Shown here: positions 1 to 6,125 of the stretch, piece by piece
Layout: the number at the start of each line of letters is the position of its first letter
Numbering within the stretch: position 1 is the first letter of the stretch
Origin: a phage
Sequence record: PZ049726.1
Length of the DNA stretch: 6,125 nucleotides
Direction: 5' to 3' (one strand)
Made by a program: the position numbers and the translations under genes
Notes under the pieces: generated by a model
The model's database searches: none
Seen by the model: only the letters and a program-made list of their open reading frames with translations
What the model was told of the DNA's origin: nothing

Positions 1-133
1 TTAACTTTGATAAATCCTCTATATCAGACTCCTCTACATCTTCAATAGGTTCTTCTACATCAACCTTTTCAGCTTCTTCTTTTTCTTTTAAAGCTAACTC
101 TCTTCGCCTTCTATTAAATCCAGTTATAGACAT
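1..133 (-). CDS. hypothetical phage protein, N-terminal 44 codons only (continues past window start)
   Basis: ATG at 131-133 on the minus strand, preceded by AAGGAG about 7 nt upstream that overlaps the capsid gene stop. The frame stays open to position 1 and translates MSITGFNRRRRELALKEKEEAEKVDVEEPIEDVEESDIEDLSKL. Function cannot be recognised from this fragment. Confidence 0.4.
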   Translation of the reverse strand, partial: MSITGFNRRRRELALKEKEEAEKVDVEEPIEDVEESDIEDLSKL

Positions 134-144
134 TCAATCGCTCC

Positions 145-1095
145 TTATATTTTGTGTTTAAATGCAACTATTCTTATATTCTTATTCTCGTAAACTCTGT
201 TCCAGTTTGCTTGATTTGCTAACTCAGCATTTGAAGGTGATTTTTTAGCAACAGAAGCATCAGTAAACTTAACACCTCTTGGATGTAGTAAGAAGTGTTG
301 TCTGTTTATTAATATATCTTCTCCAGCTAATGAATCTCTGTCTGTTTCAGTTGGTACAGGAGCAGCTCCATTACCTTCACCTATTGCACCTTGTCCGAAT
401 AAGTATGTAGTATATACATCTCCATCTTTAGGACAACCATCATCAACTATAACTTTTCTTCCTAAGTATGAAGGGAAATCAACAACTCCTTGAGAGTTAG
501 GTATATATTGAATTAAGTTTTGTTTCTCTAGTTCTGCAAATACAGTTGAGTGCATAGCAACTGCAGTTAACTTATCAGATGCATCTCCTAGTTTTGTTTT
601 AGCATCTATAAAAGAAGTTCCATTTATTTTAGCTAAGTCCCCTTCAAGAGAAGATATGTCATGTACGTTTCCACTCATTGTACTCGAAGCAAATACACCT
701 TTTAAAACAGCTAATAATGTTTTTTGTCTCTGTCTTGCCCAATATTCAGCCACTAAATCACCTATAGCTTTCATTGGATCATCACCACTTAAAGCCGTTG
801 CTAAGTCATTAACTGACCACGCTTTACCTCTCATTAATAAAGCAGCAACGTCTTGACCTGCAGTTATTTTACCAGGTGTTAATGCTCCATTATCATCTAA
901 AACTTCATCATCACCATTTAAATCTTTCCAGTATGGCATATTTATTAATCTACCACCTGCTAATGCTAAAGAATCTAATTCTTTGTCCTTAACAATTATT
1001 CCACACTTTACCAATGCAGATAATTCAGCTGTCCTTTCTATAACATAAGGGTTAAATACCTCTGGTACTATTACATCAGCTATCTTTGTTGACAT
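145..1095 (-). CDS. phage major capsid protein
   Basis: 316-aa ORF directly downstream of the scaffolding gene, the canonical position of the major capsid gene. Globular, Gly/Ala/Asp-rich composition typical of capsid proteins. AAGGAG sits 9 nt upstream of the ATG. Family assignment is from position and overall resemblance, not a search. Confidence 0.75.
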   Translation of the reverse strand: MSTKIADVIVPEVFNPYVIERTAELSALVKCGIIVKDKELDSLALAGGRLINMPYWKDLNGDDEVLDDNGALTPGKITAGQDVAALLMRGKAWSVNDLATALSGDDPMKAIGDLVAEYWARQRQKTLLAVLKGVFASSTMSGNVHDISSLEGDLAKINGTSFIDAKTKLGDASDKLTAVAMHSTVFAELEKQNLIQYIPNSQGVVDFPSYLGRKVIVDDGCPKDGDVYTTYLFGQGAIGEGNGAAPVPTETDRDSLAGEDILINRQHFLLHPRGVKFTDASVAKKSPSNAELANQANWNRVYENKNIRIVAFKHKI

Positions 1096-1115
1096 TTAAC
1101 ATCACTCCTTTTAAT

Positions 1116-1730
1116 TTATTTATTATTTTTTAATTGTTCTGCTAGTGTTGGGTTTTCTTTTAAAATCCTTGCTTGCTCTGTAAGATTGAAAGTTTCTTTT
1201 GCCCAAGGATTAGCTACACTTTGTCCTTTTCTTCCGTAATTTCCTACTCCACCAGTATTTTTAGGAGTTAGCTCTTCAAACAAATAACTATCACTTTCTC
1301 TTAAGCCTTTTATTTGACTTTCTAAACCTTCTAACTTTCCATCTTGATATTTTATACTTTCCATATCAAGTAAAGCTTTTATAGCCTTACTATTCTTACA
1401 TTTCGAACTATTCAAGGCATTATCAAGAGCATAATCAAACTCCATAGCTTTTATTTTATTCTCATATTGTTCAGAAGCTTGTTTATTTGTAAGCTGTAAC
1501 TCCTCTATTTGCTTTACTAGAGTTTCATTGTCTTTATTGTTCTTAGATAAATCTTCTAACTGTGTTTTGTAGTCAGTTAATCTATTATCTAACTCTTTTT
1601 TTTGTTCATTCACTTGGTCGAATCTAGCTTTAGGTATAAAGTTTCCATCATCAACCATTATCTTTTTATCACCTAACTTAGATGTCACTTGGTTATAAAG
1701 TTCTTCTCCTAACAATTGTTTTAAATCCAT
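1116..1730 (-). CDS. phage scaffolding protein (GP20-like minor structural protein family)
   Basis: 204-aa ORF. N-terminus MDLKQLLGEELYNQV...KIMVDDGNFIPKARFDQVN and C-terminus NPWAKETFNLTEQARILKENP match my recollection of the GP20 scaffold family. The central region is strongly coiled-coil-like (Lys/Glu/Leu/Gln-rich). It sits immediately upstream of the capsid gene. GGGGGA-type RBS upstream. Confidence 0.75.
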   Translation of the reverse strand: MDLKQLLGEELYNQVTSKLGDKKIMVDDGNFIPKARFDQVNEQKKELDNRLTDYKTQLEDLSKNNKDNETLVKQIEELQLTNKQASEQYENKIKAMEFDYALDNALNSSKCKNSKAIKALLDMESIKYQDGKLEGLESQIKGLRESDSYLFEELTPKNTGGVGNYGRKGQSVANPWAKETFNLTEQARILKENPTLAEQLKNNK

Positions 1731-1743
1731 AATTAAATCCCCC

Positions 1744-2010
1744 TTATTTCAACTTTCCAACTTGATTTTGAAGCATGTATCCTTCTAAATACCACAATCT
1801 ATCTTTAAACCTAGATTTGCATATTTCAGCTCCAAAATCTTCATCGTAGTTAGCTGGATCTACACATGCTGAACTTTCAACTAATGTAAAACCACAAGGT
1901 AATTCCATTACAACAATTGTTATTTTCCCAAACATAGTTGTTACATGAAATTTAGAGTTGTTGTAAATTTCATCTATTTGACTTTGTTTAACTGTTATAT
2001 CAGATTTCAT
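1744..2010 (-). CDS. small phage protein, Gp49 / Sf6 gp66-like (function unknown)
   Basis: 88-aa ORF. The segment LPCGFTLVESSACVDPANYDEDFGAEICKSRFKDRLWYLEGYMLQ fits the pattern I recall for the Phage_gp49_66 family (ACV-P-NFD-EIG ... W-LEGY-L). Start ATG overlaps the upstream stop (TAATG). AGGAGGG RBS lies inside the upstream gene end. Confidence 0.55.
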   Translation of the reverse strand: MKSDITVKQSQIDEIYNNSKFHVTTMFGKITIVVMELPCGFTLVESSACVDPANYDEDFGAEICKSRFKDRLWYLEGYMLQNQVGKLK

Positions 2011-2291
2011 TACTTACACCCTCCTATTTGTATTTTACCTACTTTCACAACAACCTCATTATTTTCATTTAACTCTATTACCGGTTCTTTGTAATGCTCG
2101 AATTCAACTTTAACATTTACAGACTGAATTAACTTTGTTGGTTTGATTTCTTCTGCATCTAACTTTAGAGTTCCAAATTGAGGTATTTTGAAATTTTGAA
2201 TATCTTTAGAAGATATACCTCCATAACCAAAAGATTGCTTGTTCCAATCATCTGTAAGTATTCCTATAACTTGCTTATTAATATTATCCAT
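2010..2291 (-). CDS. hypothetical phage protein (93 aa)
   Basis: ORF with GGAGG 7 nt upstream of the ATG. Its stop overlaps the start of the next gene (TAATG), indicating translational coupling. No recognisable motif. Confidence 0.55.
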   Translation of the reverse strand: MDNINKQVIGILTDDWNKQSFGYGGISSKDIQNFKIPQFGTLKLDAEEIKPTKLIQSVNVKVEFEHYKEPVIELNENNEVVVKVGKIQIGGCK

Positions 2292-2393
2292 AAATCCTCC
2301 ATACGTTTTTTAGTTGTAACGACAACATAGATTAAGCTTAATTTGTTCTTTAACGCCTACAATAGAAGCTAAAAAGGCGCATAAAAAAAGAAC

Positions 2394-2522
2394 TTATAAA
2401 AAGTCCTTACCGTATTCTTTAAACCATTTATCTAGTTTTGCATTACTTTCACCATCTATCCAATTTCTAAGTTCCTCGCCTATTTGGTCGAGTTCTTTTT
2501 CAAGCACTGGTATAGTAGTACA
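2394..2522 (-). pseudogene. relic 3' fragment of a Mu F-like head morphogenesis gene (42 codons plus stop, no start codon)
   Basis: Minus-strand translation CTTIPVLEKELDQIGEELRNWIDGESNAKLDKWFKEYGKDFL* aligns without gaps to the -1-frame tail of the upstream Mu F-like gene (CTTIPVLEKNLDEIGQELKDWVNGKQSPKLDSWFEKYGKYFI*). By hand count that is 26/42 identical residues and about 65% nucleotide identity, with differences concentrated at third codon positions. There is no start codon or RBS of its own. Confidence 0.5.
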
Positions 2523-2532
2523 TATAATAAAA

Positions 2533-2550
2533 GCACCTAATTAAAGGTGC
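2533..2550 (-). terminator. hairpin with downstream U-rich tract, candidate intrinsic terminator of the HNH cassette
   Basis: Perfect inverted repeat GCACCT / AGGTGC (6-bp stem, 6-nt loop). On the minus-strand transcript it is followed by UUUUAUUA. The HNH stop codon (2541-2543) lies in the loop. Confidence 0.35.
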
Positions 2551-3224
2551 ATATCCGATAAATATTTATAAAATTGTTTTCTAGTTGTTTTTTCACCTTT
2601 ATATTTGTTGTGAAATTTATTATGACAACTTACACAAAGAGTTACTCCATTGTCTAAATCTAATCTTAAATCTTTATGAGTATCATAGCTATCCAGATGG
2701 TGTGCCACTAAATTGTATCCATCATCTTTGGTTTTACCACATATCTTGCAAGTATAATCATCTCTTTCTCTAACACTTTTACTCCAAGACTTATATCCAA
2801 ATATTCCACGATTTTCAATTCTATGATTTTCGGATATATTGTTATCATATCTTCCATTGTTTTTACCACTATTAGCTTTAGATATTTTCCTTTTATACTC
2901 TTTCGTCTGCATTACTTTTCTAAGATTATCCCTGCTTTCAGTAGAGTTTAAATAAGTATTGGCTATGTTTTTAGAATTATTTACAAATGCTTCTCTGTCG
3001 GATTTATCTGTATTCTTCCACCAATTATCAAAAGCTTCTTTTCTGCTTCTTGTATTAATTCCTAATTTTCTTAATTGTCTTGATAAATTTCCACTATCAC
3101 AATTAAGTTCTTTAGATATCATAGGTATTGACATTTCTTCATCAATGTAAAGTTTTTTTAATACCTCCGAATATTCCATTCCATATCTTTCTTCAACTTC
3201 GATCATTCTCTTAGATTTTCTCAC
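2541..3224 (-). CDS. HNH family homing endonuclease with N-terminal helix-turn-helix-like region
   Basis: C-terminal HNH motif is directly visible: CKICG ... AHH ... DNG ... CVSCHNKFH (Cys-x2-Cys, His-His, Asn, Cys-x2-Cys-His-x3-His). Preferred start is GTG at 3222-3224, with AGGAGG (3231-3236) 6 nt upstream, giving 227 aa. The ORF-track start at 3263 is also GTG but lies upstream of the predicted -10 box. An in-frame ATG at 3204-3206 is an alternative. Confidence 0.8.
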   Translation of the reverse strand: MRKSKRMIEVEERYGMEYSEVLKKLYIDEEMSIPMISKELNCDSGNLSRQLRKLGINTRSRKEAFDNWWKNTDKSDREAFVNNSKNIANTYLNSTESRDNLRKVMQTKEYKRKISKANSGKNNGRYDNNISENHRIENRGIFGYKSWSKSVRERDDYTCKICGKTKDDGYNLVAHHLDSYDTHKDLRLDLDNGVTLCVSCHNKFHNKYKGEKTTRKQFYKYLSDMHL

Positions 3225-3251
3225 AACAAACCTCCTAATGTTTATACTATA

Positions 3252-3280
3252 ATTATAGTACACAATCCATTAGGATTCAA
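3252..3280 (-). promoter_or_regulatory. sigma-70 / SigA-like promoter for the HNH gene
   Basis: Minus strand reads TTGAAT (3275-3280), a 17-nt spacer, then TATAAT (3252-3257). It starts 3 nt after the -1-frame Mu F stop and lies about 16 nt upstream of the AGGAGG RBS. Confidence 0.45.
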
Positions 3281-3282
3281 GT

Positions 3283-3438
3283 TTAAATAAAGTATTTCCC
3301 ATACTTTTCAAACCAACTATCAAGCTTCGGACTTTGCTTTCCATTAACCCAGTCTTTCAATTCTTGCCCAATTTCATCAAGATTCTTTTCTAGTACGGGT
3401 ATTGTAGTGCAAAGTCCATTCGGGTGTCCAACGGCAAA
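3283..3438 (-). other. C-terminal coding segment of the Mu F-like gene lying in the -1 frame relative to ORF 3390-4220
   Basis: The -1 frame is open for 52 codons (FAVGHPNGLCTTIPVLEKNLDEIGQELKDWVNGKQSPKLDSWFEKYGKYFI*), ending at TAA 3283-3285. It contains an HPN-x-x-C-T motif resembling the HPNCRC-type C-terminus I recall for Mu F / SPP1 gp7 proteins, and its last 42 codons are homologous to the relic at 2394-2522. Confidence 0.55.
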
Positions 3439-4220
3439 TTATTAACTGAATAAACAACTCCATTCCTACTCCTACTCATACACAATTCACAAGTTCTATG
3501 ACTACCTGAAGTAAGCCATTTAATTCCAGCAACAAACGGATTTCTTTGGCAACTTCTCTTCTGTGCTTGTTGAAAAGTATGATTTATTGCAGTACGGGCA
3601 AGTCTTTGAGCGTTATAATCAACTTGGGTAGAAGCTTTACGATATGTAGTCCTCCATTTCAAAGACTTTCTAGCACTAGGATTCAAATACACTTCCAAGT
3701 CCTTAGCAATTTCATACATAGACTTCTTTTCTGCAATTCCTTGAGCTAGAATATAGTCAATATCCTTTTCAAACTTCTTAGTGCATGCCCATATTCTTTT
3801 GCTTAAGCCTAATCTATCTTTGTAAAGCTTCCCAGACATTATTTCATTAACTGCAGCTTGAGGAACTTTAGCAAACATATCTATAAAGGTATCAGCTAAA
3901 TCTAAGCTAAAGGATTTTTTTATATCGAAGAGCATATTTAGTTGAGTTTCGTTGGCTATATTAGCAATCTCTATTAAATCCTTACTTAGTCTCTTATCAA
4001 TAGAATTAGAGAAAGTTGAAATATCTGTTTGTAAGGATTTTAATACACTTCTTACATATCTTTCGGATAAACTATCCTTTGATACTTTTGAAAGCTTCTT
4101 AGATGTATTTAAGTACATTTGCTTATATATATCTTTTATTTCTCTTTGAAGCTTCTTTGTTAGATGTATCTTTTTCTTATTAGCTTCTAGGCATAACTTT
4201 TCGTATTCTGATTTATTCAT
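3390..4220 (-). CDS. phage head morphogenesis protein, Mu F / SPP1 gp7-like (apparently frameshifted near the 3' end)
   Basis: 276-aa ORF immediately downstream of portal. The segment KWLTSGSHRTCELCMSRSRNGVVYSVNNLP fits the W-x-T ... R ... G-x-V pattern of the Mu F family. The expected following motif is found in the -1 frame, so the intact gene probably ran from 4220 to 3283. No strong Shine-Dalgarno; the start follows the upstream stop by 2 nt. Confidence 0.7.
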   Translation of the reverse strand: MNKSEYEKLCLEANKKKIHLTKKLQREIKDIYKQMYLNTSKKLSKVSKDSLSERYVRSVLKSLQTDISTFSNSIDKRLSKDLIEIANIANETQLNMLFDIKKSFSLDLADTFIDMFAKVPQAAVNEIMSGKLYKDRLGLSKRIWACTKKFEKDIDYILAQGIAEKKSMYEIAKDLEVYLNPSARKSLKWRTTYRKASTQVDYNAQRLARTAINHTFQQAQKRSCQRNPFVAGIKWLTSGSHRTCELCMSRSRNGVVYSVNNLPLDTRMDFALQYPY

Positions 4221-4222
4221 AA

Positions 4223-4405
4223 TTATTTTCTGTTTAAATCAACATAAAGAGTTTTCTTTATGTATTTAGCCATCTCTAAATATTGACTTCTTATCTTTTT
4301 ATCTATTCTACTATCTTCTAGCATAGTTACAAAAGCATACATTGATTCTTTGAATTCATCAGTTTGTGTAAGCTTTACTTCTAAATTTATAAAGTTATCT
4401 TCCAT
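4223..4405 (-). CDS. hypothetical small phage protein (60 aa)
   Basis: ORF whose ATG overlaps the portal stop (TAATG) and whose stop lies 2 nt before the Mu F-like start. Packed in the operon; no recognisable motif. Confidence 0.5.
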   Translation of the reverse strand: MEDNFINLEVKLTQTDEFKESMYAFVTMLEDSRIDKKIRSQYLEMAKYIKKTLYVDLNRK

Positions 4406-5811
4406 TACTCAACTACCTCCTCAATCATTCCTATGCTATCTTCTAACATAGTCTTTTCTAATTGTATTTGCTTAAGTTCTTCATCAGCTATTTCATCAGT
4501 AGCATTTACCCACTTCTTAATATAAGTTTTCTTACTCATTGTCTGAGTATTGACTTGTTGCATATCAATAGTTTTTTCAGTATCTTCATCCTCTTGTAAT
4601 GGATATTGATTTTCTACAACTACCTCAAATTCTTCTAAGATAGGTAGCTTAGTTATGTTATAAACCTCTATCATTTCAAGAGTTGCTTTTATCATCCACT
4701 CAAGAGCAGGTCTCCAAGCTTTCATTTTCTCCTCGCACCTAGTAATAAGTTGCCAGTACAAAGCTTTCATAGACTTACCACTTGTCATCATACCTTTTAA
4801 ATCTTGGTTGTTGATTAAAGGTATATTTAAAACCTCATGCATATCAGATTTAATTCTATTAAGTGTGTTTTCCATACGCTCATTATAATTAAAATCAGTT
4901 TCTACAGTTCCTATTTGTGCTTGTTTTCCTTCACTTGCTGTTTGGTCAGTTGCTACATCCCAATATGCTCCTGGTTTTATTTTGAAATGTTTAGATGCAT
5001 CGGGATCTACATCTGTTCCATAGATAATCCTATTCATTCCTTTTCTAAGAGCATCTATATCCTCACTAGATAGTTTATTGTAAGCAACAGCATTGTCGCA
5101 TAGTTCTTCAACATCACTTTCTCCCTTTAAGTCTCCAGAAAGTCCATCATTTAATATTACATATGCTGGTATACCTGTGAGCTTTAAGTCAACATCTTTT
5201 GAAATAATTTCAATAGGAGTTCCATATCCATCGTATATACCTTCATTGAGAATACATTTGTCTTTAACCATTTCGTATTTCTGTTTCCATATCCTCTGTT
5301 CATTCTTAGTTTCTGCTTGGTTAAGTTGATAGAAGAATATAATCTTTCGTAGTTCATCTACTCTATCATCAAAAGGCTCATACACAAACTCTAAGCTAGG
5401 CACAAACATTATTCTTATTGTCTTAGTTATTGTATCTGCATGAAGCTTAATAGCAACTCTTTTACCTATGAAACAATCTCTAGCTGCTTTAATAAGTTTA
5501 TCTTCAAATAAGTTCTTTTTTAGAAGTTTTTTAATGTATTTATTTATTTCTTCTGCTTGATCCTTTAATGTATCATCGTCAACTGCAATTGAGAATGTTG
5601 GAGCTTTACCAAATAGGAATCTAGCTTCTTCTTTAATAAGCTTCTTTATATAGTTGACCTTCTTTTTAGTTGGAACATAATCCTCTTCATCAACTACCCA
5701 ATCTTGACCTGGCCCCTCATAAATATCATAAAGGTTTATAATATCACTATGTTCTTTAATTATCTCACTCCCGTAAAGTCCTTCAAGTTCAGATTTTATT
5801 ATATTTATCAT
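4405..5811 (-). CDS. phage portal protein (SPP1 gp6-like)
   Basis: 468-aa ORF directly downstream of the terminase large subunit C-terminus. Size, position and acidic C-terminal tail are typical of SPP1-type portals. AGGAGGTGA RBS lies 4 nt upstream of the ATG. Confidence 0.75.
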   Translation of the reverse strand: MINIIKSELEGLYGSEIIKEHSDIINLYDIYEGPGQDWVVDEEDYVPTKKKVNYIKKLIKEEARFLFGKAPTFSIAVDDDTLKDQAEEINKYIKKLLKKNLFEDKLIKAARDCFIGKRVAIKLHADTITKTIRIMFVPSLEFVYEPFDDRVDELRKIIFFYQLNQAETKNEQRIWKQKYEMVKDKCILNEGIYDGYGTPIEIISKDVDLKLTGIPAYVILNDGLSGDLKGESDVEELCDNAVAYNKLSSEDIDALRKGMNRIIYGTDVDPDASKHFKIKPGAYWDVATDQTASEGKQAQIGTVETDFNYNERMENTLNRIKSDMHEVLNIPLINNQDLKGMMTSGKSMKALYWQLITRCEEKMKAWRPALEWMIKATLEMIEVYNITKLPILEEFEVVVENQYPLQEDEDTEKTIDMQQVNTQTMSKKTYIKKWVNATDEIADEELKQIQLEKTMLEDSIGMIEEVVE

Positions 5812-5822
5812 AATCTCACCTC

Positions 5823-6125
5823 CTATCTACTGTTAAACTTTCTAACTCTACCATGTGTTTTCATATCCATTTCTAATGCGTACCTGGTTGAATCGACGCT
5901 GTGATTGTCTTTATCTTCCAATTTAGGAATAACATTACCATCTTTATCAGTTTGATAATCTATATTCTCAAATTCCTTAGCTGTATTAGGAGTTCTTTTA
6001 TTATCAATAACAATAGCTTCTAAATCATCAAGCCAGTTTTCGCCAAACTCAATACTTCCTGGACCTTTTTTAGCTTTGAGTGCTTTTATTCCTAATTCTC
6101 TAAGTTCTGCAATACTTCGTGGTTC
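5823..6125 (-). CDS. terminase large subunit, C-terminal part (5' end outside window)
   Basis: The minus-strand frame is open from the window edge to TAG at 5823-5825 and translates ...GENWLDDLEAIVIDNKRTPNTAKEFENIDYQTDKDGNVIPKLEDKDNHSVDSTRYALEMDMKTHGRVRKFNSR*. The D-x-H-x-x-D-x-x-RYAL segment resembles the conserved C-terminal nuclease-domain end of terminase large subunits. The gene sits upstream of portal. Confidence 0.6.
   Translation of the reverse strand, partial: EPRSIAELRELGIKALKAKKGPGSIEFGENWLDDLEAIVIDNKRTPNTAKEFENIDYQTDKDGNVIPKLEDKDNHSVDSTRYALEMDMKTHGRVRKFNSR

Follow-up and report, generated by a model that had tools for sequence, protein, structure and literature searches.

The window, by which we mean the whole stretch of 6,125 nucleotides of phage DNA analysed here (sequence record PZ049726.1), carries on its minus strand a late head operon in which two small ORFs of 93 and 88 aa stand close to the scaffolding gene (Table 1). 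The genes, all read from the minus strand, follow one another in the order portal, 60-aa ORF, MuF, HNH, 93-aa ORF, 88-aa ORF, scaffold and capsid, and the phage that carries the pair is a Peptostreptococcaceae-type siphophage or prophage. Direct reading of the sequence bears out the positions that a preliminary description of this DNA had given for the two small ORFs and the TAATG overlap that it had noticed between them, and the flanking genes that it named are in place, with HNH and MuF-like genes upstream and a PF06810 scaffold gene and the capsid gene downstream. The HNH gene that it gave as the upstream neighbour of the pair is indeed present, but it is a recent intruder, and in relatives the MuF gene lies directly upstream.

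Table 1. Features of the window in the order of transcription, with positions counted from its first letter.
Feature	Position	Strand	Remarks
Portal gene	4405-5811	(-)	PF05133
60-aa ORF	4223-4405	(-)	Between the portal and MuF genes
MuF/SPP1 gp7-like head-morphogenesis gene	3390-4220	(-)	
HNH/NUMOD3 endonuclease gene	2541-3263	(-)	
Conserved structured 5' leader, GP20-b-like	2292-2386	(-)	Two hairpins and a Shine-Dalgarno; upstream edge of the cargo slot
93-aa orphan ORF	2010-2291	(-)	Hypervariable N-terminal half; conserved C-terminal beta-hairpin ending GGCK
TAATG stop/start overlap, 93-aa ORF to acb4	2008-2012	(-)	Sequence read directly
acb4 homologue, 88 aa	1744-2010	(-)	PF13876
Spacer between acb4 and the scaffold gene, including the scaffold Shine-Dalgarno GGGGG and start codon	1716-1743	(-)	Downstream edge of the slot
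Head scaffolding gene	1116-1730	(-)	PF06810/GP20 family; PF06810 E 6e-43; phrog_194 E 6.4e-50
Major capsid gene	145-1095	(-)	

The HNH gene forms a self-contained cassette of the homing-endonuclease type within the 3' end of the MuF gene, with a promoter of its own (TTGAAT-17-TATAAT, 3280-3252) and a terminator-like hairpin at 2550-2533. The cassette brought with it a second MuF C-terminus, divergent in sequence (3432-3286, 61% identical to relatives), and the original C-terminus (2522-2397, 97.6% identical) is stranded downstream of HNH. An apparent 1-nt deletion at the junction, near position 3425, truncates MuF to 276 aa, and one added base restores an ORF of 312 aa; because the MuF gene is frameshifted, this prophage copy may be decaying. 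We rejected a group I intron or split gene in the HNH region, where no Rfam intron is found and the arrangement, in which the MuF 3' end is duplicated, matches a free-standing HNH cassette, and we likewise rejected the 93-aa ORF as a second exon or C-terminus of MuF, given that the true C-terminal remnant of MuF lies at 2397-2522.

At the junction of the two small ORFs the minus strand reads ...GGAGGGTGTAAG-TAATG-AAATCT, so that base 2010 is common to the TAA stop of the first and the ATG start of the second. Both ORFs have a GGAGG Shine-Dalgarno upstream of the ATG, and that of the 88-aa gene lies within the Gly-Gly codons that close the 93-aa ORF; downstream, a spacer of 13 nt separates the 88-aa gene from the scaffold gene. 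Strong purifying selection acts on the 88-aa gene (dN/dS 0.07-0.15 against relatives), and for the 93-aa gene a pN/pS of 0.39-0.64 was obtained over its conserved C-terminal 40 codons against distant relatives, a comparison in which synonymous sites are near saturation. These sequence patterns indicate that the 93-aa and 88-aa ORFs are real genes and not chance ORFs.

The 88-aa protein belongs to the Phage_gp49_66 family, as the preliminary description had proposed from its motifs. The PF13876 profile match scores 70.5 bits (E 1.8e-19, cut-off 27) and spans residues 10-83 of the protein and positions 4-81 of the 82 in the profile, all 22 homologues that we found for the protein carry the same domain, and the expected motifs are present as SSACVDPANYD and WYLEGY. 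The accompanying view that no role is known for the family is outdated, as PF13876 was defined in 2024 as the Acb4 family of anti-CBASS sponges, with the crystal structure 9E4W. The PF13876 member of phage SPO1, gp1.3, a protein of 96 aa, is anti-CBASS 4 (Acb4), a tetramer of pinwheel shape, with four pockets between its protomers, that binds 3'3'-cGAMP at ~157 nM as well as 2'3'-cGAMP, 3'2'-cGAMP and cUA, does not bind c-di-AMP or c-di-GMP and alone suffices to defeat CBASS (Chang et al., bioRxiv 10.1101/2024.12.30.630793). AF3 tetramers were confident for all eight Acb4 homologues examined, and 3'3'-cGAMP was bound by each of eight diverse homologues tested, with 3'3'-cAA bound only by homologues from phages of Gram-negative hosts (Chang et al., 10.1101/2024.12.30.630793). 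The acb4 of N4, the phage whose Gp49 gives PF13876 its name, acts as a sponge that triggers the sponge-sensing Panoptes (2026 preprint).

The nearest database relative of the 88-aa protein, A0A371IQW1 of Romboutsia maritimum, is 91% identical to it, and gp5 of phiCD146 is ~51% identical; both are among the Acb4 homologues, 1,331 in all, tabulated by Chang et al. (bioRxiv 10.1101/2024.12.30.630793, Table S3), and both, like the window protein, are stand-alone PF13876 proteins of ~86-88 aa encoded between MuF and scaffold genes. The neighbourhoods differ in detail: in R. maritimum the leader lies immediately before acb4, with an unrelated 77-aa gene upstream, and in phiCD146 acb4 starts in overlap with the MuF stop, with no annotated member of the 93-aa family between MuF and scaffold. 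Searches for the exact sequences of the Acb4 and HNH proteins of the window led to no contig of origin.

A profile search with the 88-aa family reaches the sequence of 9E4W only at E 0.12, so that a comparison of folds was needed; a phmmer search of the PDB with the 88-aa protein returned only chymotrypsin matches, which we judged spurious. Structure prediction, which the preliminary description had proposed as a check, gave a confident AF2 model of the monomer (pLDDT 90.6), with a core arranged as alpha-beta-beta-beta-alpha and a long C-terminal helix, and in a Foldseek comparison of this model with the PDB the best 13 matches were all chains of the Acb4 structure 9E4W (probability 1.0, TM 0.65, E 3.5e-3). 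The modelled monomer shares with 9E4W three antiparallel strands set between an N-terminal helix and C-terminal helices, a dsRBD-like arrangement that could also be expected of an RNA-binding protein or of a translation-factor mimic acting on phage or host RNA. We find this last reading barely credible, as bona fide Acb4 was reported to have the same fold neighbourhood, which was read as a trace of its evolutionary origin (Chang et al., 10.1101/2024.12.30.630793), and the sequence family of the 88-aa protein is PF13876, which has tested sponges among its members. By family and by modelled fold, the 88-aa gene is a predicted Acb4-family anti-CBASS sponge, and by homology its product would form tetramers, bind a ligand of the kind held by its relatives and inhibit CBASS.

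The 88-aa protein and SPO1 Acb4 thus share a Pfam family and a monomer topology, and both are of similar size (88 and 96 aa), acidic and encoded by phages or prophages, yet their identity is only ~15-17%. The phage origin of the 88-aa gene is plain from its surroundings, with portal and MuF genes on one side and scaffold and capsid genes on the other, and the contigs of its relatives also carry terminase and tail genes. In alignment A5, which has this low identity, three of the ten ligand contacts of SPO1 Acb4 are kept (K36 as K29, F48 as F41 and the aromatic residue F62 as Y55) and seven are changed (E49 to T42, V56 to C49, Y57 to V50, N63 to D56, I66 to F59, T70 to I63 and K81 to Y74); N63 makes a backbone contact in SPO1 Acb4, and E49, the residue that reads guanine, is a threonine here. 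Because E49 is replaced and seven of the ten contacts are changed, the ligand of the 88-aa protein could differ, and the protein could be an Acb4-fold sponge for another CBASS di- or trinucleotide, for a 2'3'-cAA-type molecule or for a Thoeris signal, an alternative in keeping with the differences in Acb4 specificity between host groups. Nevertheless, every one of the eight diverse homologues tested bound 3'3'-cGAMP, and the SACVDPxNY loop, found family-wide and absent from SPO1 Acb4, a family outlier, is intact in the 88-aa protein, which in this respect resembles most family members more closely than the SPO1 protein of the crystal structure does. We therefore regard a different ligand as decidedly unlikely, and favour an Acb4 sponge with a ligand of the family's usual kind.

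To define how the pair is carried, we compared the window with 15 related loci, taking in each the conserved ~95-nt leader, the variable slot that follows it and the start codon of the scaffold gene. In L020 and L021 the slot is empty, and the leader is followed directly by the scaffold gene. It holds a 44-aa mini-member of the 93-aa family in L022, a member of 102 or 122 aa without Acb4 in L007-L011, and Acb4 alone, with no member of the 93-aa family, in L013. A member of the 93-aa family together with Acb4 occupies it in the window, L002, L004-L006 and L012, and the same combination with a frameshifted Acb4 is found in L003. The exchange is sharply bounded: on either flank of the slot the window matches L008 at 96-98% identity, inside it the two are unrelated, and their identity restarts at 1744 and runs at 96% across the scaffold and capsid genes. 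L021, a viral contig whose capsid and scaffold proteins are 99.7% and 95.6% identical to those of the window, lacks both small genes, and in TVCOM_ph1 and L013 unrelated small genes lie between MuF and the scaffold region.

In L007-L010 and L022, which lack Acb4, the small gene runs through a GG(C/V/A)K-TAATG junction into the scaffold ATG, and in the window the same junction leads to acb4; in L012 an AGGTK-TAATG tail added to Acb4 restores such a junction ahead of the scaffold gene. We dropped a programmed frameshift that would fuse the small ORF to the scaffold protein, the junction being without a slippery site. A consensus scan of the minus strand from 1744 to 2533, which covered sigma-70-type sites only, found no promoter- or terminator-like sites, which sets the pair, having neither signal of its own, apart from classical autonomous morons. 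Comparison of the loci indicates that both genes are optional cargo, that the slot is an insertion hotspot or favoured site in the late operon, and that insertion into it preserves translational coupling. We consider it highly probable that Acb4 identity, combined with carriage as optional cargo in a late head operon, is the explanation as a whole.

The preliminary description had taken the placement of the pair to suggest a head-associated or accessory function worth testing. On a head-associated reading one or both small proteins would be minor head, scaffold-accessory or capsid-packaged proteins; in one such version the sponge would co-assemble with MuF, be ejected with the DNA and act immediately on entry. 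The placement itself is real and recurrent, since Acb4 lies between MuF and scaffold not only in the group of the window but also in L013, in L014, which has another scaffold family, and in the cultured phages phiCD146 and BMBtp3, in both of which MuF stop and acb4 start overlap, and the pair, with no promoter of its own, would be co-transcribed with the head genes. A head function is nonetheless unsupported, as L021 combines a nearly identical scaffold and capsid with the absence of both genes, other relatives (L007-L011 and L013) miss one gene or the other, and neither gene consistently accompanies its cognate scaffold and capsid genes across related phages. Many acb4 genes lie outside structural modules altogether, such as SPO1 gp1.3 in a cluster of small genes and the N4-like acb4 in a hotspot flanked by the genes for the DNA primase-polymerase and the virion RNA polymerase. 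The profile searches of Pfam, PHROGs and NCBIfam that yielded the significant PF13876 match placed neither protein in a structural family, and fold searches led to Acb4 for the 88-aa protein and to nothing meaningful for the 93-aa protein. A stoichiometric sponge packaged at a few copies per virion would also have little capacity. We consequently judge a head role to be very improbable, and continue to regard the pair as cargo of the slot.

The upstream edge of the slot is formed by the leader, which precedes the PF06810 gene in every locus compared and is nearly identical in L020 despite flanking proteins that are only 50-56% identical. In the window it matches Rfam RF03003 (GP20-b) at 2302-2370 with 24.2 bits, below the gathering score of 36.2, and the same sub-threshold match occurs in L002, L003, L005 and L009, reaching 25.9 bits in relatives. 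Across 11 sequences, a set with few divergent members and only about three independent lineages, covariation analysis gave 15 pairs that are 95.5% paired, six of them changed on both sides; none of 500 shuffles reached the observed values, and slid controls gave 0. A metagenome scan with the leader pattern found nothing. Like GP20-b RNA, the leader lies upstream of an operon containing a GP20/PF06810 scaffold gene and has a hairpin with a GGCGUAAAAG loop and a 3' UAAAA-AACGUA box. It differs from GP20-b RNA in that the leaders of the window group score 24-26 bits, under the threshold, in that their second covarying hairpin falls where the Rfam model has no structure, and in that up to two cargo genes stand between leader and scaffold gene here.

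The first gene after the leader, whenever a member of the 93-aa family is present, is always that member. Searches of Pfam, PHROGs, NCBIfam, PADLOC and PDB sequences with the 93-aa protein itself were all negative. Clustered at 90% identity, its family amounts to 8 clusters in a set of 5.8 billion proteins; a search of 1.84 billion representatives gave seven matches to the protein, two of them spurious short-motif matches, and scans of GenBank phages and IMG/VR found no members. Paraclostridium bifermentans, in a prophage of which the 102-aa gene lies, is the sole named source, and the family has so far been seen only in Peptostreptococcaceae-type prophages. Comparison with the Acb4 profile by hhalign gave a probability of 0.1%. 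An apparent match to Big_5 Ig-like repeats was set aside because it reflects a 27-residue motif repeated in one protein and not homology, and CDS0004 of TVCOM_ph1, at the same position, proved unrelated to the family.

Members of the 93-aa family range from 44 to 130 aa, and what they have in common is confined to ~25-40 C-terminal residues, predicted to form a beta-hairpin with the pattern V.V..E.Y..P..E.NE.NE..VK.GK...GG.K. Phages that are almost the same elsewhere differ in the N-terminal half, which may be exchanged, enlarged or missing, and which among close relatives shows indels and a dN/dS near 1. AF2 modelling of the 93-aa protein gave a pLDDT of 53, with residues about 60-91 alone moderately confident, and a fold search of BFVD with this model returned nothing usable, its confidence being too low for fold searching. 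Taken together, the sequences point to the 93-aa ORF as a rapidly diversifying orphan accessory gene that occupies the slot. An essential role of its product in assembly is excluded by the gene content of L020 and L021; a part in regulation or in assembly would also suit a gene that always comes first and overlaps the one after it.

The main alternative for the 93-aa ORF is a mainly regulatory one, in which it would be a translated upstream ORF under the control of the leader that feeds ribosomes into the next gene through GGxK-TAATG, the protein itself having little function. The junction and its embedded Shine-Dalgarno are the most conserved part of the family, and the variable length of its members, their drifting and exchangeable N-terminal halves and the absence of a confident AF2 fold would all be expected of such an ORF. 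Where the slot is empty, however, the Shine-Dalgarno of the leader drives the scaffold gene and no coupling ORF is needed, and the amino-acid constraint extends over the C-terminal 40 codons, far beyond the ~15 nt of a Shine-Dalgarno. We hold this alternative to be unlikely. Because the 93-aa gene is dispensable and hypervariable and because of the company that it keeps, our leading guess, which we offer tentatively, is that its product has a role in counter-defence or host interaction.

That company extends to a second variable slot, between the portal and MuF genes. Among siblings, this slot can encode a 128-aa protein that matches the solved Tad1 structures 8KBG and 7UAV at E 7.5e-39; the precomputed PF24729 label of its gene was not reproduced with a local copy of Pfam, and the Tad1 assignment was confirmed through the PDB. 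Siblings also carry Tad2-like proteins there (PF11195, E ~1e-22; E 3.5e-15 to 9EIB), and the other occupants are small uncharacterised proteins of 59, 86 and 93 aa. In the window the slot holds only an unrelated 60-aa ORF. Three established nucleotide-sponge families, Tad1, Tad2 and Acb4, are thus carried inside the head module, each in different siblings. It is possible, though we would not yet expect it, that the 93-aa family is an unrecognised counter-defence protein and that both slots are anti-defence hotspots under late, leader-controlled expression. If so, the 93-aa family, the 60-aa ORF of the window and the 59-, 86- and 93-aa genes of its siblings would be new immune antagonists.

The two slots resemble the anti-signalling hotspot of N4-like phages, which carries Tad2, Tad3, Acb4 and Sequestin, in being variable slots at fixed positions that hold small sponge genes together with genes of unassigned function. 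The N4-like hotspot lies near SSB and RecA homologues, whereas the slots of the window group lie inside a head-morphogenesis operon, where insertion keeps translational coupling and where promoters or terminators belonging to the cargo were not found.

We propose that during late transcription a single message would span the structured leader, the 93-aa ORF, acb4, the scaffold gene and the capsid gene. Ribosomes that end at the TAA of the 93-aa ORF would restart at the overlapping ATG of acb4, and Acb4 homotetramers would build up alongside the head proteins. Their inter-subunit pockets may then sequester CBASS cyclic dinucleotides, most likely of the 3'3'-cGAMP type, such that the CBASS effector would stay inactive and the phage could complete its replication. 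With a Firmicute as host, the 88-aa protein probably spares c-di-AMP and c-di-GMP. Late co-expression with the head genes plausibly suits a stoichiometric sponge that is needed in large amounts. As a counterpoint, the activity of SPO1 Acb4 appears early in infection and its gene lies in an early-expressed cluster of small genes, whereas acb4 of the window is translationally coupled within a late operon.

The Acb4 family was already known, and what is new at this locus is an additional member of that family and its orphan neighbour. The 88-aa gene can be annotated as an Acb4-type anti-CBASS sponge, which corrects the idea of a head protein. As two fixed slots in the head operon hold Tad1, Tad2 and Acb4 alongside orphan genes, their contents provide, through guilt by association, a list of candidate immune antagonists. 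Current understanding is not overturned by these findings, and their main product is the description of two cargo hotspots and their uncharacterised occupants. They indicate that anti-defence cargo can enter the late structural operons of phages through translational coupling instead of in the form of self-contained morons.

In the head module of the window, the head-morphogenesis gene MuF has received, near its 3' terminus, a free-standing HNH/NUMOD3 endonuclease cassette; in relatives that do not have the cassette, MuF is intact at 310 aa. This element possesses a promoter-like sequence (TTGAAT-17-TATAAT, 3280..3252, minus strand) and a hairpin resembling a terminator (2550..2533, minus strand), and it brought with it a divergent copy that replaces the MuF C-terminus (3432..3286, with 61% identity to relatives), leaving the original C-terminus (2522..2397, 97.6% identical to relatives) stranded 3' of the cassette. 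MuF itself has lost one base at ~3424-3426 (minus strand), reading GAC-ACCCGAATGGA versus GATCATCCGAATGGA in relatives, a frameshift that falls immediately 5' of the HPNG(K/L)C motif and cuts the product to 276 aa; adding one base at the deletion site regains a 312-aa open reading frame. The deletion is either a sequencing error or the mark of a prophage in decay. In two siblings, HNH_3 (PF13392) genes identify the interval between the terminase large subunit and portal genes as a second homing-endonuclease insertion site within the same head module.

The portal-MuF interval is a second variable site for cargo. Genes of two nucleotide-sponge families, Tad1 (E 7.5e-39 to a solved Tad1) or Tad2-like, occupy it in siblings, as do uncharacterised genes of 59, 86 and 93 aa, and the sole occupant in the window is an unrelated 60-aa open reading frame with no family match.

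Coordinates of features in the window and related loci (L numbers)
Feature	Locus	Position	Strand
HNH/NUMOD3 cassette	window	2397-3432	minus
HNH_3 gene, terminase-portal interval	L010	2298-2933	
HNH_3 gene, terminase-portal interval	L011	2621-3247	
Portal-MuF slot	window	4223-4405	minus
Portal-MuF slot	L002	5263-5649	
Portal-MuF slot	L005	3967-4447	
Portal-MuF slot	L008	4067-4962	
Portal-MuF slot	L009	4525-4980	
Portal-MuF slot	L010	4467-4970	
Leader, ~95 nt	window	2292-2386	minus
Leader	L002	6592-6689	
Leader	L012	302-399	
Leader	L013	9906-10003	
Leader	L020	3850-3947	
Leader	L021	1650-1747	
93-aa family, minimal 44-aa form	L022	6683-6817 (1281-1415 on reverse complement)	minus

At L003 (5740-6019), the gene for the anti-CBASS nucleotide sponge Acb4 is broken by one A missing from an A-run (GGGAAA-TAACA), the neighboring small gene and scaffold gene both being intact. 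It is a pseudogene, or else the break is an error of assembly. Six distant Acb4 homologues (P0015, P0016 and P0018-P0021) are extended at the N-terminus by roughly 50-75 aa, and this extension contains the conserved motif GY.V.YPDGY.SWSPK..FEK.Y; Pfam scans of P0015 and P0019 called PF13876 alone and did not recognise the extension, which may be a further fused sponge-like domain.

The leader 5' of the scaffold operon, a sub-threshold match to GP20-b (RF03003), folds as two hairpins with compensatory changes, both sides being altered in six pairs, and its pairing values were equalled in none of 500 shuffles. It hardly varies even where two phages share just ~50-56% identity in their portal, MuF and scaffold proteins, which suggests a cis element under strong constraint, or a recombination linker. 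The minimal 44-aa member of the 93-aa family at L022 consists of the C-terminal hairpin alone and ends in GGAK-TAATG, and at L012 (789-1067) an additional AGGTK tail on the Acb4 protein rebuilds the junction, with its Shine-Dalgarno sequence within codons and TAATG, here with the scaffold gene. Taken together, these two variants show that the TAATG junction is a translational-coupling module that can be reused.

Follow-up and report, generated by a model that had tools for sequence, protein, structure and literature searches.

A Likely HNH Homing Cassette in the 3' End of a Phage MuF Gene, Associated With a Recurrently Broken DHPNGxC Motif

Introduction

In the phage DNA analyzed here (record PZ049726.1; the whole stretch of 6,125 nucleotides is called the window), a gene for an HNH endonuclease lies between two versions of the end of a MuF-like gene, and the body of that gene is out of frame with the version that directly follows it. 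How did this arrangement arise, and can the broken gene still be read to its end? We consider it likely that the segment from 2523 to about 3440 is an HNH (NUMOD3) homing cassette inserted in the MuF 3' end, for which a target, immunity lesions and recoding are inferred. Its host is a Paraclostridium-type siphophage or prophage. The features are collected in Table 1.

Table 1. Features of the MuF-HNH region, in window coordinates
Feature	Position	Strand	Remarks
MuF / SPP1-gp7-type minor head protein ORF	3390..4220	-	276 aa as now read; probable assignment, PF04233 score below cut-off
Site 1, L-D-H-P-N-G-x-C-T motif DNA	3404..3431	-	TTGGAC^ACCCGAATGGACTTTGCACTAC; putative endonuclease target, disrupted
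Open -1-frame stretch	3283..3438	-	FAVGHPNGL + copy A, from three-frame translation; rest of MuF protein
Copy A	3283..3411	-	cassette-linked version of last 42 MuF codons + stop, CTTIPVLEKNLDEIGQELKDWVNGKQSPKLDSWFEKYGKYFI
HNH promoter	3252..3281	-	-35 TTGAAT 3280-3275, 17-nt spacer, -10 TATAAT 3257-3252
Ribosome-binding site AGGAGG	3231..3236	-	6 nt before GTG start of HNH gene
Free-standing HNH endonuclease gene	2541..3224	-	227 aa
Terminator hairpin	2523..2550	-	GCACCTTTAATTAGGTGC + TTTTATTATA; hairpin 2550-2533 + T tail
Copy B	2394..2522	-	displaced resident MuF 3' end, 42 codons + stop, begins at Cys codon
Intergenic region, resident flank	2292..2393	-	directly after MuF stop in HNH-less relatives

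Results and Discussion

Two Diverged Copies of the MuF Gene End

The original prediction had proposed that two minus-strand segments of 129 nt each, 889 bp apart, align without gaps and both encode the last 42 residues of a Mu F-like protein, with about 62% amino-acid and 65% nucleotide identity. The computed ungapped alignment bears this out, with 84/129 identical nucleotides (65.1%) and 26/42 identical amino acids (61.9%; 27/43 when the stop is counted). As foreseen, residues 1-9 read CTTIPVLEK in both copies, and the differences lie mostly at third codon positions (14/4/27 at positions 1/2/3). The pair stands about 9 sd above the window background, because the second-best ungapped 129-nt match to copy A in the whole window reaches only 59/129 (mean 35.9, sd 5.3), and the likeness ends at both edges (13/60 identical positions upstream, 17/60 downstream). 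The segments thus align well above random expectation. In total, 45 nt differ between the copies, and synonymous sites are saturated. Copy B has neither start codon nor ribosome-binding site, and it lies in frame with the HNH ORF after one TAA and six codons. The C-terminus of copy A, ...YFI before the stop, is common to five of the seven HNH-linked copies and occurs in none of the homologue C-termini listed.

A Single Motif of the MuF Gene Is Broken

The gene order is portal, small ORF and MuF, and the portal is of SPP1 type. As now read, the MuF ORF scores 17.5 bits against PF04233, below the cut-off of 29.6, and is 87% identical to P0001, a 310-aa protein that has this domain. It ends in ...LPLDTRMDFALQYPY followed by a stop, and its last 11 codons (TRMDFALQYPY, then the stop) are the out-of-frame translation of a conserved motif. 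This motif is retained as DH[PA]NGxC in 116 of the 120 best MuF homologues, and in the window it lacks one nucleotide of its His codon, deleted between 3426 and 3425. Because of this missing nucleotide, copy A is in the -1 frame relative to the ORF. Both copies are MuF ends by alignment, as had been claimed, but the hybrid gene is not simply restored, since its body and copy A lie in different frames. The same 1-nt deletion is present in five further independent assemblies (L002, L008, L009, L094, and L095), which include an NCBI genome and an IMG isolate genome.

The same 3-nt spot, at CCN-AAT, is changed in all nine related HNH cassette lineages examined. The lesion types are -1, +1 (CCC-TAA-C), +6 (always of the form CCN-stop-CCN), +11 and replacement of the otherwise invariant Asn codon by a Ser codon; the 930-nt MuF gene has at least six different lesions inside these 3 nt, with none observed in the rest of its length. 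An altered site is present in 9/9 HNH lineages versus 7/23 HNH-less IMG/VR loci (Fisher p 8e-4), and frame-breaking lesions are found in 7/9 versus 7/23 (p 0.02), shared ancestry being uncorrected in both comparisons. Broken alleles also occur with no HNH gene nearby (L002, L003, L095, L104-type, L182, and L184), and intact MuF genes precede two distant HNH lineages (L135 and L231).

These breaks could be ordinary pseudogenizing mutations, undecoded and unrelated to the nuclease, in decaying prophages or in a dispensable MuF C-terminus. Such decay would fit the carriers that are prophages in bacterial genomes, the broken alleles without HNH, the lack of a recoding signal in the window allele, and the fact that SPP1 gp7 is not strictly essential. 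We nevertheless think it unlikely, given the confinement of at least six lesions to one spot, their association with the HNH gene, and what lies on either side of the break. The 42-46 codons behind it form an open frame throughout, in lineages that share only 53-77% identity in their HNH proteins, and omega is 0.07-0.45 in 14 of the 15 HNH-linked copy pairs that could be estimated. For example, copy A of the window and that of L094 differ by 15 synonymous changes at 23 sites and 10 non-synonymous changes at 103 sites (p 8e-8). Among A-type copies omega is about 0.1-0.3, in agreement with the earlier claim that both copies evolved as coding sequence. The codons behind the break are, to judge from these substitution patterns, under purifying selection. 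Ahead of the break, the +6 inserts are accompanied by a covarying hairpin, for which 6.9 of 8 pairs form in 11 stop-type alleles, versus 3.6 in 28 intact and 3.8 in five deletion alleles. Two of its pairs show compensatory changes (AAG/CTT to GAG/CTC, a Lys to Glu change with a synonymous Leu change). These statistics, too, are uncorrected for shared ancestry, and a lesion with its flanking sequence could also be spread by co-conversion with the cassette, with no role in translation.

How the Cassette Entered

Relatives without the cassette (L004-L007, from P. bifermentans and metagenomes) have a single MuF 3' end, which encodes the same protein sequence as copy B and is followed by the same downstream DNA; the cassette is present in L008-L010, and near-identical phage backbones occur both with and without it. 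The MuF body of the window is 93-98% identical to that of L004 over 3800-3560, and copy B differs from the L004 end by one synonymous change in 126 nt, its protein being identical to P0001/P0002. On this evidence, copy B is the resident MuF 3' end. Copy A adjoins the same HNH gene in other assemblies (L008 and L009), and A-type ends accompany HNH genes on differing backbones. The locus had been predicted to be the footprint of a cassette that brought one gene end and displaced the other, and HNH-less relatives with a single MuF 3' end had been expected; L004-L007 are such relatives, their single end is B-type while A-type ends go with HNH genes, and the footprint reading is supported. Several carriers are prophages in bacterial genomes.

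The proposed junction at the CTT codon holds on one side only. On the right, the junction is placed precisely at the Cys codon (2523/2522), as in L008 and L010, and in L094 it lies 3 nt further on. On the left there is no sharp junction at 3411/3412, and the A-type tract begins by about 3438-3445, frameshift included. The cassette of L086 is fused to the last 12 codons, and those of L011, L089, and L015 have no copy B remnant. We propose that the cassette came in through repair of a break, using homology on its left side alone, and that copy B was left behind because the right break end was joined illegitimately. The motif DNA would be the recognition and cleavage site of the nuclease, an inference from the positions of lesions and junctions only, for which there are no cleavage data. 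Lesions at His-Pro^Asn would then shield the cassette carriers, and some HNH-less survivors, from cutting.

Alternatively, the MuF 3' end may have been duplicated locally in tandem and diverged in place, the HNH gene landing between the copies later, with no foreign allele involved. The copies are indeed in register and in the same orientation. With copy B only 1 nt from the HNH-less relatives and copy A 45 nt from copy B, this origin needs one-sided divergence, and it has to contend with A-type ends that travel with HNH genes on different backbones; we judge it highly improbable.

The HNH Gene and Its Expression Signals

The HNH protein consists of an N-terminal helix-turn-helix-like region, NUMOD3 and a C-terminal HNH domain. 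The HNH domain (PF01844, residues 172-220) is detected at E 2.1e-8 and NUMOD3 (PF07460) at 21.4 bits versus a cut-off of 20.4. Residues H175, H176, N192, H201, and H205 (HH...N...H...H) are invariant across 14 HNH homologues, and the protein matches the HNH endonuclease of PDB 5h0m (E 2.4e-5). P0121 is 100% identical to the window HNH protein. The promoter, HNH gene and hairpin that had been placed between the copies were all located (Table 1). The HNH stop codon lies inside the terminator loop, and one terminator was found versus 0.2 expected. These features support a free-standing homing endonuclease gene equipped with a promoter, ribosome-binding site and terminator of its own; the activity and target of the enzyme are inferred.

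The promoter spacer is an uninterrupted target-like sequence, TCCTAATGGATTGTGTAC (3275-3258), and this block is kept in at least eight cassette lineages. It is possibly an operator or a relic of the insertion; binding and repression are at most inferred. I-TevI represses its own expression through an operator that mimics its homing site, and the element here likewise combines target-like sequence with a promoter, between -35 and -10. Unlike the I-TevI operator, it may just as well be left over from the original insertion, and there are no binding or repression data.

These signals also bear on the possibility that the HNH gene sits in a self-splicing group I intron, with I-HmuI-type enzymes as the parallel, and that the MuF body is spliced to copy B. 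In Bacillus and Staphylococcus phages, HNH/NUMOD enzymes are often intron-encoded. Against this, the HNH gene has expression signals of its own, copy A is conserved coding sequence rather than intron RNA, and searches for a group I intron or other Rfam RNA family found none in the whole window, nor in 2380-3480 at E up to 10. Moreover, HPNGxC cannot be rebuilt by any joining of exons, as copy B begins no earlier than the Cys codon, and three cassette lineages have no copy B to join. We find the intron scarcely credible. The terL/HNH_3 insertion of L002 likewise has no group I intron match.

That two co-occurring phage variants were merged into a chimera during assembly, with a sequencing error for a frameshift, can practically be set aside: metagenomic and draft assemblies can collapse or join variants, but the A-HNH-B structure and its junction recur in independent assemblies from different runs (L008, ERR9974868; L010, SRR25019462; partially L009, ERR11525787), and the deletion itself is shared by the five further assemblies named above.

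Can the Broken Alleles Be Decoded?

By inference, the stop-type alleles of the relatives are probably decoded, since their lesions lie in a zinc-knuckle-like C-x2-C...H-x4-C motif. The +1 allele CCC-TAA-C would probably be read by a +1 shift. The CCN-stop-CCN alleles, and CCG...CCA over 11 nt, would probably be read by short hops between matched Pro codons, and the conserved 5' hairpin may aid the hops or the shift in stop-type alleles. Take-off, stop and landing codons in the relatives are CCT TGA CCT, CCG TAA CCT, CCG TGA CCG/CCA, CCA TGA CCA, and CCG TAG...CCA.

Matched take-off and landing codons with an adjacent stop are absent from the window allele (GAC ACC CGA), which also has no slippery heptamer and no conserved structure; the region around its deletion has no significant RNA structure (z +1.6). 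In the absence of heptamer, adjacent stop and conserved structure, plain loss of the MuF C-terminus cannot be excluded, and the window MuF may be truncated or may be decoded by an unknown route.

Several other routes were considered and rejected. For classical -1 frameshifting in the window, there are no X XXY YYZ heptamers in the 13-nt zone in which a shift could still take in the His codon; the only partial slippery candidates, U UUG and C UUU G, are not kept in the sister allele L094, and invariant residues would be lost. Separate translation of the C-terminal piece would have an in-frame ATG, TTG or GTG before the Cys codon in some alleles only, and no ribosome-binding site. Stop-codon reassignment or selenocysteine is contradicted by the presence of both TGA and TAA at the site, by a hairpin that is upstream, not downstream, and by the normal reading of other genes under table 11. 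A phage suppressor tRNA has no support, as a single tRNA was found, an ordinary tRNA-Glu(UUC) in L002.

Extended to the whole HNH family, the proposal is that carriers protect themselves by breaking the DHPNGxC codons and that the ribosome repairs the break in various ways: by a +1 shift, by 6-nt hairpin-driven stop-hops, by an 11-nt hop, or, for the -1 allele, by an unknown route. This is possible, and we put it forward only tentatively.

Comparison With Known Systems

Against this proposal, stop-hops in synthetic constructs were inefficient when measured. The CCN-TGA/TAA-CCN sites of the relatives have the layout described for such constructs, 9 nt for one amino acid; here, unlike in those constructs, the hop is only a prediction. 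According to a 2016 review, no natural cases of in-frame stop-hopping are known (PMC5009743).

In MobA/gene 60 of T4-like phages, a conserved gene is split within a metal-binding motif by an HNH homing endonuclease, whose element includes a stretch homologous to the target it replaced. The insert lies near the nick site and protects carriers from self-nicking; ribosomes skip it by leaving at a take-off codon, which a stop follows, and resuming at a matching landing codon, and some genomes retain the bypass after loss of the nuclease (bioRxiv 10.1101/2022.08.31.505936). Comparable here are the lesions at one DHPNGxC spot, the CCN-stop-CCN of relatives, the 5' hairpin and the HNH-less carriers. 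In contrast to gene 60, where the gap is 50 nt, the gaps here are of 6 or 11 nt, or +1/-1 nt, with no known nascent-peptide signal; the target is a head protein, not a topoisomerase, and the nuclease domain order differs. The window allele, moreover, is without take-off and landing codons, and a block of self-cleavage is inferred from position only.

The bracketing itself has its counterpart in fungal mitochondria. The mORF hybrids of Allomyces macrogynus atp6 and of Glomus sp. atp6, atp9, cox2, and nad3 have a foreign, inserted C-terminus before an endonuclease ORF and the displaced native C*-terminus after it; close relatives have almost the same sequence as the native end, and identity between the two ends is about 64% at the nucleotide level (PMC3630166). 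Here too, the endonuclease ORF lies in the 3' part of a gene between diverged gene ends, at 65% nucleotide identity versus about 64%. The mORF hybrids are mitochondrial and LAGLIDADG or GIY-YIG; the present gene encodes an HNH enzyme, sits in a phage head gene and has a promoter and terminator of its own. Their inserted C-terminus is in phase, whereas copy A is out of frame (-1), with a lesion in the presumed target.

A sporadic distribution, a position in or beside a conserved gene, flank co-conversion and mosaic boundaries are features that this cassette shares with the free-standing homing endonucleases of phages (T4 seg/mob) and with nuclease genes at recombination boundaries (PMC2988022, PMC10448857). 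Those elements usually lie between genes and the gene end is not duplicated, unlike the duplicated MuF end here.

The bracketed cassette alone is a phage counterpart of the well-described fungal-mitochondrial footprint and dates a recent invasion. The main point is the break: nine nuclease lineages alter one 3-nt spot in at least five ways, with the coding behind it conserved. If the motif is the target, these alleles form a natural series of resistance alleles that maps the critical bases of the enzyme. If the stop-type alleles are decoded, they are short, simple natural bypass sites (CCN-stop-CCN with a 5' hairpin), on which the mechanics and origin of gene-60-type bypassing could be tested directly in Firmicutes; natural in-frame stop-hops would then have their first examples, and the pairing of a homing endonuclease with translational bypassing a second, independent one. 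For annotation, the warning is that MuF genes called "truncated" in these prophages are not necessarily dead.

Matches Among Deposited Sequences

Exact look-ups of the window proteins returned none on record. Against deposited phages, megablast matches were confined to Terrisporobacter phage TVCOM_ph1, in its capsid/scaffold region (78%), and the MuF region had no blastn match; a scan of representative genomes found no close HNH relative. With tblastn, the HNH protein had only partial matches of 33-43% among deposited phages, the nearest relatives being HNH/NUMOD enzymes of Bacillus and Staphylococcus phages (33-43% identity). When a 59-aa query was used to search proteins, one candidate came back. 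Finally, a weak match to the GP20-b RNA lies at 2302-2370 (24.2 bits versus a gathering score of 36.2).

Two MuF gene ends around the HNH gene

Copies A and B, the two MuF 3' ends on either side of the HNH gene (Table), align without gaps and are identical at 84 of 129 nt and 26 of 42 amino acids; the runner-up ungapped match anywhere in the window reaches 59/129 (mean 35.9, sd 5.3). Their likeness stops sharply on either side, and the differences fall mainly at third codon positions (14/4/27 at positions 1/2/3), as originally predicted. The promoter, HNH gene and hairpin claimed to lie between them were all found, together with a ribosome-binding site. The observation is therefore real.

Features of the window in gene order; all lie on the minus strand, which carries every gene of the window
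Feature	Position	Domain or signal
terL end	first in order	
SPP1-type portal gene	5811-4405	PF05133
60-aa ORF (portal-MuF slot)	4223-4405	no match
MuF/SPP1-gp7-like ORF	4220-3390	
Copy A	3411-3283	
HNH promoter-like site	3280-3275; 3257-3252	-35 TTGAAT; -10 TATAAT
Ribosome-binding site	between copies A and B	AGGAGG
HNH ORF, 227 aa	GTG start 3224, after MuF ORF	NUMOD3 + HNH
Terminator	2550-2533	hairpin + T tail
Copy B	2522-2394	
Small ORF, 93 aa	2291-2010	no Pfam match
Small ORF	2010-1744	PF13876
Scaffold gene	after 2010-1744 ORF	PF06810
Major capsid gene	last in order	PF20036

HNH-less relatives with a single MuF 3' end, of the kind anticipated, do exist. The 310-aa MuF proteins P0001 and P0002 end exactly in the copy B peptide, and at their loci (L004-L007) the MuF 3' end is one synonymous nucleotide from copy B and continues into the same intergenic DNA as the window from 2393 downward. 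Copy A, which differs from B at 45/129 nt with synonymous sites saturated, adjoins the same HNH gene in the independent assemblies L008 and L009, and the right end of the insertion, where TTTTATTATA meets TGTACTACT (2523/2522), is the same in L008 and L010. At L094, whose HNH protein is only 56% identical, the remnant of the resident gene has 41 codons and starts 3 nt further on; at L086 just the 12 final MuF codons survive, as a fusion with the HNH ORF; and no copy B remnant is left at L011, L089 or L015. Fungal mitochondrial endonuclease 'mORF' gene hybrids have the same pattern of an inserted and a native C-terminus around the endonuclease, including the ~64% identity between the two (PMC3630166). 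This shared footprint, with B resident and A travelling with the HNH gene, supports the original interpretation that the cassette arrived with its own gene end and displaced the resident one. Gene-end duplication around a homing endonuclease is an already known kind of arrangement. Rfam finds no intron, and the recurrence of this structure in several assemblies rules out an assembly artefact.

Copy B is in frame with the HNH ORF, with one TAA and six codons between them (2523-2543; ...DMHL*LGAFII-CTTIPVLEK...), and the tail shared by the HNH family, KQFxx[FY]...HL, bears a faint likeness to the MuF tail; with the L086 fusion, these may be the trace of an old in-frame insertion. The HNH gene of L010 (3332-4015; protein P0122) is mosaic. 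Its C-terminal ~75 residues are essentially the same as in the window, as are the terminator and copy B; the N-terminal part, copy A and the site lesion (+1, not -1) differ, which implies recombination within the nuclease gene.

A broken reading frame at one conserved motif

The original prediction overlooked the frame. The window's MuF ORF reads ...NNLPLDTRMDFALQYPY to its stop, and copy A, preceded by HPNGL, lies in the -1 frame relative to it. The MuF proteins of relatives read ...LPLDHPNGxCTTIPV, and in the window one nucleotide of the His codon is missing (GAC^ACC, between 3426 and 3425). L008, L009 and L094 have the same deletion, as do L002 (Paraclostridium sp. AKS46) and L095, both of them genomes without the HNH gene; a read error is therefore rejected. 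The single 3' end of L002 and L095 is of the A type as far as ...AAGTATGG and turns B-type at TAAGGAC..., which is what A/B recombination losing the cassette would leave. Relative to L004, the A-type tract starts only ~10-20 nt upstream of the deletion, and the MuF gene body (3800-3560) is 93-98% L004-like. Further upstream, a tandem duplication (AGTAGG AGTAGG, 3465-3476, minus strand) adds Ser-Arg after the MuF CxxC, giving CMSRSRNG in place of the CMSRNG of all relatives.

We compared the loci of nine HNH lineages (protein 43-100% identical to the window enzyme). Seven of the nine carry a frame-breaking lesion within or directly after the His-Pro codons: -1 nt in the window and L094, +1 in L010 (CAT CCC TAA C), +6 in L086 (CCT TGA CCT), L089 (CCG TAA CCT) and L015 (CCG TGA CCA), and +11 in L011 (CCG TAG TGA AGC CA). 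In the two most distant, L231 and L135, the HNH gene follows an intact MuF gene whose adjacent Asn codon is swapped (CCT TCA GGT; CCA TCG GGA), giving HPSG. DH[PA]NGxC is kept in 116/120 best homologues, and its Asn is otherwise invariant.

The main rival explanation is plain decay, which remains possible for the allele in the window itself. Against it stands the recurrence of lesions at one spot, as well as the way they associate with the HNH gene. Of 23 close MuF loci sampled without bias from IMG/VR, all lacking the HNH gene, 16 are intact, six have CCG TGA CCG and one has the deletion. The site is thus altered in 9/9 HNH lineages versus 7/23 HNH-less loci (Fisher p 8e-4) and frame-broken in 7/9 versus 7/23 (p 0.02), neither corrected for phylogeny. 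A metagenome pattern scan gave further +6 lineages, all CCN TGA CCN, part with and part without the HNH gene.

Purifying selection downstream of the break also speaks against decay. The 42-46 codons after it are open and conserved in 7/7 HNH-linked broken lineages. Between copies A of the window and L094, both with the deletion, 15 of ~23 synonymous and 10 of ~103 non-synonymous sites differ (omega ~0.07, p 8e-8); other HNH-linked pairs give 0.10-0.45 where estimable, except L086 versus L015 (0.82). Open frames and low omega argue, on sequence grounds, that every lineage translates the C-terminal part, or did so until very recently. As C244, C247, H264 and C269 are invariant in alignment A2, the break falls inside a C-x2-C...H-x4-C motif, which is a likely zinc site. 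A +6 insert, if read through, would put two extra residues between the H and the C.

Candidate recoding signals

In the +6 inserts the stop always lies between matched Pro codons, the arrangement of the 'stop-hop' of synthetic constructs, of which no natural case was known to a 2016 review (PMC5009743). At L011, CCG and CCA lie 11 nt apart with stops between. The CCC-TAA-C of L010 resembles classic +1 shift sites, e.g. that of prfB. A hairpin of 7-9 bp (GGTCAAGG-N7-CCTTGACC), its 3' arm ending 2 nt before the take-off codon, is present in 10 of 11 distinct stop-type alleles. On average 6.9 of 8 pairs form in these, versus 3.6 in 28 intact and 3.8 in five deletion alleles (Mann-Whitney p 3e-5, uncorrected). 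Compensatory changes at two pairs, one of them Lys-to-Glu with a synonymous Leu codon change, are again at odds with decay. In gene 60 forward bypassing, mRNA pairing behind the ribosome is currently under discussion as a driver (bioRxiv 10.1101/2024.12.09.627546). None of the stop-type signals (matched codons, stop, hairpin) was found in the window's deletion allele.

Proposed history

We infer that the HNH enzyme would recognise the motif DNA and cut HNH-less alleles near the Cys codon, and that repair would copy the HNH gene from the donor, together with copy A and the altered site. Where right-side homology failed, the broken end would be joined directly behind the terminator, leaving copy B. 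Hypothetically, the His-Pro^Asn lesions stop self-cutting, in most lineages by small inserts across which the ribosome may shift or hop, such inserts being used because the motif is hard to change at the protein level. The parallel is MobA: the bypass insert of this element gives protection from MobA nicking and outlasts loss of the nuclease (bioRxiv 10.1101/2022.08.31.505936). The site lesions and candidate recoding place the cassette in the MobA/gene 60 theme as a further variant, and make it worthy of experiment.

The HNH promoter spacer TCCTAATGGATTGTGTAC (3275-3258), with CTTGAA before it, resembles uninterrupted L-D-H-P-N-G-x-C-T coding sequence, and at least eight cassette lineages keep the block ATCCTAATGGAxTxTG-TATAAT between variable flanks. 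This element may be an operator to which the HNH enzyme binds, as with I-TevI, or a relic of first insertion at TGTAC^TAC.

Other features of the head module

The nearest deposited phage, Terrisporobacter phage TVCOM_ph1, matches only the capsid/scaffold part (78%); prophages of Paraclostridium bifermentans and gut metagenomes encode the most similar proteins. The 93-aa ORF is an indel: BLAST alignments show a 283-bp segment missing from L008 and L010, where the intergenic region runs directly into the gp49-like gene. After the MuF stop, intergenic DNA present in all relatives contains a match to the GP20-b RNA motif that stays below threshold (2302-2370, minus strand; 24.2 versus 36.2 bits, E 0.06), with TTGCAGGCGTAAAAGAACAAAT kept across loci; no locus compared reaches the gathering score.

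Anti-defence-like genes occur at two related loci: L003 has a Tad2-like gene (PF11195; 5777-5998) in its portal-MuF interval, and L231 an Acb2/Tad1-hairpin gene (PF24729; 2432-2788) that follows the HNH gene. In L002 (3429-4404) and L003 (3384-4359), a second nuclease gene (HNH_3, 208 aa) splits terL at codon 397, and the last 24 terL codons follow it, immediately before the portal gene; no intron signal was found at this insertion. The terL of HNH-less L004 is unbroken (420 aa), and the window's is also of the uninterrupted form.

Five MuF homologues (P0031, P0033, P0038, P0041, P0044; 435-506 aa in total) extend 125-200 aa past the normal ...EFI end, reminiscent of MuF-associated toxin/effector fusions, and another, P0015 (400 aa), contains internal duplications.

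Follow-up and report, generated by a model that had tools for sequence, protein, structure and literature searches.

The window analysed here, a 6,125-nt stretch of phage DNA (sequence record PZ049726.1), carries two copies of the 3′ end of a Mu F head morphogenesis gene that flank an HNH endonuclease gene. The downstream copy at 2394–2522 (tail B) is very probably the resident Mu F 3′ end, pushed ca. 0.9 kb downstream by a mobile HNH cassette that entered the Mu F gene. This cassette would span positions ~3440 to 2523 and comprise, in this order, a lesion in the D-H-P-N motif of Mu F, a foreign copy of the gene end with its own stop (tail A), a motif remnant that overlaps the HNH promoter, the HNH/NUMOD3 gene and a terminator. 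The features are as follows:

2394–2522, minus strand: tail B, read as the displaced native Mu F 3′ end; 42 codons CTTIPVLEKELDQIGEELRNWIDGESNAKLDKWFKEYGKDFL and a stop
2523–2550, minus strand: HNH terminator; hairpin GCACCT-TTAATT-AGGTGC (2550–2533), then the T-run TTTTATTATA (2532–2523)
2541–3224, minus strand: HNH endonuclease gene; 227 aa, GTG start at 3224–3222, TAA stop at 2543–2541
3231–3236, minus strand: Shine-Dalgarno sequence AGGAGG, 6 nt upstream of the HNH GTG
3252–3280, minus strand: HNH promoter-like site; TTGAAT, 17-nt spacer, TATAAT (10/12 matches)
3255–3281, minus strand: incomplete Mu F motif, a third copy, within the HNH promoter; CTTGA-ATCCTAATGGATTGTGTACTAT
3283–3438, minus strand: tail A, read as an imported Mu F 3′ end; FAVGHPNGLC TTIPVLEKNLDEIGQELKDWVNGKQSPKLDSWFEKYGKYFI*, Cys codon at 3411–3409, stop at 3285–3283
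3390–4220, minus strand: body of the Mu F / SPP1 gp7-type head morphogenesis gene; 276 aa as encoded, the last of them (TRMDFALQYPY*) out of frame
3423–3428, minus strand: frame lesion GAC-ACC; intact relatives have GAY CAY CC, and one C is missing between 3426 and 3425

The displaced gene end behind the HNH gene

Translation of positions 2391–2573 (minus strand) in a single frame gives FYKYLSDMHL*LGAFIICTTIPVLEKELDQIGEELRNWIDGESNAKLDKWFKEYGKDFL* and confirms the original prediction that a displaced Mu F tail, CTTIPVLEK...GKDFL*, follows the HNH stop in the same frame. Six codons (2540–2523) separate this stop from the Cys codon TGT of tail B at 2522–2520, and the stop of the tail itself lies at 2396–2394. 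Tails A (3283–3411) and B share 26 of 42 amino acids (E 2e-21) with similarity beginning at the Cys codon, and a DNA alignment of the two tail regions found zero similarity upstream of it, so that protein and DNA comparisons both bear out the predicted homology junction at this codon; the homology of the tails is far beyond chance. A repeat finder run on 2300–3500 had missed both tails because they are too diverged (65% at the nucleotide level), and it took protein and MAFFT comparisons to reveal them. The match of tail B to its counterpart in L001, a relative without the HNH gene, begins at A-TGT and fixes the right junction to within 1 nt. Over its length, tail B is identical to the L001 tail at 128 of 129 nt, its translation is identical to the C-termini of proteins P0001 and P0002, and its identity to resident tails amounts to 98–100%; by these comparisons we read it as the resident phage's own original Mu F end. 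It is probably also a homology arm of the HNH insertion, namely its right-hand half-site.

The beginning of tail B holds no ATG, GTG or TTG, and its best reading is that of a non-expressed, decaying relic, as originally proposed. It is still a perfect ORF in the window; decay is seen only in relatives, in which it is variously whole, trimmed, joined to the HNH ORF through a deletion, or missing. Downstream of tail B, the GP20-b RNA family has a match of 24.2 bits, short of its 36.2-bit cut-off, and in eight of eight loci it stays below threshold.

The HNH gene and its signals

The HNH protein, which is 100% identical to P0121 over 227 aa, combines an N-terminal helix-turn-helix-like region (weak matches), a NUMOD3 motif (21.6 bits; cut-off 20.4) and a C-terminal HNH domain (PF01844, 34.8 bits; cut-off 21.4). 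It matches the HNH endonucleases of phrog_8446 at E 7e-22, and a PDB sequence search returned the HNH protein 5h0m at E 2e-5 through a generic match to the HNH core. Against annotated phages, a megablast search with the entire window yielded a single distant capsid/scaffold match, with no match in this region; a scan of viral contigs with the single HNH protein also gave nothing, and an alignment query was needed to recover HNH loci.

The Shine-Dalgarno sequence of the HNH gene is kept in L010 and L012, and the −10 hexamer and spacer of its promoter-like site in L005, L006, L010, L012 and L042; promoter-like sites overall are not enriched over shuffled sequences, and the HNH promoter is called from consensus and conservation. 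Downstream, the terminator is the sole terminator-like site in 2200–3500 (0.3 expected from shuffles), its hairpin has a predicted energy of −9.9 kcal/mol (z −2.0), and matching hairpins follow the HNH stop in L006, L012, L099, L100, L101 and L102. The HNH stop sits in the loop of this hairpin and the codons of the LGAFII spacer fall inside the terminator, which we take to be the right end of the cassette.

The upstream gene end and the frame lesion

Judged by its sequence, the gene body upstream of the HNH gene belongs to the Mu F / SPP1 gp7 family (PF04233), including the C-terminal H-P-N-x-x-C region seen in homologues. It matches phrog_1657 at E 2e-56 over profile positions 10–283 of 337, compared to positions 10–333 for the intact Mu F of L001. 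Homologues of 310 aa carry PF04233; on the window body alone this profile scores 17.5 bits, under the cut-off of 29.6, and on the body of L042 it scores 37.9 bits. The body is ca. 95% identical to L001 at the nucleotide level up to position ~3441, after which identity drops to 60–75%. Relative to the body, whose ORF stops at 3390, tail A has an open frame in −1 only. It matches tail B and L001 at 84 of 129 nt (65%), with 45 positions differing and synonymous change saturated, and is identical at 104 of 129 nt to the cassette-borne tail of L012, a phage whose Mu F gene itself is very different. The gene end joined to the Mu F body is thus a foreign copy.

The 1-nt deletion at 3425/3426 that sets tail A out of frame falls inside the conserved D-H-P-N-G-x-C motif. 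Sequencing error is ruled out as its cause since the same deletion is present in seven independent assemblies (the window, L003, L012, L013, L098, L099 and L101). Inspection of the body/tail overlap (3438–3390) by eye found no canonical −1 slippery heptamer (X XXY YYZ), and a search at the lesions for a stimulatory Shine-Dalgarno-like element or hairpin, also by eye only, found nothing convincing. A hop of tRNA(Pro) from CCG (3434–3432) over 8 nt to CCG (3423–3421) is not favoured because the conserved residues L-D-H would drop out. The Mu F gene of this prophage may simply be broken.

A third copy of the motif lies inside the HNH promoter and corresponds to CTT GA(CC)AT CCT AAT GGA TTG TGT ACT (L-D-H-P-N-G-L-C-T) with 2 nt missing at GAC-CAT. 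It has two mismatches to CATCCTAATGGANTGTGTACNAC (0.00 expected in 200 shuffles) and is retained upstream of HNH in five lineages; we interpret it as the left-hand half-site of the original insertion. Half-sites thus lie on both sides of the HNH unit, ...HPNGLC-T on the left and C-TTIPV... on the right, with TGTAC common to the two. The edges of the foreign DNA differ, the right one being sharp at the Cys codon and the left one gradual, as expected from homologous exchange inside the gene body.

Presence, absence and decay in related loci

Among close relatives, the HNH gene is polymorphic at one site in the manner of a free-standing homing endonuclease gene. L001 and L002 are free of it and have an intact Mu F of 310 aa; the window and L005, L006, L010, L012, L013, L042, L099, L100, L101 and L102 carry it; and L003, L004 and L098 lack it, with footprints kept, which in L003 and L098 is due to recombination between tails A and B that removed the HNH gene. 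Tail B is absent or unrecognisable in L006, L042, L100 and L102, and 12 codons of it are left in L010.

The original prediction had held that the in-frame arrangement and the sharp junction together pin down the recombination breakpoint and had proposed to compare the junction across related genomes. The sharp junction does so and recurs in L012, L099 and L101, where the displaced tails start no more than 3 nt away from the Cys codon. The frame is not conserved: relative to the HNH stop, the four independent junctions have frame 0 (window), +2 (L012), +1 (L099) and +1 (L101), so that frame 0, with a prior of one in three and found at one junction of four, is a coincidence to which no significance can be attached. 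Sequence error, raised at the time as another explanation for the frame relation, fails because L005 and L013, which are independent assemblies, both show the identical junction sequence.

In ten of ten HNH lineages examined, an indel breaks the frame of Mu F at its His-Pro codons, whereas Mu F is full-length in 117 of the best 120 of 1822 homologues. Across lineages the indels measure −1, +1, +5, +6 or +11 nt and take different shapes. In L005 the sequence is CCC TAA C and the tail follows in +1; CCN TGA CCN, followed by the tail in frame, is shared by L010, L004 and the L042 group; and L006 and L100 have CCG, two stops, two further nucleotides and then CCA. All of these offer matched take-off and landing codons, which are absent from L102, with its ATGA restart shape, and from the window class (window, L012, L099 and L101). 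As judged from their codons, re-pairing of peptidyl-tRNA(Pro) in L005, L010, L004, the L042 group, L006 and L100 would restore D-H-P-N/L-G-x-C exactly. Pro-stop-Pro shapes are found in several relatives whose downstream tails evolve as coding sequence; in the L042 group, pN/pS of the tail is 0.27 versus 0.76 and 0.99 in the other frames, and the TGA is fixed in 17 of 17 contigs. Genome-wide reassignment of TGA in these phages is ruled out, as TGA ends 13 of 88 other ORFs and other genes are all intact under table 11. Stop/start overlaps split Mu F in L102 (ATGA), L100 (GTGA) and L006 (TAGTG), always at the upstream tail and never at the displaced one.

Alternative readings of the displaced tail

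With frame 0 and six sense codons between stop and tail, readthrough of the HNH stop could yield an HNH–Mu F tail fusion, ...SDMHL-x-LGAFIICTTIPVLEK, and the HNH ORF of L010 (P0123) does end in the last 12 codons of the Mu F tail. The L010 fusion, however, goes back to a deletion (HNH end, terminator and 30 tail codons) and not to readthrough, nine HNH relatives terminate at a conserved ...HL/HS stop, and the other three junctions are out of frame. Moreover, TAA followed by T is a strong termination context. Since the HNH stop has this context and lies in the loop of the terminator hairpin, where many transcripts should end before the tail, readthrough is unlikely, and that the in-frame arrangement is functional seems extremely improbable. 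Slightly less so, but still very improbable, is the translation of tail B alone (peptide MLEKELDQIGEELR), e.g., from the internal GTG at 2507–2505 that opens a listed 37-aa ORF, as a small subunit that complements the truncated Mu F body. The window body indeed has no in-frame tail, and relatives do show a split Mu F with stop/start overlaps; yet these overlaps involve the upstream tail, the stretch preceding the GTG (TGTACTACTATACCA) has no Shine-Dalgarno-like purine run, a start at this GTG would leave out the conserved CTTIP residues, and the fragment lies behind a terminator and is trimmed or lost elsewhere.

Two direct copies of one gene segment around an insert would also result from tandem duplication within the genome followed by divergence, without any imported DNA. 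Copies that arose in situ should be about equally distant from relatives, but tail B is nearly identical to L001 while tail A differs from it at a third of its positions with saturated synonymous change and resembles the tail carried by the L012 cassette, whose Mu F gene is very different; these identities refute duplication for practical purposes, and we give it hardly any credence. HNH genes often lie in group I introns or inteins, and the junction precedes a Cys codon like the C-extein junction of an intein, so that splicing might join the Mu F body to tail B. No Rfam intron family was detected in 2200–3600 at E up to 1, however, and the HNH gene has a promoter-like site, ribosome-binding site, stop and terminator of its own. 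Where an intein would have ...HN before the Cys, the residues are ...FII, with a stop codon intervening; a complete tail with its own stop lies upstream of HNH; and a splice of the body to tail B would cost Mu F its HPNG codons. With no Rfam intron and with parts separated by stops, a promoter-like site and a terminator, we reject both the intron and the intein reading, either of which would be most surprising. A different question is whether tail B owes its retention to the mobile element, for which near-perfect homology immediately right of the break would make homing more efficient. That four independent lineages have their junction no more than 3 nt from the Cys codon, that tail B is nearly identical to resident tails (tail A at 65% would recombine poorly) and that recombinants between tails A and B mark the tail as recombinationally active would fit this idea. 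Against it, HNH lineages persist with no recognisable tail B or with its last 12 codons, and the recombinants observed delete the HNH gene, so that we consider such retention possible but rather doubtful.

A model for cassette entry

We therefore return to displacement of the resident gene end by a mobile cassette, for which we propose the following course of events. The endonuclease would cut HNH-free Mu F genes within GAC CAT CCN AAT GGN NNN TGT AC, and the break would be mended from a cassette-bearing genome. The left end would pair with the Mu F body, with the lesion, tail A and HNH being copied, and the right end, starting near the Cys codon, with the donor's displaced tail, so that the recipient's own tail would be kept as copy B. 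Without a start codon to open it, and placed behind a terminator and a TAA-T stop, tail B would stay untranslated and decay as neutral DNA. The His-Pro indel most likely shields the cassette's own full-length target copy from cutting.

More tentatively, the His-Pro indels could be obligatory self-immunity marks of this HNH cassette family with the head protein still made at full length by recoding, though we lean against this possibility. Recoding might proceed by re-pairing of peptidyl-tRNA(Pro) after the stop (+1 at CCC-TAA-C, a +6 in-frame "stop-hop" at CCN-TGA-CCN, or +11 at CCG-stop-stop-NN-CCA), by termination-reinitiation at ATGA/GTGA or, in the window class, by an unrecognised −1 event at YTG-GAC-ACC-C. 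For the window, the −1 event would yield NGVVYSVNNLPLDHPNGLCTTIPVLEK, and its absence NGVVYSVNNLPLDTR with the C-terminus MDFALQYPY. In L042-type phages, a hop would give ...VEDIPLDHPLGR, readthrough ...DHPWPLGR, and termination a protein ending in ...PLDHP.

Comparison with known systems

Mobile ORFs (mORFs) in fungal mitochondria have formed hybrid genes in Allomyces macrogynus atp6, Glomus atp6, atp9, cox2 and nad3, Rhizopus atp9 and Mortierella cox2, in which the native C-terminus is 91–98% identical to relatives at the nucleotide level and the inserted one 64–81%, with the native copy often unexpressed (PMC3630166). The order of parts is the same in the window, with a gene body, a foreign C-terminal segment, a mobile endonuclease ORF and then the displaced native C-terminus, and so is the divergence (native copy 99%, inserted copy 65%). 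As in the mORF cases, two copies of the 3′ end flank an endonuclease gene, the downstream one native and the upstream one foreign. In contrast to them, the host is a Firmicute phage or prophage and the HNH/NUMOD3 gene has its own promoter and terminator, whereas the fungal mORFs are in frame or co-transcribed and belong to other endonuclease families. Furthermore, an indel at the junction motif in every lineage and the third motif remnant set the phage locus apart, and the inserted C-terminus, which in a hybrid gene is in frame with the body, lies in the −1 frame in the window, so that the cassette, unlike the fungal hybrids, does not visibly restore an intact gene.

In the MobA/gene 60 cassette of phage T4, a free-standing HNH endonuclease is accompanied by homR with 67–81% DNA identity and by a protective coding interruption (bioRxiv 10.1101/2022.08.31.505936). 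The locus studied here resembles it in several respects: a free-standing HNH homing endonuclease whose presumed target is a highly conserved stretch of a phage gene; a diverged target copy on the element (tail A and motif, 65% at the nucleotide level, as counterpart of homR); a coding interruption in all endonuclease-bearing genomes (10/10) and some that lost the endonuclease; progressive endonuclease loss; and, in several relatives, a stop directly behind a codon that has its match downstream, the "landing" codon. The likeness is one of architecture; the presumed target here is Mu F, where T4 has topoisomerase II. Interruptions of −1, +1, +5, +6 or +11 nt, as opposed to 50 nt in T4, lie upstream and not downstream of the endonuclease gene and involve no split with added CTE/NTE tails, and the resident segment is kept as a displaced duplicate instead of being deleted. 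Interruptions of 1 to 11 nt leave no room for the signals of a T4-type 50-nt gap, i.e., a take-off stem-loop, a nascent-peptide signal and an internal Shine-Dalgarno sequence, which these loci lack, and the 1-nt deletion of the window has no take-off/landing shape either. For the matched codons of relatives, the closest parallels are shifty-stop +1 frameshifting (prfB, CUU UGA C) and synthetic "stop-hops" in which the codons on either side of the stop match; no natural in-frame stop-hop is known (PMC5009743). This likeness is limited to L005, L010, L004, the L042 group, L006 and L100, at whose stop-hop-like lesions no upstream Shine-Dalgarno stimulator was recognised; the lesion of the window is shaped otherwise.

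A stand-alone gene between or beside conserved genes, its polymorphic presence and the co-conversion of flanking foreign sequence are also shared with the free-standing endonucleases of T-even phages (seg and mob genes), which home without an intron; these elements are usually intergenic and neither duplicate a gene end nor break the frame of the gene next to them.

Implications

While the in-frame placement of the relic is due to chance and of no importance in itself, the relic fixes the insertion site of this small HNH family at two adjacent codons, Cys-Thr, within the best-conserved motif of a gene for head assembly, and it suggests that phages share the "bring your own gene end" strategy of fungal mitochondria. 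The Mu F genes of these phages are annotated as truncated proteins of 251–276 aa with orphan mini-ORFs and could pass for prophage decay. Their interruptions, of five different kinds and 1 to 11 nt long, form a natural series and are present wherever the endonuclease is. Should they protect from self-cleavage and be read through or hopped, they would be short and experimentally tractable recoding signals. The recoding reading, if true, would establish a second independent cassette of endonuclease and coding gap after T4 MobA/gene 60, including the first natural in-frame stop-hop, and thus an independent replicate of the gene 60 logic that has long been an isolated case.

An imported gene end and its displaced counterpart

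All genes of the window lie on the minus strand and together form a siphovirus head module whose nearest relatives are Paraclostridium prophages.

Genes of the window
5823-6125, minus: end of the terminase large subunit
4405-5811, minus: SPP1-type portal
between portal and Mu F, minus: 60-aa ORF
3390-4220, minus: Mu F / SPP1 gp7-type head morphogenesis gene, body
2541-3224, minus: HNH endonuclease gene
between HNH and scaffold, minus: two small ORFs
1116-1730, minus: scaffold
145-1095, minus: major capsid

Read in the same frame past its stop (TAA, 2543-2541), the HNH gene is followed by LGAFII, then CTTIPVLEKELDQIGEELRNWIDGESNAKLDKWFKEYGKDFL and a stop at 2396-2394, a displaced Mu F end that we call tail B. 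Another such end, tail A, directly follows the Mu F body at 3283-3411 (CTTIPVLEKNLDEIGQELKDWVNGKQSPKLDSWFEKYGKYFI and a stop). The two have 26 of 42 residues in common (E 2e-21), with the likeness starting at the Cys codon where the original prediction had placed the homology junction. Since two more assemblies, L005 and L013, carry an identical HNH/tail junction sequence, the frame relation is not a sequence error, and the described position of the tail in the HNH frame right after the stop is confirmed.

Full-length Mu F homologues have 310 aa, and the nearest of them (P0001, P0002 and the gene at 6001-6933 of the HNH-free relative L001) terminate in the exact protein sequence of tail B. In their DNA, tail B and the L001 tail agree at 128 of 129 positions, and tail A agrees with either at only 84 of 129, with synonymous sites saturated. 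Tail B is therefore the resident end and tail A the imported one, so that "displaced" is the correct word. The foreign DNA has a gradual left edge, as the Mu F body is ca. 95% identical to L001 as far as ca. 3441 and then 60-75% through tail A; its right edge is sharp, at 2523/2522.

A patch of ca. 60 nt of the Mu F body at 3891-3950 is only ca. 60% identical to L001 (rest of the gene: 93-100%), which indicates mosaic recombination inside the gene. A tandem 6-nt duplication at 3465-3476 (AGTAGG-AGTAGG), giving MSRSRNG where all relatives have MSRNG, is confined to the window and absent from L013 with its identical HNH. Some Mu F homologues (P0031, P0039, P0045 and P0015) do not end with the ...GKDFI tail but extend for another 130-200 aa as an extra C-terminal domain, with internal duplications in P0015 (400 aa), suggesting that the Mu F tail can serve as a linker to added domains.

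The HNH unit and its insertion site

The HNH gene is a self-contained unit with its own signals.

Signals of the HNH gene
3280-3252, minus: promoter-like site, TTGAAT-17-TATAAT
3224-3222, minus: GTG start, with AGGAGG 6 nt 5' of it
2550-2533, minus: terminator hairpin GCACCT-TTAATT-AGGTGC, whose loop holds the stop codon, followed by TTTTATTATA

The six in-frame codons after the HNH stop are this terminator, the only terminator-like site in 2200-3500 (-9.9 kcal/mol, z -2.0). The -10 hexamer and spacer of the promoter-like site are kept in five other lineages. The family is small, with 9 relatives at at least 47% identity among 5.8 billion proteins and one more lineage from viral contigs; genomic context was recovered for 10/10 lineages.

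Of four independent junctions, three have the right end of the HNH unit directly at the Cys codon and one has it 3 nt further on, so the junction does mark the insertion breakpoint, as had been proposed. At the left end of the unit, within the HNH promoter, window 3255-3281 reads CTTGA-ATCCTAATGGATTGTGTACTAT, a partial Mu F motif (L-D-H-P-N-G-L-C-T) from which two bases are absent at GAC-CAT. This copy has 2 mismatches to the motif pattern (shuffles give 0.00 matches) and is kept upstream of HNH in other lineages. Together, the Cys-codon junction and the promoter copy place the core HNH unit between left and right half-sites that overlap at TGTAC. Flanks of this kind are the hallmark of an endonuclease gene placed in its own insertion site, with tail B as the right-hand "exon".

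Relatives carry other endonuclease-like genes in this module. In the HNH-free L002 with its intact Mu F, a 150-aa ORF (4029-4481) with a weak GIY-YIG match (21.0 bits, cut-off 22.6) takes up the same place past the Mu F stop, and another endonuclease family may use this site. L003 (2659-3285) and L004 (2614-3240) carry a 208-aa HNH_3 (PF13392) gene between terminase and portal, genes that adjoin in the window (5811-5823) with no HNH_3 gene in between; this is a second presence/absence endonuclease site of the same head module. A search for intron RNA found none. Window 2302-2370 (minus) gives a sub-threshold match to the Rfam RNA GP20-b (24.2 bits, cut-off 36.2, E 0.014), part of an intergenic block that all relatives have behind their Mu F stop (TTTTTAGCTTCTATTGYAGGCGT...AAAAAACGTATGGAGG); the threshold was reached in 0/8 loci searched.

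Fate of the displaced tail

The displaced tail as found across the HNH lineages, with its frame relative to the HNH stop
Window, L013 and L005 (one junction): intact, from the Cys codon; frame 0
L012: from TTIPV, 3 nt past the Cys codon; frame +2
L099: from the Cys codon; frame +1
L101: from the Cys codon; frame +1
L010: last 12 tail codons only, fused to the HNH ORF; frame not applicable
L006, L042 group, L100 and L102: not recognisable; frame not applicable

The original prediction had read the in-frame arrangement as informative. With frames 0, +2, +1 and +1, one of four independent junctions keeps the HNH frame, where chance alone would give one in three, and the in-frame placement of tail B is coincidence. 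In L010, the last 9 residues of the HNH ORF (P0123) and the terminator are gone, and the ORF ends in ...TTKEQF-DKWFKKYGSEFM and a stop, the last 12 Mu F tail codons; it is a real HNH-Mu F chimera that arose by deletion rather than readthrough. Past this ORF, at 4194-4290, L010 has a new hairpin (GGTTACT...AGTAACC) and T-run in place of the usual HL-stop terminator. Such a series, from intact over trimmed and fused to lost, is expected of a neutral relic, in keeping with the earlier view of the fragment; tail B is an ordinary relic, correctly observed.

Frame lesions in Mu F and loss of HNH

Tail A is out of frame with the Mu F body because one C is absent at 3425/3426 (GAC-ACC-CGA, missing from GAC CAC CCG; GAY CAY CCN in intact genes). 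Past this lesion, the body runs for 12 further codons to a stop at 3390, and tail A is open only in the -1 frame. Six other independent assemblies share this 1-nt lesion (3423-3428), among them some whose Mu F bodies are very diverged, and an indel in the His-Pro codons accompanies the HNH gene in 10/10 lineages. It is absent from the HNH-free L001 and L002 with intact Mu F; 117 of the top 120 Mu F homologues are full-length.

Classes of Mu F lesion
Class a, 1-nt deletion (YTGGACACCC): window/L013, L012, L099, L101
Class b, +1 (CCC-T-AAC): L005
Class c, +6 (CCN TGA CCN): L010, L042 group
Class d, +11 (CCG, two stops, 2 nt, then CCA): L006, L100
Class e, +5 (makes an ATGA stop/start overlap): L102

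Lesions and hybrid A/B tails without an HNH gene are found in L003, L004 and L098, which identifies these loci as footprints of HNH loss via recombination between tails A and B.

Are the tails upstream of HNH translated?

On this point, the sequences give indirect evidence. The L042-type set is one phage group of ca. 40 kb (17 viral contigs, 4 datasets). All 17 contigs carry an in-frame CCG TGA CCR and only 4 of them HNH; an uninterrupted form with the same flanks was found in none of 2.9 million viral contigs. The 41 codons past the TGA, an ordinary stop elsewhere in these genomes, are open in every one of 7 haplotypes, and no canonical in-frame start codon appears until near the tail's end. 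Their pN/pS is 0.27. The gene body has 0.14, and the same DNA read in the other frames 0.76 and 0.99. Between the window and L012 (class a), 7 of 14 codons differ after the lesion, with 6 synonymous changes and 1 nonsynonymous in the tail frame versus 1 and 6 in the frame of standard decoding; dN/dS over the whole tail is 0.07. No recognisable slippery site was found at the window's 1-nt deletion. Judging from these sequences, either the tails upstream of HNH would be translated despite their lesions, or the lesions would have arisen recently and repeatedly at a mutational hot spot, for instance the endonuclease cut site.

In four loci of the L042 group (L087 2834-5171, L092 941-3332, L090 8377-9814 and L081 5089-6526), the ORF in the place of the large terminase gene and the capsid gene seem interrupted by extra ORFs of ca. 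154-219 aa, one of which starts IYRIY...YVGQT and is GIY-YIG-like in look; mobile endonuclease insertions seem to be numerous in these genomes.

Proposed mechanism and known systems

We propose that the HNH endonuclease cuts intact Mu F genes within the conserved motif. Repair off a cassette-bearing genome, with the Mu F body as left and the displaced tail as right pairing arm, would bring in lesion, tail A, motif remnant, HNH and terminator, and the recipient's own tail would stay as copy B. A cassette-bearing genome would then hold three target-like copies, all disabled: copy 1 by the indel, copy 2 by the 2-nt deletion and a lost right half, and copy 3 by a lost left half.

The arrangement of tails matches the mORF gene hybrids of fungal mitochondria, where a foreign C-terminus, an endonuclease and the displaced native C-terminus follow in order and identity to relatives is 91-98% for the native but 64-81% for the inserted copy (PMC3630166). 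In fungi, however, the inserted end is in frame, whereas tail A is not. With the T4 MobA/gene 60 element, in which a 50-nt gap stops self-nicking and gets bypassed and the endonuclease is lost progressively (bioRxiv 10.1101/2022.08.31.505936), the HNH cassette shares an obligatory interruption and a homologous segment carried by the insert. According to a review, stop-hops with matched codons around a stop are known from synthetic constructs only (PMC5009743). The context of tail B is a variation on endonuclease-cassette architectures already known, and it carries a testable recoding hypothesis, mostly in the relatives rather than in the window.

What the first reader, a model, noticed from the sequence alone, without database searches (positions are those of the whole stretch)
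2526..2552. Hairpin terminator overlapping the HNH stop codon
A perfect 6-bp GC-containing stem (GCACCT/AGGTGC) with a 6-nt loop holds the TAA stop of the HNH gene and is followed by a U-rich tract on the minus-strand transcript. It sits in the middle of an operon whose downstream genes (93-aa ORF, scaffold, capsid) must still be transcribed. It may act as a partial terminator or attenuator, or as an RNA stability element bounding the cassette transcript.
Basis: seen in the sequence. Interest (0 to 1): 0.35.

Follow-up and report, generated by a model that had tools for sequence, protein, structure and literature searches.

The report
Terminator hairpin ending mobile HNH cassette
The hairpin is real and is most likely the conserved transcription stop signal at the end of a selfish endonuclease gene inserted into a phage head gene. 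It is ordinary in kind, but the head gene beside it is broken in an unusual way that may need non-standard translation.

Summary
The hairpin is real. On the minus strand it reads GCACCT (2550-2545), UUAAUU, AGGUGC (2538-2533), at -8.6 kcal/mol. UUUUAUUAUA (2532-2523) follows, and the HNH stop codon (2543-2541) lies in the loop. One such motif in 6 kb is no more than shuffles give. Its placement and conservation are not chance: eight of nine diverged lineages of this HNH gene (49-77% identity) keep a stop-in-loop hairpin, seven with a clear U tract, while the arm sequences change together.

It is best read as the Rho-independent terminator of a free-standing HNH homing-endonuclease cassette. 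The cassette has its own TTGAAT-17-TATAAT promoter, a Shine-Dalgarno that is masked in read-through RNA, the ORF and this terminator. HNH-less relatives supply the empty site, and homology resumes right after the U tract, so the hairpin is the last element of the inserted DNA. The cassette sits inside a duplicated 3' end of the Mu-F-like minor head gene. Termination itself is untested.

Outside the finding lies something more unusual. Every HNH-bearing genome has the head gene's reading frame broken at one codon (LDHP|xGxC), in seven different ways. Several have matched proline codons flanking a stop, which recalls T4 mobA/gene 60.

The parts
2533..2550 (-). Stem-loop GCACCU-UUAAUU-AGGUGC. The HNH stop codon UAA (2543-2541) lies in the loop, and the 5' arm is coding (His-Leu codons).
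   Evidence: The equivalent hairpin is found in L010, L014, L015-20, L025, L026, L027 and L028.
2523..2532 (-). U-rich tail UUUUAUUAUA directly after the stem. It is the last bases of the inserted DNA.
   Evidence: Homology to the empty-site locus L087 resumes at window 2523/2522 (Wrc 3603).
2541..3224 (-). HNH endonuclease ORF, 227 aa, GTG start. It has HNH and NUMOD3 modules and is a free-standing homing-endonuclease candidate.
   Evidence: P0001 is 100% identical, 227 aa. It is absent from the close relatives L021, L087 and L088.
3231..3236 (-). Shine-Dalgarno AGGAGG, 6 nt before the GTG start.
   Evidence: Read from the sequence.
3252..3280 (-). Sigma-70-type promoter of the cassette: TTGAAT, 17 nt, TATAAT.
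   Evidence: 10 of 12 matches. TATAAT is invariant in 10 of 10 lineages, and TTGnnn sits at 17-nt spacing in 7 of them, with TTTAAC in L006.
3256..3281 (-). Degenerate second copy of the head-gene target region: CTTGA--ATCCTAATGGATTGTGTACTA, equivalent to L(D)(H)PNGLCT. It overlaps the promoter and is a possible operator.
   Evidence: Compare L087 CTGGATCATCCGAATGGAAAATGTACTA. The function is inferred.
3233..3275 (-). Helix UCCUAAUG (3275-3268) with CAUUAGGA (3240-3233). It masks the Shine-Dalgarno only in RNA that starts upstream of the cassette promoter.
   Evidence: P(unpaired SD) is 0.13 in the long leader and 0.71 in the own-promoter leader, and 3% of shuffles are as low. Support in relatives is mixed.
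3283..3426 (-). 'Tail A': HPNGLCTTIPVLEKNLDEIGQELKDWVNGKQSPKLDSWFEKYGKYFI*. This is the C-terminal part of the minor head protein, in the -1 frame relative to the 276-aa ORF.
   Evidence: It is homologous to the phiCDKH01 minor head C-region. dN/dS is 0.06-0.6 among lineages.
3421..3431 (-). Frame break TTG GAC ACC CGA. It is one base short of Leu-Asp-His-Pro, and sits at the codon that is broken in every HNH-bearing relative.
   Evidence: The intact form CTG GAT CAT CCG AAT GGA is in L087.
3390..4220 (-). Mu-F / SPP1 gp7-like minor head ORF as it stands (276 aa, ends ...LPLDTRMDFALQYPY*).
2394..2522 (-). 'Tail B': CTTIPVLEKELDQIGEELRNWIDGESNAKLDKWFKEYGKDFL*. This is the displaced original 3' end of the minor head gene, now with no start codon or upstream ORF.
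   Evidence: It is 97.8% identical to the L087 gene end plus intergenic region. It is decaying in relatives: fused to HNH in L007-9, degenerate in L028, absent in L010 and L015.

Best explanation
The hairpin plus U tract is the Rho-independent terminator of a free-standing HNH homing-endonuclease cassette. The cassette lies inside a duplicated 3' end of the phage's Mu-F-like minor head gene.

The cassette is a self-contained expression unit. It has a sigma-70-type promoter built on a degenerate copy of the head-gene target sequence. It has a Shine-Dalgarno that is free in promoter-proximal transcripts but paired in RNA reading through from the head operon. It has the 227-aa HNH ORF, and a terminator whose 5' arm is the last two sense codons and whose loop holds the stop codon.

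Shown: the anatomy, its conservation with co-varying arms, and its position as the last inserted element.

Inferred: RNA polymerase coming from the cassette promoter releases at about 2523-2530. This gives HNH mRNA a defined, hairpin-protected 3' end and shields the downstream head genes from unscheduled transcription. In this window the stem is only 6 bp and the U tract is interrupted, so termination is probably partial and late-operon polymerases can pass. Putting the stop in the loop keeps the insert compact. In a host with tight transcription-translation coupling it would also let a ribosome finishing HNH suppress termination.
For: Motif and energy.

It is on the sense strand, at the end of a unit with a promoter-like site 10/12 to consensus at 3280..3252 and a strong SD.

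Conservation. W/L004/L006 have GCACCT-TTAATT-AGGTGC. L010 has GAAGAACACCT-TTAA-GGGTGTTTTTT. L014 has AAAGGCACC-TTTAAT-CGGGTGTTTTT. L015-20 and L141 have AACAAAGAAGC-TAAT-TAGCTTCTTTGTT. L025 has AAATACACTC-TTTATA-GGGTGTATTT, with a TAG stop. L026, L027 and L028 have analogous hairpins. All hold the stop in the loop, and 7 of 8 have four or more consecutive T right after the stem. The C-terminal residues differ (MHL, EHL, RHL, IHSL, VHS, KQRS), so it is the pairing that is kept and not the peptide.

Swap test. Native 5'/3' combinations average -11.8 kcal/mol, against -5.9 for chimeras between arm types.

The independent scan calls the same element terminator-like in L010 and L015.

Insertion boundary. 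Window DNA from 2523 downstream is 97.8% identical to the HNH-less locus L087, starting at A|TGTACTACTATACC.

Precedent. T4-family free-standing endonuclease genes carry their own promoters, RBS-masking hairpins and intrinsic terminators. The mobE terminator stops about 30% of transcripts while the next gene has its own promoter (PMC2988022).
Against: There are no RNA data of any kind.

The stem is short (6 bp, -8.6 kcal/mol) and the tail is UUUUAUUAUA, so it is borderline by classical criteria.

One such motif per 6 kb is what shuffled sequence gives.

In the commonest lineage (L015-20) the U tract is poor (UUAUGUAUCUU), and a second terminator-like hairpin lies 37 nt further on. So the stop-codon hairpin may not be the main release site there.

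In L007-9 the hairpin has been deleted and HNH is fused to the remnant tail, so it is dispensable.

No sigma-70-like promoter is predicted between the hairpin and the scaffold gene. An efficient terminator here would therefore be polar on essential genes.

The SD-masking helix is clear in only about 6 of 9 lineages, and RNAalifold on a MAFFT alignment does not recover it.
Confidence: 0.7

Rival explanations
1. It is a translation-gated attenuator. The stop codon lies in the loop and the 5' arm is coding. A ribosome finishing HNH covers the arm and prevents hairpin formation, so polymerases closely followed by a ribosome read through, and untranslated RNA (late-operon read-through with a masked SD) terminates.
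For: The stop-in-loop geometry is conserved in 8 lineages. In E. coli, moving a stop codon to 5 bp before terminator tR2 dropped termination from about 90% to under 10%, and removing translation restored it (PMC4824070). The SD is masked in the long leader.
Against: This logic would terminate exactly the late transcripts that must reach the scaffold and capsid genes. In Bacillus, and probably other Firmicutes, RNA polymerase outruns the ribosome (my own knowledge: Johnson et al. 2020, Nature), so ribosome occlusion would rarely apply. Stop codons overlapping terminators are common in compact phage genomes without any regulatory meaning.
Confidence: 0.1
2. It is an RNA 3' stabiliser or processing barrier only. 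The hairpin does not release polymerase. It blocks 3'-5' exonucleases after cleavage or downstream termination, and so sets the HNH mRNA end and half-life.
For: The hairpin is conserved even where the U tract is poor and a second terminator lies downstream (L015-20). The stem is weak in the window.
Against: Seven of eight lineages have four or more U directly after the stem. A pure exonuclease barrier does not need this. A-tract/U-tract extensions of the stem in L010, L014, L025 and L028 are typical of intrinsic terminators.
Confidence: 0.12
3. It is a DNA-level element of the mobile cassette: a palindrome that serves as a binding, nicking or recombination site that defines the insert's end.
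For: It lies within 10 bp of the right-hand junction of the insert. It is a perfect palindrome that also folds on the + strand.
Against: The palindrome sequence is not conserved between lineages. Only pairing, stop-in-loop and a strand-specific T tract are kept, and those are RNA-level constraints. The presumptive HNH target is the head-gene site about 900 bp away in the window.
Confidence: 0.04
4. It is a chance palindrome in AT-rich DNA with no function.
For: The window-wide count (1) does not exceed shuffles (1.5 +/- 1.1).
Against: Eight lineages at 49-77% protein identity keep a hairpin exactly at the stop codon through changes on both arms. All hairpin-only z-scores are between -3.3 and -7.1.
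Confidence: 0.03

Closest known systems
Intrinsic terminators and expression controls of T4-family free-standing homing endonuclease genes (mobE, segF, segB, I-TevI; review PMC2988022)
   Same: The endonuclease gene is embedded among essential phage genes and carries its own promoter. An RNA hairpin masks the RBS in long read-through transcripts, with the promoter inside the hairpin. An intrinsic terminator of modest strength limits transcription, about 30% at mobE. I-TevI also binds an operator that resembles its homing site and overlaps its promoter, which parallels the target-like sequence under the promoter here.
   Different: In T4 the described terminators lie in the 5' part of mobE and segF, not over the stop codon. 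The host here is a low-GC Firmicute temperate siphovirus, and the promoter is sigma-70-like rather than a T4 late promoter. Nothing here has been tested experimentally.
T4 mobA / gene 60 cassette (HNH-family endonuclease plus a 50-nt translational bypass that protects against self-cleavage; bioRxiv 10.1101/2022.08.31.505936; PMC5009743)
   Same: An endonuclease gene is inserted in an essential gene. A short non-coding lesion sits in the neighbouring coding sequence. That lesion is found in every genome that has the endonuclease and in several that have lost it. In several relatives a stop codon follows a take-off codon directly, with a matching landing codon.
   Different: The lesions here are 1-11 nt, not 50 nt, and are of seven different kinds. 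This window's version (one base missing) has no matched codons and no stop. Bypassing, cleavage specificity and protection are all inferred. The gene is a head morphogenesis gene, not a topoisomerase.
Endonuclease ORF insertions in mitochondrial genes that bring a replacement 3' gene end (for example Allomyces macrogynus atp6; recalled from memory, Paquin et al. 1994 PNAS)
   Same: The host gene stays whole because a second copy of its 3' end lies upstream of the inserted endonuclease ORF. The original 3' end is displaced downstream and decays.
   Different: Those ORFs are fused in frame to the host gene and are GIY-YIG or LAGLIDADG enzymes in organelles. Here the HNH has its own promoter, SD and terminator.
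Packaging-associated HNH proteins of cos phages (HK97 gp74 type; recalled from memory, Kala et al. 2014 PNAS; PDB 5h0m is the best solved-structure hit)
   Same: It is an HNH protein encoded among terminase, portal and head genes. The catalytic core aligns with 5h0m (E = 2e-5).
   Different: Those genes are a fixed part of the packaging module. This one is missing from the closest relatives, carries NUMOD3 and HTH-like DNA-binding modules, and is flanked by a target-gene duplication.

Membership tests
Rho-independent (intrinsic) terminator | G+C-rich stem of at least about 5 bp with a short loop | tested here: met
   6 bp with 4 G-C pairs, 6-nt loop, -8.6 kcal/mol.
Rho-independent (intrinsic) terminator | U-rich tract directly 3' of the stem on the transcribed strand | tested here: met
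   UUUUAUUAUA at 2532-2523, with 7 U in 10 and 4 consecutive. No T tract on the + strand.
Rho-independent (intrinsic) terminator | Lies at the 3' end of a transcription unit, in sense orientation | tested here: met
   Promoter-like site 3280-3252, SD 3236-3231, ORF 3224-2541, hairpin 2550-2533.
Rho-independent (intrinsic) terminator | Pairing conserved among relatives while the sequence changes | tested here: met
   8 of 9 lineages. Native arms average -11.8 kcal/mol against -5.9 for chimeric arms.
Rho-independent (intrinsic) terminator | RNA 3' ends or polymerase release at the U tract | not testable with these tools
   No transcript data are available.
Free-standing homing endonuclease gene | Nuclease domain joined to modular DNA-binding domains | tested here: met
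   Pfam HNH (E = 1.7e-8) and NUMOD3 (21.6 bits, cut-off 20.4). The N-terminal HTH-like region is weak. PHROG HNH endonuclease families also match.
Free-standing homing endonuclease gene | Present or absent among closely related genomes, with a definable empty site | tested here: met
   L087 and L088 have an intact gene and no HNH. L021 has no HNH and an A/B chimeric tail. The junction lies right after the U tract.
Free-standing homing endonuclease gene | The carrier genome's own target site is altered so it escapes cleavage | tested here: inconclusive
   All 10 HNH lineages have the LDHP|xGxC codon broken. None of 50 in-frame alleles has the HNH, and 14 broken alleles lack it. That this codon is the target is inferred.
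Free-standing homing endonuclease gene | Site-specific cleavage and unidirectional gene conversion | not testable with these tools
   There are only indirect hints: short mosaic tracts that carry the 6-nt lesion into otherwise intact-type alleles (L054, L071).
Programmed translational bypass (gene 60 type / stop-hop) | Matched take-off and landing codons flanking the gap, with a stop or slow codon right after take-off | tested here: not met
   This window has TTG GAC ACC CGA, with no stop and no matched pair that keeps the invariant His. The feature is met in relatives: CCT TGA CCT (L007), CCG TGA CCA (L015), CCG TAGTGAAG CCA (L010), CCG TGATAAAT CCA (L028).
Programmed translational bypass (gene 60 type / stop-hop) | Coding sequence after the gap is under purifying selection | tested here: inconclusive
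   The tail frame is open in all lineages, and dN/dS is 0.06-0.6. But the lesion can move on short conversion tracts, so it may be young in each lineage.
Programmed translational bypass (gene 60 type / stop-hop) | A single polypeptide spanning the gap | not testable with these tools
   This needs virion mass spectrometry.
Rfam GP20-b RNA (RF03003), for the neighbouring intergenic element | Score at or above the family's gathering threshold | tested here: not met
   24.2 bits against 36.2 at window 2302-2370(-). L004, L006 and L007 score 24.7-25.9 bits.
Packaging HNH (HK97 gp74 type) | Constant component of the terminase/portal module in related phages | tested here: not met
   Absent in L021, L087, L088, phiCDKH01, phiCD24-1 and TVCOM_ph1.

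The most novel reading that the evidence does not exclude
The frame-breaking lesions at the LDHP|xGxC codon of the minor head gene are immunity indels at the HNH enzyme's own target. They spread by short gene-conversion tracts. The phage survives them by non-standard decoding: 6-nt and 11-nt Pro-to-Pro hops over stop codons, a +1 CCC-to-CCU slip at CCC UAA, and an as yet unexplained -1 event in this window. That would be a second endonuclease-linked bypass system after T4 mobA/gene 60, and a natural set of in-frame 'stop-hops'. A 2016 review said no natural stop-hop was known (PMC5009743). In that picture the hairpin is the 3' insulator of the mobile unit that drives the whole arrangement.
Probability: 0.3. 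Interest if true: 0.8.

Novelty: new member of a known kind. Interest (0 to 1): 0.4.

Why it matters
Taken alone, the hairpin is a routine terminator. Its value is as a boundary marker.

1. It shows that the HNH gene is an autonomous, insulated, mobile expression unit and not part of the head operon. That affects how the region should be annotated. The 276-aa 'minor head' ORF is a truncated call, the 37-codon ORF downstream is a displaced gene end, and the HNH is not a packaging factor.

2. It extends the T4 logic for taming endonuclease genes (own promoter, masked RBS, terminator) to temperate siphoviruses of Peptostreptococcaceae and of the human gut.

3. If the linked frame breaks prove to be decoded, the family would offer many short, natural, sequence-diverse recoding sites in an easily assayed virion protein. 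They could be tested directly by mass spectrometry.

Tried and rejected
1. The repeat finder did not report the tail A / tail B repeat, which is about 65-70% identical and below its reach. I found it from the short-ORF translations.

2. Single-protein locus scans with the HNH found nothing in viral or genome collections. The protein database and exact-sequence look-ups were needed instead.

3. A MAFFT alignment of the stop-codon hairpins put the arms out of register. So I did not run pair counting on it and used a 5'/3' arm swap test instead.

4. RNAalifold on the HNH leaders did not recover the SD-masking helix. Per-sequence partition-function tests give only moderate support.

5. I looked for a frameshift stimulator after the window-type -1 break and found no conserved structure.

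6. I considered selenocysteine or an alternative genetic code for the in-frame TGA alleles and rejected both. Sister lineages have true frameshifts at the same codon, and the loci's gene calls show no other interrupted head-module gene of this kind.

7. I rejected a packaging-type HNH (gp74-like) because close relatives lack the gene.

8. Rfam has nothing at the hairpin itself.

9. The metagenome and IMG/VR scans with an HNH profile added only more copies of the L015-type cassette. The claim 'HNH never with an intact site' therefore rests on 10 lineages.

10. No cultured phage in GenBank carries this cassette. The best hits are 33-38% identical.
Full report
**The observation.** Reading the minus strand gives ...GAT ATG CAC CTT TAA TTAGGTGC TTTTATTATA TGT ACT ACT... 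The arms GCACCT (2550-2545) and AGGTGC (2538-2533) pair perfectly around the loop TTAATT (2544-2539). The stop codon of the HNH ORF, TAA at 2543-2541, lies in the loop. The tail TTTTATTATA occupies 2532-2523.

The hairpin alone folds at -8.6 kcal/mol, z = -4.2. In 41 nt it is -9.9 kcal/mol, z = -2.9. In 121 nt nothing larger forms, z = -1.0.

The consensus scan lists it as the only terminator-like site in the window. Shuffled windows give 1.5 +/- 1.1 such sites, so the motif alone is not statistically remarkable. Its position at a stop codon, about 0.004 by my arithmetic from that density, and above all its conservation are what count. On the + strand the palindrome is not followed by T residues.

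**The surroundings.** All real genes run on the minus strand. They are:
- an SPP1-type portal (5811-4405)
- a 60-aa ORF
- a Mu-F/SPP1 gp7-like minor head ORF (4220-3390)
- the HNH ORF
- a 93-aa ORF
- an 88-aa gp49/66-family ORF
- the scaffold (PF06810)
- the major capsid protein

The nearest deposited phages are Terrisporobacter phage TVCOM_ph1 and C. difficile phages phiCDKH01 and phiCD24-1. None has an HNH at this place.

The HNH protein starts at GTG 3224, behind AGGAGG. This matches the 227-aa database entry P0001. It has HNH and NUMOD3 domains.

**A duplicated gene end.** Short-ORF translations showed two similar peptides on either side of the HNH gene. Upstream is ...HPNGLCTTIPVLEKNLDEIGQELKDWVNGKQSPKLDSWFEKYGKYFI* (tail A, 3426-3283). 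Downstream, starting right after the U tract, is CTTIPVLEKELDQIGEELRNWIDGESNAKLDKWFKEYGKDFL* (tail B, 2522-2394). Both are the C-terminal region of the minor head protein, as shown by the uninterrupted phiCDKH01 protein (...LPLEHPLGKCTFEYDIPMSMEDIGKELRSWIDGEENSKLDEWFDEYGLDF...).

Directly after tail A's stop there is a third, partial copy of the same gene segment: CTTGAATCCTAATGGATTGTGTACTA, equivalent to L(D)(H)PNGLCT. It supplies the -35 and -10 boxes of the promoter-like site TTGAAT-17-TATAAT (3280-3252). So the HNH ORF sits inside a second copy of the gene's 3' end.

**The empty site.** A profile of reconstructed minor head proteins retrieved 69 loci.
- L087 (Paraclostridium MAG) and L088 have an intact gene, ...NLPLDHPNGKCTTIPVLEKELDQIGEELRNWIDGESNAKLDKWFKEYGKDFL*, and no HNH.
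- The window from 2523 downstream (tail B plus the intergenic region) is 97.8% identical to L087. The match begins at A|TGTACTACTATACC, right after the U tract.
- L021 is a near-identical prophage without HNH. Its tail is an A/B chimera, as expected from loss of the cassette by recombination between the two tails.

The hairpin and its U tract are therefore the last element of the DNA that distinguishes HNH-bearing genomes from HNH-less ones.

**Conservation of the hairpin.** Homologues of the HNH protein at 49-77% identity were traced to their contigs. All lie directly after a Mu-F-like gene.

Eight of nine lineages have a hairpin with the stop codon in its loop:

| Lineage | Hairpin (5' arm - loop - 3' arm) and following bases |
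|---|---|
| window/L004/L006 | GCACCT-TTAATT-AGGTGC |
| L010 | GAAGAACACCT-TTAA-GGGTGTTTTTT |
| L014 | AAAGGCACC-TTTAAT-CGGGTGTTTTT |
| L015-20, L141 | AACAAAGAAGC-TAAT-TAGCTTCTTTGTT |
| L025 | AAATACACTC-TTTATA-GGGTGTATTT (TAG stop) |
| L026 | CTGCACC-TTTAATTAT-AGGGTGC, then TTTTCTTA |
| L027 | GAGCACC-TTTAATT-AGGTGTT, then TTTATTTT |
| L028 | GAAGTGCACTC-TTAAAA-GTGTGCTTTT |

The last residues of the protein differ (MHL, EHL, RHL, IHSL, VHS, KQRS), while the non-coding 3' arm always matches its own 5' arm. In a swap test, native combinations average -11.8 kcal/mol and chimeras between arm types -5.9. The tool's own scan flags the element in L010 and L015.

There are exceptions. In L007-9 a deletion has removed the hairpin and fused HNH to the end of tail B (...QFDKWFKKYGSEFM*), and a different terminator-like hairpin lies further on. 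In L015-20 the U tract is poor, and a second hairpin, AAGCTC-GAAA-GAGCTT followed by ATTTTT, sits 37 nt downstream.

More distant HNH relatives (L101, L105/106/108) show the same stop-in-loop design. The count is 6 of 28 distant homologues against 16 of 220 control open frames.

**The rest of the cassette.** TATAAT is invariant in all ten lineages. TTGnnn sits 17 nt upstream in seven of them, and L006 has TTTAAC there.

In RNA that starts upstream, the segment just after the -35 box pairs with the Shine-Dalgarno (window: UCCUAAUG 3275-3268 with CAUUAGGA 3240-3233). A transcript starting at the cassette promoter lacks the 5' arm. The probability that the SD is unpaired is 0.13 in the long leader against 0.71 in the own-promoter leader for the window, 0.08 against 0.40 in L014, and 0.18 against 0.89 in L007. 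The effect is weak in L006, L025 and L026, and RNAalifold on a MAFFT alignment does not find the helix.

This is the arrangement described for T4 I-TevI, segB and Aeh1 mobE. I-TevI also represses its own promoter through an operator that resembles its homing site (PMC2988022). The target-like sequence under the promoter here invites the same idea, but that is inference only.

**How the hairpin most likely works.** I read it as the cassette's Rho-independent terminator. It ends transcripts from the cassette promoter, gives HNH mRNA a protected 3' end, and keeps that promoter from driving the downstream head genes.

In this window the stem is short and the U tract is interrupted. Leakiness is therefore likely and would let late-operon polymerases through. 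T4 mobE offers a precedent, with about 30% termination and an unaffected downstream gene.

The stop-in-loop geometry could make termination depend on translation. In E. coli, a stop codon 5 bp before tR2 cut termination from about 90% to under 10% (PMC4824070). In Firmicutes, however, polymerase usually outruns the ribosome (my own knowledge), and such gating would terminate the wrong transcripts. I rank this below simple termination.

A pure stabiliser, a DNA-level site and chance are less likely, for the reasons given under the rivals. No RNA evidence exists, and no promoter is predicted between the hairpin and the scaffold gene. That is the main unresolved tension.

**Outside the finding: the broken head gene.** In the window the 276-aa ORF leaves the conserved frame at TTG GAC ACC CGA (3431-3421). 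This is one base short of Leu-Asp-His-Pro, and it runs into a stop 13 codons later. The conserved HPNGLC motif and tail A continue in the -1 frame.

The same GGACACCC lesion is present in independent assemblies (L004, L005, L014, L021, L026, L027), so it is not a sequencing error.

Every other HNH lineage is broken at the same codon, but differently:

| Lineage | Sequence at the break |
|---|---|
| L006 | CCC T AAC |
| L007-9 | CCT TGA CCT AAT |
| L015-20 | CCG TGA CCA TTA |
| L010-13 | CCG TAGTGAAG CCA AAT |
| L028 | CCG TGATAAAT CCA AAT |
| L025 | CCA TGACA AAC |

In the profile-retrieved sample there were:
- 50 in-frame alleles, none with this HNH
- 18 broken alleles, 4 with the HNH

The hypergeometric p is 0.004, but the loci are not independent.

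Fourteen broken alleles lack the HNH. Some of them carry the 6-nt lesion on a very short tract inside an otherwise intact-type allele (L071, L054). This is the pattern expected from short conversion tracts around a cut site.

Ten HNH-less gut-phage alleles have an in-frame Pro-to-Ile change at the same codon.

The tail frame is open in all lineages, with dN/dS of 0.06-0.6. The mobility of the lesion weakens that argument.

Several forms have a proline codon, an immediate stop, and a second proline codon just before the N/L-G-x-C codons. A hop or +1 slip there would restore exactly the intact protein. That layout matches the synthetic 'stop-hops' and T4 gene 60. In the gene 60 system the bypass lies in every phage with the MobA endonuclease and in some that lost it, and it protects against self-cleavage (PMC5009743; bioRxiv 10.1101/2022.08.31.505936).

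L010, L025 and L028 also have GTG or ATG overlapping the stop in the tail frame. Termination-reinitiation, that is a split gene, is therefore an equally simple reading there.

The window's own -1 form has no recognisable shift site and no conserved downstream structure. It remains unexplained.

**Verdict.** The element is a conserved terminator-type hairpin that closes a mobile HNH cassette. It is a new member of a well-known kind, and its function is inferred from anatomy and comparison, not measured. The more novel matter is the linked, recurrent breakage of the head gene. It deserves its own follow-up.

Noticed in passing
window 3421-3431 (-), with tail A at 3283-3426; relatives L004-L028, L051-L083: The minor head ORF is broken at the same codon (LDHP|xGxC) in every HNH-bearing lineage, in seven different ways: -1 nt, +1, +5, +6 (two versions) and +11 (two versions). 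Several have matched Pro codons flanking a stop. Fourteen broken alleles have no HNH, and no in-frame allele has this HNH.
   Followed up: partly
window 2394-2522 (-) and 3283-3426 (-); L087, L088, L021: There is a diverged direct repeat of the minor head gene's 3' end on both sides of the HNH gene. Tail B is 97.8% identical to the intact gene end of an HNH-less Paraclostridium MAG. L021 has an A/B chimeric tail, as if the cassette had been lost by recombination.
   Followed up: yes
window 3252-3281 (-) and 3233-3275 (-): The HNH promoter (TTGAAT-17-TATAAT) is built on a degenerate third copy of the head-gene target sequence. Its 5' part can pair with the Shine-Dalgarno in read-through RNA only. 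This is a T4-like control layout and a possible autorepression operator.
   Followed up: partly
window 2302-2370 (-); also L004 3666-3734, L006 4186-4254, L007 5789-5857: A conserved intergenic element lies upstream of the scaffold module and gives sub-threshold Rfam GP20-b (RF03003) matches of 24-26 bits against a gathering score of 36.2. An alternative hairpin, GCGCCT (2380-2375) with AGGCGT (2358-2353), shows a C-G to T-A change in L007 and L015.
   Followed up: partly
window 2010-2291 (-): The 93-aa ORF occupies a variable slot. It is absent from L004, L006 and L087, where the 88-aa gp49/66-family ORF or the scaffold follows the intergenic element directly. In L007-9 a 102-aa ORF replaces it.
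   Followed up: no
L057, L061, L063, L064, L067, L072, L074, L076, L086 (minor head gene): Ten HNH-less gut-phage alleles carry Pro-to-Ile (DHILGRC) at the otherwise invariant proline of the HPxGxC motif. This is the same codon that is broken in HNH-bearing phages.
   Followed up: no
L016 571-1125, L017 14-598, L054 4256-5362, L057 5117-5278: Related gut phages carry further endonuclease genes in head and packaging genes. An HNH_3 ORF lies between two terminase fragments. A GIY-YIG ORF lies next to terminase. The major capsid ORF is cut after 53 codons, with a GIY-YIG-like ORF inside the gap, which may be an intron.
   Followed up: no
L101, L105, L106, L108 (distant HNH relatives): HNH genes only 34-39% identical also end with their stop codon in the loop of a terminator-like hairpin (for example AAGGTATC-TAAATAA-GATGCCTT followed by TTTATTTT). 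In L101 the HNH again follows a Mu-F-like gene, here with an intact HxNCR motif.
   Followed up: partly
window 2382-2403 (-): The displaced gene end (tail B), and the intact gene in L087, also place their TAA stop in the loop of a weak hairpin, AAGGAC-UUUUUAUAA-GUUCUU, followed by U7. It falls below the scan's G-C criterion.
   Followed up: no

Follow-up and report, generated by a model that had tools for sequence, protein, structure and literature searches.

Endonuclease genes of phage T4, prophage morons and endonuclease insertions in fungal mitochondria are the closest described systems for the locus reported here. For T4 endonuclease genes, a hairpin that sequesters the ribosome binding site (RBS) forms only on transcripts from upstream promoters, while a promoter directly before the ORF gives a translatable RNA (PMC2988022). 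Seven free-standing endonuclease genes of T4 are described as promoter-less cassettes that use upstream promoters (PMC2988022). A moron has, by definition, a promoter and a terminator of its own (PMC3594210). In T4 gene 60, an insert that is bypassed in translation protects against nicking by the adjacent MobA; the ribosome skips it between matched codons, and a stop codon follows the take-off codon (bioRxiv 10.1101/2022.08.31.505936). 'Stop-hops', with matched codons around a stop, are known from synthetic constructs, and according to a 2016 review no natural cases were known (PMC5009743). In fungal mitochondria, the functional atp6 and cob genes are followed by partial copies of their C-terminal part, next to endonuclease ORFs (PMC6279837).

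The locus described here contains an HNH endonuclease gene within a set of phage structural genes. Comparison with related phages supports its interpretation as part of a self-contained mobile HNH cassette, with a conserved promoter that appears to derive from a relic of the target gene and to be coupled to an RBS-masking hairpin and a terminator.

Cassette boundaries and duplicated Mu F ends

The window, i.e. the whole stretch of phage DNA that was analysed (6,125 nt, PZ049726.1), has a GC content of 32% and carries all of its genes on the minus strand. Their order is portal, a 60-aa ORF, a Mu F/SPP1 gp7-like gene, the HNH gene, a 93-aa ORF, a gp49/66-like ORF, scaffold and major capsid. The sole megablast match of the whole window among phage records was Terrisporobacter phage TVCOM_ph1, in the capsid and scaffold genes, and the HNH region was unmatched. 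A search of the window against Rfam gave no match. Named from its closest relatives, the host group is probably Paraclostridium, and the phage a temperate siphovirus-type prophage. The features around the HNH gene are as follows.

5811-4405, minus strand: portal gene
3390..4220, minus strand: body ORF of the Mu F-like (SPP1 gp7 family) head-morphogenesis gene (ORF list, weak Pfam Phage_Mu_F match)
3395..3435, minus strand: copy A, the interrupted cassette copy of the Mu F 'PLDHPNGxCTTIPV' site (GCCGTTGGACACCCGAATGG...; frame translations and alignment with L020)
3283..3438, minus strand: tail 1, the replacement Mu F C-terminus 'FAVGHPNGLCTTIPVLEKNLDEIGQELKDWVNGKQSPKLDSWFEKYGKYFI*', in the -1 frame relative to the body
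3242..3283, minus strand: relic B, a degenerate third copy of the Mu F site (..LNPNGLCTIIIV*; repeat search, 78%)
2541..3224, minus strand: HNH endonuclease gene, 227 aa, GTG start (Pfam, PHROG and PDB matches)
2394..2522, minus strand: tail 2 ('CTTIPVLEKELDQIGEELRNWIDGESNAKLDKWFKEYGKDFL*'), the native 3' end of Mu F, displaced and left as an untranslated relic
2408-2381, minus strand: hairpin and U-run at the native end of Mu F (z only -1.2 in the window alone)
2387-2347, minus strand: second intergenic hairpin, GCGCCU...AGGCGU

The HNH protein consists of an N-terminal helix-turn-helix-like region, a NUMOD3 motif and a C-terminal HNH domain with a Cys4 zinc site. It matches Pfam HNH (1.9e-8) and NUMOD3 (2e-4), the PHROG HNH endonuclease family (7e-22) and the HNH structure 5H0M in the PDB (2.4e-5). 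The catalytic H, N and H and the four Cys are invariant in 14 homologs, and an intact HNH beta-beta-alpha-metal motif is combined with DNA-binding modules, as in homing endonucleases. The GTG is in frame with the HNH ORF, homologs start with ATG at the equivalent codon, and the product predicted by gene callers is likewise 227 aa.

The limits of the cassette are defined by an empty site. The locus L020, which encodes the protein P0023, contains an intact 310-aa Mu F gene and no HNH gene. By sliding identity, it is 95–99% identical to the window through the portal gene and the Mu F body until ~3435. The right junction is at 2524/2523, and from ATGTACTAC (2523) onward L020 is identical to the window but for one base. 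The foreign DNA is therefore the segment 3435-2524, ~0.9 kb, comprising copy A, tail 1, relic B with the promoter, the Shine-Dalgarno sequence (SD), the HNH gene and the terminator. It takes the place of only ~24 nt (codons P-L-D-H-P-N-G-K) of the L020-like gene, where the intact site reads AATAATTTACCACTAGATCATCCGAATGGGAAATGTACTACTATACC. Both junctions fall inside the PLDHPNGxC codons, with the insertion point at PLDHPNGxC|TT. The HNH gene is present or absent at one locus of near-identical genomes, as is typical of homing endonucleases, and none of 80 relatives in IMG/VR has an HNH gene within 2 kb. These comparisons bear out the proposal of the initial annotation that the cassette is foreign to the operon, and show that it is extra DNA that brought its own Mu F 3' end and left the native tail downstream. 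Three points extend beyond that annotation, i.e. the derivation of the promoter from a Mu F relic, the greater size of the cassette, which includes a Mu F tail besides the HNH gene, and the presence of the native tail downstream.

All examined HNH homologs of at least 38% identity (12 lineages) have Mu F as their immediate upstream neighbour, and the phages concerned represent three different capsid families. The GC content of the cassette (0.28–0.30, versus 0.30–0.36 around it) does not show the distinct base composition of a moron. The diverged lineage L019 has an independent downstream relic, whose junction is at most 3 nt from that of the window. In L001 and L023 there is no HNH gene, and the window's copy A and tail 1 join the end of tail 2 at TATGG|TAAGGAC; we infer that these are deletion or 'hit-and-run' conversion products of a window-like ancestor. 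The composite of copy A, tail 1 and relic B possibly arose when the Mu F 3' end was duplicated in tandem and the second copy came to hold the endonuclease gene.

The Mu F body is 88% identical to the intact 310-aa P0023 of Paraclostridium bifermentans. Intact proteins of 310–311 aa are the norm for Mu F, with more than 100 among the matches listed, of which P0023 is the closest. In the window, copy A is one base short of the intact gene, which places the Mu F tail in the -1 frame; the body ORF enters the wrong frame after '...NNLPLD' and stops at 3392-3390, and the conserved C-terminal tail, FAVGHPNGLCTTIPVLEK...KYFI*, runs in the -1 frame to 3283. A read error was considered for this frameshift and rejected, since L001, L023 and the diverged L019 share the allele. 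Tails 1 and 2 are diverged repeats of each other, in register, with homology over ~129 nt. Tail 2, which reads CTTIPVLEKELDQ...KDFL*, is the diverged second copy of the Mu F tail and lies past the HNH terminator. It differs by one base from the tail of the intact gene in L020, and its peptide is the same as the C-terminus of P0023. The tails of interrupted lineages stay open, and dN/dS values, calculated with saturated synonymous sites, are mostly 0.1–0.4, reaching ~0.75 in a few pairs; that between the window and L019 is 0.09. This pattern indicates purifying selection on the tails at the protein level, although recombination with intact genes could contribute to it.

Relic B is recognised by the similarity of CCTAATGGATTGTGTACTATAAT (3274-3252) to CCGAATGGACTTTGCACTACAAT (3423-3401), which is 78%, and reads PNGLCTII. 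It represents an uninterrupted version of the Mu F site, without the right half, and supplies the -35 hexamer and the spacer of the promoter motif, and possibly the -10 hexamer. The relic is kept in all cassette lineages compared, and in L008 it reaches further upstream, into the NNLPVG codons.

The promoter motif and the RNA around it

The segment between the end of tail 1 and the HNH gene, the read-through hairpin that it can form and the putative terminator contain the following elements.

3285-3283, minus strand: TAA stop at the end of the Mu F-like tail 1
3280-3275, minus strand: -35 hexamer TTGAAT (4/6 to TTGACA)
between 3275 and 3257, minus strand: promoter spacer of 17 nt, CCTAATGGATTGTGTAC
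3257-3252, minus strand: -10 hexamer TATAAT, perfect, 17 nt past the -35
3236-3231, minus strand: Shine-Dalgarno sequence AGGAGG
3227..3285, minus strand: read-through RNA hairpin, with the 5' arm at 3285-3280, 3275-3268 and 3262-3255
3250-3243, 3240-3233 and 3232-3227, minus strand: 3' arm of the same hairpin
2525..2550, minus strand: intrinsic-terminator-like hairpin GCACCT-TTAATT-AGGTGC followed by TTTTATTA, the sole terminator call in the window

The promoter scan scores the TTGAAT-17-TATAAT site at 10/12 matches. The hexamers are within the 16–18 nt spacing of sigma-70/sigma-A promoters (or, as the alternative form, an extended TGn -10), the distance to the gene is workable, and conservation exceeds the neutral level. 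AGGAGG is separated from the GTG (3224-3222) by a 6-nt gap. Transcription is expected to start near 3245 on the minus strand. The TTGAAT hexamer, the 17-nt spacer, the perfect TATAAT, AGGAGG and GTG are exactly where the initial annotation had placed them on the minus strand. It also located them within 60 nt of the stop of the Mu F tail, which is correct for the motif; that tail, however, is in the -1 frame relative to the body and is part of the insert. Copy A was considered as a second promoter (TGGACA-18-TACAAT, 10/12) and was set aside, as it is not conserved as such in other lineages.

The comparison set consists of 10 non-redundant cassette lineages, with HNH proteins 38–77% identical to that of the window. 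TATAAT is present beside the relic at the homologous position in all 10, while the mean pairwise identity of the flanking non-coding DNA is only 40–49%; the alignment is anchored on TATAAT itself, so that the evidence is the presence of the box at a homologous place and not the identity figure. It is located 33–43 nt ahead of the start codon in eight lineages, and the other two (L040 and L045) have leaders of ~115–125 nt. The match to the -35 consensus is poor in several lineages. Six contain TGnTATAAT, and their -35 regions match at 3/6 or fewer positions at 17-nt spacing. In the four without TGn the -35 hexamers are TTGAAT, TTGAAT, TTGTAT and TTTATA. Such complementarity between the -35 and the extended -10 is what a working sigma-A promoter predicts, unlike a mere relic. 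An exception is L038, in which the relic has TATAGA and Mu F is intact. The empty-site relatives L020, L001 and L023 lack the promoter element. The spacer CCTAATGGA is unchanged in 6/10 lineages, and the CCT AAT GGA of relic B keeps its wobble bases in 6/10, positions at which the coding copies vary.

A pattern scan of IMG/VR and GTDB genomes for the relic and promoter sequence CCTAATGGANTNTGNNNTATAAT returned only chance matches in unrelated taxa, and a scan of IMG/VR with the HNH protein gave no match. A metagenome scan with the HNH alignment recovered a lineage already known (L042-L044) and a new lineage (L045), the remainder being distant HNH domains.

RNA folding was carried out on the sequence from 30 nt upstream of TATAAT through the start codon. 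In the window this region is predicted to form a hairpin of -18.1 kcal/mol (z -3.76; 1 of 200 dinucleotide shuffles was as good), in which UCCUAAUG pairs with CAUUAGGA and buries the SD. The relic stretch beginning with UCCUAAUG is thus opposed to the SD region CAUUAGGAGG. In contrast, an RNA beginning at ~3245, ~7 nt past the -10, is essentially unstructured (-1.9 kcal/mol) and its SD is free. An equivalent hairpin is found in 8/8 short-leader lineages, with energies of -13 to -25 kcal/mol, z of -2.9 to -5.9, and the SD paired. Pair types vary at fixed positions of the hairpin across these 8 lineages, such as a change from U-A to C-G at -18. The evidence for the hairpin consists of per-sequence folds and shuffles and is less rigorous with respect to covariation; in RNAalifold on a MAFFT alignment from promoter to start, the 3' arms were misaligned. 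As in the T4 genes with sequestered RBS, a stable hairpin that includes the SD has a promoter within it, here on computational grounds, so that RNA begun at this promoter would be without the 5' arm. TATAAT is located in the top of the conserved hairpin, and part of its conservation could therefore reflect RNA structure. Pairing with the SD region would explain why the spacer CCTAATGGA is more strictly conserved than promoter function requires.

Downstream of the HNH gene, the terminator-like stem (2550-2533) has only 6 bp and a predicted energy of -8.6 to -9.9 kcal/mol. The HNH stop codon is in its loop, and a U-run follows the stem-loop right after the gene, as in intrinsic terminators. In a scripted search, a hairpin and T-run at or after the HNH stop was found in 9/10 lineages, with differing sequences and energies of -8 to -15 kcal/mol. 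The same search found none in L006, where a candidate stem and T-run were seen by eye only. The terminator is modest, and late transcription must somehow get past it to reach the scaffold and capsid genes.

A similar arrangement marks the native end of Mu F, where the stop codon sits in the loop of the weak hairpin with its U-run. The intergenic block at 2347..2408 is common to HNH-less relatives, and the second stem shows, by eye, compensatory changes among lineages (GCGCCT/AGGCGT, CGTCT/AGACG and CATCT/AGATG). The cassette would appear to reproduce the punctuation that it displaced from the native Mu F end.

These results favour the suggestion in the initial annotation that the HNH gene has its own promoter, in that TATAAT occupies a homologous place in 10 diverged lineages with complementary -35 and TGn and is missing from empty sites. 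The accompanying suggestion, that expression is uncoupled from late read-through, is likewise consistent with a hairpin that would bury the SD on RNA started upstream and with a putative terminator in 9/10 lineages.

Alleles of the interrupted Mu F site

Of 10 assessable lineages with an HNH gene, nine have the Mu F ORF interrupted at one common position, within DHP|NG. By comparison, 63 of 80 HNH-less loci from IMG/VR are intact, six (one lineage) contain CCG TGA CCG, one carries the -1 allele and 10 were not resolved. A pattern scan of IMG/VR for further stop alleles recovered the L131 lineage only. The stop alleles of relatives are CCT TGA CCT, CCG TAA CCT and CCG TGA followed by CCA, CCG or CCT. 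A longer allele is CCG TAGTGAAG CCA, i.e. CCG TAG TGA AG CCA, and in a frameshift allele, CCC TAA C (CCC-U AAC), the tail is in the +1 frame. The window-type allele, GAC[C]AC, is a 1-nt deletion with the tail in the -1 frame, and is common to the diverged L019.

The codon arrangement of gene 60/MobA, in which take-off and landing codons match and the former is followed by a stop, occurs in the relatives and is missing from the window. All alleles except the window type could be restored to ...DHPNG... by re-pairing of peptidyl-tRNA(Pro), at +6 for the Pro-stop-Pro alleles, +11 for the longer allele and +1 for the CCC TAA C allele. For CCG TAA CCT, the hop product would read ...LPLDHPNGLCTTIPV..., and readthrough would give ...DHPXPNG.... 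The 1-nt deletion of the window has no obvious slippery site, no stop and no matched codons. For the interrupted sites in general, no bypass signals were identified. Three other routes were considered and rejected. Translation of the tail from an internal start lacks a consistent start codon or SD across the alleles. Reassignment of a stop codon does not fit the occurrence of TAA, TGA and TAG at the site, together with frameshifts. In the window, the invariant Leu-Asp-His would be lost through a +11 hop from Pro to Pro, for which a stop after the take-off codon is also missing.

From the junctions, on which the assignment of specificity is based, the most likely targets of the enzyme are intact Mu F genes in related phages, with cleavage at or near the PLDHPNGxC codons; the contrast between the interrupted sites of lineages with an HNH gene and the mostly intact HNH-less loci points the same way. 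A tentative reading, with the odds against it, is that the broken copy of the target carried by the cassette confers self-immunity, that Mu F is made as one protein through a Pro hop, and that relic B is an operator. For the relatives, target immunity combined with a translational hop is a live hypothesis, in which the -1 allele of the window is without a proposed mechanism. If this holds, the alleles would represent 'stop-hops' in nature for the first time and would parallel T4 gene 60/MobA in miniature, in a Gram-positive setting.

Interpretation and comparison with known systems

Based on these observations, it seems likely (with a probability of roughly 0.7) that 3280-3222 is the expression module, i.e. 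a host sigma-A-type promoter, SD and GTG, of a free-standing HNH homing-endonuclease cassette. Host RNA polymerase would start near 3245, giving a transcript with a free SD that would end at the hairpin and T-run of 2550-2525, and the unit would be transcribed apart from the late genes in the manner of a prophage 'moron'. On read-through RNA of the late operon, the promoter-spacer stretch would pair with the SD region and the HNH gene would be poorly translated, leaving the promoter's own transcript as the sole source of efficient translation. The enzyme would then cut intact PLDHPNGxC-coding sites of related phages, and repair templated by the donor would copy in the cassette together with the replacement tail.

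Taken by itself the promoter motif is weak evidence, since ~1.0 equally good site per strand is expected by chance in a window of 32% GC; its weight derives from position and from conservation in relatives. A chance motif in AT-rich intergenic DNA, with the HNH gene transcribed solely within the late operon, would agree with the lack of enrichment of promoter-like matches in the window (18, versus 27 +/- 4.6 in shuffles) and with the absence of a terminator between the Mu F tail and the HNH gene, which makes read-through certain. The site is the only one on either strand to combine a -35 of at least 4/6, a spacer of 16–18 nt and a perfect TATAAT. However, the probability of such a site inside a given 62-nt gap is 0.005, and chance would not account for a TATAAT that recurs in 10 diverged lineages amid poorly conserved non-coding DNA, nor for the complementary -35 and TGn. 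A gene dependent on read-through would also be nearly untranslatable if its SD is buried on that RNA, and this explanation is considered very unlikely. The conserved block might instead be primarily an RNA element, either a hairpin that represses translation or a site for processing or stability of the late transcript, and TATAAT would then be kept as part of that structure and not as a -10. The hairpin is strong and conserved with changes of pair type, TATAAT is in its apical part, and the pairing of CCTAATGGA with CAUUAGGAGG accounts for a spacer that is over-conserved for a promoter. Apical loops normally vary, yet TATAAT is kept in 10/10 lineages while the stems change by compensation, and TGn is present exactly where the -35 is poor. 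A hairpin that only blocked the SD would leave the gene no route of expression, and in the T4 precedent both elements occur together (PMC2988022), so that an RNA element without a promoter is judged unlikely.

Two further explanations concern what the promoter is for. Relic B could be a mimic of a homing half-site, to which the HNH protein binds as an operator and represses its own promoter, as I-TevI does; this is compatible with the expression module, and is a possibility, if a doubtful one. The I-TevI operator is 15/20 identical to the homing site and overlaps the I-TevI promoter (PMC2988022), and relic B, which is homologous to the Mu F site that holds the insertion junctions, similarly lies between the -35 and the -10. 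It is uninterrupted, without the right half, and the retained wobble bases of CCT AAT GGA would suit a binding site, although pairing with the SD explains the same conservation. Alternatively, the promoter could serve the phage, mainly by providing a new transcription start for the scaffold and capsid genes beyond the insertion. The cassette is located in the late operon, and promoters of essential downstream genes are embedded in or beside endonuclease insertions in T4 (PMC2988022). A hairpin and T-run after the HNH stop in 9/10 lineages argues against such a function, as does the fact that HNH-less relatives are without such a promoter at this boundary, and it appears the least probable of these alternatives.

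With the segment read as an expression module of the HNH gene, the promoter is ordinary in kind, and the arrangement is already known in kind from phage T4. As in T4 intron endonucleases, a promoter is immediately upstream of the ORF within a longer transcription unit, an RBS hairpin is predicted on RNA started upstream, and a sequence like the homing site overlaps the promoter (PMC2988022). The T4 genes with promoters of their own differ in that they are intron-encoded and use T4 middle or late promoters, whereas the gene in the window, which is known from its sequence alone, is free-standing in a temperate siphovirus-type prophage and has a sigma-A-like promoter. The seg and mob genes of T4 also resemble it, being endonuclease genes inserted into conserved phage genes or between them, variably present among relatives and with the target in a neighbouring gene. 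Unlike them, the window cassette has a putative promoter and terminator.

In this last respect the cassette is similar to prophage morons such as HK97 gene 15, which close relatives lack and which lie among late genes as extra DNA equipped with a promoter and a terminator (PMC3594210). Its cargo, however, is a selfish nuclease and not a gene of benefit to the host, and the insertion is inside the 3' end of a gene, which it replaces. In gene 60/MobA, as in the family of the window, an endonuclease gene is accompanied by a short insertion that breaks the ORF of the adjacent target gene at a conserved part, and relatives of the window show Pro-stop-Pro at the Mu F site. The gaps here are 1, 6 or 11 nt and not 50, and immunity and bypass are hypothetical. 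Should hopping prove to decode the Pro-stop-Pro alleles, nature would offer examples of a form of recoding so far seen in synthetic constructs (PMC5009743). The locus also offers a natural series for the entry of homing cassettes into essential genes without killing them, consisting of the empty site, at least ten occupied variants, and loci with the cassette-type site but no HNH gene.

The duplicated 3' end has its closest parallel in fungal mitochondrial atp6 and cob, where a partial duplicate of the 3' end also lies by an endonuclease ORF; here, tails 1 and 2 flank the HNH gene. The fungal cases involve LAGLIDADG and GIY-YIG enzymes in another genetic system, while the phage cassette has a putative promoter and terminator. 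What appears new relative to these systems is a control region assembled from a relic of the target gene itself, and the recurrence in an unrelated group of temperate Gram-positive phages of the logic seen in T4, in which the nuclease would be quiet on host transcripts and expressed from its own promoter.

Interruptions at the conserved Mu F site

The Mu F-like head-morphogenesis gene (Mu F) of the window has lost a single C (GAC[C]AC; window 3438-3390, minus strand), producing a -1 frameshift exactly within the conserved PLD/HPNG motif. No slippery site is evident at this frameshift. The 50-codon tail that follows remains an open frame and is conserved in sequence. The same -1 allele is present in related loci L001, L023 and L019, in the last despite a much diverged Mu F body.

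Relatives carry, at the same Mu F site, an in-frame stop between two proline codons (CCN TRA CCN) or variant forms, with CCG-TAGTGAAG-CCA and CCC-TAA-C also observed. Interrupted sites (Pro-stop-Pro or variant forms) were identified in the following loci:

L006:2783-2842 and L012:2279-2338, interrupted Mu F site
L015, L018, L040, L041, L008 and L005, interrupted Mu F site
L131 and five sister loci, interrupted Mu F site

Re-pairing of tRNA(Pro) at +6, +11 or +1 could restore DHPNG in all of these relatives' interrupted alleles, which are candidate natural stop-hops. Interruption accompanies the HNH cassette in 9 of 10 assessable lineages, and the interrupted site persists in HNH-less phages as well.

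Tail repeats and probable exchange around the HNH gene

In the window, two diverged copies of the Mu F 3' end, repeated directly and in register, lie on either side of the HNH gene (3411-3283 vs 2522-2394). The downstream copy is the native 3' end, and the differences between the two copies keep the protein sequence related. Two loci, L001:4780-4935 and L023:3283-3440, have the cassette-type site and tail 1 (the Mu F C-terminus carried by the cassette) without HNH. In both, tail 1 is joined to the end of tail 2, the displaced native 3' end, at TATGG/TAAGGAC. Each arrangement looks like the outcome of a deletion running from one tail to the other, or of a gene conversion in which HNH was not transferred.

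The HNH genes of the window and L005 (proteins P0001 and P0002) are 77% identical overall and identical in the C-terminal third (residues about 152-227). Further 3', to window about 2300, a few base differences are all that distinguish the two loci across the terminator, tail 2 and the intergenic DNA. This pattern implies recombination inside the endonuclease gene.

A second promoter-like match (TGGACA-18-TACAAT, 10/12; window 3430-3401, minus strand) lies within copy A, the interrupted Mu F site borne by the cassette, and is homologous to the relic of the real HNH promoter. It was rejected as a promoter, since other lineages do not conserve it as one.

Intergenic hairpin and mosaic intervals

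Two features lie 3' of the Mu F/HNH region:

2387-2347, minus strand, intergenic hairpin GCGCCU-16 nt-AGGCGU, then AAAGAAC
2291-1744, minus strand, two small ORFs (93 aa and 88 aa) preceding the scaffold gene

The hairpin is retained in both HNH-containing and HNH-less relatives, and shows compensatory stem changes by eye (CGTCT/AGACG, CATCT/AGATG, GCCT/AGGC). It has no match in Rfam, and could be a regulatory element of the late operon.

The 88-aa ORF belongs to the Phage_gp49_66 family, and a family search with the 93-aa ORF gave no match. Among relatives, this interval is empty in L001, contains only a gp49-like ORF in L005, and contains one 102-aa ORF in L006 and in L020, a near-isogenic relative with intact Mu F and no cassette. 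The interval is a variable accessory slot.

L023, a Paraclostridium sp. AKS46 prophage without the Mu F-associated HNH, has another endonuclease gene, of the HNH_3 family, between terminase and portal (L023:159-785; 208 aa).

Between portal and Mu F (window about 4411-4211), identity of a 60-aa ORF to close relatives falls to 50-70%, and L020 has an additional 119-aa ORF. This interval is a second mosaic spot.

Follow-up and report, generated by a model that had tools for sequence, protein, structure and literature searches.

Organization of the locus

The window, by which we mean the whole stretch of phage DNA that was analysed (6,125 nt, PZ049726.1), contains a head module. An SPP1-type portal gene (PF05133, 116.7 bits, 5811-4405) is followed by a 60-aa ORF and by a gene for a MuF/gp7-like minor head protein, after which come the scaffold and major capsid genes, an order that places the MuF gene at its expected position in such a module. 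Apart from this MuF gene, the head module is intact. The MuF gene itself is interrupted near its 3' end, in a region with the following features.

3390..4220, minus strand: frame-A ORF of the MuF / SPP1 gp7-like minor head protein gene (PHROG 1657, 192.9 bits)
2442..3454, minus strand: laterally shared cassette of about 1 kb, with 1 mismatch in about 1010 nt relative to locus L040
3422..3435, minus strand: lesion site, the 14-mer GCCGTTGGACACCC, 1 base short of an intact LPLDHP
3283..3426, minus strand: MuF C-terminal segment (copy 1), HPNGLCTT...KYGKYFI and a stop codon, in the -1 frame and borne by the cassette
3258..3281, minus strand: relic of the 5' half of the target site, CTTGA--ATCCTAATGGATTGTGTAC, reading L D H P N G L C T
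2541..3224, minus strand: free-standing HNH + NUMOD3 homing-endonuclease gene, 227 aa (PF01844, 34.6 bits; PF07460, 21.4 bits)
2533..2550, minus strand: intrinsic-terminator-like hairpin over the endonuclease stop codon, then a T-rich tail
2394..2522, minus strand: relic of the recipient's own MuF 3' end (copy 2), CTTIPVLEKELDQ...KDFL and a stop codon, without an upstream coding partner

The cassette is arranged in the order of replacement MuF 3' end (copy 1), target-site relic with promoter, HNH-NUMOD3 gene and terminator, and its left edge is no more than about 30 nt away from the lesion. The endonuclease ORF is intact and starts with GTG, 7 nt after AGGAGG; the catalytic residues (the C..C, HH, N and C..CH..H columns) show no variation across a family of 14 homologues. 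The predicted promoter, TTGAAT-17-TATAAT, has 10/12 matches. Its -35 box (TTGAAT, 3280-3275) and spacer are supplied by the target-site relic, and its -10 box (TATAAT) lies at 3257-3252. This promoter relic is conserved upstream of the endonuclease gene in 6/7 cassette representatives examined and degenerate in the seventh, L048. The relic abuts the endonuclease insert, which is flanked on both sides by the repeat TGTACTA inside the C-T-T codons and contains only ~45 nt upstream and 20 nt downstream of the ORF.

The original prediction had noted a second copy of the MuF C-terminus. This copy is indeed present at 2522-2394(-), with 100% amino acid identity to residues 269-310 of the intact homologue P0001, and is thus of the P0001 type; copy 1 and copy 2 share only 61% identity. 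The location of the HNH gene between the two MuF 3' copies, and of the lesion ~30 nt from the left edge of the cassette, had escaped notice.

The lesion in the MuF gene

The frame-A ORF encodes 276 aa and ends in LPLDTRMDFALQYPY (in longer form, VNNLPLDTRMDFALQYPY) before its stop codon. The last 12 codons (TRMDFALQYPY and the stop codon) are an out-of-frame read-on beyond the lesion. The -1 frame of the minus strand reads FAVGHPNGLCTTIPVLEKNLDEIGQELKDWVNGKQSPKLDSWFEKYGKYFI, with 51 sense codons (3438-3286) and then a TAA stop at 3285-3283. Its C-terminus, (G)HPNGLCTT...KYFI (3426-3286), is homologous to the C-terminus of intact relatives. As had been predicted, the HPN motif lies in this frame (HPNGLC, 3426-3409(-)) and two TAA codons, located at 3444-3439, close the frame just upstream.

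Intact homologues carry CTA GAT CAT CCG AAT GGG (LDHPNG) at this site, and the window is exactly 1 base shorter, at 3426. This deficit bears out the claim that the head gene is frameshifted before its C-terminal motif. The frame-A codons CCG TTG GAC (P L D) and the frame-B bases CAC CC (H P) overlap at base 3426, which is both the last base of the D codon GAC (3428-3426) and the first of the H codon CAC (3426-3424). Because this base is common to both codons, the frame switch must fall within 3438-3424. The invariant CxxC ... LPLDHPNGxC is accordingly not read as one continuous ORF in the window; the frame changes between D and H. Direct inspection of 3438-3424 agreed with the original prediction in finding no X_XXY_YYZ heptamer (none occurs in TTT GCC GTT GGA CAC / TTG CCG TTG GAC).

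Identity of the interrupted gene

The restored protein, in which the two frames are joined, aligned end to end with phage head-morphogenesis proteins in a single alignment (residues 4-312, 40.6% identity to the protein of Clostridium phage phiCT19406A). It also aligned with hundreds of proteins of 310-311 aa. Against PHROG 1657 ('head morphogenesis') it scored 255.9 bits (E = 1e-75, profile positions 10-332), while the frame-A product covered only positions 10-283, so that copy 1 contributed 63 of the 255.9 bits. By this gain over the frame-A score and by the homologue alignments, the -1 segment is MuF-like. Pfam PF04233 gave 17.5 bits with or without the join, against a cut-off of 29.6, scoring the frame-A product and restored protein alike; close homologues have a precomputed PF04233 match.

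Residues C244, C247, H264 and C269 are invariant in 40 homologues. The AlphaFold model of the intact homologue P0001 was of only moderate quality (pLDDT 66.6, pTM 0.39, with 70-89 in the C-terminal third). A zinc site formed by these four residues could not be demonstrated in the model, and a Foldseek search of it against the PDB returned nothing significant (best E = 0.14).

Spread of the lesion

The same lesion with its out-of-frame tail was found in at least 10 distinct alleles (the window, P0007, P0145, P0147, P0149, P0150, P0151, P0154, P0160 and L096). Three Paraclostridium genomes in NCBI carry it (QEZ68001.1, EQK46959.1 and MCU9808126.1), and lesion DNA of identical sequence recurs among independent assemblies from NCBI, ENA, Logan and IMG/VR. 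The divergent cassette L096 shares the 14-mer without a change. The gene is broken by an inherited deletion of 1 nt in the invariant LPLDHPNGxC codons, not by a sequencing error.

The window's allele is found on at least nine different N-terminal backgrounds. Between the window and L040, the near-perfect identity holds from 3454 to 2442, while the flanking N-terminal part of MuF differs at 8-20 positions per 100 nt. A near-identical cassette within diverged flanks indicates recent spread through replicating genomes. The cassette is present in the window, L040 and L011, and absent from the same locus in L005-L010, L012 and L013.

The lesion-site 14-mer was too short as a search pattern, giving more than 120 chance matches and 0 MuF genes, and a longer pattern recovered one more endonuclease-free allele with the window's lesion, L191. 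Among GenBank phages, a megablast of the window matched only the capsid/scaffold region of Terrisporobacter phage TVCOM_ph1 (78%), and the relatives that a tblastn of the endonuclease recovered were all distant HNH proteins (33-48%) of Bacillus and Staphylococcus phages; neither search revealed a cultured or isolated phage with the cassette. In the IMG/VR viral contigs, a single-sequence endonuclease query had no match, and an alignment query returned only the four already known contigs of the PLGRC lineage. Bacterial genomes and metagenome assemblies, rather than cultured phages, supplied most examples of the lesion.

Sister lesions and their association with the endonuclease

Interruption of the HPN site accompanies the endonuclease. 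All 10 of the distinct endonuclease-positive alleles, which represent 7 endonuclease protein clusters (53-100% identity), were broken at HPN and none was intact. Among endonuclease-negative alleles 10 were broken and 14 intact (Fisher p = 0.0017, a value affected by the mode of locus retrieval and by the shared ancestry of the loci). In every endonuclease-positive allele the interruption lies 12-18 nt upstream of the TGTACTA-flanked insertion point. Three of the endonuclease-negative broken alleles (L003, L004 and L191) have the appearance of deletions produced by recombination between copy 1 and copy 2. The intact endonuclease-free site of L005 reads CCACTAGATCATCCGAATGGGAAATGTACTACTATACC, and the intact form of the putative target site is CTAGATCATCCGAATGG...TGTACTAC.

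The lesions differ among cassettes, with six different ones within ~10 nt of one another. Most endonuclease-positive alleles have the form CCN-stop-CCN, and the others read CCC-TAA-C or CCG-TAGTGAAG-CCA. The sister junctions include CCT TGA CCT, CCG TGA CCR, CCG TAA CCT and CCG TAG TGA AG CCA; L011 has CCC UAA C, and L044 the design with an 11-nt gap. The in-frame inserts always consist of a stop codon and a second Pro codon, never a sense codon. In the PLGRC lineage, CCG TGA CCR was present in 17/17 contigs of IMG/VR (public metagenome-derived viral contigs), where no intact version was found and a search allowing any codon at the position gave only stops. The same insert occurs in 10 metagenome loci.

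Selection on the downstream frame

Downstream of the lesion, the -1 frames of the window and L096 differ at 29/144 nt, of which 19 are third codon positions. These differences cause 7 amino acid changes, compared with about 20 expected, and 7 or fewer were reached in 0/20,000 simulations. The resulting estimates (dN 0.117, dS 1.26, dN/dS 0.09) come from a single divergent pair, in which a recent double origin of the deletion would make the signal pre-lesion. Over all lesion-bearing alleles, the median dN/dS was 0.26 (115 pairs), against 0.25 in intact alleles. The downstream sequence of the lineage with the PLGRC insert has also diverged (dS up to 1.7, dN/dS 0.02-0.7). A low dN/dS downstream of a shared lesion does not look like decay, and the suggestion of a decaying prophage in the original prediction is not supported by the comparison with L096.

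A possible role for the lesion

We propose that the lesion at the cassette edge protects MuF from the cassette's own endonuclease, and that full-length MuF is still made by ribosomes crossing the break. We regard this as probable. The endonuclease would cut intact MuF genes at or near HPNGxC-T^T, the putative cleavage site, and the cassette would be copied from the donor during repair of the cut. The copy of the site within the cassette would have to be uncuttable, and the invaded phage's own 3' end would remain as a dead relic, copy 2. Since the amino acids of the site are invariant, the site would be disabled by an indel and not by substitutions. If ribosomes cross the indel, full-length MuF would persist.

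In the sister cassettes, a peptidyl-tRNA-Pro stalled at the Pro-stop pair may re-pair 6, 1 or 11 nt downstream, which would restore exactly HPNG. A Pro codon before a stop codon leads to inefficient termination and stalling (PMC3985003). The window has a deletion instead, so a -1 shift between GAC and CAC would be required, as read from the selection on the downstream frame; the product junction would be ...VNNLPLDHPNGLCTTIPVLEK. At the site of this -1 variant there is neither a slippery heptamer nor a stop following a Pro codon, and no take-off/landing pair would retain L-D-H. The window's sequence here is CCG TTG GAC ACC CGA, with no stop and no codon pair preserving L-D-H, features that the sister cassettes do possess. 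RNA folding of segments of 72-95 nt spanning the site, from the window and from L096, yielded no stable or shared structure (z-scores 0.68, 0.08, 0.95 and -1.88). A capsid contains only a few copies of gp7 (PMC6316719), so even inefficient recoding could suffice.

The original prediction considered a single-base indel likelier than programmed frameshifting. One base is indeed missing, but programmed recoding, set aside there, now has the better support. More broadly, the MuF genes of Peptostreptococcaceae phages may form a family of endonuclease-linked recoding sites, in which the HPNG target is disabled by an indel and the ribosomes repair the message; we consider the case for this evenly balanced. 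Most lineages would then use a peptidyl-tRNA-Pro hop over the stop (CCN-stop-CCN), others a +1 slip on CCC-UAA-C or an 11-nt hop, and the window's lineage a -1 shift at GAC|CAC needing neither a slippery heptamer nor RNA structure.

A hop of 11 nt in the window itself, from CCG (3434-3432) to CCG (3423-3421), is unlikely: it would lose the invariant L-D-H, and no stop follows the take-off codon. The geometry of this candidate is the same as that of the L044 design. Reassignment of stop codons was rejected, because TGA, TAA and TAG all terminate neighbouring genes in these phages. Selenocysteine incorporation or suppressor readthrough was also rejected as a general answer, since the designs draw on all three stops and two of them do not stay in frame.

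Alternative explanations

The deletion might be a plain loss-of-function frameshift in a defective or decaying prophage, with MuF cut short at 276 aa and the -1 segment left as an untranslated remnant. The window's site lacks a recoding signal, and the origin of most examples from bacterial genomes and metagenome assemblies would fit such a history. SPP1 gp7 is dispensable, with ~25% of virions lacking gp7 still infectious (PMC6316719), so a truncated MuF could be tolerated. However, the selection shared by the two divergent cassettes with this lesion, the many N-terminal backgrounds, the recent spread of the cassette in replicating genomes and the intact remainder of the head module all argue against decay, and we consider simple inactivation unlikely.

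A second possibility is that the endonuclease cuts resident prophages and that imprecise end-joining leaves recent, independent indels, with MuF inactivated or truncated. Spore-forming Firmicutes possess Ku/LigD end-joining. The clustering of six different lesions would be natural under this explanation, and the 6-nt insert TTGACC of L004 copies sequence 9 nt upstream, as templated repair might. Repair scars would not be expected to consist always of a stop and a second Pro codon, nor to restore HPNG exactly by tRNA-Pro re-pairing in five separate designs. The PLGRC lineage, moreover, carries one and the same insert in all of its contigs and metagenome loci, with the downstream sequence diverged under selection. 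Recurrent scarring of this kind is therefore improbable.

The MuF protein could also be made in pieces, with an N-terminal fragment of 276 (or 265) aa and a C-terminal fragment of ~45 aa translated separately and then assembled, as happens with the nrdA or DNA polymerase genes that endonucleases have split in T4-like phages. In L004, L044 and L065 gene callers place a separate ORF of 43-52 aa, and the downstream purifying selection fits equally well. Against this, the window's -1 frame contains no ATG, GTG or TTG between the TAA TAA at 3444-3439 and a TTG at 3345-3343, which lies in the middle of the segment (...GQE-L-KDW...). A start codon is likewise absent in the PLGRC lineage, and the fragment would begin inside a predicted β-strand pair (230-236 with 270-275). 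Separate translation is very unlikely on these grounds.

A self-splicing intron holding the endonuclease, with copy 2 as the true exon 2, might be suggested by the intact copy 2 just past the endonuclease gene and by the annotation of similar HNH endonucleases in Bacillus and Staphylococcus phages as often intron-encoded, but it is virtually excluded: a scan of the whole window at E <= 1 gave no Rfam intron match (only two weak unrelated ones), the sequence around the endonuclease ORF is too short to hold a ribozyme core, the evolution of copy 1 is that of a protein-coding sequence, no splice junction yields HPN from frame A, and endonuclease-free lesion alleles exist. An assembly or sequencing artefact at 3426, raised in the original prediction, would make the true sequence GACCACCC; single-base indels are a common type of error, but the non-homopolymer context (GGACACCC) and the recurrence of the identical lesion and tail across alleles and independent assemblies dispose of it.

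Comparison with known systems

Recoding of an endonuclease-linked interruption, which we favour, has its closest counterpart in T4 gene 60 and MobA. As far as they are described in PMC5009743 and bioRxiv 10.1101/2022.08.31.505936, the findings of Bonocora et al. (2011) make the gene 60 bypass and MobA a mobile cassette, and a protective role against the neighbouring homing endonuclease has been proposed for the bypass insert (PMC5009743). In both systems an HNH homing-endonuclease gene adjoins an interrupted conserved phage gene, and the interruption, proposed to be protective, travels with the endonuclease as one mobile unit. The sister cassettes share with gene 60 the arrangement of a take-off codon, then a stop and then a matching landing codon. 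The differences are also clear. The target here is the MuF/gp7 head protein rather than a topoisomerase, and the hosts are Peptostreptococcaceae. The gaps are 1, 6 or 11 nt instead of 50 nt, and take-off is at Pro (CCN) rather than Gly (GGA). No take-off stem-loop was found here, the cassette carries a replacement gene 3' end, and the window's 1-nt deletion needing a -1 shift has no T4 counterpart.

The shifty-stop +1 site of prfB (RF2, CUU UGA C) and the synthetic 'stop hops' of Weiss et al. (1987) in E. coli, as discussed in PMC5009743, resemble what is proposed for the sister cassettes in that a P-site peptidyl-tRNA at a slow stop re-pairs downstream. The CCC UAA C of L011 and the CCN-stop-CCN of its relatives fit this re-pairing rule. 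Unlike prfB, the sites here have no Shine-Dalgarno-like stimulator at the prfB distance, and the window has no stop at the shift site. No natural in-frame stop hop was known to a 2016 review (PMC5009743).

Canonical -1 frameshifting (dnaX, IS911, tail-chaperone G/GT) likewise involves a -1 change and a conserved downstream frame. However, no X_XXY_YYZ and no downstream hairpin or pseudoknot is found here, and the purpose would be correction of an indel, not the production of two proteins. In endonuclease-split genes (nrdA/mobE of Aeromonas phage Aeh1; T4 genes 39 and 60), an insertion in or next to a conserved gene leaves its function intact, as is proposed here. In contrast to those genes, a start codon is missing from the downstream piece of MuF, and the endonuclease gene follows the complete (interrupted) gene instead of separating two expressed halves.

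Implications

For decades, to our knowledge, T4 gene 60 has stood nearly alone as a natural example of ribosomal bypass, and its link to an endonuclease has been a one-off. If the proposed recoding is correct, this locus would belong to a second independent system with T4-like logic, sampled in dozens of contigs and loci, and would be only the second known, with T4 gene 60/mobA as the first, to use translational bypass as protection from a homing endonuclease. CCN-stop-CCN would then be the first natural in-frame stop hopping, and several different recoding solutions would have evolved at one codon. The six natural 'designs' at this codon (-1, +1, +6 with UGA or UAA, and +11) may provide a comparative series on what the ribosome requires for a slip or a hop, and would put natural in-frame stop hopping to the test. 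They would also imply that recoding can be imposed on a conserved structural gene by a selfish nuclease. In genome annotation, head-morphogenesis genes labelled 'frameshifted' or 'truncated' in Paraclostridium, Romboutsia and gut-phage genomes need checking before they are called pseudogenes or taken as marks of a defective prophage.

A single missing base in the MuF gene

Every gene in the window lies on the minus strand, in the order portal, 60-aa ORF, MuF/gp7-like, HNH endonuclease, two small ORFs, scaffold and major capsid. The genes at the head of this order that concern us are:

5811-4405, minus strand, SPP1-type portal gene
4220-3390, minus strand, MuF/gp7-like gene

The frame-A MuF ORF ends ...VNNLPLDTRMDFALQYPY, and the -1 frame across the same bases reads FAVGHPNGLCTTIPVLEKNLDEIGQELKDWVNGKQSPKLDSWFEKYGKYFI; directly upstream, TAA TAA shuts the -1 frame. 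The LDHPNG codons of intact relatives are ...CTA GAT CAT CCG AAT GGG..., and comparison with the window (TTG GAC-ACC CGA ATG GAC) revealed that one base is absent between the D and H codons. The original prediction of a frameshift just before the conserved C-terminal motif had placed the break correctly. When the two frames were joined, the restored protein aligned in one piece, over residues 4-312, to head-morphogenesis proteins of Clostridium phages. Further matches were hundreds of proteins of 310-311 aa, led by P0001, which is intact, 310 aa long and from Paraclostridium bifermentans (88% identity). The proposal that the -1-frame segment is Mu F-like was borne out by PHROG 1657, which scored 255.9 bits for the restored protein and 192.9 bits for the frame-A product. 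The join made no difference to the Pfam Mu F model (17.5 bits for each).

Near the break, a 6-nt tandem duplication AGTAGG (3472-3477, minus strand) inserts Ser-Arg into the window MuF (SRSRNG, not SRNG), and is missing in the related locus L040 and in every aligned homologue. A promoter-like TGGACA-18-TACAAT (3401-3430, minus strand) extends across the lesion, which partly creates its -35 box. This is probably a chance match, as the region has 7 such sites with 6.3 expected.

Recurrence of the lesion and other interruptions in relatives

The window's out-of-frame tail was also found in Paraclostridium sp. AKS46 (P0007 / L003), in two Logan assemblies, which derive from public read archives (L040, L041), and in a prophage contig (L191) of the public viral contig collection IMG/VR. 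Six further distinct 274-aa proteins carry it, two of them from NCBI P. bifermentans genomes. The N-terminal parts of these alleles show many residue differences. The recurrence of one tail in NCBI, Logan and IMG/VR alleles with differing N-terminal parts disposes of the sequencing or assembly error that the original prediction had entertained, and there is hardly any doubt that the lesion is real and inherited. Other close relatives have the identical codons interrupted by different lesions.

Interruptions at the HPN codons in loci of close relatives
L011: CAT CCC T AAC GGG; +1 nt, reads HP*
L004, L042, L043: CAT CCT TGA CCT AAT GGA; in-frame insert
L044-L047: CAT CCG TAG TGA AG CCA AAT GGA; +8 nt
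L058-L065: CAT CCG TAA CCT AAT GGT; in-frame insert
L048-L057 and many IMG/VR contigs: CAT CCG TGA CCA/CCG TTA GGA; in-frame insert
L024, L026, L027, L034 and IMG/VR contigs: CAC CCG TGA CCG AAT GGA; in-frame insert

In the PLGRC lineage, CCG TGA CCR occurred in all 17 IMG/VR contigs, of which many are about 40 kb long. When the stop position was left free to be any codon, the matches in IMG/VR were all stops, and a pattern search of that collection for the form without interruption gave no matches. Stop-codon reassignment was ruled out, because TGA, TAA and TAG each terminate adjacent genes in these phages.

The codons before the break are CTY GAC CAY (containing TTGACC) or TTG GAC in all lesion alleles, and YTR GAT CAT or TTA GAC CAY in most intact alleles. 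The lesion-allele codons could reflect shared descent of the cassette arm, an effect on nuclease recognition or a recoding signal.

Structure of the cassette

A tblastn search with intact P0001 located two copies of the MuF C-terminus within the window. P0001 and copy 1, the -1-frame segment, share 61% identity. Copy 2 (2522-2394, minus strand) has 100% aa identity to P0001 residues 269-310 and no coding partner upstream. Between them lie:

24-nt relic of the target codons, CTTGA--ATCCTAATGGATTGTGTAC (L D H P N G L C T)
endonuclease promoter TTGAAT-17-TATAAT, formed in part by the relic
3224-2541, minus strand, HNH + NUMOD3 endonuclease gene, 227 aa
terminator-like hairpin

TGTACTA occurs on both sides of the endonuclease insert, which places the insert within the C-T-T codons of a target that has been duplicated; the lesion position is 12-18 nt upstream. 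Of seven cassette representatives examined, six keep the relic upstream of the endonuclease gene, and in the other, L048, it is degenerate. Copy-2 relics persist in L011, L040 and L096, and in L042 the relic is joined to the endonuclease ORF, which continues into the copy-2 tail and terminates ...KKYGSEFM. The window's copy-2 relic shares a frame with the endonuclease ORF across a gap of a TAA stop and six codons (2523-2543, minus strand), the junction reading H L * L G A F I I C T T I P V.... Downstream of MuF, in an intergenic segment that precedes the scaffold module and is conserved across relatives, the Rfam cis-regulatory motif GP20-b was matched weakly at 2302-2370, minus strand (24.2 bits, E = 0.062, short of the gathering score of 36.2).

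Association with the endonuclease and mobility

Fourteen full-length proteins, with 43-100% identity, make up the endonuclease family. DNA was read for seven clusters, and one more lineage (L090) was also endonuclease-positive; the MuF gene upstream of the endonuclease was broken at HPN in every one. Counted as distinct alleles, 10 endonuclease-positive alleles were broken and 0 intact, and the endonuclease-negative alleles comprised 10 broken and 14 intact (Fisher p = 0.0017, indicative at most, since retrieval favours some locus classes and alleles share ancestry). The lesion is very probably part of the endonuclease cassette, and it seems somewhat more likely than not that it gives immunity to the endonuclease. 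At the protein level the HPN motif does not vary. Should the nuclease accept synonymous changes in its site, an assumption drawn from other homing endonucleases, substitutions alone would leave the resident copy unprotected. An indel would alter the spacing of the nuclease site and so protect that copy. Immunity would thus be why an indel was used rather than substitutions, as the motif is invariant and a tolerant nuclease would ignore synonymous change.

Over 3454-2442, about 1010 nt, the window and L040 have one mismatch. Immediately to the left of the cassette, in the N-terminal part of MuF, there are 8-20 mismatches per 100 nt, and at the leftmost boundary the last mismatch lies 28 nt upstream of the lesion. 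Such near-identity next to a diverged left flank is the pattern that homing would be expected to leave. The recipient would be broken near HPNGxC-T^T, its left end would invade the MuF gene of the donor and its right end copy 2, and the intervening lesion, copy 1, relic and endonuclease gene would be copied. L003, L191 and L004 have a lesion and lack the endonuclease. Their C-termini begin as copy-1 type and finish as copy-2 type, the outcome to be expected of a recombination between these direct repeats that removed the endonuclease gene.

The endonuclease is mosaic (2541-2770, minus strand): the C-terminal ~75 residues and right-junction DNA are identical between the cassettes of the window (-1 lesion) and L011 (+1 lesion), while the N-terminal parts have diverged (77% overall). 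The small gene between portal and MuF differs among relatives, being a 60-aa ORF without family in the window (4223-4405, minus strand), Tad2-like (PF11195, 73-89 aa) in L004, L012 and L063, and DUF6275 in L062. HNH_3 and GIY-YIG nuclease genes lie between or within the terminase genes of L003, L004, L049, L050, L052, L056 and L057, in some of which the large terminase was called as two pieces. The head module of these phages is subject to heavy homing-endonuclease traffic. Capsid and scaffold (77-1562) show 78% DNA identity to Terrisporobacter phage TVCOM_ph1; no other GenBank phage resembled the window at the nucleotide level.

Constraint on the downstream frame and its possible translation

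The related locus L096 has an endonuclease 56% identical to the window's and a clearly different MuF N-terminal part, and the two share the identical 14-mer GCCGTTGGACACCC and one-base deficit. In the downstream -1 frame they differ at 29 of 144 nt, 19 of these being third positions (binomial p = 4e-4), with 15 synonymous and 7 non-synonymous codon changes (dN 0.117, dS 1.26, ratio 0.09). Simulation of the same number of random substitutions produced about 20 aa changes, with 7 or fewer in 0 of 20,000 trials. Across all lesion alleles, the median dN/dS of the downstream segment was 0.26 (115 pairs), a value no different in effect from that of intact alleles (0.25). These substitution patterns suggest that the MuF frame downstream of the lesion is still read.

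Tolerated truncation of MuF at the lesion is a serious rival to continued reading because SPP1 gp7 is dispensable; SPP1 without gp7 has about 25% infectivity (PMC6316719). Recurrent repair scars at the nuclease cut site provide a weaker rival account of the interruptions. Separate initiation of the downstream MuF piece is unlikely, a start codon being absent from most designs. Readthrough failed as a candidate because it explains neither the two designs that lie out of frame, nor why all three stops occur, nor the constant second Pro codon.

As for recoding, five of the six designs are interrupted directly after the Pro codon of HP, and a stop follows that codon. Pro directly before a stop leads to slow termination and stalling (PMC3985003). 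The stalled peptidyl-tRNA-Pro would re-pair with the next CCN, shifting +1 in CC[C U]AA C, +6 in CCN-stop-CCN and +11 in CCG-TAGTGAAG-CCA, and exactly ...LPLDHPNGxC... would result in each of the five designs. Low efficiency could be enough, because each capsid needs no more than a few copies of gp7 (PMC6316719).

The window's design is the exception, being a deletion without a stop at the site. The site holds no slippery heptamer, as had been noted originally, and no RNA structure was found there. To keep L, D and H, base 3426 would need to be read twice, and the sole partial re-pairing seen would move tRNA-Asp from GAC to GGA. Geometry would allow an 11-nt CCG-to-CCG hop, with loss of L-D-H. 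Selection and conservation, rather than a recognised signal, incline us slightly towards translation of the window's downstream frame through recoding.

Relation to known systems

Among known systems the T4 gene 60/mobA cassette comes closest; there, the gene 60 insert was proposed to protect against MobA (PMC5009743; bioRxiv 10.1101/2022.08.31.505936). The sister designs also resemble prfB-type shifty stops and synthetic stop hops in E. coli. A 2016 review (PMC5009743) knew of no natural in-frame stop hop, and literature searches found no published description of the MuF/HNH system. The proposed indel-immunity logic is common to both cassettes, but the MuF/HNH system differs from gene 60/mobA in its gene, nuclease and hosts, its shorter gaps, its predicted proline take-off and its several alternative designs, including the -1 form.
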